From NCBI RefSeq assembly GCF_031769215.1, contig NW_026782299.1, forward strand, positions 1,798,001 to 1,862,000: a DNA stretch of 64,000 nt, read 5' to 3'. Below, one piece after another: positions 1-64,000 of this stretch. Each line of letters opens with the position of its first letter. The first letter of the stretch is position 1. This DNA comes from Ylistrum balloti (lineage: Eukaryota). The position numbers and the translations under genes were made by a program. The notes beneath the pieces are model-generated. The model was not told where the DNA came from. It did not search any database and was given only the letters and a program-made list of their open reading frames with translations.

Positions 1-1251
1 GGAGAAACACAGCCAACCAACAAAATTGAAAGTTTCAATACTAGAATTTGTCTTTTCTTCTTTTCTCTTACAAACATGATGCCATACCTGATCCAATAAG
101 TCTAATGTGAATAAAGATACTTCAAACAATTATTAATAACTGACTTTTTTATAAGTTAATAAAGATTTGTTGTGCCTGCCACAACCTCATGAAATATCAC
201 ATGATTTCTGATTTGAAGAAGGCAAAACTCAAATGTTGGATATCTTCATATTGCATTTTAAAAGTTTAGAATAAAGTTACAAATATTGCCTTAGACATAC
301 TAATGCAACATTAACTCACTCCTGTCTAAATTTCTGCACAGCATCTGCTGAGAAGACAGCTCTAATGATAACCTCTCTGTCTGCAACGTCTCGCACCACA
401 CTGCCATCACCCAGTATCTCTATATCCTGCAAGAACAATCAATAATTATTTTGTGCTCAACTTCACATTTTCAATGACTACATTACAATTAAGTGTATAT
501 GGATAATAATCAGTTGTCGACTGACGCTTCGTTGTATATCTACATCAATAACCCCAACCAGAAAACTGCAGCAATCAAACCGATACCTTTTCACTTTATA
601 AAATACTCATAGACATATACATGTTTGTGTGCTTCAATCATAAAGTAATCATCTTGACCAGGTCTACCATTGATCATAACATGATACCAGTAAATAGATA
701 TGACCAAATAGGGGTATTTACTTACAATACAAAAGCAGTAAATTTTGAAAATAATTTGAATTCTTTTAAATATGCAAGTTATTCCTGGCATCACATCATT
801 TGGTTTTAGAATATGTCATCAAATACATACTTTATATGTTGTTTTTTTGAGTCCGGTGAAGAGTATTTGTCTAATCCTGGACAGGAAATCAATTTAACTT
901 GAAGTAGTTTTTTTCGTGTGTCGAGTCTGTTTTCTTTATTTTGGGAGCTTTTTTCGAATTCATATTTGCATTTAGCTCAAATAAATACTTTCTCAATCAC
1001 GAACGGAAACATTTTGGCATGTGTGCAAGATCTGGGTGAATATGAGAAAGACTTTGGCATTTAGTGGTACCGTTCGGACCCTTTCTAATCCCTTACCACC
1101 TTGTAACTAAAGTCGTGAGTATCGGGACACGTACTCTAATTACGTCAATGGTTTGACTTTTCTGTTTTCGTGTTGGACTGCAAATACAATTGACAATCCA
1201 TGGGTGTTGTTTTAAAGAACAGTTATGTGAACCAAATTTCGATCGAGACAT
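1..1251 (-). CDS. ACD: TPP1/ACD-like shelterin OB-fold protein, 5' part (runs off the window start)
   Basis: Exons 1251-1135 (ATG; MSRSKFGSHNCSLKQHPWIVNCICSPTRKQKSQTIDVIR, donor GTACGT, phase 0), 426-320 (acceptor TTGCAG; DIEILGDGSVVRDVADREVIIRAVFSADAVQKFRQ, donor GTGAGT, phase 2), 87-<1 (acceptor ATCAG; E-YGIMFVREKEEKTNSSIETFNFVGWLCFS, open to the edge). Motifs PWI, Q-x-I-D-V-I-R-D and V-A-D-x-x-x-I-R-A-V-F-S-x-D-A-V match recalled human TPP1 (LRPWI...GQLLEVLQD...LVSDGTHSVRCLVTREAL). Position head-to-head with Par-6 supports the call. Exon 3 is the least certain. Confidence 0.7.
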
Positions 1252-1471
1252 CTTGAATCCATCACAACTCTTTTTGGATCTTTCCCGCCATCTTGTGCAA
1301 ATAATACTCTTCAACAAATGTTTCGGGTTAAATGCATAATATTTCGAACGTATTTTCTTTTTCAGCAAGTCATCTATCTCTAATGAAAAATATTTTTAAC
1401 GAACCTTTAATTATTTGATTAGCCAGAGTTATATATATATTTCGAAATAGCAATGTTTCAAGGATAGTTCA

Positions 1472-1500
1472 CCAATAGGTTCTGACGTCACCGGAAAGCG
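1472..1500. promoter_or_regulatory. Core of a bidirectional promoter: CCAAT box, CRE and ETS-like site
   Basis: CCAAT 1472-1476, TGACGTCA 1483-1490 and CCGGAAAG 1491-1498 lie in the 323 nt between the divergent ATGs at 1251 (-) and 1575 (+). Confidence 0.55.
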
Positions 1501-1574
1501 CTTACTCAAACATAAAAAAATATTGTTGTTGGAATCTGCTTCAGAAATTGCCCTTTTGGGGCTTAAACTTCACT

Positions 1575-4500
1575 ATGTCGAGGACTGCACGGATGCCACA
1601 TAGGCAGCAGAACGGAATGGTGGAAGTGAAAAGCAAGGTATGACAGAACAATGCATATGAACTTAGTTGAATATACAGGTAACTCCGTTAAAGCTACACA
1701 AGGTGTGTCGTTGAGACCCACTTCCTGGGATCTATTTTTAGCTCACTTCCATTTGTTTACATTACTGATTAAACCATCAATTTACAATAAGTATTAATTG
1801 AAAACCATATTGTTTATATGATTGAATCGTTTCTTTTCTCACACAATTAGTAAGGCATATGGAGCAATTGTAATATAATGAATATCTGCTTCTGCGAAGT
1901 CGGCTCTAATGGCAATTTGTCGATAAAATCACAACCGATCGTCTGTGACATTAGATTTTCTATGTTAATTTGTTACTTGTTTAATCATTCTTTATTTGAA
2001 CGCTGAATATGAGGTTTAGATTGTTCCCAATTAAGGTATTTTTTTCGGTTTGTTCCACATGAGTACCCACAAAGTGCAAGCTAAGTATGTATATTCAGGA
2101 TCACACCTGTTACATTTTCGGTCAATCACCACAGCAAACTGTCAGGTTAACTGCTTGTCACGTAAGCCTTTACTGCTAAATTCCAATACATGAGTCATGA
2201 TGTAGGCGAATATATTTTGTATTCTAGAGTCAAGATCACTATATCTTAATTATCTTATAGTTAAAAAGTATATCGGAAAGCCCACCCTTGAATCTGATGT
2301 ATCAACCATTGGGTTTATTGTAAGACAACTGTACCTGTATATTAGTAATCAACATTTAACCAATAAGGAATGTTTAAGGAAATGAATTGAAGTTTATATG
2401 AAAAATTATTAATTCTGAATCTCTTTCCCAATGCAAAATGTTATCTTTTTCCTAAAATGTTGTTCACTTTTCTCGCAATACTATAGTGACTGGTGATTTG
2501 AAGGCATATCATTTGAGATGAAACTGTTGCCATTTTGCTACACTCAATTTCTCGCGTTTGAAATATTCTGAGAGTATCTTCAACAAATCAATCATATTGT
2601 AACTTTGATTCTTCTAGTTTGATGCAGAGTTCCGAAGGTTTGCGATTGACAATTCCAAGAAGTGTGAGTTTACCCAATTTGAGGCAACCCTTGGTAAAAT
2701 CCACAGCCTTCAGGACATTCCCTTTGTTGTAACGTACACTGACAGCAATGGAGATCTTCTTCCAATCAACAATGATGACAACTTTTACAGGGCTGTGACT
2801 ATGGCCAAACCCCTTCTGCGAGTCATGATTCAGCGCAAAGGTAAACATTTCTTCTTCATTATAGCAGTCACAGAGGGAAGCTATTTTGTAAGTCATGGTT
2901 TAGGTGAAGGAGGTGAATGCATGTTTACTGCATCAGATATGAAAATTTTCAGGAAACATTAGTTCATAGATAAGAGAGATTAAGCAATCATATGTGTGCG
3001 AGTGGGCTTCAGGTACATGTATATGTTAGCTTTATTTGTTAAATAATACATGTATGCTATGCACCAGTTGGCTATTGTCATATTATCTTGACAAACAAAA
3101 TGACTATTTTTATACAATTTATGTCCACAGTAATTATAGTATATTAGACAAGCCTCCCTGTCCCCTTTAAATTAAAGTTACAGTATACTATACAAGCCCA
3201 TCACTGATATAGGTACCTGTATTTGTTTACAGCTTTAAGCATCTGATTTTAACACTCAATTTCTCTTTATGGTCATATTGAACTAGGAAAAACATAATTT
3301 TGTATATATATTATGTTGGGAAATATAGGTGCGAAAATACATCATTTACAGAAAATTTTATTGAGAAAATTAATCACACAAATACACTTGTCTTCAAGTT
3401 TGTACTTACTAGTAATCTCATGCCATATATGTGTAGCAGATGCATTACAACATAAATCAATGTCATATGCACAAAATTCTTCAGATTCCCCTTCAGGTGC
3501 TGTTATGTACACATAAACTTAAGGTTGTTTAACCTCACTATTATTGATTATGACTTGGAGTATTTTCTTTCCGAAAAAGTCTGAGCAAGTGTGATAGTCA
3601 GCCATTTACCCTGGTTAGTAGAGCTGTTATCATATCAGCATCATGATATATTGTCTGATTGAAGAAGGAAGACAACAATATTTTAGAAAATTATAGGTTT
3701 GTGATTTCACCACCCACAAAAATAAAAAAGAAGCAGTTTTATTTTGAGGTAAAATCATGTATATTTCAGATAAATTAAGCACAAGGGCTGAATAAAAATA
3801 CCTGTAAATTGATTCCTATCAATGACAACTCGCTGTCAAAATATTTGGTATATTTGAATTATTTCAGACACAAATTTTTATCATAATTCAGAATTGACAG
3901 GGGTCGGTATAGGGAAGCTTTAAATATTATAATCAAAAGAATGCCATTCCATAAATTGCTCTTTTAATTTGTTCAATTTTATGAGGTGATTTGTTTTGAG
4001 AAGGATTAGTTTGGGGAAAGTTCAACGCATTGCATCTCTGTAAAAGTTGAACTGTAGCTCAATTTCTGATACCTGGTACAGTAGGTCTAAAAAAAACAGG
4101 AGTTTAAGTATCTATTGCATACCTAATATCATACTGCAAGTGCAGATTTTCACTTTTGCAAACTTACATATTTTCTTAATGTTATTTTGCTTTGCAGGAG
4201 AAAGTTATGGTGAAGCCAATGGTTATGGAACATTAGGTGTGAAACGGCGCAATCCAATCAGCAAGCTGATGAGTGCTGAGGCTCCCCCCAAGCCTCGTAT
4301 CAATATCAGCATGCCTGAAGACTTCCGAAGGGTGTCTGCAATCATTGATGTTGATGTTGTTCCAGAAACTCATCGGCGTGTCAAGCTTATGAAGAATGGC
4401 TCAGACAAGCCTCTGGGATTTTATATCCGTGACGGCACAAGTATGCGTGTTACACCTCATGGACTAGAGAAAGTGCCTGGCATATTTATATCAAGACTTG

Positions 4501-4934
4501 TGCCTGGTGGGCTGGCAGAAAGTACAGGTCTTTTGGCTGTGAACGATGAGGTGCTGGAAGTAAATGGTATTGAGGTTGCGGGGAAGACCCTTGACCAAGT
4601 TACAGACATGATGGTGGCTAATAGCTCCAACCTCATCATCACAGTTAAGCCAGTCAACCAGCGCATGACCCTTGCACCAATGCGCGGGTCATCAGTCCGT
4701 ACCTCTCAAATGTCCATGAATTCGCAAAAGTCACAAAGTTCGCACCATTCCTCCAAGTCATTTGACAGTGACATTCCATTGATCCATGAGCAAGAGGATG
4801 AAGATGATGAGGTTGAAGATCATCTGAATCACCAAAGTGACCATTTTGGCAGAGAAAGTGACCACAACCTCAGTCATCACAGCAATGCCAGCCTTGATAC
4901 AGAGAGTAAAGATAGCGCTGTTGTCACCTTATAG
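1575..4934 (+). CDS. PARD6: Partitioning defective 6 (Par-6) polarity protein, 340 aa
   Basis: Exons 1575-1637, 2618-2840, 4198-4934; GT-AG introns in phases 0 and 1; total 1023 nt. PB1 domain ([14 protein letters not shown]...[17 protein letters not shown]), semi-CRIB ([17 protein letters not shown]), PDZ ([10 protein letters not shown]...[30 protein letters not shown]) and C-terminal VVTL PDZ-binding motif. Confidence 0.97.
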
Positions 4935-7900
4935 GACAATGTTTGATAATGCAAATTGTATCTGATCATATACAAAATGTTTTATATGTAAAATTAGCTT
5001 TGTACTCAGCAATGTAATTAATCTGCAGTGTCTTGGTTTAATCATGTTGTAGTTAGATTTTACTGCTCTCTTAGGCTTTTTAAGTTCATTTGACATTGTG
5101 GCACTACAAGACCTATTTTTAGTCCCAATTTCGGTAAAAGAAGTCTTCTTTTGATTCTTTTAGAACTATGATCTGTTTTAAGTAATATGCGATGTGTATA
5201 CAAACATGTAGGCATTTTAATTAACTGTAAAGAATGCAACGCAATTTCTCTGGCACAGTAGATTTACTGTAGCAGCTTTCTTTGAGGAATTGGTCATGTG
5301 GACCGCTTCCCCACCTAATTTTACAATTATGTAGATATTCTATTCGCCTGGAGGTGTGGGGTACATTTGATAGCACATATTGTCTTGTCATGACTAAAGA
5401 TAAGGGAAACACATATTTTATTGTATAACACGTTTTACTGGAAAAGGTGATGTTTTTGAAAATTGTTTGCTTTTTCTGCGATAGGTGCTGTGGTTAGAGA
5501 ATTTGTTATAAGCACTTGTGTCAGACCATAATACTATGGTGGATATTTGTGGAATATAAATTAAGAAGTTTTTTTCAGGATTAAAAAAAACAGAAGTAAT
5601 ATTTTGGCAATGGCTTCTATTAGTGACGTAATGTTATTTGTGCCCAAATTCTGCCTAGGAGTATATATTAAGAGCATTATGTATACGTTTACAGGTGACA
5701 TATTTTAATTTATGCCAGCATGTATGTTTTATACCAATCATGTAAATAATTATTAGCAGTGGCCATGCAAGGCTCTGGAAATCTGGCATGATTTGACAGA
5801 CACAAACATCTGATAATTTTAATTTCTGAGTGAAAATTAGGTTAAATTTTAAATTTATCTGGATTTGCCAATCACAGTTTCTGACACTCAGATCAGGTAC
5901 AAAAGAATATTGAAGTCTTGAAATATTGTAATTAAAATTTGGTGATGAAACATCTGACATATTAAAATTGCTAGTTGCGGTAGTTATCCACATTAGCCTT
6001 GAATTAGCATTTGATTTACAGATAGAAGAATATCAGAGCAATCAATTTGGCCATAAAAGCAAACATGGTATTCCAGTTTCTTATGTGTCTTTCCCTGGAT
6101 AGTGTACTCGAGATGGTGGAGAATTATCATCTTCTAGTTGTCTATCTGGAACCATTCAGTCTTTGATTGAGTGAAAAGATTTTATTAAAAAATAATAGAG
6201 ATCTAGTATTGCTATAATAAATTATGGAAACTTCAAATATTAATTGTAACATATCTTTTTGATGAGAATAGAGGGTAAGTCATACAATTTAATGTGAAAT
6301 GTTATATATAGAATTAATGTTTTATCAATAGGTGGCCTCTTAAGTTAAGTGGAGTTATTCCCCTTGAAAATTCACACTGACCTCTTACCACTGTGACAAA
6401 TCATTTGTGTGATGCGTAAATCACTAATGAAATTGCTTAATTATATTTACATATTCATATCCAATATACACAACTATGTATTCATTGTAAAAAAACTATA
6501 CACTTTCTAGCTAACATTATTCCGTTCTCTATACATTCCTGGTGGTATTGTACACTGTTTTTTTTTTCCATTTTCACATTGATTTTAATAGTTTCATAGA
6601 TTTGGATATTGTTGGACAGTCCTTTCCTTGACAAAAATAAATGTGTCCAAAATTTTGTTCAGATATGCTTGCTGTGGTGGTTGCAATTTTCTCATAAATT
6701 GTAACTTGATTTTGCCCAGTTTCTACCTTCAGCTTAGATACATGCAAAGGGGCACAATTGGATCTGTGAATGAAGTAGGGATGAAGTTACAGTATACATA
6801 CAACGTTGTGAAAGTTTCGCTTTATAAGTTAATATGTATTATACATGTATTATTATTTTAATAAGTTGTGTCATGGAATGAAAGAGCTGAAATGATTATA
6901 ACAACAGATAAGGTATATCGTGATGTTGTGTTTTTTTACATATCTGTAACATAGTATGGTAGATGCAGAAAATACCTTAAGAGATCATTATGGCTTTAGG
7001 AGAGCCATTCTGCTCTGATGATGCACATGCTTGGATTTAGCATATTGTGTTTGCAACCATAGATCTTTACCTTAGGAAAGTAATCAACAGTTGAGACAAG
7101 AGAGACGGGCCACTTCAAAAATATTTCAGTCTACAGCCACTGTTTTATTAATTATCAGCATTATCTTTTGTTTTATATGTTAATTGATTTTAATGTAGGA
7201 CTTAGATTATATCAATTGTATTCCTGTTGTTCTTCCTCTTTAAGAGGTTTTCTTTATTAATTTATTCTATCTTCCTGATTTAAGATAATTGAAAAATTCA
7301 GTTTGTAAGGGGTATTTCTCCCTTCTAATCCCCAATTCTAAGTATGGTACTACATGTAGATTATTATAGTATATTGTAGATTATTTCTCCATTTTCCATG
7401 GAAAATATTTACATGTTGACTCAGATTGGTACATTTCCTTAAAATTATAATAAGCATCATATTGCATCTGACTCAAAATCACAGGATTTGCTAATTACAG
7501 ACCATTGAAATAATACTTGTTTGTTTAAAGTCACCTAACTGCAGTAAATATGAATGGGTATATTACCAGGCATGGACTTACTTTTGGAAAATAGTAGATT
7601 ATAGATTGTTGAGTACATGTAACTTTATGATGCCACTTGTACACAATCTACTTCTAAATGCTGCAAACACTGAGTGATATCTTAAAAAGAGTGTGTACAA
7701 AGAGTTCATTTGATACTCAATGTAAATCTAGAATAAACTGTATAATTTTAGGTATGACAAACTATGCAAGTGCACATGGAAAACATACAAAATTTGTATT
7801 TATTTTACTATGGCAAAATGATGTATTTTACAAAGAAGACTGATTTAATTGAATACAGGGTAATGCTTGGTTGATATTGGTCAGTTTATATAATCTTTAT

Positions 7901-10654
7901 CAAATATGGTAACTTGTTTTGATTAGGACATTGCATTCTTTCATTCATTGGATTATGACAACTACTACTGTGTTCTCCAATGACAAGACAATGTACATAT
8001 AGTTTTAAGTAATGTTATTCAGTGTAAGGAAGGCAGGATACTTTTGGATTGCATCGCAGAAATTCTTTGGCATGTAAACAATTTCATTACTTAAAGAATC
8101 ATAACACTCTTTTAGTCAACGTTGAAATAAAGTGAGAGGAAAGCTGGACTTTGTAACGCTTGAACGATATGAAGTTATCTAACAGGACTTAATATTATTG
8201 CAGTTATGAAGTTCTTATTTTTATACAGATTTTTAAAGAGATGAACGTATGTGCTGGAATATTCATGTACCGTGCATTTTGGATTTTATTGTTATGAAAT
8301 AAGGGCATCGACTGTTTTTATGTGACTAATTTATAGGTTGTGATTTTATATATATGTAAATATGTCCATGCGATAAAGGACTTGGGAGCACCACCTCCCG
8401 GTAAACTAATTGTACACTTGTATATATATATATACATTCTGTGGAAATATAGTTAATTGCAGCATACACCTTGAAAGAAGTTTTTATTTACTTGGTAAAT
8501 TTGACATTCGTGGATAGTTAGTGGTCCTCAGCTATTACATATAGGGCTTGTTCATACATCTTTGTCTATAGTGATGGTAGATGATATCCAAAATTGAGGA
8601 TTTTTTTTATCAACATTTATCAGGGTGCCTAAAATCTTGTGTGTTCATCAAAATACCTATGTATACATACTATTAAATCCCATGATAAAGACCTTGTTTG
8701 AAGCTATCTGGTACAGGTAATGTGATTAAAAGATTGCTATTTAATTTTTGCTTCAATCACAGAATGTAAGGTATACAATTTTGTATATCTGTCAGTTAAT
8801 AGTATTTAAGAATGTCATAAAAAAAATCAAGCAGTCCTTTCGGATTGAATGTTCTGTGGTGTTTTTATCAGTTCTTTGTACATTTTCATGTCTAAAAATA
8901 GCATCAATAATCGGTACAAATTGTCAGTTTTTCTTTCATTTTTTTTTTAATCATAATAGATCTTTACTGTACATAGAATGGACCATTACCAATACATATA
9001 CATTTACATGTATATACATTTTATATATATACATCAAGGAATCATTTCATTTCTTTACATATTAAATGTACTTAAATCATTCAAATTAAAGTAAGAAATT
9101 CAGATGAATATTAGAATTAATATATGTACATTAAATCAGTTATCCATACTAATTGTTGAATCTTTAAATGTTTCTCTGTTAGTTTCTCAAGTAAATTTTT
9201 TTTGCTCTATCAATTTGAGATTGAGTTGGAAATCTGGCAGAAGTAGAAATGATGTTTTGCAACTAAGAGCTAATGCTGATATTATGATGTATTAAAAGTG
9301 ATGTTGCTATAGTATATGTTGTTTGGTCAAGTAACTTCATCTGCTTGCTTATTTTTGGTGTTCTCAAGTACAAAATGCTTCTTACAATGATTTGAAGATT
9401 TAGGTTTTTTAGCAGAAACTGCAGCTGTCTTTCCTAGATACACGCCTTTTAAGTTGGTCCCTTCTGTTTGTCTAAGTGATGTAAATACTCTCAGACATAC
9501 AGACAGAAACCTACACAGCTATGTTCATCTACACAACAGCTTACTTTATAACCATAATGGTTGTGTTTGTTCCATGATGAATACGAAAAAGAGTTTTGTT
9601 TTGTAGTCAATATTATCAGACTACATACAATTGAAATTGAATTTGTCGCAATGTAAATATTGTCTAACAGAGGTTACAGATTTACACCTCTGTATAGATG
9701 TGTGTACTCATACCGTCAATACAGACAAAGCATCTTTGAATTCAGCCATTTGTGCCTTTAATATTGTCCTGCCACTAAGCACCTTGACAATTATTCACTT
9801 TTATTTGTGGAATTTGTCAACATGATCTATTTTTCTACAGAAACGTTTTTATTTTGCTAATTGCAATCACGTCTTTGCTTCATAATGTCTGCCATTTATT
9901 TATGTTGGTCTTGCCATATTGAAAATGGTGTTGTAATTTTGAAAACAATGTTGAAAAAAAAGAAAAAAAAGAAAAAAAACAATCTTCTCACTATCCCTCT
10001 TTATATTTTTCAATGTTTGATTATAGGCACAAGTCTAATTTTGATGTCAAGTATGAAGAGAACAAGAGAACAGATTTAAGGCTTTACCCTTTATGTAATG
10101 AACAATGAAAAAAGTCTTGTTTTGGGAACAGTGTTTCATTTGGTAAGGTCAGATCAACTTTTATGATCTATCATTTATTATTGATGTTATAAAAAGTTTT
10201 TACAGTGATATATAATTATATATGCAATAAAACTAATATACTAAAACTCTCTTGGTTTTGTTTTTAATCTGTATTTATCTGGAAAGTAGTCTGCATTTAT
10301 CTGGAAAATTGAAAAGTTTTCTGAAAAGGGGAATAGTTTGGATAAATACCTAATTTTCACATAAATGATTCTGCATTTTAATCATTATTATAATGATTCA
10401 AAGGAAAGCAATTTACTTTGAAGCTTTATTAAAGTTGATGAACTTTTATAGTGTATAGCATCTTCTGTACAAAAGAATCTGTATTATCATCTGATAAAAG
10501 TTTTGATTCCAAGGATTTTGTATACCAGGTGGATAAACCATATTTAGAAATCAATAGACATGATGATGATATAGCCTGCTAGATAAATAGATTACTACTT
10601 GAAACCTGATGTGGGATCATGAGGACAATTCTTGGATATTAATCAGTTATTATG

Positions 10655-11360
10655 TTAGCCGAGACTTTGTCTCAGGGTGACCTATTGCGATCCCTTTTTG
10701 TGCAGCGTCATGTGCAATAAACTTTCATTATTTTTTACTTCTTCTGGAAAACTAAACTGATTTCAATGAAATCTTACAAAAACCTTCCATGTCTAAAGGC
10801 ACACCAAAAGTGTAAATTGTATTGTCCTGAACCCCAGAAGCTTGAGGGGTGGAGCCAAAAAGGGTCAAAATGATTGAAACTTGAAAAATCTTCTCAAATC
10901 CCAGGTATGGTAGAATCAAATACTCTCCATGGATAGAAAGGCCTTCAGATGCCCTGCCAAAATAAAAATTTCAGGACCCCATGGTCTCACATTTCCCCCA
11001 TGACAGTTTATATTTGAAAATTATATTTTTGAACATTATTTGTTTATTTTCTATTGGAAATGTTCAAACCTGTATAGGATTATAAGCATAAGCTGACTGT
11101 TTGATGAGATGCACGTATTGACCTTGACTAACCCCCAGGGGCTGTTGGGCAGGGCAAAAAATTGGTCAAATTGACTGAAATTTCAAAAATTCAGAAGCTT
11201 TAGCATAGGGCAGCAGTTAAGGTATACACAATTTACATTTGCTTTATGTGTACACTATAATTAAAAAGTTATGTTACGTTTCTTAAAATGATCAATGCAA
11301 TGTCATGTTACAAGAAGCATTGTGATTCAGGTGACTGTTAAGGCCCTTGAGCCTTTTGTT
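10655..11360. mobile_element. Non-autonomous Helentron/HINE (DINE-1-like) element
   Basis: Starts TTAGCCGAGAC after a T-rich tract and ends CAGGTGACTGTTAAGGCCCTTGAGCCTTTTGTT (terminal hairpin-like GGCCC..GAGCC). Contains internal duplicated GGGG..AAAA..GGTCAAA blocks. Resembles recalled bivalve HINE ends. Confidence 0.55.
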
Positions 11361-11820
11361 TATTTTTTTGGAGTTTGGTGAAAAGGTTAAAAAAATACTG
11401 TATTAGAAAGTGAACTGAACTATTGATAATGGTAAGACTGTGGTAATGTTTCATCAGTGTCATAGTAACATGTTTGTTAATAAAGTTTGGTGAAATCAAT
11501 TATTCAGGTAATATGCATAAACATCTGATTAAATATCACATTACTTATTGGTTTTATCTAATCAATGTCAATAGTGACATCCTACCATCATTACCACGTG
11601 CTTTTCGTCCTTTCCTTATTACAAATAGTGGTATGTCGCAATATTTACAGACAGACTCCGTGCCCCGATCAGTGGTTGTATATATATTTTGCACGCAAAC
11701 CGAAAGTAGGTTAAATAACTCAGGTTATCACTATGTAAATAAAGGGGAGTATATCAAGCGTCGGTCAAGCTTAGCTCGGATACTCAATGTATTGACAAAA
11801 CTGATTTACGATCGCGAGTG

Positions 11821-14800
11821 ATGGGTAAAATTGGGGACATAACTATACAGACGGATGGCGGTAAGGAAGTTTATCGCTCTGGGGAGGAGGTGAAGGGAGT
11901 ATGGCGCGTGCATGTAATTGAGCGCGTTACAGTAAATGACGTCGCTGTCAGTTTGAATGGAGAAACATACGTCAAGTGGACAGAAAGCAGCGTCGAGGCG
12001 AGGGCACCCGACTTAAAATTTATCTCCCGAGAAAAGTACACAAACCAGAAGAAAGCAGTAGGTAAGAATGTTCAAGTATTCATTTGTTAGCATGACGATT
12101 CTGACTTTTATAGGCCTGTCCACACCGTTAGCTGAATTGATAAGTCAAGAAAATGGACACGTGGACATCATCAAATTGCAGGGATAACTTAAATAAGGTT
12201 CTGTAATACAGGAATTATTAAGTTCCTGTGCGATAACACAGTATTTAGTGAGCGATGTACTCGAAATTTTGTAAAAAATTCTAATTCACAAAAATACACA
12301 CTGAGGGCAAAAATCAAGATCAAATGTCAAGGTTTTTGGGTTCAAAGGTCAAGGAATATTACATCTTTTCTCCTATGAACTTTTCATTGACATTGTGAAG
12401 CAAAGTTGATATGAATTAAACAAGTCATCTAACAGACTTAAGGTCAGAGATGAGGACCAGGCGTAGGACCAAAGGTCAAGGTCTAATGTAGGAACTTTTT
12501 TTTCGCTGATGAACATTTTCTTTTGACGTAGTGAAACAACATAGTGAATAATAGTTTGTCAGAATTAAACAAAAATCAAATGACCAAATGTCAAGGTTAC
12601 AGCGTCAAAGAGATCAATGTCAAAGGTCAAGATAAATTTTTGAAGATTTTCATAAAGGAAAGTTTTGTTATGACATTATAAAGCTTCAACTGACCAAAGA
12701 TCAACGTCAACAGGTTTGGTATTTGGATTCAAAGTCATCTGGTCAAAGATGAAACTTTATGTGTTTCTGTCCACTGTGTGATTATCTGACCATTTGTTTG
12801 AAATATGATAAATTGAGCTCTAGGAAATCAACATGTTTCAATGTAAATTCTTAATCATTATAAATATTAATGAATAATTCTCCGAGTGAAAACATATAGT
12901 TTTAGACAGTTTAATTGATATTTTCATATGACAATTTCAATAATAATTACCATGGCATGGATCATAGGGCAACATTTACTCAGTTTGTCAATTTTCTACT
13001 TTTTAACATTTCATTCATAGTTATTCAATATCAATTTAGAACAACAATAGTACTTGGTATGCTGCAAAATCGCAGCTTACAAATGAGTACTGTAAAAGTA
13101 TCCAGGCACTTTTATGATGGAGAATTATACAAATATGTGATACTGGTAATGACATTTCTGTTAGTCCGGCAAATAAGGGGAGGTCAAAAAAAGGAGAGGA
13201 AAACTAGACGAAATAAGTTATCGCATGATGTGCGGTTTTATTGCACAGATGTGCAATTCTATCGTGGTTGATATAAATTTAGAAATTACTTATAGATAAA
13301 TGTAGGATAGAGTTCATCTATATTCAATATTCAATATTTTAGCCAACCATATTTCCTAAACAGCACAAAATGTGCGATCCTACTACACAGTCGTGTGTTA
13401 GATGCCGTATAGTGTGTGTGATGATGTGTGAGGGTGTGAGGGTGTGTGTGTGTACGATGTGCACACTGTGCGTGCATGACATGTGTTTGATGTGTTGTGC
13501 GTTACCAGAACCGTTCTAATTGTGTAACACAAATGTTAGATTTATTCATTATCATGATAATGGCGCTCACTTCCTTTTGATATGTAGTCATTAAACCAAG
13601 CTTTCAAATCTGATGGAACTTAAATTGCAGTGTTTCAAAAAACAACTTTGGAAGCAGGAGTACATGAGTATCCATTCAGCTTTCGAATGCCAACTGATAA
13701 AATGCCATCCTCCTTTGAGGGAAAGCGAGGCTGTACACGTTACTGGCTGTACCTGAAGATTACGCGACCATTGCCATGGCGAGATGTTGTCAGTGATAAG
13801 TGCGTAACCTTTATTGACGATGTGGATATAAATCTACAATATTATGCTGTAAGTAATATTAGTGACATATTCACTGTTATTTCAGACTTGAGTCAATCTT
13901 ACAAGTGACTGAGAATTTGTCGAGATGAATAGGAATATCAGCACGTGAAAAATATACTTAGACTTGTTATTCAAAAGGTGTAATCGAAGTTGGATAGTCC
14001 ATTACTGTAACAAATATGTCAGAGAAGTTTTATTCTGGAACAGTCTTTTAGCCATACATCCTGTCTTTTATGATTTTAATGTTTTTTGAAAGAGGACCTG
14101 TCTATCAATTCACTGACGTGTGTGTGTTTTTGAATTCACTACCCCGATTCTGTCTTTGAGCACTTGACATCGATTAACATCAGATATCTTCTATACTATG
14201 TTCTCTTTTTTATCACATAGTTTCTGTGTTTCAGTGAATATATACTGTGATGATGTAATATTTATGCATATAACTTACCTGTAATATTACCTATTGTGAT
14301 ACTATGTTTTAAAATGATGTCACAGATTGCATCGTGACATACGTAACAAAGAAGACCAGATTTTTTTTGCCAAAATAAGAAAAATGTTGAAGTGGAAGTG
14401 TCCGTTTCCCACGATATTTGTCTAAATATTCGATCAGATGACCATTAAATCTTCTTTAAAATTTATTTTAAATTTTTTTTTACTTTGCCTTAAAAAAATT
14501 AGACTCAGATTTTAAATTTAAACTCCTGGACGATATCTGATGTATGACTATAATTTGCCCTGTAGTTCCAAACAAAATCACATAATTATTCATAGAAATG
14601 TGTTCACGTACACAATTAGGTATATATAATAAAAACTTATAAAGATAATTGTCTTTTAGAAACCACTTACCAAGAAAAAATCAACACATTTGTCAAAGAT
14701 ACTCGGATTTGGTGATGCTGGGGAAGTAACTTTGACAGCGAATGTACACAGAACTGGCTTTTGTGCTGGGGAGGCTATACCCGTAACAGGTTGGTATTTA

Positions 14801-17800
14801 ACGGAAAAGTCAATGGTACTAAATGACTAGTGCTTTAAAGCTATGATAAATAATTGTTTTATTTTGTCCTTCAACAAATGTTATTTCTACTTCCGATTGG
14901 TTGTGGCTCCTTTATATATATAAAATACGAAAATTGCCGTACTTGTGTTTATGGCAATATGTAGTGAACCTCTTTTTTTTTTTTTCTAAAAAGATAAATC
15001 ATTTTGTATCCTTGTATGCTTTTATTGTGTTGCGATAAAATTAATCTTACCTAAAATGTTTTTGTTTTTGCATCTTCACCGATGTTTTTTTTTCTGTGTA
15101 AAGTGGATGCTGTAAACGCTTCCTCGAAAGATTTGGGAAAGCTGAAGGTCTCCTTGGTGCAGAGAGTATCATATAAAGCAAATGGTGATACAGAAACAGA
15201 GGACACCGTGATCTACACCAAAACTGGGTCAGATCCAATCAAACAGGTAAATTGAGCAGAATGTGATATATCAATTGATATATATATATATACACGAAGA
15301 GGGCAAAGAAACACAATTTGAACTTTAAGGTTTAATAAAATGATATTTTAAAGCAATATGCCTTAATGTGAAATGCAATAGTTAACTTCTGTGTTCAGAT
15401 TTCCGGAAAACCAAAGTGACAGCAGGACACTCTGTTCGATATAACGCAAATCGAAGTGCATGGACCTTCAATGCTATGGGAAAACGTGTTGGTACATGTG
15501 CTGTCAACCATTGCGTGTAACGTGCCAAAATTGAGGTGTCAGAGACAACCAATGTGCTGGTGACGTGGGCGTAAATTTGCCTCTCGCAGTCTATTTCTCA
15601 TAGTGTTTGGGTGCATTTTGACGGATTCCTTTTAGGCAATCCAAATGATCCGATCTTGACGTGAGTTGAGATGTAAAACTAATAGACTTGGAATAAATTT
15701 GGGAACTGGAAAGTGAGTAGCGGCCTGCTGCTGAGTGCTACGTCTCATGAACATTGCAAGAGCCCGTCGTCTGTCAAGTTGGGACAGCCGTGACATCTTT
15801 ATAAAAAAAACAATTATTGATTGCAAATGTATTGGCAATAGCGCATTGGTGACGGTCAGAAATTGACACTAGTTTGAATGATAATAAGACTACTTCCATC
15901 TTATTTACTTTCATTATCAAATAAAGACAGCTGTGATATATAAAGAGGTTACACAAGGAGTGTTTGTGGCATTTCTTTCACTCGAGTCAGTTTTTTTCAA
16001 AAGTTACTAAACACACGAGCTTCAGCAAATCTGTTTTTAGTTTTGGAAAATAAATTACTCGACTAAACGAAATACCGAATAACAAATTTGTATGGCCTGT
16101 TTTTGCTAAAATAAAAAAAATATTCTGAAGTTGAATTAACCTGTCCGACTAATTTTCCATGAGTATGTGAAGTGCCCTTTCAGTCAAAGTTAATCAAATC
16201 ATTCTACATGTTATACCAAATATGGTATGATATTTATGTTTTTACAATAATTTTGATGATTCATTGACGCATTGAAAGTAGAATAACACCCACCTGTTGT
16301 AGTAGATATTTCAATATTTCATTATACTCACCTCAAATTTTGAGTCGGGGTTATGAGTTATGGTCCGTAGGCTTGTATAATATATATATTAATGTTATAT
16401 ATAACAAATACTATAGCTCTGCGGTAGTTTTCCTCATCCCTCTAATATATGTAACATTACATATTTTTGTTGTTTCCACTGTTAAAGCCAATTATATCTA
16501 TTTTTTATATTACTTTCTTAGGTAAAGATTGACAGATACCACCAATTCATCATTACAGTCAACTGAAACCTATAGAAAATATATTTAAAATATAGGCATG
16601 TTAAAATGAACCACGAAAAATGTTTCAGAATACGATCAGAAATTAAGATATTCTTTCTGTGATTAACAGAGACATACAAGGAGCTGGAAGGACGAGCTGG
16701 TACATATAGATGCCGTTCCTCCATCTACACGGACAAGAGCCTCTTTCTGTCTAAATGTCTCGTACTTTATCAAGGTCTGTGTGTTGATAGGATTGATTAA
16801 TAAAATTGTCAAGGTTACATTTAAACGATATGTTGTGTCCAAATCAGTATCAACGATATCAAGGTCATTTTAAGTCATGGTCAACATCTGCAGGTAAAGA
16901 CAAAGGTATAATCAATTATGTCGAATTTACCTGAGTAGTAATTACTCTTGATTTTCTCAAGATGACATTACATTCGGTTATTTTTATTTCCTAATAAGTT
17001 AAATTTTGTATATACCATAAGTATTATTTGTGCATAGTCTTTCAAACTCCTAAATTTTCATTTGGTCTCTGTCGATAATATGATAGGGAAATTCAGAGAT
17101 ACTGTCACATAGTTAGTCAGTCACTGGATGATTGGGTATTCCTCTGATAGTGTATGTTTTCTGTTAAAATGTTTTGCCAATCAATATCTTCAAATTTCAA
17201 GTGCTTGACACGGAATAATTAATGGATAAATTTGAATATTTATATTTTCAGGTATACATTGACATTTCCTTCCTGAGTGGTGGTGATCTGGTACTCTGGC
17301 TACCCATCACCATTGGTACTGTACCACAGGGCTACAAAAAAGCAACACCAGCAGGGAGAGCTACTACATCAAACATTCCTGGTGAGTGATATATTTCCAT
17401 TGAAACTGTCTTGTATAGTACATGTAGTTGATCTTTTCGTTTCCTGGTTTCTCATTTTGACTTCGTTTATTGAAGTAGTTGACCTTCCTACAACCTATAA
17501 TTTTCTCTTTTATGATGAATGACCTTTTCTTTGACCTTTTATTTTGACTCTGCCTGTTGATGTTATTGACTGGTGGTTAACCTTTCTCTTGGTGTATCCT
17601 TTGGTGATCCTTGACCTTTCTTTGAAGTAGCAGACCTTGCTTTGGCCTTGCATTTGTTTGGTGGGTGACCTTTTCATTGATTTTTCTTAGCCCATAGGGC
17701 CATCAGATGCTGGGATATTCAAACAACTCTTGATACATCCATTAATCCATCCATCCTTAAACGGTTTTTGTTATCACTATGTTTAGAGAAATACTGGATT

Positions 17801-19075
17801 GATTGTGGTCTCTAGTTGTGCATAACTGATCAGAAAAAAACCCTTTCTTGGATTTTAAGGGTTATGGTTTATCACTTTTGCGTAAGATGTTTTGGATGGA
17901 TTGTTCTCAAATTTCAAAACCTGGTTGTCCGTGGTCCCTAGTTGTGCATAAAAGATCAGGAAAAAAAACCTGACAGATGACCGTCTTGGATTTTAACGGT
18001 TATGGTTTATCACTTTTTCGTAAAATGTGTTTGATGGATTTGTTTCAAACCCTGGTTGTCCGTGGTCCCTAGTTGTACACTACTGATTATGTGGTTTGTC
18101 AGAAAAACTCTAGTCAACAAGTGGGGATATTGAATTTTGATATTTATAGTGTTATTCCTTTTACTGGAAAAGTGCTGAATTGAGCAGTCTCAAATTTTAT
18201 ATGTAGGTTATTCTTATTTGTGCTCTTTTGATTTTAGAACTAATAAGAAAAAACAACATGGATGACAGACTGCCATCTTAGATCTGGCAGTTAAAGATTA
18301 TCATTGTCTTTTTAGTTTACCATACATGGATCATTCAATGGTGGGTACCAATATCCTGCTTGGATTTATTGTGACCTTCGTTTTGACCTTTTATTTTAAA
18401 GTTGTTGATTTTGCTTTGATCTTATTTGTTGCAGTGATTGACCTTTCTAATGCACTGACCCACACCAGGTGTAACAGAGGCTGGGAGAAGTTCAATAGGT
18501 CAACTGACAATGCAATACCAGAATATGTTTCTTATACACCAATGTGTGTCTTTGTACCAAACTACACATACAAACCCCCACCGAAAAAAGCAACCAATAA
18601 GATGAGTGCAGCCGTACAGGTTCGCAGTCCACCTATCTCTGGAACAACAAAAACAGCAAATGCTGCTGCAATATCAAACAATCCAACTCAAGTTCAACCA
18701 TCAGCTTCCACTTCCGGTCCAATAAAATCTACTACCTCTGCTACAAAACCAACAAACAGTCCCATTCCAGTGCAAACATCAGTTACCATTTCTGGTTCGA
18801 CAAAATCTACTGCCTGTGTTGCTAAACCTACAAACAGCCGAACTGTATCGCAAACATCGATTTTGACTCCTGGTCAAGAAAGGAATACAACATCTGCTAC
18901 TCAAGATTCGAGTACGTCAAATGGAGGTCAGAGTCGGCCAGAGCCATCTGCTCCACCTGCTCCTTACGATGAAGCTGAAGGTTACAACATACATGATGAT
19001 GAGGTACTTCTCCCTAGCTATGAAGAACTGTTTGGTCAAGGGGCAGCTGAGGGTAATATTGTGAGTACTGGCTAA
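11821..19075 (+). CDS. ARRDC: Alpha-arrestin (arrestin domain-containing protein); 535 aa if it stops at 19075
   Basis: Exons 11821-12061, 13631-13848, 14660-14789, 15104-15246, 16670-16774, 17252-17381, 18435-19075 (or -19060); all GT-AG with matching phases 1,0,1,0,0,1. Arrestin-N motifs (VY..GE.V.G, GETYVKW, LEAGVHEYPFSF..P..MPSSFEG..G..RY) and arrestin-C motifs (GFCAGEAIPV, LPITIGTVP), then an S/T/P-rich tail with PPAPY and LPSY (PY-type) motifs. The specific paralogue cannot be assigned. Confidence 0.92.
15480..15796 (-). pseudogene. Degenerate Tc1/mariner transposase N-terminal (HTH) fragment in arrestin intron 4
   Basis: MSRLSQLDRRRALAM...AATHFPV...QDRII, then after a stop/frameshift MRNRLREANLRPR...QWLTAH. 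Matches the Tc1 paired-like HTH region; interrupted by stops. Confidence 0.75.
17687..18100. mobile_element. Probable HINE-like repeat with an internal ~85-bp duplication, in arrestin intron 6
   Basis: TTAGCCCATAGGGCC start and (CCAT)n microsatellite; block GGTTATGGTTTATCACTTTT..CCTGGTTGTCCGTGGTCCCTAGTTGT occurs twice (~17860 and ~17998). Confidence 0.4.
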
Positions 19076-19237
19076 TGCATTTTCTTGTTTCTTGTTTTAA
19101 TGATTTGGTAAAAATTGGCAAAATCACATTTGATTTTTTTGATATTGTTATGGGTACTGTGTAAGAGGTAAATTTTGTTGGATCGGAGAACTACACTATA
19201 GCATAACGTATGATGCAGACATGAATCTATGTTTCAG

Positions 19238-22022
19238 GAGGTAGAAGAGACTGCCACAGGCAAGGTGTTTATGTTGATCAGGTTTCAATCTTCTCGGCGC
19301 CAGGAGTTTGTCAATTCAATGAAAAATTACAGTTCTGGGCTTGAAAAGTTCCAAGGGTATCTGTCTGCATTACAGCACAAGGCAAGTAACATTAAAGTGT
19401 CTACATGTTATCCTTTTGTTTTTGAAATGCCGAGACCATATCTATTTACATACATCATCGTGCTACGTCCACCAAGCGTTGTTATGTTTTTAGGTTTGCC
19501 CAAAATCCAATGTGGCCATCATCTTGAAAAATAGATATTAAACAACGTCTGTTCAACTTAGTAATTTGCGGGAATGTTCAGTCAACAAAGTCCAATATCG
19601 CCGCCATGACTGTCATCTTAACACATTTTGAAATTTTGAAACGTCTTTTTGATTTCACTAGCGGCATTGAGCTGAAATTTGTGAGAATGTCATAAAATTA
19701 AAATGAGGAGTGATTTAGCCTTTACTTCTTCATGCTATTTGAGTATTTGAGTGAAGATCTTCAAGTTAAACGAGTTGTGTTTAGATAAATGCAAATTCAG
19801 TTTCATTGTTGGCATTGTGAGTAAAATTTAAAACTTGCCATAAGACTTATGCTGTATATTCAGAAATGTCATGTTCTACTTAAGATCACGACCGTGACCA
19901 GAGGTACATGGAACAAGGCCAGTCTTCTGGCCATCCTCACATTTGAGTGTGCAGACATGGCTCGAGATTGGCTCAAAACTACTCCGGAAATATGTATGGA
20001 GAAGTGGCTGGGAGGTTGCGACATTCTGTTAGTTGAATCATCAGAACCGTTTCAGCAAGGTAAATAATGCATTGTGTCTAACCAATAATAACATCATACA
20101 GTGGTCTATATTCACTCCGTCATATCAAATACCGTCTTGTTAAAAAACTGACCCATCTAATAAGATTATTAGATATCTATACAAACTATATAGAAGAAGG
20201 AATGCCATGTTATCAAATTCTGAATATCTGATTTCTATCACCACTTGTTATGTTACTGAGAACTTAATATGTTAAATGTTGTTTTATGTTCTGCCCAGAT
20301 CACCAAGTTCTTTCTATGTCCAACATTGGCATAACTGTAGAGGACACAAACGAAAACTTGGCACGATATCGGTACCTGCTTAACGAATACCTGAAACCAT
20401 CAAGGTAAAATTATTTTGTTTGTGAAATCAACATAAAACAAGTAAAAACGAAAACAAGACGACCAACCAGATCTTGACCAAGTGTTGTTGAAAGTAAAAG
20501 ACGAACTCAATTATCCTGATAAATATTACTAAAGGTCCTCAACCTATTCAGATATTCCAATTTAAAATTCATAATAACTTTTTAAAGTTTAAATTCATTA
20601 ATCACATATTTATCACATAATTCAATACATTGGGGGCCAAGATAGCTGAGTCAGTAGTATATTCTTTAATTCGTAATTTCAGGGTGCGGATTGGCGGGGT
20701 ATCAGTTGCCTCCTCTAAGGTAAACCATTGCCTGCGTGGAAAGTGGGAAATGGATATTGAGAAAACTATCGTAATTCTGTCTTGGCCGACCATGGATGTC
20801 CTTAGAAAGTATAGGGGCAGTGTGGATCCTGGTAAGTATTCACTTATCCCTATGATAAAACACAGGCTCAAAATGCCATGTTCTCATGTAGAAGTAAAAA
20901 ACAAGACAAAATCTTTTAAAAATCAGCTCTAATCTTGAACACATATATGAGATAAAGGTGCAGTCAATAGTCCAAAATATCAATGACACACATACTCTCA
21001 TTCGTCGTGAGATTTGGGATGATTTAGATTTGAAATATATGCAGAAAAAAAAATCAGATTGGCAATACCAGGTATTAGCCTGCATGTCCATCTTTATAAA
21101 TTCGTGGTATCTATATTTTTTTAAATACTGTAGACTAGAGGGATCTTCCTCATATTTCATGAGAACGTTCTTTTGTTCCATGGTGGCGACAGCTCAAATT
21201 TGATACTGATCAGAAAAAAAAAAATGGCTGACATGTGGCCATCTTGTATTTTACAACGAAAGTTTTTGTTGCTATTTGTTGAGACATTTTGGATGAATCG
21301 GTTTCAAATTTCTTATGTTTATATGGTAACAATTAGTGCCTGCTCAACTCTGAGACTGACAAGAAAAATAAAAATGGCTGAAGGTCGGATGGTCCTCGTT
21401 GATTATGACAATTAGAGTTTAACAACACTATTTTTTAAGAACTATAGTATAAATCTTTTGTGAATTCATATGAAAATTCGAGTTGGTGCCCTTTAAAATC
21501 TGTTTAATTTGTATTTACGTAAACCTGTATCTACATACTTTTCTGTGTACTTTTACCTCCATAGTAAGCAAAATTAATTTTGGGGCAATCAACTTTTGTT
21601 TTCAACATGTTTTCTATCATTTGCAGTTTTTCACTAGCTTATATTGATATGTATTTCCTAATAATACTACAAAGGTATGATGTTCCTGTAGTGTTTCTGT
21701 CATGATCAATAAGAAGAAAAACCCTTATTTTCCAGAAAGACAAATGTGTATGTACATGTAAAACCAAACACTTCTGGTTCAAACAGAGAGATTTTTTCAT
21801 GTAATAACTCTGATAATTTTAATTTTTTTAATTTTTAATTTTATGAAATAGAATGGTAATCAATTATTTTTACACATTAACTTTGTAGAAATCTACCAGG
21901 AAAGTTTAGAGCTGAGAAACAAGGTATTTGAAATTGTGTTGACTGCAGTTGTACAACTTGGTCCGCTACCCAGTCTAGCCAACAGTGAGGAGGAAGATGG
22001 TGGGGAGGTTCAAGCTTCATAA
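19238..22022 (+). CDS. Tandem DUF1330-like (dimeric alpha+beta barrel) coding exons; probably exons 8-12 of the arrestin gene
   Basis: Exons 19238-19381, 19885-20059, 20299-20404, 20683-20831, 21889-22022 (TAA); phases 0,1,2,1; the first intron is GC-AG. Domain 2 (RYRYLL..YLKPSRVRIGGVSVASSKVNHCLRGKWE..KTIVILSWPTMDVLRKY..S.D.EIYQESLELR) fits the recalled DUF1330 pattern GG..A....LEG.W....V..FPS.E.A......EYQ....R. Domain 1 (RGTWNKASLLAILTFECADMARDW) is a more diverged copy. An in-frame ATG at 19229 would allow a separate gene. Confidence 0.75.
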
Positions 22023-22915
22023 ACCGTATCTAAATTCGGCTATAATGTGTATTCACATAAATCTAAAACAATCTCTCTCAATCCAAAGCATTTTTTCTCA
22101 ACCAAAACATTCTACAAGATATTAAGATAAGCCTTATCTTTGATTTATGGTTTAAGTGTATATTGCATTATATGGTATGTAAATCGCTTTTCTATATAAA
22201 TGATATTTGCTTTTGATGGCTAAAAGTATGTGACAAATTACCTGGGTATATCTAAATTTCATGAAAAGTTGTTCAACAAAACATGACTCTACGATATTAC
22301 ATGAAAGGCAGTTAAATATTTTAGTTCTGTTTTAGAAATATCTAGATGCCACATTCATAAGGAAAAAAGTTGTTGATAGACTAAAGGTATTATGATAACA
22401 AATCATGAAGAAAATCACATGAAGGATTGGAATTTCTGTTAGAAACAGTTCTCATCCTCTCCAACAGAAATTAATTATGTTTGTACTTAAACTGTGACAA
22501 AGTACCTTGTAGGGTTTGTGGGATTACTAGGGGCGTTTAGTGAAAAATATTGAATGGAATTGAAGAAAAACGCCAATTGATAATGGCTGGGAAGGATTCT
22601 GTTTGTAAGTATTAAAAGTTTTTGCCGATTACTTGGTATTGTTTATTTGAAACATATAAAGTTTTGCTCTTATAGAATTTATTGTTTTTAATTGTTATGG
22701 TTTTTATTGTTGTTAAAATCGTGCCATGGTTTTTTCTGTATGACAATATTATTCATCTGCAGCAATACCTTCCACTAAGTGTAGAAGAGATGGTGCTGCA
22801 ATATCAACAAAGACCATTTGCTACCTCCTTAGTAAGGATATATTTTCCCTAGTAGGTTTTACGTTATCAGCGGTCACTGTAAAGTCATTAATTTTCAAGA
22901 GTGTTTTTTTGGGAG

Positions 22916-23524
22916 GTCGAAACTCGTTATCTCGAAATTCGATGAAAATTTGTCTACTTGTCCGAATTTCGACTCAAATAAAGTGTCCATATAAGGTTGA
23001 TGATATCAGTTTCCTGGCGTTGAAAGTAGGGCTACGAAAGCACTGTACATCGTGTTACAAGCAGCGTAATTGAACCTGTTTAAAGTGACAGTAAATAAAC
23101 ACAAAAAATAGATTTCTACTTTCTCCTTTCACTGTTAACTCATCCAAATAACAAAACATGTAATAACAAAACCAGTTAACTACATTTATACTCATTTTAT
23201 TCCGGGTACACTATCGTACTCCTCTTTCTTACAAAGCACATATAGATCATATATTTTACAAAATGACAATAAAATAAAACTAAAATTTGCTTTTGAAACG
23301 ATGTATGAAGCTACAGGTCATATTAAGATGACTTTGCTGTGAATGAATGAAAATGAAAAAGGCAACATTTAACAAATCACGAACAGATATATGGACTCTA
23401 TAATGAAAAAATATTCTCAGCACTGTATTGTCCGAGCACTAAATCTAGCAAAGTACCCGATCACAGTCCTTAAGTAAACAAATGGAATTCAGACACAAGC
23501 GATTTCGAGATAACGAGTTTCAAC
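22916..23524. mobile_element. MITE, Tc1/pogo-like non-autonomous DNA transposon
   Basis: Terminal inverted repeats GTCGAAACTCGTTATCTCGAAAT (22916-22938) and ATTTCGAGATAACGAGTTTCAAC (23502-23524): 23 bp with 1 mismatch. The ~560-bp interior has no ORF. Confidence 0.75.
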
Positions 23525-25934
23525 TGAAGTGTGTTTTGGAAAAAACTTGCAACTTGTTACTAGTATTGTAGATATTTTTTTTAATGCCGGTGTGATATAT
23601 ATGAAATCAAGTAAGTGTTGATTATATTTGTGTTATAGAATTACACATTATTTAATTATACAATGTGTAATCTATTTTCTTTACAACAAGGTGCAATAAT
23701 ACATGTAAATCTTGATACAATGTTACTTAGAAGTAATTTTAAACAATACTCTGTATTCAGAAATACGTTGAACTCTGTTAGATATCTTACTTTATCACAT
23801 AATCAACTTTTGTATCCACTGAATTCGTCCATGTGATATATATATATATATATACACTAGAGAAATGTACATTGACTGTGATTGTGACGTCATTATACAA
23901 TGGTTTTACATCACTAATTGAAAATAGTGCAATAAACATGGCGGATTTAATTTAATTTTATAAAAAGTCTCCTCCTTTGTTTTCATTTAATACGAGATTT
24001 TATGACTTTTTGTTATTAAATTGATGGAGTATTGTTTTGATAATCTACAACTTGCGATATTGTAAAAAGTCCATATCTTACCTCGAGAATAACTTTACCA
24101 GATGTGTTTTACGTTATTGGCGATTACATATTGTTTTTGGTGTTCTTATAATATATTTTATTATACAATTACATGACTATATATAATATTCAGCATTGAA
24201 CTACCTCTTAACTATGATTTGTATTCCTTGTTGTAAGTGTCGTCTAGACATATTGGCAAATCAAATGTACTTTAGGTGAAACCTCAAAGAATGCGACTTA
24301 AAGAAGAGAGAGCGGCAATTTCCACCTAACTGAAATAAAGTTAAGTTGTATTATACTGGAATAATAATAAAAAATGGGGACTTGGAGCGAATGTGTAGAT
24401 TGTTTGGGTGTTTTTATTTAACATATAGAAATGATTAGAATATGAAATTTGTAATACACCTTAAATACAGGTACACTCAACAGTCCTATCGTGGTCTGTT
24501 ACATCAGATGGTGACAATCCGAAGGATTAGTAGACATTGTTTGTAGATAAGAATTTTCATCCTTACAGCTGTCAGAAAAGAGAATGTATAAAACATATAA
24601 GCTGATAAATCTTATTAGTAATGGAGGTTTGTGTCTTATGACAGATGTTACTGAGAAAAACGTAAGAAATTCTCTTTAAAAGAGCGATGTACATCCTAGT
24701 TAAACATGCTTGGTATATATTGCACCTAACCTGCGTTGTGTAGTTAGAGTCTTAATGTTGAGAAAAAAAAAAAAAACACTGAAAGGTTTTTTTGAACGTT
24801 TTCATGTATCTGCCAATTGACTGGAATAAGTCATTCAAATAACTACTATTCATGATAAGCTTGTCAAAGATCCAGAAATTGTTTACCTAATTTATTTTGA
24901 TTCCCTCAGTGAAGTTCCTATGTATATCGACTTACGTCCGATGAGGAGAATGACGTAGCATACGGAAGGGTTCATCACAAAATTCAGAAGCTTTCACCAT
25001 TAAACAAGGAAACTCTCATATGATTTCATCAACAAACACAGACCCCTCATCATAAAATACAAAAGCTTTCATCAGAAAGTGCTTGTATTTTTGTCATGAA
25101 ATTAAAAATCTAGTCGAAATGTATCAAAAAGATTTTATTGCGATTATTAAGGGAGACAACTCTTCTGTACTTATACTCAACGAAGAAATTATCTTAACCT
25201 TGACCGGTAATACCTTAGGGGAAGACGAGGGGATTCCCTTGTCATGACAATGTAATGACGTTCCAGCAAGGTTCATTGACTCCACTTAAAAAATCAATAA
25301 TATATTGCCGTCAGTTCCAAGCATTGAAATAACGCTATATATATAAGAAGCAAATACTTAATAGTTTCAGAAAAAAACCCGTTCCCCTTCGCAAGCCTCG
25401 TGTTGCGTTGAAATGATCTCATCACCCCTCTATAGATGAAAGATTCTATCAATCTACAGCACGCAGTATAAATCTAATGGTAATTAACGTCACGTTGACT
25501 CTTATGACGTCATAAAGGCAATGACGTCACAAAAGCACGTTAGTTACTCAAGTTGTGGGCGTATCTCGTGGACACAGCCAGCATATATAGATGAAAAATA
25601 TTCATGTATGAATCTCGAAACAGCGTTATCAAAAAGAATCAATAATAACTGTCTTCGAAATATCGATCAACGGTGACTTATAAGGACCCCTACAGTGATC
25701 GGATTTTATTTTTCAATTTCATGTGATCAGTCCTAAATAGCCCTTGGTTTGAATAAAATAATGTTACTTCAATTTTACCCTTAATTCTCAATCCATAAGG
25801 CCTACTTTCGTGGTGTAGAACATTTCCTAGTCCATTCCAATTAAAATTTGATATATCACCGCAGGCCAGCGAAGACAAAGCTCGAAATTAGTTTAAAGAT
25901 TAGAAAGTGTATCTAGGGAATGTTGGGGGGATTG

Positions 25935-28095
25935 TTTGCACTGACTCTAAAGTGTATATAGAGAAGGGGGCGGGGAGTATTTGCACTGACTAAATAGTGT
26001 ATATAGAGAAGGGGGCGGGGTGTGTGTTTGCACTAACTAAATAATGTATATAGAGAAGGGGGCGGGGTGAGTGTTTGCACTAACTAAATAGTGTATATAG
26101 AGAAGGGGGCGGGGTGAGTGTTAGCACTAACTAAATAGTGTATATAGAGAAGGGGCGGGGGAGTGTTTGCACTATAAATAGTGTATATAGAGAAGGGGCG
26201 GGGGAGTGTTTGCACTAACTAAATAGTGTATATATGTTTGCACTAACTAAATAATGTATATAGAATAGTTTGCACTACTAAATAGTGTATATAGAAGGGG
26301 GCGGGGGAGTGTTTGCACTAACTAAATAATGTATATAGAGAAGGGGGCGGGGTGAGTGTTTGCACTAACTAAATAGTGTATATAGAGAAGGGGGCGGGGG
26401 GAGTGTTTGCACTAACTAAATAGTGTATATAGAGAAGGGGGCGGGGTGAGTGTTTGCACTAACTAAATAATGTATATAGAGAAGGGGGCGGGGTGAGTGT
26501 TTGCACTAACTAAATAATGTATATAGAGAATGAGCACCGGTGAGAGTTTGCACTCACTAAATAGTGTATATAGAGAAGGGGGCGGGGTGAGTGTTTGCAC
26601 TAACTAAATAGCGGGGGGAGGGGTGTAATAGTATATAGAGAAGGGAGGGCGGGGGAGTGTTTGCACTAACTAAATTGTATATAGAGAACGGGGTGAGTGT
26701 TTGCACTAACTAAATAGTGTATATAGAGAAGGGGGCGGGGGAGTGTTTGTATATAGTATATAGAAGGGGGCGGGGTGAGTGTTTGCACTAACTAAATAAT
26801 GTATATAGAGAATGAGTGTTTGCACTAACTAAATAATGTATATAGAGAGTTTGCACTAACTAAATAAGTATATGTTTGCACTAACTAAATAGTGTATATA
26901 GAGAAGGGGGCGGGGTGAGTGTTTGCACTAACTAAATAGTGTATATAGAGAAGGGGGCGGGGTGAGTGTTTACACTAACTAAATAGTTTATATAGAGAAG
27001 GGGGCGGGGTGAGTGTTTGCACTAACTAAATAGTGTATATAGAGGGGGCGGGGGAGTGTTTGCACTAACTAAATAGTGTATATAGAGAAGGGGGCGGGGT
27101 GAGTGTTTGCACTAACTAAATAGCGTATATAGAGAAGGGAGGGCGGGGGAGTGTTTGCACTAACTAAATAGTGTATATAGAGATGGGGCGGGGTGAGTGT
27201 TTGCACTAACTAAATAGTGTATATAGAGAAGGGGGCGGGGTGAGTGTTTGCACTAACTAAATAGCGTATATAGAGAAGGGAGGGCGGGGGAGTGTTTGCA
27301 CTAACTAAATAGCGTATATAGAGAAGGGGGGCGGGGGAGTGTTTGCACTAACTAAATAGTGTATATAGAGATGGGGGCGGGGGAGTGTTTGCACTAACTA
27401 AATAGTGTATATAGAGAAGGGGGCGGGGGGAGGGGTGTTTGCACTAACTAAATAATGTATATAGAGAAGGGAGGGCGGGGGAGTGGTTGCACTAACTAAA
27501 TAGCGTATATAGAGAAGGGGGCGGGGTGAGTGTTTGCACTAACTAAATAGTGTATATAGAGAAGGGGGCGGGGTGAGTGTTTACACTAACTAAATAGTGT
27601 ATATAGAGATGGGGGCGGGGGAGTGTTTGCACTAACTAAATAGCGTATATAGAGAAGGGGGGCGGGGGAGTGTTTGCACTAACTAAATAGTGTATATAGA
27701 GAAGGGGGCGGGGGGAGGGGTGTTTGCACTAACTAAATAATGTATATAAAGAAGGGAGGGCGGGGGAGTGGTTGCACTAACTAAATAGCGTATATAGAGA
27801 AGGGGGCGGGGTGAGTGTTTGCACTAACTAAATAGTGTATATAGAGAAGGGGGCGGGGTGAGTGTTTACACTAACTAAATAGTGTATATAGAGAAGGGGG
27901 CGGGGTGAGTGTTTACACTAACTAAATAGTTTATATAGAGAAGGGGGCGGGGGAGTGTTTGCACTAACTAAATAGTTTATATAGAGAAGGGGGCGGGGGG
28001 AGTGTTTGCACTAACTAAATAGTTTATATAGAGAAAGGGGCGGGGGGGGGGAGTGTTTGCACTGACTTAATAGTGTATATAGAGAAGAGGGCGGC
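25935..28095. repeat. 47-bp minisatellite, about 45 copies
   Basis: Unit GTGTTTGCACTAACTAAATAGTGTATATAGAGAAGGGGGCGGGGTGA; period 47 measured at 26071/26118; some truncated units. Confidence 0.95.
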
Positions 28096-28097
28096 GG

Positions 28098-28435
28098 AAT
28101 GTTCCCTAACTTTGGCGGTGTTACCAATGTATTCCAATGTTCTCTAAATTTTGCGGTGTTACCAATGTATTCCAATGTTCTCTAAATTTTGCGGTGTTAC
28201 CAATGTATTCCAATGTTCTCTAACTTTGGCGGTGTTACCAATTTGTTCCATTTTTCTCTAACTTTGGCGGTGTTACCAATGTGCTCCAATGGTCTCTAAA
28301 TTTTGCGGTGTTACCAATGTGTTACAATGTTCTCTAACTTTGGCAGTGTTACCAATCTGTTCCATTGTTCTCTAACTTTGGCGATGTTACCAATCAGTTC
28401 CGTTATTTTCTAACTTTGGCGGTGTTACCCAATAT
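28098..28435. repeat. 38-bp minisatellite, about 9 copies
   Basis: Unit AATGTTCTCTAACTTTGGCGGTGTTACCAATGTATTCC; period 38 measured at 28098/28136. Confidence 0.92.
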
Positions 28436-30117
28436 CATTTGTGTCCTGCCTTCGTGCCGTTTGATTTCTCAATGCGGTACTTGTATTTCCTTGATCAAAA
28501 ATGGTCTACCAAAAATATCCAAGTCGATGTTTCACTACCCCGGATGTTCCTGATGGTAATTCTGACTGTAGAAGGTTGTACAATTTTATCTTGATCTCCG
28601 ATCAATTCTGACTCCCAAATGTTCACGCTTTCGTAAATTGTGACCTCTGGAACTATTCGCACAATTCAAACGTTTTACTGTTATCGATCAGCGAATTGGA
28701 AATCATAGGCGAAAATTTGGTCATCAGATCAGAAGATACAATCGAGAAATTTGAATGTCACAACAATTCTCTGTTCTACGGTATTCTTGTACTCAACTCT
28801 TCTTCTCTAGCGTATGAAGCCCCCTACCCCCCCCCCCCCCCACCCATAGAAATTTAAATGATAACATCACCGTATGAAAAAATATGAATATAAAGTGAAA
28901 ATTGAGTCTATTTACGGACTTTCGTAAGATAACTGATATTGGGTTCGGCCTCCGCGATTAGTAAGAGCTCACGCCTTTTCGCTAACAGTTTTTCAAGTCA
29001 TGCTTTTACCTAACTGATTTCACGGTTAAAGGACGAGATATTAGGAAAACCTCAAGGGGATACGACTTAGTATTGAAAAAATAGCTGGAATAACCAAACG
29101 AAATGGCATTTAAACAACCATGATATCAATGAGGAAAGGAAAGCGCTTTCAGCCATTATTAGTTCCAGTGTAGCGTTAAAATATCAATAACAGATAATAT
29201 AAGTAAGTTTACTATAACTTATATACCAATAATGGTAGTATGTAGCACCTCTATTTCTGATCCGAGTTGACACTTGGCTAGATATGTGATGATTAAGCCG
29301 GCCTTTCTGTTATAAACAAAAGTTAAGTTGAAAGGTGTTTTACCTGGAGTATTACGCGCATTTGGGATCTATATACTGTATGTGAGTGTTTCCTATCTTT
29401 TCCATTCCTGGGTAATTTCATCTCTTCATGTCCCAGCTGTTTTAAGCCGATACTACGTCTAAATTCGTATTGAAAGTTGTTATCCCCTGGTGAATTTTGT
29501 ACAATCAATTGGGTGTGTTCGCTACAAGTCAAGTCACAAGCACATATAGCTATATTATCCTATTGGTTATATAGGTACTATGTTACTTTATTTTATGTTT
29601 GAGAATTAACACACTCACACGACCTGTACTTACAACGGCCCCAATTTCTCTTACGAAGTGCTTCTTTATGTCTGTATATGTTTTTTCTTTATTTAGAGAG
29701 GGCCTGTGTAACACTATATCGCGGAGGTGATTTATCATTGTCGAGTTTTTTACCAAAGGTAACCTGACATAGCATTTTGTGAGGTGTCGATGATAACAGG
29801 TATACAAGGAAAGGTATGAATACACGTCCTTCTTTACGACCAGAAGCCTTTGTCTTGGTACAAACCGCCCCACTGCTCAGACCAAATACACGGGGTCGAT
29901 TATCTAATTGAAATACACATACACGACTTGGTCAGATATCTTTACCTGTGAATAAGTCTATCGCCAATTATCTCTGTATTCAATTTCACGTGTCACTTGA
30001 CGCTTAGAAAACGTACAATTTGATCTAACAAAATCAGAAGGAAGAACCACGTGTAAGATTATCGTTACTCCTCGGGGTTTATCGTTCAATTGTGACGTAA
30101 CGATCCCATTGTTGTCG

Positions 30118-30132
30118 GTTGCTACGGGTGAC
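30118..30132. promoter_or_regulatory. RFX X-box-like motif upstream of TEPP
   Basis: GTTGCTACGGGTGAC is one mismatch from GTTNCN(N0-3)RGYAAC. It lies just 5' of a putative UTR exon with donor AAG|GTAAGA (~30217) and acceptor at 30391. Confidence 0.45.
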
Positions 30133-30395
30133 GTTGTCGGTGTCTAGGACGGACAGTTGGCGGCAAACATTAGCAGCGTTGTACTTTATCAAACCGTGTA
30201 GTCGCAGAACAATCAAGGTAAGAAGAAACAGAATAGTATCAGATATTGACAGAAGGATAATATATTTATACATCAACAGTCGGATGTACCCATTCATTGT
30301 ACTATAGGACACCGCCGGAGGAGAAACAAAAAATATTCTTAATATATTTCATTAAGGGCATTAGGAACTTAATTTGTGATTTTTCGTTTAGGGCG

Positions 30396-33300
30396 ATGAC
30401 GACGGTAGGCGTGGATTCGGCGTATAACAATGTGGCACAGCCCATGAGGATCCCCAGTTATTCATACCAATATCCCTCCCATCGTAAAGTACAGTTAGCA
30501 GCTGTTAAAGATGGCCTCTTCCACCCCAATCTTCCCAGTTTCCGCAGAATGGATATGGATACTGCCGGACACAAGCTTCCGTACGAGCATTGCCGTACTA
30601 CCACAACCTGTGGCCCAGGTAAGGACACTTCTTGTTTCTTCTTCCAAACTTTGTCATATTTTATATTTTGTGTCTTTTATTAAATTCTATTCTCTCTCAT
30701 AAAGCCTTTTAAATTCCATACAGACTTTTTGTGTAACTATTTAGTTTATTGTGCGTAATACATGTACGTACACGGAGAACTGTTATCCTTTATAATCCTT
30801 TGTAATCCTATGTAAGTTCGCGCATTCAGTACTTTATATCATATACACGATTATCCAAAACATGGACAAATGATTCGATTGACTAAATTTCTATTTTACG
30901 AGTGTGAATGACTCAGATTTGTCGTATTTTTACCTTCTGTAAGAAATGGGAACAACATTATTTATGGTACTATTGAGATATGTTTGTGTCAGATACGTTT
31001 AGTCAATAACGTGTATTCTACAAACTGGAACTGTGGAACATACCTTACAGATTAGAGATACGACTGATTGCCATACCTGTACAAAAGGTATTCAGGTGTG
31101 CACGGTGTTTGGTTCAATAGATCCAGTTCCTAACCCAATTCTTCAATTATTTAGTACAATGAGTTACCGCCTGATCTACCATCGATTGGTACAGAGGCTG
31201 ATAGGTATTATAAAACACGATACCGTTGCGGGATTCGCTCGATACCTATACTTTACGGTTTATATTTTATGGTAGACAAAGCACGTTGAGTTTTATTTAT
31301 ATTTGTGGATGAAGTATAAAATACTACAGGAAACTTGTAAATGTATTCCTGTTTCGATGCATAATTAGTGAACTATTCATAAATAATAAACATCTCACCT
31401 ATTCAATTTATTCTCTTTTACCGTAGGGACTCAAAATTTTAATTAATATTCAAATCATACCTGGTGTTTGAATGTCAAACGCTTGTGGCCTTGTGTGATG
31501 TTGAATGTCCAAATTGGAAAAGATTCAGTCTAGCTCATATTTTCAACATAGTCAATAACAGACTGTCCAAACCAACTGTTCTACAAATACACATAAATAG
31601 TTTCCCCCAATCAAATAGTCACTAATATATGGGATAATTCCAAAACAACATTTGTTTGCTGTCATTTTGTAGTAACATTTCGATATAAATGGCACGGGCA
31701 CGATCATTAAAGTTAATGAATTTCTACTGGAAATCAACATGGGCTTTAGTCTAATAAACATACGATATTAAGTTTATAACGGAAAATCCTATTTTAAGTC
31801 TGATAAACTTTGCTCGTCTGCTCCCGTAATCTTATCGATCTACGTTCCCAAATGTAAACACCGTTCTCTTGGATAGCTTACGACATCGCATTTTTCAGTT
31901 AGCAATTTTAAATAAGAGTCGGCCAATCAATATGCTGGCTTAAAAGCAAACTTTGCTGGCGTAATATGTAAAGGTCATACAAAGAATACAGATATCAACT
32001 GTTTTTAGTCATAAAACACATTGTAGGTGAATGTCAATATTGACCCTGTACATTTATTACACCTTCTAAATCTGGCACATATACATACACACATAAAAGT
32101 AGATACACGTACATTTCGGTACCCCGACCCGAAAGGCAGGGGATTACACATTCAAACCTATAAGATATGTACATATATACACATTGAAAGTAGACTGCCT
32201 GACACAATAGACACAATCAAGAAATCAGATATCTTATTATACATACGTAAACCGTGTACAGAACATTTAATACACTTTAAATCCGGTTGTACATTTTGCA
32301 TTCATGTCTAATTGTATCTAGCCAGTGGTAGCCCTATATAATATACTCACACAATGTAACTTGATCGACACATGAATTAAGGGTTTATAAACCCTGTAAC
32401 AAAGAGTTGTAATCCTACTTATTCTCCGCGCTAACATTCGGAAAATATACAAACGAACAAAATAATAATGTGAAAAACCGACCAGAAAGGTGTATTTATA
32501 TCGGGGAAGTAGTTCATATGTTCACGTTTGTTAGAATAGCATCTTTCACGATTAGAAACCTCATCTTACAATCATCAGTGACACTAAAGGCTTAACTCGT
32601 GGAGCCAATGAGACGACTGAAGAAATTCAAGATAGGTCGTAAGAATTGCTACGATCTAGTCAGGAAGGTGCACTACCCCATAACTTCTAAATGTTGGGTT
32701 ATTTCAAAAGAACGACAAGTTCTAGTATGTATTCTGAACAGTGTTCAACTGAACAAAGACGCGGTATTGATATGCAGGAAACCGCGTTGCGTTCACGTAG
32801 ATAAGTCTGTACGAGAGCACCGCCTTTAAATCAGTTCATATTTGTCAGCAGTGGTCCTTGATTTCTCTAGTCGACGTCATTGCTGACTTTTTCAAAGAAC
32901 TGGATTGAAATTAACATTTTGATAAGACATGATATAAATTGCGCTTACCTCGGTCATTATATTTGTATAATGTTCTACATTTCTCTCGTTGACCTAATTG
33001 CCATTAGCACTGCGTGAACGATACACTTTAGGTGAAAATTAACATTTAAATACTGACATAACAGGAATCACGTATAACGGTGTCGTTAATGGTTAATAAT
33101 TTCTACAGTTGACCTCGTTAAGTGTTGGCATTTCCAGTTAATGGACTGGTAAACTGTTGAGATTAAATTTACCTTCAAATATAATAGGATATATATTACC
33201 TTGTCAAATTCTCGACAGCTAAAAATCAGATCGAATCATCAGTTTTACGAAATAGGAAAGGAAATTAAAAGACCATTCCTTAACACGTCCTTGTGAAAAG

Positions 33301-36300
33301 TTTGAGTGTGGTGTTAATCGTTGTGGTGTTTGTTCAATACTCAAGTCTAATTCTTGTATGTCATTGGGTTATGGCGATGTGTAGATTGATGTCCTGTTTT
33401 AACCTACACACCTTGAATATATTCAACTTTGATAGTTAATTAAAATGACTTTCATTCGGCGATTTAAACCTGTCTGTACGTTCAGTAAAGAATTCGGCAG
33501 ACATGTGTAAGTATTCACGAAATCCAGACATTGATCAGTATGATAATGTCATTTTAAAGAAAAAGATTCGCCTTGTTCTGTTTGATTGTTTCCCTATCAA
33601 TTCTACAACAAGAAGATTGTGCCAATCTGTTAGAATAGCTTTCGGAGTCAACAGAATTATTCTGGAGACAATAAATATATCTTAAAAATTTAAAGACATT
33701 TCCTGGAGATATAATCCATTATATTAATATCTGTATCAAATTGTGTAATTGTATAATCTATATTTTATTGAATAGGAGTCCTATGCTGAATACTACTGCT
33801 GACTAAATCCATTATGTAATTTTTTTCTGATATAACAAATACTAGGTGTTGTGTCATGTGTCACGACCTCTCCAAAGAAACGAAACAAGATTTACTTGGA
33901 TAAGAACATCAAATAATCACATAATTGAATTTTGGGGACATCTAATCACAAAACTGAATCTTAAGTTAAACAATTATATCACTGAATCATAGGATAAAAT
34001 AATGATAGAAGTGAATTATGGGGTCAGATAATCACAGAAATTAATTTTGAGGTTTAATATAATCACGGAACCGTATTAAGGGAGCGTAGATATAGGTTTA
34101 GTTTAACTTGAGTTTAATATACTTAGTCTTGGTAAGCTTATTACTGGTAAACGTTAAAAGTAAACCAGCCAAGCATAACCAGGTATATCATGGTTTCATT
34201 AACAGAGCATACACTCAGAATTCTCTAAGTTGTGTTTTAACAGTACTAAAATCGCTGGTACGGTGTCTTTTTAAGAATGTTTATTTACAAAATATTCGCA
34301 ATAACGTATATAATGAAGAATAAATAAATAAATAAACATTCGACTGGCATTCCTAATTATAATATATATTATATTTCGATATTAGCCCAGTAATTCGTCC
34401 GTCCATGATACGACACTGAGCATGGGGAAAGAAAAGGACAACGAACCGGATAATAGCATTCGCCTATGAGAATCACCGACGTTAAACTCTGAAATTGCCC
34501 TTAAGCCTCACTATTACCAGACACTTATCCCTAAAATGATTTGTCTATAAAATGCCTAATCCGATGACTTTTTGGATAAAGATTATTTTGTTTGGTCCTA
34601 GGTTGTATACTCTACCTAGGGGAAAGTCTGAGAGCTCTTTGTAATGTTTCTGACTTCAGTTTGTGTACCGCTACTTCGGGTGAAGCCCGAAAGCTTCCGT
34701 ATTGCGTCTAACAGGGGTTATGTACCGTTACTGGTGATACAGACCGAAAGTTCCCGTATTGTGTTTAACTAGGCTTGTGTACCATCACTGGGGTAAAGAC
34801 CGAAAGTTCCCGTATTGTGTCAAACAGTGGTTATGTACCGTTAATGTTGGTTAAGCCCGAAAGCTCCCCTTTTGTGACTGACTAAGTTTACTATGGGTAA
34901 AGCCCGAAAGCTCCCGCATCGTGTCTAACTGGGGTTTTGTGTACCGTTACCGTGGGTAAAGACCGAAAGTTCCCGTATTGTGTCTAACTGGGGTTGTGCA
35001 CCGTTCATGTGGGTTAAGCCCGAAAGCTCCCGTGTTGTGTCTAACTGGGGTTTTGTGTACCGTTACTGTGGGTAAAGACCGAAAGTTCTCGTATTGTGTT
35101 TAACTGGGGTTGTGCACCGTTAGTGTGGGTTAAGCCCGAAAGCTCCCCTATTGTGACTGACTAGGGTTACAGTGGTTAAACCCGAAAGCTTCCATATATG
35201 TCTGATTAGTTCTGTATGCCGTTACTGGGGTAAAGACCGAAAGCTCTCGTATTGCCACTGACTAGAGTTACAGTGGTTAAACCCGAAAGCTTCCTTATAT
35301 GTCTGATTAGTTCTGTATGCCGTTACTGGGGTAAAGACCGAAAGTTCCCGTATTGTGACTGGCTAGGGTTACAGTGGTTAAACCCGAAAGCTTCCATATG
35401 TGTCTGATTAGTTCTGTATGCCGTTACTGGGGAATACGCCCGAGAGTTTCTATATTGTGCTTGATTAGTGTTGTGTACCGCTACAGGTGGTAAAACCCGA
35501 AAGCTCCCGTATTGTGTCTAACTGGGATTGTGTACCGCTGCAGGGGGTAAAACCCGAAAGCTCCCGTATGGTGTCTAACTGGGGTTGTGTACCGCTGCAG
35601 GGGGTAAAGCCCGAAAGCTCCTGTATTGTGTCTGCCTATACAACTGTTATAAAATTATTTTTAAAGCTTATCTATGTTGATTGACACATTTATCGATTTT
35701 TTAAAAATCAATATTTGCTCTTGAGTTGCCCATTAATGATAGTTGACAGCCATTTGTAGGCTTATACGGTGACGAGTGGTATAACCCGGTGATATCTATG
35801 TGTAGACATATACTATTCATTGAATTTTTATAAAATCTATACGCTGACAGACGGAATGCAAATACATGTACTATTAATGAAGTTTAAATTTGGATACCTG
35901 AACGCTTAACTACTTTCGTAACATCAGCACGTACACGAATTGAACTCGAAATAAACTCACACAGAGTGTAGCTAACAATGTCAATATTACGAAAGGATCA
36001 CGTGAATAAATTAGTCTGTGGGAGTCGAACGCGTTATAGACCTTGTACAGAAACTTAGTTCATTCTTATGACATACATCAAAATTTAAATGTAACCCTAG
36101 TAAATTAGTAGCCGCAATATACTGCTAGGATAGAGAGAATTTCTCTTCAGCTCGATCGGTTGAGCGTCAGACTAGTAAGTCAGAGGTCCCGGGTTCGAAT
36201 CCTACCTAAGGCACTGAAAAAAAATAATGACCTCTGTTACATACAACAGAGGGGAAATGGTAATCGACATCCCATCTTATGATCGGTAAAATGAGCGAGA

Positions 36301-39300
36301 GATAATGTAAATATTTCACTAATAATGTGTAATTGGGTTAATTTGATAAAGAAATAATCAATACGGAATTAACGTGAAACATTGTTTGTTCCAATCAGTG
36401 TGAAAATGTAAAATTTTCATGGAAGTAGTTCCAATACAGCACGTGTGTCACACATGAGACATATCATGTAGTTGAAGCCGTGAAATCACATGTACATACT
36501 AAGTTTACAATATACTCCAAAAATTTTCTTTCCGTAAAAGCACAGCCAAATTCTATTACTTTAATAGAAATTCGAGGCTTCTTGATAGAGTCACGCTGAT
36601 CAACATCGTGAAAACTGTCTCTGTAACCCAGATTTCCACACAACAGTTGTCTTATGCTATGTTTTAAACAAAGTGAAACGTACAAATTATTCACAATTTT
36701 TATAAAGGCAGTCTGAATTGAATGTCATTTTTCCTGTCTTTCAGAGGATTTTAAGAGATCCACGTCAACGCTGTTTGATCCCCCCAAAAAACAAATGTCC
36801 AGTCTGGTAAGTACCAATCATCCTTATTCGTGTTGAATTGGAATTGTTTTAAATTTTGTCTGGTGTTGTTAACTTCAAATGTGATGAAATCTACATAGAT
36901 TTTACAGTAAGACCAATAGATTTCCCGTATGTTTGTCTAGCTAGTACAATAGATAATTCAATATCTTGTTTCACAAGTAGACACCTCCATACATTCGTTT
37001 GGTCTGATAAGTAGACACCTCCATACACTCGTTTGAAGTAGACAACTCCATACATTCGTTTGGTCTGACAAGAAGACACCTCCATACATTCGATTGGTGT
37101 GACAAGTAGACACCTCCATACATTCGTTTAGTCTGTCAAGTAGACACCTCCATACATTCGTTTCGTCTGTCAAGTAGACACTTCCATACATTCGTTTTTT
37201 TCTGTAAAGTAGACATCTCCATACATTCGTTTGGTCTGATAAGAAGACAACTCCATACATTCGTTTGGTCTGTCAAGTAGACACATCCATACATTCGTTT
37301 GGTATGACAAGTAGACACCTCCATACATTCGGTTTTTCTGTCAAGTAGACAACTCCATACATTCGTTTGGTCTGACAAGTAGACACCTCCATACATTCGA
37401 CTGGTCTGACAAGTAGACACCTCCATACATTCGATTGGTCTGACAAGTAGTCACCTCCATACATTCGTTTAGTCTGTCAAGTAGACACCTCCATACATTC
37501 GTTTAGTCTGTCAAGTAGACACCTCCATACATTTTTGTCTGTTGATATCATTACGATGTTTTGTGTGTGTTGGAAATTTTCACTTTTCTTCCTTGCTGAT
37601 TTTTGTTGTCTTGGTTTACAGGAAATCACACAAACAGGAAAACAGCTACACAGACACTACACAACGCCCGACGAGCTGAAGTAAGTACATGTATAATTGT
37701 ATCACGTGTCAATGTGACGTCATATTTAGGTTTTTACTTGACAGAAAAGAGACATATTCCTTACCATCGATTTGTTTAGCAGAGATGGGGAATACACAAC
37801 GAACCATACTTGCTGAACATAAATCAAACTTTCTTAATTTATAGGAAAGCCAAAGAGGAATGGTCAGATTTCCTGAACAGATCCCCAGAACGTTTTAACA
37901 TTAAACTGCCCGAACTTCCGGACAGCAAAGGTAAATCATAAAATCATAATTGACTTTACACAAATAACACAGATGTTAAACGCAGAATTACACAGATTGA
38001 TTGCAGATCATTGTTTAACCCGTTTTATATGTTCATGATAATTAAACAACGCTGATGCTGAATAGATCACAGTGGTATTTGTAGATACATGACAAAATTC
38101 ACATCAGAACTGAACTATTAAAATAACCGAAAGGAGTTTTTTTAACATAGAGTGACATTATTGTTGAATTCAGAAGATTGATGAGGCATAAAGAGATCCT
38201 TGTCTTTTACTTGTCTGTATTTATTTTTGGTCTGAATCTTTTACGTTAAAATATGTTAAACCCCGTCAAGTTTCTTACAAAATCGACCACTAGAAAAGGT
38301 ATTTTTAAGGTATCATAATAAGCATTTATATATAATTTGTTGAAAATGTTCGACAGATGTTCTATATATCGAGTAACACACTCTTTATTACAGATCAGAG
38401 GTTTTTGGGATACTCTGTACGGTACCTCAGACCTGAGATCACGAAATCCTGGAGGGTAAGTGACGCAAGTGATATTCCCTGTGATTAGTCAGATTTATAA
38501 GTATGATCGTTTTTAATTGGTCATAATGTATAATGCTATTGATTTGTAATTGGTTAAGTATATTTGTCTACGATTATCTACAGATACATTACTTGAAATG
38601 CAGCATTTATTTGCATATTTAGTGCTACACTTGGAGAAACGACTGCGCATACATGTAGATACATTTATTAGGGAGATACAAAATCCAAATTGATGATATT
38701 CCATCCATTTCTACATCTCGTTATTTGTGACGTCACAAGGCACATGACGCCATGAAGTTATGACGTCATAATGGAAAAATAGGAACCTACAGCCAATCAA
38801 ATTCTGCTAGGTCATATTACACAAGTGATACAACAAATTACAATGTTGCGTGTTATTACACTGATAACGGTGTAGTATCTATCATATGCTTGCTGTTTTT
38901 CAGTGAATTTATGTATGTAGTATTTTGTCGTTTTGGTATTTTGATTATATTGTGACGTCGATCACTATGAAGATGGTAGATTAAGAACTGACACTGAGTA
39001 TCCGTTTGAAGTGGTAGAGAACGTTTCTGCAATATTTGCCAGATTTATTCATTATGTAATAAACAGGAACGTTAATTCATTTCGATTTCAAATGTGATTA
39101 TGAAACTCGTCACTAATTTTGACTCGTTTGAAATCTTATACAAAATTGTAACAGTAAGATCATAGTTGTGATGTCATTTTAGGAGTCGCCAGTGATACTA
39201 GGGTCATAAGTTTAGAAATATAGACCGGGAATTAAAATGTAATCAGGAAAAATTAAAATCGATATTGAAAAATAAAATAAAATACAGAGAATATGGTGAT

Positions 39301-40130
39301 TGATTTCACCAACTCCGGTTAACACCAACGGGATATAATTTAAAAAAAAACGAATGCTTTGTTTGATTTACATTGGACTGAACGTTCTTGATGTCTTACA
39401 CTTCAAGCATATTGTTTCACATCAGAATACTGTTAAAACATGTGTTTCTTTTGTGTGTGTTACAGTACACCTTAAAACAGGAGCCAACTCTGGACCAGTA
39501 CGGACAGCGGCCAATGCCTGCTAACGTTTTGTAAGTATTTTAAAGTGTGCTGACGTCATTGAGTGAACACGTCTCGAAATGATGACGCGACATCCGTTTT
39601 CCGAAGTTTTGCCACGTCTACTAATACCGTTATCTTACGAAAGCCAGGGTTCTTTCTTTTAAACTATTTTGGCATTATCAAAATTAACAACAGCATTACA
39701 TGACTGTTTTAACCATATGATTATATACCGGCCACTTTATATTATAACAAAGCAGTCAGCTGATCGGGAACTATATAATAAGTAGGAAAGAAACTGCATG
39801 GAGGACCACCTAGATACATGTAGATATGACACATGTCAGGGTCGTGTACTTACAGTATTGAGTAACGGTATGGTTGTATAGTGTAAGGTAGTCTCATCTA
39901 AGCTGTAACGGACTTGGAAAGCAGTCACGGTCAGTAAATTGCTTTTTGAAATGCTAGAAAGAGACAGTTCTTCAGTTTAAGGAGGATCGTATTAATATTG
40001 TTAAATACGAAATAATGAACCACATTTCGTTTCTTTAAATGTGTTTTTTCTTTTCTTGGTATTCAGTGCCCGATACAGGGATACTTACCCACAGTACAGT
40101 AGAAACATCTCTTCAGAGGCGTGGAGATAA
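30396..40130 (+). CDS. TEPP: TEPP/SPMIP8 orthologue (sperm/ciliary microtubule inner protein), 206 aa
   Basis: Exons 30396-30618, 36745-36806, 37622-37680, 37845-37930, 38394-38455, 39466-39530, 40067-40130 (TAA); phases 1,0,2,1,0,2 are consistent; total 621 nt. QLAAVKDGLFHPNLPSFRRMDMDT...LPYEHCRTTT, GYSVRYLRPEITKSWRY and LDQYGQRPMP match recalled human TEPP ([51 protein letters not shown]). AATAAA at 40845. Confidence 0.9.
34640..35632. repeat. ~57-bp minisatellite with higher-order dimers, in TEPP coding intron 1
   Basis: Core CCCGAAAGCTCCCGTATTGTGTCTAACTGGGGTTGTGTACCGTTACTGGGGTAAA; dimer periods of 116 (34925/35041) and 101 (35171/35272/35373). Confidence 0.9.
36141..36214 (+). mobile_element. 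tRNA-Thr(AGT)-derived SINE head or tRNA pseudogene
   Basis: A-box-like AGCTCGATCGGTTGAGC, anticodon loop CTAGTAA and B-box GGTTCGAATCC. The acceptor stem does not pair; an A-run follows. Confidence 0.65.
36970..37530. repeat. 34-bp minisatellite, about 17 copies, in a TEPP intron
   Basis: Unit GACAAGTAGACACCTCCATACATTCGTTTGGTCT; period 34 measured at 36975/37009. It explains the repetitive minus-strand ORFs in the track. Confidence 0.93.
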
Positions 40131-42349
40131 TCACCAAACCAGTGTTTCAAACGGAGATAATAATTTAGAAAATTTGTAACAAAAAATATCGAGGACCAAC
40201 CATCAGTTTTGTTACAAACATTTTGATCAGTTAAAATCGTCAACACATGAAGTAGTCATTGCTCAAATTTTTGTCGCTGTACACTTGTTAAACCGGATCT
40301 GGAAACACGAGTATAATAGACAAAACCGTCAGGGCGGATTTGTGGATCCGGATTTACTCTGAAGTATTTTCTGATAAGCCCATATCAGTATTCCTTGTTA
40401 CATTTTTTGTTCCATTTTTATCATAGTTTATATAGATAAAGACTATTTCTATAGTTGTTTACAACAATTGTCCTTTGTGATATTTATACCTTAAAATACT
40501 ATTTATACAAAGCGTGTTATTCTTATATGTAAATTAGGTCAGAGTGAGGAGCTTTATGAAAATATAATAGTAGCGATGCAAATATTATTATTCAAATTTT
40601 AAAGTTACTTTTTCAAGAAACAAATTCGTAATTTACATATTAATTTACCAGGATTTTTTTTCTATTTTTTTGTCAATTTGCGAACGTTAAGCTTTTTTCA
40701 TTACTGTATGGCGAGAATTTCATATATCTCAATATTTCCAGTGTATCCTCCTCTGTTCCTAAAGATCAGTATTACATGTTGTTGTTGATGTACCAGAGTA
40801 TTATTTTATCATGTTCCTGCAGTGCAGTGTTCAGGCTCTCTGTAAATAAACATTTTACCGAAAATCTGTTGTTTTTATTCTTTATGTTATATCAGCTGTT
40901 TCAATTAAGTCGTGAGTTATGATTAATATTCATGAAACTATTCAATGTAATATAATATCGGGATAATTTACATATCATCATTTTGTTTAAATCTTTAAAA
41001 TGTTACCTTAAGTACATTCCAAATCATATCCTTGTTGCAAATCATAAAATCATTCAAATCTAACCATTTTTATACTGCAATTCAAAATTTCCCTGTCCTG
41101 TGCCTGCCTAAATTCACATCAATATGTTCGAATAAAAATTGTCTTTTAATTCGGCTAATATCTTGCTTTCAATCAATATCGTTTTCAACCTCTTAATTAT
41201 TACTGTGGACCTTCATTGTAATTATGTAATTATATTTCAGTTCAAACTATATGGGCTGCTATTCAAAGCATTACGTTGCCTGAAAGCAAAGTTATTAGCC
41301 CTTGATACCACGTCATTATACCATGCTTGAATTAAAAACGGGTTTTATGTTTAGATTCAGTTGCTGTCGTGCTAGGAATTAATAAGATAAAAATTAATTA
41401 CTCAAATTTAAAGAATTTTTAACAGCCTTAGCATTAAGTCATTGCCTTCAGGTTGTAAGTACCCTTTCATATGGCGGAATTATTGTTACTGACACGTTTC
41501 ATTCTGACGTAAATGTTTTTAGAAACAGTTTACGAAATAAAAGCTTTTACCGATTTTTTGAAACACAATTCAAATGTGGATGTTGTCATTTAGGTAGACA
41601 TTCCTCTTTGATGATAAGTACGTATATCAAAAGAGTTCGGATATGGGAAATGGTTGTGCCATTTTTTAATTGAAACCTCAATTTTCACGAAACGATTTTT
41701 GTATTAGTTTCCTGCTCACTTACGAGAAAATCTCATAATATACGATTCAATTAATATATATATATATATATATATATATAATAAAAACTTGTCAACACAT
41801 TCATATAACTTTAAAACCGAGTGATTTAATATGGAATGTATAAATGTACATAGTCAATAACCCCGATAATTAACAGAATGGTTGTTTCCCGAATGACACA
41901 ATATTCCGTTAGGATGAATGAATGACAGAAAAGTAAATACAGCACACGATTGTAGTAACGGGAAAATAAATTTTGTTTAAACTCCCGGATGGCTACACAT
42001 TTAGGAATTACAAAGCATAAATTGTTCCAACGTTTCCTTTGATACGTTTAAAATAATAATTATCAACTCTTGTTTTCGGTATTCACTCCTACTTTACATA
42101 TGTCAATTGCTTATTGTGACGTCATGCATAATTTGCCTTCCATGACGTCATTTTTAGTGTCTTATTAAGCCTTCCATTAGATATGTTTGCTGGCGACTAG
42201 CCCCTGGGATTGACAAGGAGATTTAACGTAGCTGCAACAGCAGTCAGACCTTTTATATCTTTTACTCACTATATAATAACAGTTCTTATTCAAAAAGTTA
42301 AAACCATGTCAATTTCAAATCTACACGGCTTCCTATTTCTTCCATGACG

Positions 42350-45300
42350 TCACAATTCCTCGTGAAGATGAATCTTTGGTTTTTCCACCACATCTCTATC
42401 GTTTTCCTCTTCGTCTCCCTCGTCTGCGCTGACAATTGATGGCATTTTCCTCACGTACTCCTTCTTTGGTTTGATGTCCTGGACATGGACAAATTCAGAC
42501 TGGTATTTATTTTTCTTAAAAACAGCCTTACCGAGTTCATCCACCAACTGGTTGAGAATGTTCTTCCTTTTGGTGAAGTATTCCACAGTTTTCGGAAAGG
42601 TCACCTCTGTAAAGAAATAAATACTCACAGTTCATTTTTCAAGTTACACGATTGTAGATACAGGTCTAAAACATCGATTATTGCTTTATTTTTTGTTTTT
42701 TCGATTTTGTATATTTTATTTAATGGTGACATTCGGGTAAATAAGACTAACCGTCAGTATATGCAAGGGCCTTCAGAACTGCCATTCGTTCCTCGTCTAG
42801 CGTGTCCACTTTTCCGTGGTGTTCTACAAACTCCAGCAGATAGATATAATAATCAGCAAATCTAAAACAGACAGATATTATTGAACTGAAGCCGAATCAT
42901 GTTTTATTTTTTTTCAATACAGAACAAGTACATTTTGTCATCGTTGAACCAACACCAAGTTGTATTTCAACATGAAATACATAAGATGCTTCATGACTTT
43001 ATTCAAATTGTTCAAAGATGCAAATAACTGTAAAGAAAATTTCATTAACGTTTGAATATAATCAATTAAAAGATAAAATCGACAGAATATCATGTCGTGC
43101 TAAATCGGTCCCTTCGGCACCTTCCGTGTAAGAAACGACGCACGTCACATTTACGGAAAGTGACGAAGGTTCTCGATCCTTACAACGGAAACCAAATATG
43201 CTCTTATCTTGATAGGTTTAAATGATATTTTTAACACGTTTTTTTTCTTCAAATATTTCAAACCATTTCTGTCGATAAGATTAACCCACGTTTGATACAG
43301 AAATGCCGATATCCAAACCACCGTCGTTTATGTAGTCCGGAGGGGACATTTTGAGATAGTAGCATGTCAAGAGCCGATCAGCTATTTATAGATTGTCAAC
43401 GAATGCATCATTTATCTAGTGTTTTACCAAACATTTACTTTTTCATTACACGCACATTGATATTTGATTGACAGGACCATAAAGGTACTGACAAGTATTT
43501 AAACTGAAAAGTCATTCATTTGAAATTGAGCTTCATTTGTCATTTACTGCATACACGAGATGCAAAATGCACTGAAATATTTAAAATTGTAAGGTAAGAA
43601 TGCCGATATGATATATGTGACAACTGAGCAAGAAAACTAGAAGACAACTGGAAATTAGTCTAAACCTTCCCGCTTCAAATTCTCAGTCACAATCAACATC
43701 AATTTCAGGTTAATATTACATCAACATCGACTCATGTTTGTACCTTTCGCATAGATGATGATGTTCATCAATTCCATCGTGAGATATTCGCTGCGTGAAA
43801 GTGCAAAATTCATAGGAATCTTAAATATTAGACAAGAATGTCCGTTCTATGTACTATGGTACATCGCGCTTCGTCGCTGCTATATTGAATGTCCCCTCCG
43901 GACCAGGTAAACGGCAGTGGAAATCGTTACATCGAATTTCTTAGTAACATATAGGGTGGTTATTGTACGATATACTTACTCATTCATTTCGTATTTCTTG
44001 GCGATATCTTTAGCTGCTACCAGTAGTTCACTCTATAGAAGATAATTTCAGTATCAGTTATCGTTGTGGGCAATTTAACTATTTGGATAAGGAACAATAT
44101 ATAGCCAAACATCTACTACGTAAACAAATCAATTATCATTCCTTGTTTTGTAAATAACGAGGATATGAAAAAAATATCGTGAATGAAGTGAGAATTGAAT
44201 AATTTGATATTTCTCGAGCGTTTCAAAGTTAGTCTTTACATAAAACACAATTTCCATATTTAGATTTCAACGGAAAATACGCATTCGCTAGGCATGTGAC
44301 GTCATTATTAAGGATAAAGATTAAATATTTTAAATCAAATTGCCATAACAGTTTTTTTTGTGAAATACACAATCAATACTAGGTACAGCATGCGGCAAAA
44401 GCAAAAAATTTCGTGCATATTGATATATACTTGATATTTGATACAGGTCATATTATTCAGAAATGTGTTCCATTGTGAATATTTTTTTCAATAATGATTA
44501 ACACGAGGTGCCAGTCCCCTCCCCCTTCCAAAGCCCTTGCGTGCCGAGATTACCATCTGAGTGGCTTTCCTGATGACCTCGATGTTATCTGCGATGAGGT
44601 TATCGAAGTCAGAAATACGTCCTGCCTGAAAATATTCCATGTTATAAATGTTGACAAAAATGTTTCAGCAAGAGATTGTTTAAACGTTTTTTTATAAACG
44701 ATCATCATAAAAATTGAAAATTAAAAATTTCAGTTAATCTTCTCATGATGCCTGATATTTATTTTTGTAGTACGTAATTCTTTCGGAAACCGTTACCTTG
44801 GAAGGAAGTGAACCATCCTTGGAACGGGACACGCCCGTACGGTCTTCCACAAAGCCCATAAACTCCAGTTTCCGCATGGATCCTCCGTAACGCTTCTTCA
44901 CTTGCTTATCACCATTTTCTATCCAGAACAACGATGGGAAAGCCACAGTCACGAACCTAAAATTTGCAGCATACAATATTTGTTGATATAAGGACTTCAA
45001 AGTGGACGACTTTGTGGCTCTTAATATTGTTATATCAACCACTTCACTATCATCGTTCTGACACGAAAACTTTGGTTATATTGTGAACATTGTCTCTATA
45101 AACGCTTGACTGAAGAAAAACATATATTTTCAATTAGATAAAAATTTCAACGTCCCACATAGATCGTTGTTGAAGTATGAAAAACATGGTATACATACTG
45201 TTTACGAAGCTCGGGCTCTGTTCGTACGTCAAAATGGAGAAACGACACCTGGTGGTGACAAAGTGAATTATATTTGATAAACATATCCCATGATGATGAG

Positions 45301-48300
45301 TATGCGAATTATTGTTTTTATGGACATATACTATCAAACGAAATCAAGTTACTGATAAAACATCGCCTGGCGGTGTCAAAGGGAAGTACACCGCCTGGCG
45401 GTGTCAAAGGGAACTACACCGCCTGGCGGTGTCAAAGGGAAGTACACCGCCTGGCGGTGTCAAAGGGAACTACACCGCCTGGCGGTGTCAAAGGGAAGTA
45501 CACTGCCTGGCGGTGTCAAAGGGAAGTACATCGCCTGGCGGTGTCAACGGAAACTACATTGGTATAAACATCCTCATCTGGTGAAAAATGGAGCTATAAA
45601 TTCAATGGTAAGAGAGGAGGATAATATTTTACAACTGAGTGACTTTCGTGGTTGGTGAGTAATGTTCGTTAATTGACTGATCCTATTTTGCCCCTTCAGC
45701 TCATTCTTTTCTGAATAAAGAACTAAATCATTGTTTGCCTCCTCTCACCTCATCATCATTCCTGAAGATCCGAGCTAGTTCTTTGAATTTTTCAAAAGTG
45801 TCGTCATTTGCTGAGAAAAAAAAACACAGAAAATATTCAAGTCTGTTAGTGTGTTTACAGATAAAGACGGAATAAAAAGCTAACACTTTTATTATGTAGT
45901 AAACAACGATACTCCATATAAAATGATAATATAAAAAAGATGCATCTCTACCCGGGTTGTCGCTCCTGAAGTTTGTATTGCAATCTTGAATTTCTGCAAA
46001 TACTGTGATCTGATTGGTCAAAATTAGTGAAAATATTTCACAACAAAAATTCAATAATTTTCGTATTTAACAATTTAAAATGTTTCTTGACCAGTTCATT
46101 AAATGGATCACATTTTATACACCACTTACTGTTGTCATATAGGAGAATCATAGCCTTCAGTCCCCAAGTGGAGATGATTTCGTGATAGTTGTACGAGTCC
46201 AGGCGTGTCGAGTACTCCTTGATGACATCTTCAGAATCTGTGCCCAATTTATTGGAAATAAGATTCACAATGGTATCCACTGTGATATCGCCTTCAAACC
46301 TGTCAACATATCACCCACAAATACCTCTAGTCTGTAATGTTTCGTACAATCAATGGTTCTGACGCAATGACGTCACACAACTGACTTTTTTTCAGATTAA
46401 GGGTAGAAATTGATGTCGACATGTAAAATGTTATTGCATATGTCTGAAATTGTTTGAAAAAAAGGAAACGATAGTAGCAGGTTATACCAAGGAATATATA
46501 TACATATCTATATCGAAGTCCGTGGTGATACATAACTTAGACATGAATTATACGTCATCATATTTGCACTTTCTCTAAGAACGATCCAATCACAGCTTCT
46601 TATCTATACAGTGTACTTACTTTGTGAACTGTTGTTTCCCCGCCTCAAAGTACCCGATGGTAGGGAAGACATCAACATTATATTTCAAGGCTAGAGCCTT
46701 ACTACGCATGCGCCCAAATATCACATCCTGTTCGTACGACTGGGAGGCTGACCAAAACTTGGGAAAGACTAGGCCACAGGGTGTGCACTCTAAAAAACGT
46801 GGAATATTTCACACTGTGTACAATATCATTTTTTTTGGCTTACATGGTGTTTACTTACAAATGTACTGATCAACTAAGCTTATATCTCTAGCAGAAATAG
46901 TATTACACATCACACACACCCTCACACACATAGCCTAATCGGGAACCCTCGGCACTTTCCGCAAGCGAGAAAATGTTCTCGCTTACGGAAAATGCCGATG
47001 GTTCCCGATTGACACATAGCCTAGTCTGTAGGTGACGTTGCCTTCATTGTGACGTCATTACTTGATTCTACAGTAGGAATGTCGGTATCGTTATCGTCTA
47101 TGGTAGGTATAGAAATTAAATTGTCATTCGATATTGTCTTCCATTTCTATATTTCCATTCCCATTCCTGAGAGGTGGAAAAGAATTTTGATATATAAGAT
47201 GCTTTAATCAGTCTGCGGACAAGTTTCCAAAAGTGTCTTGAGTTCGTGTTGCTAAGTAGTCAAGTCTCAAGACTGAGTCAAACCAAATTCTACTAATTAC
47301 ATGTACAAGTGTCCGGGCCCAGTGAGCTCCAGTGACTGCTAGAACGTTTCAGTCTTTGGCTATATAGTGGAAGGCAGTTTGACCGATGTGCGCTACCGTG
47401 ACGTAGTTATACGTCATCAAGTTTTCCCGTTGAGCCGTAATAGTCATCTTAACATTGATTTGCAGCAGGACAACTCACGACCTCATGCTGCATTGGGACA
47501 TATCTACAATAGCAGAAGTCACCGTGCTACCTTAGCATGTTGTGTCTCAGGGTTTTATCTCTAGTGGAGAAAGTTTGGGATGAAATAGGACGACGTCTAC
47601 GTCAGGAGTCAAACCTGTAACGTTGGGCGTGTGACGTATTACATTGTCAGGTATATGACAGATTACTCCCAAGTATTTCACTGTCGATCAGTTCCGTGCG
47701 TAGAAGATGTGTGGCATGGTGAACGTACATAATATTGAACTTGTGAAACCGAATTTGCATACCCTACTTTTATGAGTCTATACATTTTAATCCAAATGTA
47801 CAGAATGTCTGATTCACTTACGAAGACAATGCATTGTAAGTAAAGATTTGGTACAAAATGTAACTTATTATTTTGTGTTCGAGTTAATGGATTACACAGT
47901 ATAAATACATATTGTCTATTAGTATACCTAATCTAGATAAGATTCGTATAACCCTTTTTACCAATTATTCACAACATATTTTACCGATATGAAACTATGC
48001 GGGAAAAACATATATGATAGCAGTGCAAAACTGTTGTTCCTCCCATAATGTACAATGTGGGTGTTGGAAATCCATCATTGTGATACTTACTTGATTTTGT
48101 GACTAACACCAACAAAAACTTCTTTTTATCCAATAACTGAAAACAAAAGATAAATAACTTAAAGAACTTACATCGTAAGGTATAAACCATACAAAATTAA
48201 CTGTATAAATGTTCGTAATACCTCGGCAAATTTCGTTTAAACTCGTAACCGAGTCTGCACGGAATTTCCCGAGATGACTTGATTGTGAATCAATCTATAT

Positions 48301-49492
48301 TATTTTGTATTGTTTACTTAACATTTTGATATTTTAGGAATACGATGAAGTCGGTGTAAATTGTTTTGCTTGCTACACACATGTACACAATACAATACTA
48401 CAGAGACAGTTGACAACAGCTGGGGCAGGCTTCAGTGTAAGACGTGTGAGTTAATTTTGGTCGATTTTACGCATCTGTCACCATCGCTACATCTTTTCTT
48501 ACTCACGAATTTTACTCTAATTCTAACTTCGTTACTCTGTGTAATGTTATAATTCATGTAAACCCGTTTAAAATCAGAGGTCTCCATTAACACCAAATCA
48601 TTAATTGCACAATGCTGCAAATATAAATGACAAATTCTTAATAAAAATACAGTTGTTTACATACCGAAAGGTTCCTAGATTTTACTATAATACATGTGTA
48701 TGTCTCTCGATAAACTTTATAAAGCTCACAATAAGGACAACTTCATTTTTATCTCTTCACATTAATTATGAATAATGATTAAATTACTAGTAATCAAACA
48801 AGATAAAAAGTTTGTACCATGTGATATCACACGGGAAACTGAAGACAGACAGGTGTATTTTGATAAGTTTTTGTCATGTAGTCTGTTTCAATCCCTCAAC
48901 CCTATCACGAATTCATCAACCATATCGAATCCATCAACCCTATATCGAATTCATCAACCCTATATCGAACCCATCAACCCTATATCGAATTCATCAACCC
49001 TATATCGAACCCATCAACCCTATATCGAATCCATCAACCCTATCTCGAATCCATCAACCCTATATCGAATCCATCAACCCTATCTCGAATCCATCAGCCC
49101 TATATCGAATCCATCAACCCTATATCGAACCCATCAACCCTATATCGAATCCATCAACCCTATATCGAATCCATCCACTTTTGATCATAGACTTTTTAGC
49201 TGGTAGACGTATTCCTTGTGTCACGTAAGCATGTAAATTGACTATTTCTATGAAACTCTTGTAAATCTTCAAACTAAAGGGTAAAGTTTTATAGTGTAAT
49301 CCATGCGTGAAAATATGAATAAATAAAATATCGTAACCAAAGACCCAAGTCCAATGAAATGAAACATTTACTGAATATAGACCAACTTACCGAGTGTATA
49401 TTTTTCTCCGTGATATTGAGAACATGTCCAGAAACCACACTAAGGAAACACACGAGTAGTAAACTGGTCAGTGTTATCTTGACCGGCTTCAT
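42350..49492 (-). CDS. ER protein disulfide isomerase-family protein: signal peptide, Trx(CTPC), Trx-like without CxxC, ERp29 C-terminal (D) domain, HEEL; 416 aa
   Basis: Exons 49492-49391, 48136-48091, 46789-46621, 46299-46130, 45810-45749, 45248-45199, 44956-44797, 44625-44554, 44032-43980, 42861-42752, 42606-42350; all GT-AG with consistent phases; total 1251 nt. Signal peptide MKPVKITLTSLLLVCFLSVVSG; KCTPC...YNVDVFPTIGYF (cis-Pro loop)...FEGD; second Trx ...AFPSLFWIENG...YGGS; RTGVSRSKDGSLPSKAGRISDFD linker; FADYYIYLL...EER...KRKNILNQL D-domain pattern; C-terminal HEEL retention signal. Confidence 0.88.
45362..45552. repeat. 28-bp minisatellite with an internal hairpin, about 7 copies
   Basis: Unit CACCGCCTGGCGGTGTCAAAGGGAAGTA; ACCGC-CTG-GCGGT is self-complementary. 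Confidence 0.9.
46937..47010. mobile_element. 74-bp palindromic miniature element flanked by an 11-bp direct repeat
   Basis: AATCGGGAACCCTCGGCACTTTCCGCAAGCGAGAA-AATG-TTCTCGCTTACGGAAAATGCCGATGGTTCCCGATT forms a 35-bp stem with 3 mismatches. ACACATAGCCT occurs at 46926-46936 and 47012-47022. Confidence 0.7.
47370..47785 (+). pseudogene. Degenerate Tc1 transposase catalytic (DD34E) fragment in PDI intron 2
   Basis: GSLTDVRYRDVVIRHQVFP...LQQDNSRPHAA, then after a frameshift LSLVEKVWDEIGRRLR; matches Tc1 FQQDNARPH...DLSPIEHVWD. Confidence 0.8.
48890..49178. repeat. 20-bp minisatellite, about 14 copies, in PDI intron 1
   Basis: Unit CCATCAACCCTATATCGAAT. Confidence 0.93.
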
Positions 49493-50919
49493 TTTCTTTG
49501 TGATGAATGTTTGTATCACGTAAGTAAAATTAATACGTGTTTCAACAGTTCAATACTACCGAATCAATCTCTGGTGTTCATCTGTTCCTCCGAAAATTTT
49601 GCTAAAATATTTCCTTTCTCAGGTAAATTTTCTTCGAGAGCTGTATGTTACATGAATATGCCTTTTTTGTAGTAGTTTTAATATTTTACATTGATTTATT
49701 GGAGACACGTGTTTCGCATGGCACGTATACAACGCCGCCAGATGTTACCTACAACTTCCACGAGTGACCTCCCTTGTCCCGTTAATGATATAATTTGCTG
49801 TGCGAAAAAGGATCTTGAGCTTCGATTTTATACTTTCTTCACTTGAATGTCTTCAAATTCGTCCCGAGCGGTACGGTTCTTTTGTGATATATAACCACCT
49901 GATAACCTACATATATATACCAGTGGTTCATGGCCGCCATTCAGGCATTTCTGCGCTGTTTTATTATATTTATTGGAATTTTACAAAACATTTCTCGTTT
50001 ATTTGCAATCTCTATTTGTATAATGATATTTTCAAAGCCCTACATGTAAGTTGGAACAAAAATAATCAAAATTATAGTATTACGGTTACCAAATTACAAA
50101 TGTTTTCATTTTGTTTTACATATCAAACGTCATGTTCAAAATCTTCAGTAATCGAACTTTAGTTGTCTCATTTGTGGCCACACAAATTTCTATATACAGA
50201 AATTCTGATCAAGTCGTGTGTGATTCACGCACAAAATCAGAATACATGATAAATGTATTTAAAACAATATTCCCCTTCTGGAATCTGACTGATGTTAAGT
50301 ACGCTTTCTCATTTATCCACATAGTAAACAGTATTAGTCCTGAATCTGAAAAATCTGTCGAAGCTATTGGAAACAATAAGATTTTTAACATTTCGTTTAA
50401 AAAAACGCAAGTATTTTAAACACCAACTTGGTGATATTTCAGTTAAGTTTCCTCCTGTGCTGGCAAAAAAGGTACAAGTAGGTTTTAATTAATTTTTTTC
50501 TAATTATTGGATATGTTAACAACAATAACAAAAAAAAAAATCAATGTAAATTCAATTTTGTACATTTGTATTTCCATGGAAATTGTTACTTATTCAAGTC
50601 ACTAACAGACAAAAAACTGCTGTAAAACTTTCACAGAGTTTAACCTGTGTCAAGTTACTACGCGATTGAAAATGTGGCAGCAACCTTCAGCTGTCGCTGT
50701 TGATGGCACGAATCCTCTTGAAATGTATAATGCGTTTGCTTCACATTCAAGACGTTTGGCTGGAAATAGGATTTAATGTCCGATAAGGTTATTTGTGTTG
50801 CATTGTTAGCTGTCTTTCGTGGTACTAAAAAGTTTACCATGGAATTGAAAGTAGTGTTACTAACAAAAGATACCTTTAGGTTTCTGACAAAAAAGTGTTA
50901 TTTTTCACTAGGGATAATG

Positions 50920-53515
50920 TTTGTGTGCGTGGATGTCTTTTTCAGACATCTACCCTAACAAAGATAAATGTTTGTGTGCGTGAATGTCTTTTACAGATGT
51001 CCTTAAAGAGATAAATGTTTGTGTACGTGAATGTCTTTACAGACAGATATCCTTACAAAGATAAATGTTTGTGTGCGTGAATGTCTTTTACAGACAGATA
51101 TCCTTACAAAGATAAATGTTTGTGTGCGTGAATGTCTTTTTCAGATGTCCTTACAAAGATAAATGTTTGTGTGCGTGAATGTCTTTTACAGATGTCCTTA
51201 AAGAGATAAATGTTTGTGTACGTGAATGTCTTTACAGACAGATATCCTTACAAAGATAAATGTTTGTGTGCGTGAATGTCTTTTACAGACAGATATCCTT
51301 ACAAAGATAAATGTTTGTGTGCGTGAATGTCTTTTACAGACAGATATCCTTACAAAGATAAATATCCTTACAAAGATAAATGTTTGTGTGCGTGAATGTC
51401 TTTTACAGAGATATCCTTACAAAGATAAATGTTTGTGATAATGTCTTTTTGTGTGTTTGTGTGAACAGATATCCTTACAAAGATAAATGTTTGTGTGCGT
51501 GAATGTCTTTTTACAGATGTCCTTACAAGAGATAAATGTTTGTGTGCGTGAATGTCTTTTACAGACAGATATCCTTACAAAGATAAATGTTTGTGTGCGT
51601 GAATGTCTTTTACAGACAGATATCCTTACAAAGATAAATGTTTGTGTGCGTGAATGTCTTTTACAGACAGACAGATATCCTTACAAAGATAAATGTTTGT
51701 GTGCGTGAATGTCTTTTACAGACAGATATCCTTACAAAGATAAATGTTTGTGTGCGTGAATGTCTTTTTCAGATGTCCTTACAAAGATAAATGTTTGTGT
51801 ACGTGAATGTCTTTACAGACAGATATCCTTACAAAGATAAATGTTTGTGTGCGTGAATGTCTTTTTCAGACATCTACCCTAACAAAGATAAATGTTTGTG
51901 TGCGTGAATGTCTTTTACAGATAAATGTTTGTGTGCGTGAATGTCTTTTACAGACAGATATCCTTACAAGAGATAAATGTTTGTGTACGTGAATGTCAGA
52001 TATTTACAAAGATGTTTGTGTCCTTACAAAGATAAATGTTTGTGTGCGTGAATGTCTTTTACAGACAGATATCCTTACAAAGATAAATGTTTGTGTGCGT
52101 GAATGTCTTTTACAAAGATAAACGTGAAGATATCCTTACAAAGATAAATGTTTGTGTGCGTGAATGTCTTTTACAGACAGATATGTTTGTGTCCTTACAA
52201 AGATAAATGTTTGTGTGCGTGAATGTCTTTTAAACGTGAATGACAGATGTCCTTATAGAGATAAATGTTTGTGTACGTGAATGTCTTTACAGACAGATAT
52301 CCTTACAAAGATAAATGTTTGTGTGCGTGAATGTCTTTTACAGACAGATGTCCTTACAAAGATAAATGTTTATGTACGTGAATGTCTTTTACAGATGTCC
52401 TTAAAGAGATAAATTTTACAGACAGATATCCTTACAAAGATAAATGTTTGTGTGCGTAAATGTCTTTTTCAGATGTCCTTACAAAGATAAATGTTTGTGT
52501 GCATGAATGTCTTTTACAGACAGATATCCTTACAAAGATAAATGTTTGTGTGCGTGAATGTCTTTTACAGACAGATATCCTTACAAAGATAAATGTTTAT
52601 GTGTCTTTAAATGTTTGTGTGCGTGAATGTCTTTTACAGACAGATATCCTTACAAAGATAAATGTTTGTGTGCGTGAATGTCTTTTACAGACAGATATCC
52701 TTACAAAGATGCGTGAATGTCCTTAAAGAGATAAATGTTTGTGTACGTGAATGTCTTTAATATCCTTACGATATCCTTACAAAGATAAATGTTTGTGTGC
52801 GTGAATGTCTTTTACAGACAGATATCCTTACAAAGATAAATGTTTGTGTGCGTGAATGTCTTTTACAGACAGATATCCTTACAAAGATAAATGTTTGTGT
52901 ACGTGAATGTCTTTTACAGACAGATATCCTTAGAAAGATAAATGTTTGTGTGCGTGAATGTCTTTTACAGACAGATATCCTTACAAAGATAAATGTTTGT
53001 GTGCGTGAATGTCTTTTTCAGATGTCCTTACAAAGATAAATGTTTGTGTGCGTGAATGTCTTTTACAGACAGATATCCTTACAAAGATAAATGTTTGTGT
53101 GCGTGAATGTCTTTACTTTTACAAACAGGTGTCCTTACAAAGATAAATGTTTATGTACGTGAATGTCTTTTACAGACAGGTGTCCTTACAAAGATAAATG
53201 TTTGTGTGCGTGAATGTCTTTTACAGACAGATGTCCTTACAAAGATAAATGTTTGTGTGCGTGAATGTCTTTTACAGACAGATGTCCTTACAAGAGATAA
53301 ATGTTTGTGTGCGTGAATGTCTTTTTACAAAGATAAATGTTTGTGTGCGTGAATGTCTTTTTCAGATGTCCTTACAAAGATAAATGTTTATGTACGTGAA
53401 TTACTTTTACAGAAAGATATCCTTAGAAAGATAAATGTTTGTGTGCGGAAATGTCTTTACAGACAGATATCTTTACAAAGATAAATGTTTGTGTGCGTGA
53501 ATGTCTTTTACAAAT
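50920..53515. repeat. 51-bp minisatellite, about 50 copies, many truncated
   Basis: Unit AAGATAAATGTTTGTGTGCGTGAATGTCTTTTACAGACAGATATCCTTACA; gives the 17-aa period KINVCVRECLLQTDILT in the ORF track. Confidence 0.95.
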
Positions 53516-55479
53516 AGAGATTAACGTAAACATACACACAGATTGTGAATGAGAAACAATGGTGTCTCATTGTTCTATGACTTCCCTGATATCAATGTAA
53601 TGTCACATTGTCTATGAATATTGTTTTGTCACTCGTGTCATTACAACCAGCGAAGCTATGACTGGAGAACGGTTCCTATTAAATCAACCACACATTAATT
53701 GCACGATAATTAAATTCAATTTCTTTATTCCGGAAGTCTTATGGGTTTTAAGATTCAACAATACGCATGGAATATACTAATGTTCAATTGATATCTATTC
53801 GTTGTTACCTGTACTAATTCTTACACTCTAACCTATGCGCACTCTTAGACTCCGACAACACCACCACAATCCGATACCTGAACACACAACCGATCACACG
53901 CGTTCACTCACTCGAATTCGTTGCAAGTACTTTTGCACTAACTCGCATTTAGAATCATTTTAACCATGTACTACTTCCATGAATTACATAATTGTTGTAC
54001 AGGAGAGTGAGAGAACAACAATATTGTTAACATTAACAAAGACTATTTAGACATTTTACAGTACATCTGCACGTCGTTTAACTGCTACCGTGATGTAAGA
54101 TTTCCCAAGATGACCTAATTCTTTGACGTTATTGACACTTAGTAACTGGATAAGTTTAAATAAATTTAGATTAACGTACGATTTCAAATACTTAATGCGC
54201 AAATCTGAATAAAATGGACACTTTTCATTCATCTTGAATGTCCTAATCACCACATCGAGCACATACTGCACTGCTAATATTGTTATATTTTCTATTTTCT
54301 AAATCAAGTTACATGTGATGACAAATCGTCTTAAGTTTTTATTATATAAAATTGCATTCCAAAAGTATCTATCAGATGCTGATATGTTAAACATTTTGTA
54401 AAGTTACGAATATCTTATCAATCGGCTTGTGCATTATTTTTTAATCGCAATTATTATTTCATAAGTACCCTAACCCTAATTTGTCTAATTCTGTTTTTTT
54501 TTTTTAATTTACGATCCAATCATCGTTATCTAACAATCTTTGTTCGGTTCGTAACATGCTTTCAATACACAATTTTCAGTAACGTTAATTCTAGTCCAGT
54601 ATTTCAGTATTTTCAGTTTCCTTACTAGATGCATTGGGAATCTTCCCAAAAAATAATACACTACAAACATACACTGACGCACGTGTGACCAAAATGACCT
54701 CAGTGTTGTGGACATAAAAACGGCTTCAGTGACATACTAACTTAATGCCGTGACATGTATGGTGTCGTCACTAAAGAATATCGAGAGAAAATTACAGGCC
54801 AAGGAAAATGAAGAAATCGTAAAGCCTCGTTATGAAATGGATATTCATGAAAGACCATTCATAATAGTAATAAGAGTCAAGAAAGGGAGATAACCGAGTA
54901 TAAGTGACTCGATAATTATATAAGCAATATGTTGAAATCTTTTATTCGTCAGGACTGATATTCGATGTTTGATAAGTCTATGTTTATATATTTTTTTTTA
55001 TCTTTTTTTGATTCACACGAAAACAGACGTCAATGACGGTATGTATCTATCATTGTGCCTAAATTCTCGAGATCACGATCCCCAACTCTGGCAGTCGTAG
55101 AGGCCAAATAATATAGCCCAGGGGCGATGACATATCTACAACAGTTATATTTTATAGTAAGATCTGGTCAGGTAAGTTTTTTCCTCCCCTCCCCATTTAC
55201 CACAAGCATCAAGAACGGCCGGAGCCAGTCTGTCTGAAGTTAGCCGCTTGTAAATTTCTTTCAGCACCTCGACACGCGCAGAGCCAAACGGAAGAGAGTT
55301 CAATGAACAGGAGACAACTCATCCAGGAAGGTTACGGGAGCATGTCAAACGGCTAGGAAAATAGATTGTTGTAGAGTGTTAGGTGTTGTGTACATGAAAC
55401 GGATTTACACCGTTTTTTCTCAAAATTATATTAGAACAACCCATGACAACACATGTTATGACACATGTGATATAAGTGT

Positions 55480-56950
55480 CAAGTTATAACACATAAAAAC
55501 ACGTGTGGCGGTAATATCCGTCATAACACATGTAGCGGTAACGCCAGTCATAACACACGTGTAGCGGTAACGGCTGTCATAACACGTGTAGCGGTAACAT
55601 AAGTCATAAAACACGTGTAGCGGTAACATCTGTCACAACACACGTGTAACGGAAACGTCAATCATAACACACATGTAGAAATAACGTCAATCATAAGACA
55701 CGTGTAGCGGTAACATCAGTCATAACACACGTGTAGAAATAACGACAATCACAACACACGTGTAGCGTTAACATCAGTTATAACACACGTGTAGCGGTAA
55801 CATCAGTCGTAAAACATGTAGCGGTAACATCGGCCTTAACACATCTATAGTTGTAACAATTATAAAACACTTGCAGTGGTAACGTCAATTATATGACACG
55901 TGTATCGTTTTCATCGGTCTTAACCACAAATGGTGGTAACATAAGTCATAACACACGTGTAGCGGTAACGTCAGATCATAACACACGTGTAGCGGTAACG
56001 TCAGACCATAACACGCGTTTAGCGGTAACGTCAGACCATAACACACGTGTAGCGGTAACGTCAGACCATAACACACGTGTAGCGGTAACGTCAGCTCATA
56101 ACACACGTGTAGCGGTAACGTCAGATCATAACACACGGGTAGCGGTAACGTCAGATCATAACAAACGTGGAGCGGTAACATCAGACCATAACACACGTGT
56201 AGCGGTAACGTCAGATCATAACACACGTGTTGCGGTAACGTCAGCTCATAACACACGTGTAGCGGTAACGTCAGACCATAAAACACGTGTAGAGGTAACG
56301 TCAGACCATAACACACGTGTAGCGGAAACGTCAGACCATAACACACGTGTAGCGGTAACGTCAGACCATAACACACGTGTAGCGGTAACGTCAGACCATA
56401 ACACACGTGTAGCGGTAACGTCAGACAATAACACACGTGTAGCGGTAACAGCAGACCATAAAACACGTGTAGCGGTAACGTCAGACCATAAAACACGTGT
56501 AGTGGTAACGTCAGTCCATAACACACGTGTAGAGGTAACGTCAGATCATAACACACGTGTAGTGGTAACAGCAGACCATAACACACGTGTAGCGGTAACG
56601 TCAGACCATAAAACACGTGTAGCGGTAACGTCAGACCATAACACGCGTGTAGCGGTAACGTCAGTCCATAACACACGTGTAGCGGTAACGTCAGTTCATA
56701 ACACACGTGTAGAGGTAACGTCAGTCCATAACACACGTGCAGCGGTAGCGGTAACGTCAGACCATAACACGCGTGTAGCGGTAACGTCAGACCATAACAC
56801 ACGTGTAGCGGTAACGTCAGACCATAACACACGTGTAGCGGTAACGTCAGACCATAACACACGTGTAGCGGTAACGTCAGACCATAACACACGTGTAGCG
56901 GTAACGTCATTGATGACATACGTATAGGGGTAACATCAATGATGACACAC
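55480..56950. repeat. 30-bp minisatellite carrying ACACGTGT in nearly every unit
   Basis: Unit CATAACACACGTGTAGCGGTAACGTCAGAC; near-homogeneous at 55940-56910 and diverged at 55480-55870. Confidence 0.95.
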
Positions 56951-59862
56951 GTGAACGTTAATCTAGAGACGTGTGTTGTGCGTTAGTTTTGACACCTGCC
57001 AAGTGTCCGCCGAAATTGAGAGCCTGACGGCGTGTGACGAGGAGGTGGACTTTAAATGGCCATCACCGAGATTTTGTGTTCACGTTTCGTACACGTGATA
57101 GTGCTACGTGACACTCCATATGTATGACTTGACTGCAGGAAGAGATAGCAACGTACCCATGAAAACGCCCACTCAACAACAAAGCCGTAATTCTTGTACA
57201 CAAACACTAACTGTGCTGCATTTTGGGTGGCATTTCAACACGCCAAAATTATAATTTCACAGATTATAATATGTGTAATGAACAATATAGGCTTGATGTC
57301 GCCCAGTTGCCATTGAAACCACGTGATCAAATGTGTTCAGGAACATGCACGTAGTCTTTTAATGATTTATATAAGATGATTTCCTGTAATTCATATTTCA
57401 CTTTTTGTAGTTAGAAACTTTGTCATTATGACCCACAGAAAACGATTATTTTGTGACATCATACCTAATTTACAATGTCCTACGTCATACTGGTACATGT
57501 ATTCTTTGGTATGAATTTTAGCTTGTATTAAATGTACACACAGGTTATAGATTCAGATGGCTAATTCAAGAAGATTAAACGGTCAATTTAACAATGACAG
57601 GTCAGGTGAGAATCACTTTGCCGGAGTGATTGATTTACCAAGTTTGACCAAACAATAATATATTTGCCAGTGTTGGATGTTACATATAGCTTTGTCAAAG
57701 TCACAGGTACAAATGATGACTTATCACTGTACTCAGATATAAACCATATCTCACTGTGTTCTAGAGGGTCAGTTGAAATGACACAATATCAGCTGTTGTG
57801 TGTTATTTTCGCATTGTTATTTAAGTCAAAGGACAAGAAGTAAAATGTTCAAGGTCAAGTTATTGGAATATAACAAGTTCAATATCGAACTAGGTGTCGA
57901 GGGTCACCTTCACGGAATTGGATGGCATTTGTTCTGGATCGATAAAAAGTGTTCTAAAAAATAGCTCTGAAATAATTACACAGATTTCCCCGTGTCCATA
58001 GATATAGACCAGATCCGTTTTACTGGTAGATAAGGTATTATATTTTGGGACCGTTCCCTGTTTCTGCTCACCCCCTTCTCGTGGCCACCCTCCCTTCCTG
58101 GAGGTGTTGATGGACCTGTTCCACACGCGGTGTCAGATCAGCGCTAGTAATTGGTTTGGGCTGAATGCAATTTTATAGCTCAACTTTTGACTCTTTATAA
58201 TTTGATTTTTTCCCTCAGTAAATTAAACGTGTAAAATTAATCATGTATTGTTGTGTACAGCGTACCGATAGATAACCATATCTGTTTTGTAATATATTAT
58301 TTTTTTCTGACGTACGATTTAACAGCATTGTACTCGTTGTCCATATTTTTATTACATCATGGTGGTTTTCAAACAGATTACAGGATGGGAAGGTGATCGT
58401 CATTTTTTCGTCTCGAGTGACATTTTACAATAATGTAGAGTCTTCTTGAGGAATGTATTTCGCAAGTTCGTGTTTGAATTTCGCGGTTTTTTTACTATGA
58501 ATAACCATTTGGTTTGTGCAGTCACTTCCAATACTGATCTTCATCTCAAAAATAATAAACACTAAAGATACTGGTAGTTTTGCGTTCTTGGTGGAATTGA
58601 ACAACATACAAGAGGCCCGCCGCATATCATTAAGAGAAACTGAGGTAAACTATCTTGCCCAACAACACAACTACAACATGGGACGGTTCGTTTCCCATCT
58701 TCAAAATTTCAATCGCAGTTCGTGCGCATATCCATTTAGAGTCTGTATCAACTTGCACCGGGCATGTCTTATACGATTCCTATTCTTTACCACTATCTCA
58801 CTTCGTTTGTGTGTACCTCTTACTAAAATAAACTGTCGTGTATGATGTCTTTCGAACTTGGAACGCCTGCCTTCTACACCCAGAGTAATCTATATTTTCA
58901 ATGCCAAAACAATTGTCCGAAGACGTGTGACTATTAATTTCGAGAATCGAATAACATGTGAAATTCTGCCAAAGTGATATTAAAACCAGTAATTATATTC
59001 CGTTTGTGAACGGATTCCATTTTCAAGCTTCAGCAAACTGGCGTTGAACAATAAGACAAACATAATTCTTAAAAGTTTCCTCCGACGGAAACATTAAGGG
59101 AACAAAAAAACAATTGAAACAATGTTTATTTTCTTTTTTAAAGGAATTCAATGTGTCGCTTATTTCATGTATTGGGGCACTTGCAGAATCGGCTTCCTTA
59201 CATGTCTCCTAATAGGGAACATTGAAAAGAACACGAGATACCACATGCCTCTGACGGAACTCCTTGGGCCTTGTTACTCTCTTGTAAGCTCCTTTGTTCG
59301 ATGCCTTGTTTTCTACTCTTAGTGCCCGTTATTGCATCCATCCTCATATGACACTGTAAAATATCCCAAGAAGAAATGTCATTTTTGCACATATCTGAAG
59401 ATGTTAAGGAATAGCTAAACATTTGTGATAAATACAAAAATCTTCATTGTTTGTTTTCTTCCAAAATACTCTGAAGCTCATTTGTGAAAATAGTGCAATA
59501 CATTCTCATTTCATGTCTATGATTGCTTTGTTATTTTTTTTTTATAAAATGCTAATTCTGGCGAAATTTGTGAGTGGGGCTTCGTCTTGTGGGTACAGTT
59601 ATCAAACAATTCTGTGAAAGAATGGTAACTGTGGTCACGTCTGTATTCTGTATGTAGGTGTGGGTGGATGGGTGTGGGTGGGTGCGGGGATGTGTTCGAT
59701 GGAAGCTTCTCCTCTCGTCCCTCCTTTCTATTTCCCATCCCATTGTCACCGAAATTATTGAATTGTTCGCGCTCTCGCCCTTTCCAAAATCATGAATTCA
59801 CATCCGTTTTTTATAATCAATCTCATTGTTCCAATTTTTGAACTAAGATGTGGGTGACGAAG

Positions 59863-59905
59863 CATACGTCACGTGACAATTCTGGGTGATGGCCGCCATT
59901 GATGT
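59863..59905. promoter_or_regulatory. Promoter-like motif cluster: CLEAR/USF palindrome and YY1-like site
   Basis: GTCACGTGAC at 59868-59877, followed by GGCCGCCATTG (reverse strand CAATGGCGGCC). No gene could be assigned. Confidence 0.4.
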
Positions 59906-62900
59906 AGTTACGATAGTGGAATGGAAAAAGCTGATGTATACTTTTAACAAACTTATATGTTGCGGATGTCAAATAAATGTTGGTTAAATTGAAATCAAAT
60001 GTCCATTTGTACTTTTGTTTTTAAATAGATTAGAAAAGGTGGCGATACGTTTATCTGAAATGTGGGTTATCTGTCCTGCCATGCTGACTTGTTTGACGCT
60101 AGAGGTCGTCACCTGTCATTCACGTGACACGAGAAGTGTCATTACTGATGATTATTTTTTAAATTTCGCACGCCTATGAATATATTTCGAGCGGAGAGAA
60201 ATTAAAGATAGTACTTAGATATTCATTTTTTGAACAATTACTAACATACCGCATTTCTACACGTGCGAAACAGCACATGACCATGGAAATACTTGTAAGT
60301 GATATTTCATATGTGTTTTTTTTCGGTAATGATAATTTATGTTTATCCAACCTTTCACCAATATCGCTTTTAGATGATTCAGATAGTGTTGGGAAATTTG
60401 TCTTGCCTAATTCACTGCTAGGCTTAAACTGCGTAGCGTTGAATTACTCCCAAATGTTTTGCCGTTCGTCTGATCATTAACGCGATATTGCAGTGACAGC
60501 TTCAACCAAAATGACATCCACATCGTCGCTTCAGAACTTGCTCGCTGTCAAAACTGTGAAGCATCGCTGACTGATCGATTCCCTTGTTGGCGGAAAACAT
60601 AACGTGAGACAAGTTCGCATTCACTCGGTGTCAAAAAAAGTCTGGCCCTCCTTGAAATCTCACGTTATCTCGGGCACATATCCGGATACGCGAGAGCCGG
60701 AAGGTATCACATTCGAAAGGCTAGTGGTAATTGTAAGCTGTCGACTGTGATATGTCAGTTACAAGTAAAAAGTAGCATTCCAACTAATTTAAAGGAAGAT
60801 ACATATTTCAATTTGTTCTGTTCATTTGTTAACAAACTCTGGTTTAATCTGTTCTCGAAATTATCAAAGTTCGTTGGAAACAGGCTTCTCGATATCTCGA
60901 TACAGCTATAATTGATCGGAATATATCACGTGCCGTCATTGAAATCCGACATATTCCATGAAAGTTTGTTGAAATCTTTCGGTTAGATTCTTTGTTCATG
61001 CCAAATGTCCTTATTGTTTGCGTTTGTACACTGACATGAATTTAAAATTATTGTTCGCTAAACTCATTTGCATTCTAACTTGACATTTTATTTGACATCG
61101 AAATAGCATAGAGCCAAAATCTATAGAAATTAGATTGTTTATGAAAATATCCCGATTAAAAAAATAACACGATTTGTTAATAATATGACAATGACCGCGC
61201 GAGGTGAGATGGAGTGTCAAAAACACCGTGATTGATTTACTCACAAATGTAAAATGGTTATATAAACGCATTCGCGAAGTTCGAACATTTTAAAGTCTTC
61301 TTTAGCAGTTAATATATTTTGATGAGGCGTTATTGTGACGTCACTGGGAAAATTTAGGTGAAATAATGTTTTTTTTCTCATTCTAACACATTCTCGGGAA
61401 ACAAGATCATTGCACAAATCTCATCTTTGTCTTTATTTCTGGAGGACATTTATGCCACGAAGTTTTTGAAAATGTCTGTTCTCGAAGGGATACTCGGAGA
61501 TGTAACTTAAGCTTTCTGTTTTGCCACTGGAACATTTATCCTAAGTCTTGACCAGTGACTACCCTCTCTGATTAGCGTAAGTAGATTAAAGTGTCTGTGG
61601 AAGAACTATTTCCGGCACGTGTCGCCCACAGATATTGTTGGACCATCTTGGTCAAAATCTCGCCCCTGACGAGATCTACCTGTGGTTTTCACCCCAGATT
61701 ACAGCATGTCGAAAAATTTGATACCCTCGAACCGATGCTGTCCAAATCTCGTGTTCGACGAGATGTGTCTAACTCCAATCACGTTAATCCATAGCTTGTT
61801 TGTTTTTCCCTGGTGATGTTGACATCTGACATGGCGGGATGTAAATTGTTGCACACATGCCGGGTTGTACTTGTAGGAGAAAATGCATACAAGTTTTTAT
61901 CAACTATTTAACCAGTTTTATCATCTATGACAAATACTACATTTGTTTTGTTTGTGTAATATTTATACAACGTGTTATGAATTTACACTTCGGTTTCCAT
62001 CACTTCAGTGATGAGTGTGGATTTGTATATAAAATTAATGAAGAATTACTATCAAACGACAGCAATACGTGTAAATTCCCTACTTCACAATACGAACCAC
62101 TTGGCAACAATACATCATTGTTTATAATTAAAAAGACCCCAAAATTTCCAATATTTGTTTTTCATAATTAGATAATACTTTAAAGCATATCAGATCGCTC
62201 CATCTTAAAATTTAGAGTAAAGCTATTCTTGTCCTGGCATCGTAAAATCGTATGCATCATTTTAGCCCACGTGGACACGTATACTCATCCTATATGTAGT
62301 GATATATGGGAAAAAGTATTTGAATGACGTTTACATATCCTTGTTTTACTTACGTAATATTTACATACACATTTCTCGCTACGTGTTATACGGAACTTGT
62401 TGTAATAAGATAAATAAAAGAACCAAATCTAAGCGCATATCACCGGAACGATAAAAGGCCGAGCGCACCGAATGTTTACACGGAGGCAGGCGTATCGGTG
62501 AGCAACGATATAAACAATTAGCTATCAAAATATATGAACGCCGTATTAATGCGAGATCTTAATTCAATCTTTGTGTTCTGCTATCGGTATATGTGGTTTA
62601 CATTATCTCCCAAAATCTGGAAAGACTGCAGTCGCTTTCATCGTTCAGTTTGGTAACTCTTTGGTGTAAGGAGATAGAGAAAGCGTGTCTGAAATCCCAG
62701 AAATATACTTGAAATGAATTATTCAATTAATACAATGTGGATTGCTTGGTGTCAGTTCTGTTCCAGATATAAACAAAAAGGCTCCACAAACAGCCCCTAA
62801 TTCGGGCGCGGCTGTTTGCCCGTGGCGGCGAGAATGTCCGCCCCTCCTTCCTCAGCCGTACGCGTCACACGGGAACGTGGGTGGTCTTTCCCACCGTGAC

Positions 62901-64000
62901 TTTTTTTTATTGTTATAGTGATTTTTCAGATGATTATACGCATATTAAAATACCACTATGTAACGCTTGTCAATCATGGTTTTATAGGACCAGTTATACA
63001 CGGCACAGTGGATATAAGATGGTTTGTAGAAACGAGCCCTGTGTGTCCTGAATCAGTCACCGTTGTTTCGGAGGTTAAAGACACATCCTCCAAATGCCTT
63101 CCTAGTATAAATATATCACACTTAGTGGGCGGGGCCGATTTATGTCAGTTGTACGATTTCTTTTCAGTTAAAAATGAACAGAATGCGATTACAGGCTAGA
63201 TTTAGCGATATTTTTCAACTTAGAAATTCTGATTTACTGTATATAATTTTTAGATGTTTTATTTTAAGTGAGTGTGACTAAAACGAATTGCATTTTATTC
63301 CAGAGCCTGAAAAACATGAAGCATTTCTTTAATATTCTGTATTTTACCTGCATCAAAAATGTAATAGTGAATTATTAAACAGGAATGTTTTAGCGATTCT
63401 GCCGCTTCGTCAATTTAGGAACTCAAAATAGGTCAACACATTTAAAGTTTTGTATCATATGTTAATTGACACGTGACATTAAAAAGTATAACATCGCGGA
63501 CAGAAATTTGGAGATAATATATTTTTGTTTCGTCCTATTTCTGACAATAATGATTTTTTGATTTGCAATGAAAAATAAGAAGGTTAACTACGTTTTAATG
63601 TTATCGTATCGATCCTACTACATCCTGTGCTACACACGTTATCTCGTGATGCTGTACGCCTCTTTCATGTATCGGGTTGTAGGATAGAAATAACCCCGAG
63701 GGGTCACAAAATGTCGTAAAGCCTGCGACTTTCATTTCTTATTCTAAAATATTAAGAAAATTAAGAGAGAAATATGTGTTTTAAAACTGTGACGTCATCT
63801 CTAAATGACGTCATAGATTGTCTCGACAATAAAAAGGACCTATTCGGTTCGAAAACTTCATGGCCTGAAAGAAAAGAATATAAAGAAAATGAGATGGAAT
63901 CATTATTTTTTTTCAGATAGTTTGAAGTGAAATGACCCTAAAGGGTTTTGTCAAATCATATTTTATAATCAAGATCCCCCATTTCTTTGATGTTTCAAAT

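What the first reader, a model, noticed from the sequence alone, without database searches (positions are those of the whole stretch)
1..1637. Divergent TPP1/ACD telomere gene head-to-head with Par-6, as in human ACD/PARD6A
Seen: three phase-consistent minus-strand exons encode PWI...QTIDVIR|D...VADREVIIRAVFSADAV, and the ATG is only 323 nt from the Par-6 ATG. Established: human ACD (shelterin TPP1) and PARD6A are divergent neighbours at 16q22.1, and TPP1 diverges so fast that invertebrate orthologues are often missed. Inference: this is a spiralian TPP1, and the ACD-PARD6 bidirectional pair dates back to the bilaterian ancestor. The REKEEK stretch after the helix may correspond to the human EEKE TEL-patch loop (speculative).
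Basis: partly seen in the sequence, partly recalled or inferred. Interest (0 to 1): 0.75.

Follow-up and report, generated by a model that had tools for sequence, protein, structure and literature searches.

The report
Scallop TPP1 gene head-to-head with Par-6
The left edge of this scallop window holds the first two exons of the telomere protein TPP1/ACD, starting 323 bases from the polarity gene Par-6 on the other strand. The same back-to-back pair is found in abalone, a brachiopod, amphioxus, an acorn worm and mammals, so it is probably over half a billion years old.

Summary
The window comes from the scallop Ylistrum balloti. Minus-strand exons 1251-1135 and 426-320 are real. They are residues 1-74 of RefSeq XP_060075230.1 (764 aa, named 'uncharacterized'). 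That protein passes Pfam's TPP1 threshold, and its best matches among solved structures are human TPP1 OB-fold chains.

The gene model and the Mizuhopecten orthologue both skip it, and the true exon 3 starts 397 bases left of the window. 'REKEEK' is a misread of REKKKRQ.

The Par-6 start codon lies 323 nt away on the plus strand, as claimed. Par-6 look-ups show a TPP1-domain gene as the divergent upstream neighbour in Mizuhopecten, Haliotis, Lingula, Branchiostoma and Ptychodera. In the annelid Owenia a small RF-1 gene sits between the two. The pair is absent in the oyster, nemertean and scorpion loci. Intron positions and phases of the OB-fold exons are shared across these phyla.

So the pair very probably goes back to the bilaterian ancestor. 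Molluscan TPP1 is already known (Myler et al. 2021; Mizuhopecten 'ACD-like'). I found no paper on the synteny. It is a new member of a known kind, the conserved head-to-head gene pair. Another first-stage note (s1-232065) saw the same gene from the neighbouring window.

The parts
1135..1251 (-). TPP1/ACD exon 1: start codon at 1251, 39 codons, holds the N-terminal HPWI (NOB-like) motif, phase-0 donor GTACGT
   Evidence: Identical to P0001 residues 1-39. Equivalent 37-44 codon first exons with (K/S)(P)WI and a phase-0 donor occur in Lingula, Haliotis and Branchiostoma.
427..1134 (-). TPP1 intron 1 (708 nt)
320..426 (-). TPP1 exon 2: 107 nt, encodes OB-fold strands beta2-beta3 and the start of the helix, ends in phase 2 (GA|GTGAGT)
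   Evidence: On its own its only Pfam hit is PF10341 (E 0.06). 100% identical to P0001 residues 40-74. Homologous exons ending at the same column and phase occur in five other phyla.
1..319 (-). First 319 nt of TPP1 intron 2.
1252..1574 (.). 323-nt intergenic region between the two start codons; putative bidirectional promoter, 80% identical to Mizuhopecten
1483..1490 (.). Palindromic CRE TGACGTCA, 85 nt upstream of the Par-6 ATG, flanked by the ETS-like TTCCGG (1491-1496)
   Evidence: Conserved upstream of Par-6 in 9 of 10 animals fetched.
1286..1294 (-). YY1-like box AAGATGGCG, 35 nt upstream of the TPP1 ATG
   Evidence: Same motif at the same distance in Mizuhopecten and Haliotis.
1575..1637 (+). 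Par-6 exon 1 (21 codons)
2618..2840 (+). Par-6 exon 2 (PB1 domain)
   Evidence: (PB1 E 8e-11)
4198..4934 (+). Par-6 exon 3 (semi-CRIB, PDZ, C-terminal tail, stop)
   Evidence: PDZ E 6e-12; 93% identical to Pecten maximus Par-6

Best explanation
Window 1-1251 (minus strand) is the 5' end of the Ylistrum balloti orthologue of TPP1/ACD, the shelterin subunit whose N-terminal OB fold binds telomerase and which tethers POT1 to telomeres. Exons 1 and 2 encode the NOB-like PWI motif and the first strands and helix of the OB fold. The other ten or so exons lie left of the window.

The gene is transcribed away from Par-6, and the two start codons are 323 nt apart, so the genes must share or tightly abut their promoters. 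That interval holds a CRE/ETS block near Par-6 and a YY1-like box near TPP1.

The head-to-head arrangement is inherited from at least the bilaterian ancestor. The most likely reason it has survived is that a break in so short an interval would damage one or both promoters.

Shown here: the exon structure, TPP1 family membership of the OB fold, Par-6 identity, and the adjacency in seven lineages. Inferred: telomeric function in scallops, promoter sharing, and the reason for retention.
For: - Exons equal RefSeq XP_060075230.1 residues 1-74.
- Pfam PF10341 TPP1 scores 28.0 and 33.6 bits against a cut-off of 26.5; the Mizuhopecten orthologue scores 33 bits.
- phmmer against PDB: the best seven hits are all chains containing human TPP1, covering query 15-153 against OB residues 9-155. 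PWI matches PWI, and the C-terminal helix pattern QD..(I/V)Q(R/K)K matches.
- The AlphaFold model has OB topology (five strands with a helix between strands 3 and 4). The top Foldseek hits are human TPP1 2I46, then yeast Est3 and Oxytricha TEBP-beta.
- A divergent Par-6 neighbour carrying PF10341 is present in Mizuhopecten (gap 320 nt), Lingula (733), Haliotis (1180), Branchiostoma (1406) and Ptychodera (336).
- Owenia has OB exons 4.1 kb upstream of Par-6; joined, they score 55 bits against a profile built without Owenia.
- The exon 1/2 boundary is phase 0 and the exon 2/3 boundary phase 2 at the same alignment columns in all of these animals.
- Mouse gene order is ..Acd, Pard6a.. (PMC3709837), and the human genes lie in the same chr16 cluster (PMC7801457).
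- Myler et al. 2021 (PMC8653790) state that the TPP1 OB fold is conserved across metazoans.
Against: - No RNA evidence for the junctions or the transcription start sites could be obtained.
- The POT1-binding and TIN2-binding regions were not detectable by sequence.
- The structure model is only moderate (pLDDT 69). VIA-align Z scores of 6.5-7 tie with generic OB folds such as SSB, PriB and RPA.
- The pair is not seen in Ostrea, Lineus or Centruroides, so it is dispensable.
- The CRE is a Par-6 element that persists where TPP1 has left, which weakens the case for shared regulation.
- The head-to-head orientation in humans rests on my own knowledge, not on a tool result.
Confidence: 0.9

Rival explanations
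1. The gene pair is kept together by selection for co-regulation. A true shared bidirectional promoter would couple expression of the telomerase recruiter TPP1 with the polarity protein Par-6, for example in dividing stem or germ cells. On this view, retention is not merely because the gap is too short to break.
For: The orientation is conserved in seven lineages even where the gap has grown to 1.2-1.4 kb. Conserved motifs lie in the gap. Conserved microsyntenic pairs are enriched in the 5'-5' orientation and in co-expression (Irimia et al. 2012, PMC3514665).
Against: The pair was lost at least three times without visible replacement. In Owenia another gene has been inserted between the two. 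The CRE stays with Par-6 when TPP1 is gone. No expression data were available.
Confidence: 0.3
2. The minus-strand gene encodes a generic OB-fold protein that is not a shelterin TPP1, and the adjacency to Par-6 in different phyla is coincidental or involves unrelated OB genes.
For: Structural Z scores do not separate TPP1 from other OB folds. Pfam scores are only a few bits above the cut-off. The C-terminal partner-binding motifs were not found.
Against: Every significant sequence match is TPP1 and nothing else. The neighbours of Par-6 in four other phyla independently carry PF10341. They share exon boundaries, phases and motifs with the scallop gene. The chance that one given gene sits next to Par-6 is about 1 in 10^4 per genome.
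Confidence: 0.03
3. The reader's three-exon reading is right, and 87..1 is a used (alternative) exon that gives a short isoform.
For: It has an AG acceptor at 88-89 and an open frame in the right phase.
Against: It is not in the RefSeq model or in the Mizuhopecten or Pecten proteins. The frame stops 9 codons beyond the window edge. There is no peptide or nucleotide conservation in the Mizuhopecten intron. Including it would remove OB strands beta4-beta5.
Confidence: 0.04

Closest known systems
Human ACD/TPP1 (shelterin subunit; OB-fold structures 2I46 and 7TRE chain C)
   Same: N-terminal OB fold alignable over its whole length. PWI motif at the start of the fold. Acidic loop after the helix. 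C-terminal OB helix. Long disordered linker. Divergent neighbour of a Par-6 gene.
   Different: About 20-25% identity. The loop between the PWI motif and strand 2 is shorter. The protein is 764 aa with a much longer linker that includes a 12-aa tandem repeat. The human TEL-patch residues are not obviously conserved, and no POT1- or TIN2-binding motif was detectable. Myler et al. report the same for most invertebrates.
Mizuhopecten yessoensis OWF48206.1 'Adrenocortical dysplasia protein-like' / XP_021357963.1
   Same: 76% identical over the OB fold, same exon structure, and the same 320-nt head-to-head gap to Par-6.
   Different: It lacks the Ylistrum QSQNLSLQVQPS repeat, and the linker is otherwise divergent.
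Est3 (budding yeast), Tpz1 (fission yeast), TEBP-beta (Oxytricha)
   Same: Same OB-fold subclass. They appear among the top structural matches. Pfam TEBP_beta gives weak hits on the exon 2 equivalents of Lingula and Haliotis.
   Different: No significant sequence match to the scallop protein. Different domain context and no Par-6 linkage known.
Conserved ancestral microsyntenic pairs with bidirectional promoters, e.g. HSPE1-HSPD1 (Irimia et al. 2012, PMC3514665)
   Same: 5'-5' orientation, a gap under 1 kb in several lineages, and conservation across phyla.
   Different: The two products have no known functional link. I could not check whether this pair is in that paper's list, because its supplement is not held.

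Membership tests
TPP1/ACD (Pfam PF10341; shelterin subunit) | N-terminal OB fold matching the TPP1 profile above the curated threshold | tested here: met
   28.0 bits (full protein) and 33.6 bits (residues 1-200) against a cut-off of 26.5; orthologue P0003 scores 33 bits. Exon 2 alone has PF10341 as its sole hit, E 0.06.
TPP1/ACD (Pfam PF10341; shelterin subunit) | Direct sequence similarity to experimentally solved TPP1 OB folds | tested here: met
   The best seven PDB hits are all chains containing human TPP1, E 0.0013-0.055, covering query 15-153.
TPP1/ACD (Pfam PF10341; shelterin subunit) | OB-fold three-dimensional structure closest to TPP1/Est3/TEBP-beta | tested here: inconclusive
   The model has OB topology at pLDDT 69. 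Foldseek ranks 2I46 first (E 2e-4, TM 0.31-0.34) and Est3 in the top ten. VIA-align Z scores of 6.5-7 tie with SSB, PriB and RPA.
TPP1/ACD (Pfam PF10341; shelterin subunit) | N-terminal NOB motif (PWI) preceding the OB fold | tested here: met
   HPWI at residues 16-19 aligns with human RPWI. KPWI is present in Lingula and Branchiostoma, and SWI in Haliotis.
TPP1/ACD (Pfam PF10341; shelterin subunit) | TEL patch (acidic loop after the helix that contacts the TERT TEN domain) | tested here: inconclusive
   An acidic stretch, QE|LEDS, aligns with the human DWEEKE region. It is mostly encoded by the true exon 3, outside the window. Myler et al. report that TEL-patch residues are not conserved outside mammals.
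TPP1/ACD (Pfam PF10341; shelterin subunit) | Central POT1-binding domain | tested here: inconclusive
   No PDB sequence match for residues 255-400. A block conserved between the two scallops exists there, but it was not tested further.
TPP1/ACD (Pfam PF10341; shelterin subunit) | C-terminal TIN2-binding helix | tested here: inconclusive
   No match for residues 715-764. The C-terminal tail is conserved between scallops. It is reported as not recognisable in most invertebrates.
TPP1/ACD (Pfam PF10341; shelterin subunit) | Telomere localisation and binding of telomerase and POT1 | not testable with these tools
   Needs experiments.
Conserved bidirectional (head-to-head) gene pair | Divergent orientation with start sites less than 1 kb apart | tested here: met
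   323 nt from ATG to ATG. The gaps are 320, 336 and 733 nt in Mizuhopecten, Ptychodera and Lingula.
Conserved bidirectional (head-to-head) gene pair | Same pair and orientation in distant phyla | tested here: met
   Mollusca (three species), Brachiopoda, Cephalochordata and Hemichordata. Annelida has one inserted gene. Mammals by literature and my own knowledge. Absent in Ostrea, Lineus and Centruroides.
Conserved bidirectional (head-to-head) gene pair | Shared promoter activity and co-expression | not testable with these tools
   No RNA run could be laid.
Par-6 (PB1 - semi-CRIB - PDZ) | PB1 and PDZ domains in order, with orthology to known Par-6 | tested here: met
   PB1 E 8e-11 and PDZ E 6e-12. 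92-95% identical to Pecten maximus 'partitioning defective protein 6-like' over all three exons.

The most novel reading that the evidence does not exclude
The TPP1/Par-6 head-to-head pair is a selectively maintained, co-regulated unit that has linked telomerase recruitment and cell-polarity machinery since before the protostome-deuterostome split. It would also serve as a reliable synteny anchor for finding the fast-evolving TPP1 gene in animals where sequence searches fail. No paper I could search mentions this linkage.
Probability: 0.25. Interest if true: 0.7.

Novelty: new member of a known kind. Interest (0 to 1): 0.45.

Why it matters
TPP1 evolves so fast that a word-based protein search starting from the scallop found only other scallops. 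RefSeq calls the scallop proteins 'uncharacterized'. Par-6 is easy to find in any animal.

A gene order that has held since the bilaterian ancestor gives a practical way to locate TPP1. It found an Owenia gene of 2064 aa that has no Pfam hit on record. It also adds a clean, short (about 320 nt) ancient bidirectional promoter for study.

If the linkage reflects co-regulation, it would tie telomere maintenance to polarity and asymmetric division. If it does not, it is one more example of passive retention of a very short intergenic interval.

The TPP1 identification itself is not new. Molluscan TPP1 is covered by Myler et al. 2021, and the Mizuhopecten orthologue was named ACD-like in 2017.

Tried and rejected
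- RNA evidence: the only run holding the stretch (X1, kind unknown) laid no contig on window 1-3000, so the splice junctions could not be checked with reads.
- Word search with the scallop OB fold found only three scallop proteins. I therefore went through Par-6 instead.
- Pfam scans of single exon equivalents from other phyla were mostly below detection. A home-made profile was needed.
- VIA-align Z scores do not discriminate TPP1 from other OB folds.
- Sequence searches for the POT1- and TIN2-binding regions gave only chance hits to designed proteins.
- P0002, P0004 and P0005 from the exon 2 search are repeat proteins with borderline E-values, and I dismissed them.
- Literature: no paper holds PARD6A together with 'microsynteny' or 'bidirectional promoter'. 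The supplement of Irimia et al. 2012 is not held, so prior listing of the pair cannot be excluded.
- Look-ups for Pomacea Par-6 and for the GenBank Mizuhopecten TPP1 were not on record.
- No human contig was fetched. Human and mouse adjacency is taken from papers and from my own knowledge.
Full report
**What is in the sequence**

On the minus strand an ATG at 1251 opens a 39-codon exon (1251-1135) that ends at a GTACGT donor. After a tgcag acceptor, a 107-nt exon follows (426-320) and ends GA|GTGAGT.

On the plus strand Par-6 starts at 1575. Its three coding exons are:
- 1575-1637
- 2618-2840, the PB1 domain (E 8e-11)
- 4198-4934, the PDZ domain (E 6e-12)

These are 92-95% identical to Pecten maximus Par-6.

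**Identity of the genome and of the gene**

A full-library phmmer search with exon 2 alone returned a 764-aa protein whose residues 40-74 are identical to exon 2. Its residues 1-39 are identical to exon 1. It is RefSeq XP_060075230.1, 'uncharacterized protein LOC132554918' of the scallop Ylistrum balloti.

The fetched locus L001 matches the window base for base. L001 position x corresponds to window position 11252 - x. The gene spans 13,639 bases with about 12 exons, most of them left of the window. This agrees with an earlier first-stage note from the neighbouring window (s1-232065).

**The third exon is wrong**

The RefSeq protein and the Mizuhopecten yessoensis orthologue (76% identical over the OB fold) both continue after ..KFRQE with LEDSNSC... 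That stretch is encoded at L001 11648-11744, which is 397-493 nt beyond the left edge of the window, behind a tgttgcag acceptor.

- It reads ..FVREKKKRQ.., not 'REKEEK'.
- It runs into a stop 9 codons past the window edge.
- It has no peptide or nucleotide counterpart in the Mizuhopecten intron, whereas exons 1-4 are all conserved.

The TEL-patch speculation therefore falls. In the alignment to human TPP1, the position of the human acidic loop is taken by QE|LEDS. This straddles the exon 2/3 junction and lies mostly outside the window.

**Is it TPP1?**

- Exon 2 alone has a single Pfam hit, PF10341 TPP1 (E 0.06).
- The full protein scores 28.0 bits, residues 1-200 score 33.6 bits, and the Mizuhopecten orthologue scores 33 bits. 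The curated cut-off is 26.5.
- Against all PDB sequences, the seven best matches to residues 1-165 are chains containing human TPP1 (7TRE_C and 2I46_A, E about 0.001-0.002). They align over the whole OB fold. HPWI lies on human RPWI, and the C-terminal helix motif is shared.
- An AlphaFold model built on a shallow alignment (pLDDT 69) has the OB topology plus a long C-terminal helix.
- Foldseek ranks human TPP1 first, followed by chain C of the yeast telomerase holoenzyme (which I take to be Est3), solved Est3 structures and TEBP-beta.
- VIA-align Z scores (6.5-7) only say 'OB fold'.
- The POT1- and TIN2-binding parts could not be recognised by sequence. Myler et al. 2021 report the same for most invertebrate TPP1s, and they describe the OB fold as conserved in all metazoans (PMC8653790).
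- The Mizuhopecten GenBank entry was already named 'Adrenocortical dysplasia protein-like'.

**Synteny**

The TPP1 word search reached only scallops, so I anchored on Par-6 and read the neighbours of Par-6 in other genomes. The gap is measured from start codon to start codon.

| Animal | Upstream neighbour of Par-6 | Gap |
|---|---|---|
| Mizuhopecten | divergent PF10341 gene | 320 nt |
| Lingula anatina | divergent PF10341 gene, 1327 aa | 733 nt |
| Haliotis cracherodii | divergent PF10341 gene, 1576 aa | 1180 nt |
| Branchiostoma lanceolatum | divergent PF10341 gene, 440 aa | 1406 nt |
| Ptychodera flava | divergent PF10341 gene, 589 aa | 336 nt |
| Owenia fusiformis | RF-1 gene, then a 2064-aa gene without Pfam hits | 4.1 kb |
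| Ostrea edulis | no TPP1 found | - |
| Lineus longissimus | no TPP1 found | - |
| Centruroides | no TPP1 found | - |

In Owenia, the exons of the 2064-aa gene, joined, score 55 bits against a TPP1 OB profile built without Owenia. TPP1 is therefore still there, 4.1 kb from Par-6 and in the same orientation.

The scorpion locus has extra PDZ genes, and a second contig carrying the same protein was not shown, so that absence is weak.

For mammals, a mouse paper lists ..Acd, Pard6a.. in chromosomal order (PMC3709837), and the human genes lie in one chr16 cluster (PMC7801457). That they are head-to-head in human is my own knowledge.

**Gene structure supports orthology**

The first exon has 37-44 codons, carries the (K/H/S)(P)WI motif and ends with a phase-0 donor. 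This holds in scallop, Haliotis, Lingula and Branchiostoma.

The second exon ends at the same alignment column in phase 2 in scallop, Haliotis, Lingula, Ptychodera, Branchiostoma and Owenia.

One particular gene sitting next to Par-6 by chance has odds of roughly 1 in 10^4 per genome. Shared descent from at least the bilaterian ancestor is therefore the only reasonable reading.

**The intergenic region**

The region is 80% identical between the two scallops. The most conserved block holds a perfect CRE (TGACGTCA, window 1483-1490) next to TTCCGG. An AAGATGGCG (YY1-like) box lies 35 nt upstream of the TPP1 ATG. The YY1-like box recurs at the same distance in Haliotis.

The CRE recurs 60-330 nt upstream of the Par-6 ATG in 9 of the 10 animals fetched. 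These include Ostrea and Centruroides, where TPP1 is not the neighbour. Twelve of the 17 TGACGTCA sites in 379 kb lie within 1 kb upstream of Par-6. The CRE is thus an old Par-6 promoter element, not evidence for joint regulation.

**Mechanism and rivals**

Most likely (0.9): the gene is the scallop TPP1, and the pair is ancestral. Why it was kept is open.
- Passive retention, because a break in so short an interval would damage a promoter. I think this is more likely.
- Selection for co-regulation (about 0.3). No expression data could be obtained.

**Novelty**

The TPP1 call is not new. The deep TPP1/Par-6 linkage was not found in any paper I could search. The supplementary list of conserved pairs in Irimia et al. 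2012 was not available. The finding fits the known class of conserved 5'-5' microsyntenic pairs. I rate it a new member of a known kind. It has practical value as a synteny anchor for a fast-evolving telomere gene.

Noticed in passing
window 1483-1490; L002-L009 just upstream of position 10001: A perfect palindromic CRE (TGACGTCA) sits 60-330 nt upstream of the Par-6 start codon in 9 of 10 animals from 7 phyla. This includes species where TPP1 is no longer the neighbour. Twelve of the 17 such sites in 379 kb of fetched DNA lie within 1 kb upstream of Par-6. It looks like a very old Par-6 promoter element.
   Followed up: partly
window 1286-1294 (minus strand); L002 and L006 at the same offset: A YY1-like AAGATGGCG box lies 32-35 nt upstream of the TPP1 start codon in both scallops and in the abalone.
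   Followed up: partly
L001 about 21786-22118 (left of the window): Ylistrum TPP1 carries a 12-residue tandem repeat (QSQNLSLQVQPS, six to seven copies) in its C-terminal linker. The repeat is absent from the Mizuhopecten orthologue.
   Followed up: no
L005 1-6541 (Owenia fusiformis): A 2064-aa gene with no Pfam hit on record has TPP1 OB-fold exons at 5787-5900, 5185-5301, 4710-4793 and 4182-4253. A small intronless RF-1 domain gene (6029-6541) lies between it and Par-6.
   Followed up: partly
P0007 (Pecten maximus isoform X2): This isoform replaces the PWI-containing first exon with a different N-terminus. That suggests an alternative first exon or promoter for TPP1 in scallops.
   Followed up: no
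L003 25358-27182 (Ostrea) and window 42350-49492: A thioredoxin/PDI-like gene lies downstream of Par-6 in the oyster. An ankyrin-repeat gene lies convergent downstream of Par-6 in both Owenia and Lineus.
   Followed up: no

Follow-up and report, generated by a model that had tools for sequence, protein, structure and literature searches.

A bivalve alpha-arrestin gene whose product carries a predicted C-terminal tandem barrel related to DUF1330

The window, a 64,000-nucleotide stretch of Ylistrum balloti DNA, contains between positions 11821 and 22022 (+ strand) what is best explained, with a probability of roughly 0.8, as one 12-exon gene whose main product, of 766 aa, combines an arrestin core, a disordered tail and a barrel module, with an ARRDC1-like sorting role. 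Seven arrestin exons and five downstream exons are joined into a 2301-nt coding sequence. Database models, conserved splice sites and transcript contigs show that the splicing of arrestin to barrel is real and that the two belong to a single gene. For the motifs and the module, we infer a functional role from motif and fold. To our knowledge, animal alpha-arrestins have been described to date as an arrestin core followed by a disordered tail that bears motifs. Placing a folded and conserved domain directly behind motifs that recruit a ligase and ESCRT would be a new means of regulating or targeting the adaptor.

An arrestin gene with five downstream exons

The features of the gene are as follows (a slash marks an exon-intron boundary here and below):

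11821-12061, + strand: exon 1, start ATG and first half of Arrestin_N (Pfam Arrestin_N E=3.9e-8), donor TAG/GTAAGA
13631-13848, + strand: exon 2, second half of Arrestin_N (Pfam Arrestin_N E=2.1e-13)
14660-14789, + strand: exon 3, start of Arrestin_C, a weak Arrestin_C match if scanned singly
15104-15246, + strand: exon 4, Arrestin_C, placed by splice sites and frame, identical to P0004
16670-16774, + strand: exon 5, Arrestin_C
17252-17381, + strand: exon 6, end of Arrestin_C
18435-19060, + strand: exon 7, disordered S/T/P-rich tail with a phase-0 donor at its end
18944-18955, + strand: PSAP, a late-domain motif of the ESCRT-I/TSG101 type (Pfam Gag_p6 late-domain match)
19010-19021, + strand: LPSY, a PY motif of the WW-domain/NEDD4 type, 13 residues before the junction
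19061-19237, + strand: intron 7, 177 nt, phase 0, GTGAGT donor and TTTCAG acceptor, linking the arrestin exons with those of the DUF1330-like domains
19238-19381, + strand: exon 8, acidic linker and beta1-alpha1 of DUF1330-like domain 1, conserved GC donor AAG/GCAAGT at its end
19885-20059, + strand: exon 9, remainder of DUF1330-like domain 1
20299-20404, + strand: exon 10, start of DUF1330-like domain 2
20683-20831, + strand: exon 11, core of DUF1330-like domain 2 with the G-x-W strand
21889-22022, + strand: exon 12, end of domain 2 and acidic C-terminus, TAA stop at 22020-22022

All introns are of the GT-AG type, bar one GC-AG intron (AAG/GCAAGT at 19382). At the junction the sequence reads GAG GGT AAT ATT/GTGAGT, with the Ile codon at 19058-19060 and the donor at 19061-19066; were intron 7 retained, the arrestin frame would continue for four codons to a TAA at 19073-19075. 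By chance, the window should contain about 0.017 instances of a GTRAGT placed on a codon boundary among the final 20 codons of an ORF. Downstream, TTTCAG ends at 19237 and exon 8 opens in phase 0 with GAG GTA GAA GAG (EVEETATGK). Neither AATAAA nor ATTAAA occurs within 19061-19237, and the nearest ATTAAA lies at 19391, past exon 8. A first-pass annotation had placed the donor 15 nt before the end of the stop codon, the acceptor directly ahead of the EVEETATGK exon and no AATAAA in between; each of these observations was verified in the sequence. The single spliced 2301-nt CDS that it derived from them agrees with database models, conserved splice sites and intronless contigs.

RefSeq already holds this gene as LOC132554899, under the name "uncharacterized protein LOC132554899". 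Its 766-aa product matches our translation at 760 of 766 residues, the six differing residues lying at one alternative junction. Exon 9 has a second, in-frame acceptor at 19864, and the RefSeq model takes a further, different junction. The acceptor at 19864, which gives a 773-aa model, was dropped: 19885 fits the length of the orthologues and the exon boundary in Pecten maximus.

In the N-terminal part, Pfam Arrestin_N followed by Arrestin_C was matched above thresholds, and full-length orthologues scored from 1e-22 to 5e-29 (N) and from 2e-28 to 6e-35 (C); in P0001, a closely related full-length protein from P. maximus, Pfam places Arrestin_C at residues 172-302 (E=1.8e-28). The tail that follows the core is ~200 aa long, disordered and rich in S, T and P. 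These matches agree with the initial assignment to alpha-arrestins with an S/T/P linker. The PY motifs announced for this linker were borne out in part: LPSY is the one canonical WW-binding motif present, and [LP]PSY is conserved in 8/8 sequences, but "PPAPY" is neither a PPxY motif nor conserved. P[ST]AP is found in all seven full-length orthologues, that of a gastropod included. Because its tail carries this conserved PSAP, the arrestin resembles ARRDC1, whose own PSAP binds the UEV domain of TSG101 (reviewed in PMC9105457). Human ARRDC1, which acts in ARMM microvesicle budding, likewise has Arrestin_N and Arrestin_C, then a disordered tail with P(S/T)AP near a PPxY-type motif. However, it stops shortly past these motifs, whereas the bivalve protein adds ~235 residues as a folded tandem barrel; moreover, scallops have LPSY instead of PPSY and only a single such motif. 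The top language-model neighbour of the whole protein was a cluster named "arrestin domain-containing protein 1-like", a weak match. The conserved PSAP had been overlooked in the earlier annotation.

Conservation and expression of the junction

RefSeq or GenBank carry fused models from five bivalves: Y. balloti itself, P. maximus (XP_033755539.1, 780 aa), Mizuhopecten yessoensis (792 aa), Mytilus edulis (740 aa) and, at 723 aa, Potamilus streckersoni. The fusion is thus present in Pectinida, Mytilida and Unionida, which represent the two main autobranch lineages. In the P. maximus genome a phase-0 intron of 975 nt interrupts the gene at the same position (ATT/GTGAGT ... GTTTCAG/GAGGTAGAAGAGACT), as does a phase-0 intron of 525 nt in M. 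edulis (GTA/GTATGT ... TTTCAG/AAT), where the layout of seven plus five exons is also the same. Conservation of the donor in related bivalves had been proposed as a check, and junction position and phase are indeed kept in both genomes. Judged from these sequences, the recurrence of donor, phase and acceptor is not due to chance. Position and phase are fixed despite variation in the length and sequence of the junction intron. The tails that intron retention would add (VSTG-stop, a 15-codon tail and VCI-stop) are unrelated among the three genomes and the in-frame ATG at 19229, 5' of the acceptor, is missing in P. maximus; hence only the splice signals are conserved. The dN/dS ratio was ~0.17 across the DUF1330-like region and ~0.13 for the 11 linker codons 5' of its first Met, and on these estimates the arrestin-DUF1330-like fusion is under purifying selection.

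RNA reads across the junction had also been suggested as a check, and support came from two Logan contigs assembled from public read sets, both homologues without species assignment. One (L002, 1251 nt) is intronless, with an ORF open from its first base that runs through the S/T tail, PSAP, LPSY and the junction to the stop; the other (L004, 2769 nt) contains a complete intronless fused ORF of 750 aa. Both span the junction without an intron.

Could the models nevertheless join two genes? An arrestin gene would then end at TAA 19075 and a tandem-DUF1330 gene would start from the ATG at 19229 or from the Met in VFMLIRF, the two having been misjoined by predictors. The stop four codons past the donor and the in-frame ATG ahead of the acceptor fit such an arrangement, as do the ~208-aa tandem DUF1330 proteins that stand alone in flatworms and bacteria, and a gastropod orthologue of 448 aa that ends ~25 residues past PPSY, without the barrel module. 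Against it stand the two intronless contigs, the conservation in three genomes of donor, acceptor and phase but not of the retained-intron tail or the ATG, and the constraint on the 11 codons 5' of the first Met. Moreover, protein searches returned no stand-alone bivalve protein for either the arrestin half or the barrel half. In a metagenome contig (L003) with homologues of exons 8-9 at ~50% identity, stop codons lie directly 5' of the homologous acceptor, with no usable ATG. This contig shows no recognisable arrestin tail across 1.4 kb upstream, and it neither widens nor narrows the range of the fusion. We consider the two-gene arrangement largely refuted and its probability very small.

The stop shortly after the donor also bears on a second alternative, in which the locus would produce the fused protein together with an arrestin-only isoform ending in VSTG, either because the 177-nt intron is retained or because the transcript is polyadenylated early. 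A stop lies within 3-15 codons of the donor in 3/3 genomes examined, the P. maximus intron carries AATAAA and ATTAAA at 52-64 nt (AATAAA at 64 nt), and the gastropod orthologue represents an arrestin working without the module. However, in AT-rich introns chance alone would produce stops soon after a donor, the Y. balloti intron lacks a poly(A) signal, and no arrestin-only protein was returned from bivalves. Such an isoform is conceivable, if on the unlikely side; were it made, the barrel module would be an optional, regulated addition to the arrestin. In Gigantopelta, tblastn with bivalve queries did not find DUF1330-like exons in the 10 kb 3' of the arrestin gene, a weak negative given how divergent the queries are.

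Fold and family of the C-terminal module

The fused gene model leaves 235 aa at the C-terminus, for which AlphaFold2 with a broader alignment gave a model with a pLDDT of 85.2 and a pTM of 0.81. This model supersedes a first one from a shallow alignment (pLDDT 70.6), which gave poor two-domain superpositions and matched 3lo3 over one domain (TMt 0.57). In the better model, two ferredoxin-like beta-alpha-beta-beta-alpha-beta units pack as one pseudo-dimeric alpha+beta barrel. Structure prediction, another of the suggested checks, thus yields two domains, as the first-pass annotation had expected.

Assignment of these domains to DUF1330 depends on the level considered. The closest structure in the ESM Atlas was a ~208-aa tandem DUF1330 cluster (TM 0.71/0.79), and the language-model neighbours of the module were DUF1330 clusters, tandem DUF1330 being the nearest (0.89). 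Pfam DUF1330 matched five of seven orthologues at E<=1, with a best E of 1.9e-6, and was the only family to recur. Set against the gathering threshold of 23 bits, domain 1 of M. edulis reached 24.0 and domain 2 of P. maximus 22.2, with other orthologues below threshold. The Y. balloti window protein had no Pfam DUF1330 match, even at E<=1, nor did the five downstream exons scanned singly, fragments too short for such a search. Thus, the two DUF1330-like domains first proposed hold up by predicted fold, clan and neighbours, not by a Pfam match to the window protein; the name DUF1330 is valid at these levels and borderline in Pfam. Because the C-terminal domains lie just under the Pfam threshold, the architecture was missed by domain databases. 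We did not find it described in the searchable literature, and the first-pass annotation likewise knew of no description, yet it is already predicted in public databases, where the RefSeq model stands.

Profile searches of the PDB returned nothing with a scallop-only alignment; with the broader alignment the top match was 3lo3 (DUF1330), at only E=0.094. The two halves of the module are weakly alike (hhalign probability 28%), and exon 9 alone, searched with HMMER against 1.84 billion representatives, had only three matches; in sequence, the module evolves rapidly and has a narrow distribution. With DUF1330 (PF07045; PDB 3lo3) it shares the ferredoxin-like unit and the G-x-W strand motif. Classical DUF1330 proteins, however, are single domains of ~95 aa that form homodimers, whereas the bivalve module has two diverged copies in one chain behind an arrestin. 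Its nearest relatives are the stand-alone tandem DUF1330 proteins, followed by NIPSNAP. The best solved structure was 2pgc, a stand-alone protein from a marine metagenome with no assigned function, whose match covers both domains at 12% identity (Z 14.1, 188 residues aligned; Foldseek E=4.5e-8, TM 0.56/0.63).

Proposed role

From what is established for ARRDC1 and for alpha-arrestins at large, the core would bind membrane cargo or the membrane itself, LPSY would recruit a NEDD4-type HECT ligase via its WW domains, and PSAP would recruit ESCRT-I through the TSG101 UEV domain. From this motif-based recruitment it is proposed that the fused protein would drive ubiquitin-dependent sorting or budding. 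The barrel module begins ~25 residues after the PY motif, with PSAP and LPSY ~25-45 residues upstream. We tentatively favour a non-catalytic binding or regulatory domain through which a small ligand or a bound protein would be coupled to the availability of PSAP and PY, or to which partner is chosen, although the odds of this are somewhat below even. Extra globular modules have a precedent in Dictyostelium, where FYVE, C2 or SAM domains are added to proteins with arrestin domains; those modules bind lipids or proteins and have no relation to the alpha+beta barrel clan of the bivalve module.

A more specific proposal, akin to the ligand- or redox-sensing module suggested in the first-pass annotation, is that the tandem barrel would be a metabolite or redox sensor, masking PSAP and LPSY in one state and exposing them in the other. 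TXNIP offers a precedent: this alpha-arrestin is tied to thioredoxin, a redox or metabolic partner that is a separate protein. We regard the sensor as unlikely; if true, a small molecule would directly switch the ubiquitin/ESCRT-dependent removal of membrane proteins or ARMM-like budding, and the arrangement would be the cis-acting equivalent of TXNIP and thioredoxin, fixed since the early bivalve radiation.

Alternatively, instead of sensing a small molecule, the module may be a NIPSNAP-like surface on which proteins (autophagy or trafficking factors, for instance) or an organelle surface could dock. Human NIPSNAP3B and NIPSNAP3A were its best Swiss-Prot structural matches (E=2e-9, TM 0.55), NIPSNAP clusters in the ESM Atlas followed with TM 0.62-0.63, and the family (NIPSNAP3A/3B, Drosophila Nipsnap), the best named animal structural match, shares the single-chain tandem barrel at similar size. 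However, Pfam NIPSNAP (PF07978) matched none of the seven orthologues, even at E<=1, while DUF1330 recurred and its clusters were nearer by features and structure. NIPSNAPs also stand alone, without arrestin fusion; the likeness is at the fold level only, and a common fold does not prove a common function. Docking of this kind is a minority possibility. A tethered enzyme, for example an ABM-type oxygenase that needs no cofactor or a barrel that binds haem or a tetrapyrrole, appears improbable. Coproheme decarboxylases, chlorite dismutase-like proteins, tandem ABM monooxygenases and sulfur oxygenase reductases are indeed among the structural neighbours of the module (Z 10-12), but identity to them is 5-13% with no sequence match at the family level, and these enzymes are the best-populated PDB members of the fold. 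Moreover, the invariant residues are mostly aromatic, glycine or core residues (F, W, G, L, Y), with no conserved haem- or metal-ligating His or Cys.

DUF1330, which has essentially no functional literature beyond incidental mentions, would also gain a defined cellular context in which to search for ligands or partners. The gastropod orthologue lacking the module allows a direct comparison of bivalves with a close relative.

Gene model and splice choice

The window is AT-rich animal DNA, in which the gene was rebuilt from splice sites and reading frames. The first-pass annotation had joined the arrestin and downstream exons into a single coding sequence, and the 12 rebuilt exons indeed sum to 2301 nt (766 aa). 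Its reading of the junction was also borne out: the + strand arrestin frame runs through GAG GGT AAT ATT into GTGAGT at 19061, the acceptor TTTCAG ends at 19237, and a phase-0 exon opens at 19238 with GAG GTA GAA GAG. Read-through past the donor gives four codons (VSTG) and then TAA at 19073-19075; the proposed lack of a poly(A) signal holds for both AATAAA and ATTAAA across 19061-19237. The chance expectation for a codon-boundary GTRAGT within the final 20 codons of an ORF is ~0.017 in the window.

Exons of the fused gene, placed by splice sites and frame, and motifs of the arrestin half (window positions)
11821-12061, +, arrestin exon 1
13631-13848, +, arrestin exon 2
14660-14789, +, arrestin exon 3
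15104-15246, +, arrestin exon 4
16670-16774, +, arrestin exon 5
17252-17381, +, arrestin exon 6
18435-19060, +, arrestin exon 7
18944-18955, +, PSAP motif, found by Pfam as a Gag p6 late-domain match
19010-19021, +, LPSY motif, in the tail of the arrestin half
19238-19381, +, downstream exon 8
19885-20059, +, downstream exon 9
20299-20404, +, downstream exon 10
20683-20831, +, downstream exon 11
21889-22022, +, downstream exon 12

Intron 1 contains a CA/TG-rich simple repeat (13331-13532) that gives rise, on either strand, to several overlapping pseudo-ORFs rich in His, Thr and Cys; it is low-complexity, non-coding DNA.

The intron at 19382-19884 has a GC-type donor (AAG/GCAAGT; slashes mark splice sites), and the corresponding donor of Pecten maximus is identical to it. 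In the RefSeq Ylistrum balloti model, LOC132554899, this donor is skipped in favour of a weak GT donor lying 17 nt 3' of it, paired with another acceptor; a third acceptor, in frame, lies at 19864. The RefSeq model and our translation are identical at 760 of 766 positions, and the six mismatches (ASNIKV vs ITTVTR), which leave the length unchanged, arise because the exon 8-9 splice sites were chosen differently. Of these choices, 19381^19885 is the one favoured by the homologous structure in P. maximus.

Orthologues and range of the fusion

When exon 9 alone served as the query, a full HMMER scan returned a 780-aa P. maximus protein (XP_033755539.1, "uncharacterized protein LOC117338339"; matched residues 591-649), in which the junction is the same (...AAEGKI, then EVEETSTGK). 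Word-indexed search found LOC132554899 itself (766 aa) and the Mizuhopecten yessoensis "Arrestin domain-containing protein 3" (792 aa). Beyond scallops, the arrestin part alone as query recovered fused-length orthologues in Mytilus edulis (740 aa) and Potamilus streckersoni (Unionida, 723 aa), together with a fused-length Logan assembly ORF of 750 aa; in the alignment all three share the arrestin core, P(S/T)AP, PPSY, the acidic linker and both C-terminal domains. According to NCBI taxonomy, both Pteriomorphia and Heteroconchia are represented among the fused species, and the fusion may reach wider than bivalves.

The closest gastropod protein, from Gigantopelta aegis, has 448 aa and ends ~25 residues past PPSYEEV. 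At its genomic locus the tail is divided between two exons, the stop comes ~25 residues after PTAP...PPSY, and DUF1330-like exons were not found within 10 kb downstream of the arrestin gene.

Three further matches were observed. Among AFDB clusters, A0A2T7NH04 (705 aa, "Arrestin C-terminal-like domain-containing protein", possibly from the gastropod Pomacea to judge by its accession) matches the barrel module over residues 447-686. A mollusc-only 603-aa ESM Atlas cluster matches the module with TM 0.73. A contig of JGI metagenome 3300005037 (L003; 31% GC, AT-rich, eukaryotic) carries, at 1400-2157, homologues of exons 8 and 9 with ~45-50% identity and unchanged exon boundaries; presumably the microbiome sample included DNA of its mollusc host.

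No paper in the searchable literature combined "DUF1330" with "arrestin". DUF1330 itself appeared in only 10 papers, each an incidental bacterial mention, and the literature pairing arrestin-domain proteins with scallops was unrelated to the fused protein. RefSeq and GenBank already hold the protein as uncharacterized or generically named models with the arrestin domains alone annotated. The fused architecture is real, conserved and already predicted in databases, yet undescribed.

Conservation and transcription of the junction

The donor is conserved in related bivalves. The last arrestin exon of P. maximus ends AAA ATT/GTGAGT, its junction intron measures 975 nt (18070-19044 of the locus) vs 177 nt in the window, and the acceptor and next exon read GTTTCAG/GAGGTAGAAGAGACT. 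M. edulis has the same 7+5 exon layout and a phase-0 intron (GTA/GTATGT...TTTCAG/AAT) placed 14 residues after PPSY, vs 13 in scallops.

The retained-intron frames differ between genomes (VSTG and stop, a 15-codon tail, VCI and stop). An in-frame ATG (MFQ, 19229-19237) at the 3' end of the intron might be taken for the start of a separate gene. It is not shared by P. maximus, where the frame gives CVFQ, or by L003, which has two stops immediately 5' of the homologous acceptor. Because neither the tail past the donor nor this ATG is conserved, selection acts on the splice signals and phase and not on an alternative stop or start. The P. maximus intron carries ATTAAA and AATAAA 52-64 nt past the donor (AATAAA at 64), just beyond the retained-intron stop, and an arrestin-only isoform through intronic polyadenylation is conceivable in that species.

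Transcripts spanning the junction were found in two Logan contigs, L002 and L004, assembled from public read sets; they lack any intron and are therefore mRNA-derived. L002 (1251 nt) is open from base 1; its frame covers the S/T-rich tail, PSAP and LPSYEELFGQGEAEGKI and continues without a break into EEEDTSTGKVF until the stop. L004 (2769 nt) contains a full-length fused ORF of 750 aa flanked by both UTRs. A comparison of the window with L002 gives dN/dS of ~0.17 for the C-terminal region and ~0.13 for the 11 linker codons upstream of the first Met of exon 8, both rough values as dS is saturated. Together, orthologue models, conserved splice sites and transcript contigs show that the arrestin-DUF1330-like fusion is real.

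The C-terminal module and its candidate role

In the arrestin half, Pfam identified Arrestin_N and Arrestin_C unambiguously, as first described, and P[ST]AP and [LP]PSY occur in all orthologues, the gastropod among them. In alpha-arrestins generally, PY motifs recruit NEDD4-family ligases. The partners predicted by analogy to ARRDC1 and other alpha-arrestins are membrane cargo for the arrestin core, a NEDD4-type ligase for LPSY and ESCRT-I for PSAP. The C-terminal PSAP of human ARRDC1 binds the TSG101 UEV domain and drives microvesicle release (review PMC9105457). The adaptor half looks ARRDC1-like.

The claim of two DUF1330 domains stood in part. Pfam scans matched neither the single exons nor, even at E<=1, the window's own 235-residue C-terminal region; among orthologues, DUF1330 was the sole family matched repeatedly (5/7, best E=1.9e-6). 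Mytilus domain 1 scores 24.0 bits, above the Pfam cutoff of 23, and scallop domain 2 falls narrowly under it (22.2 and 19.7 bits). A 7-sequence profile had the DUF1330 structure 3lo3 as its top PDB match, at E=0.094 only, and the two halves of the module align in register, though weakly, around a G-x-W strand (hhalign probability 28%, E=6e-4).

AlphaFold2 with the 7-sequence alignment predicted two beta-alpha-beta-beta-alpha-beta units (pLDDT 85.2, pTM 0.81). The nearest ESM Atlas match is a ~208-aa eukaryotic, mostly flatworm cluster with DUF1330 in 43% of members (TM 0.71/0.79), followed by the mollusc-only cluster, NIPSNAP3B, and then bacterial DUF1330, NIPSNAP and Dabb clusters. Protein-language-model neighbours also include DUF1330 clusters (0.89; 26/100 matches). 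We read the module as a single-chain pseudo-dimer belonging to the dimeric alpha+beta barrel clan, with DUF1330 closest; its ancestor was probably an already existing tandem DUF1330 protein of ~208 aa that an arrestin gene acquired at its 3' end.

Among Swiss-Prot models the neighbours are human NIPSNAP3B and 3A (E=2e-9, TM 0.55), and NIPSNAP-like protein docking is a candidate role, if a rather unlikely one. In the PDB, 2pgc (Z 14.1) is followed by coproheme decarboxylases, chlorite dismutase-like proteins, tandem ABM monooxygenases and sulfur oxygenase reductases. That the module is itself an enzyme seems very improbable, as most of its invariant residues are F, W, G, L or Y and resemble a structural core, with no hint of a metal or haem site. 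We prefer, at about 35-40%, a non-catalytic role in binding or regulation. Because the barrel starts ~25 residues past the PY motif, after a conserved acidic linker, the most economical idea is that it would control the PSAP/PY motifs or provide a second binding specificity.
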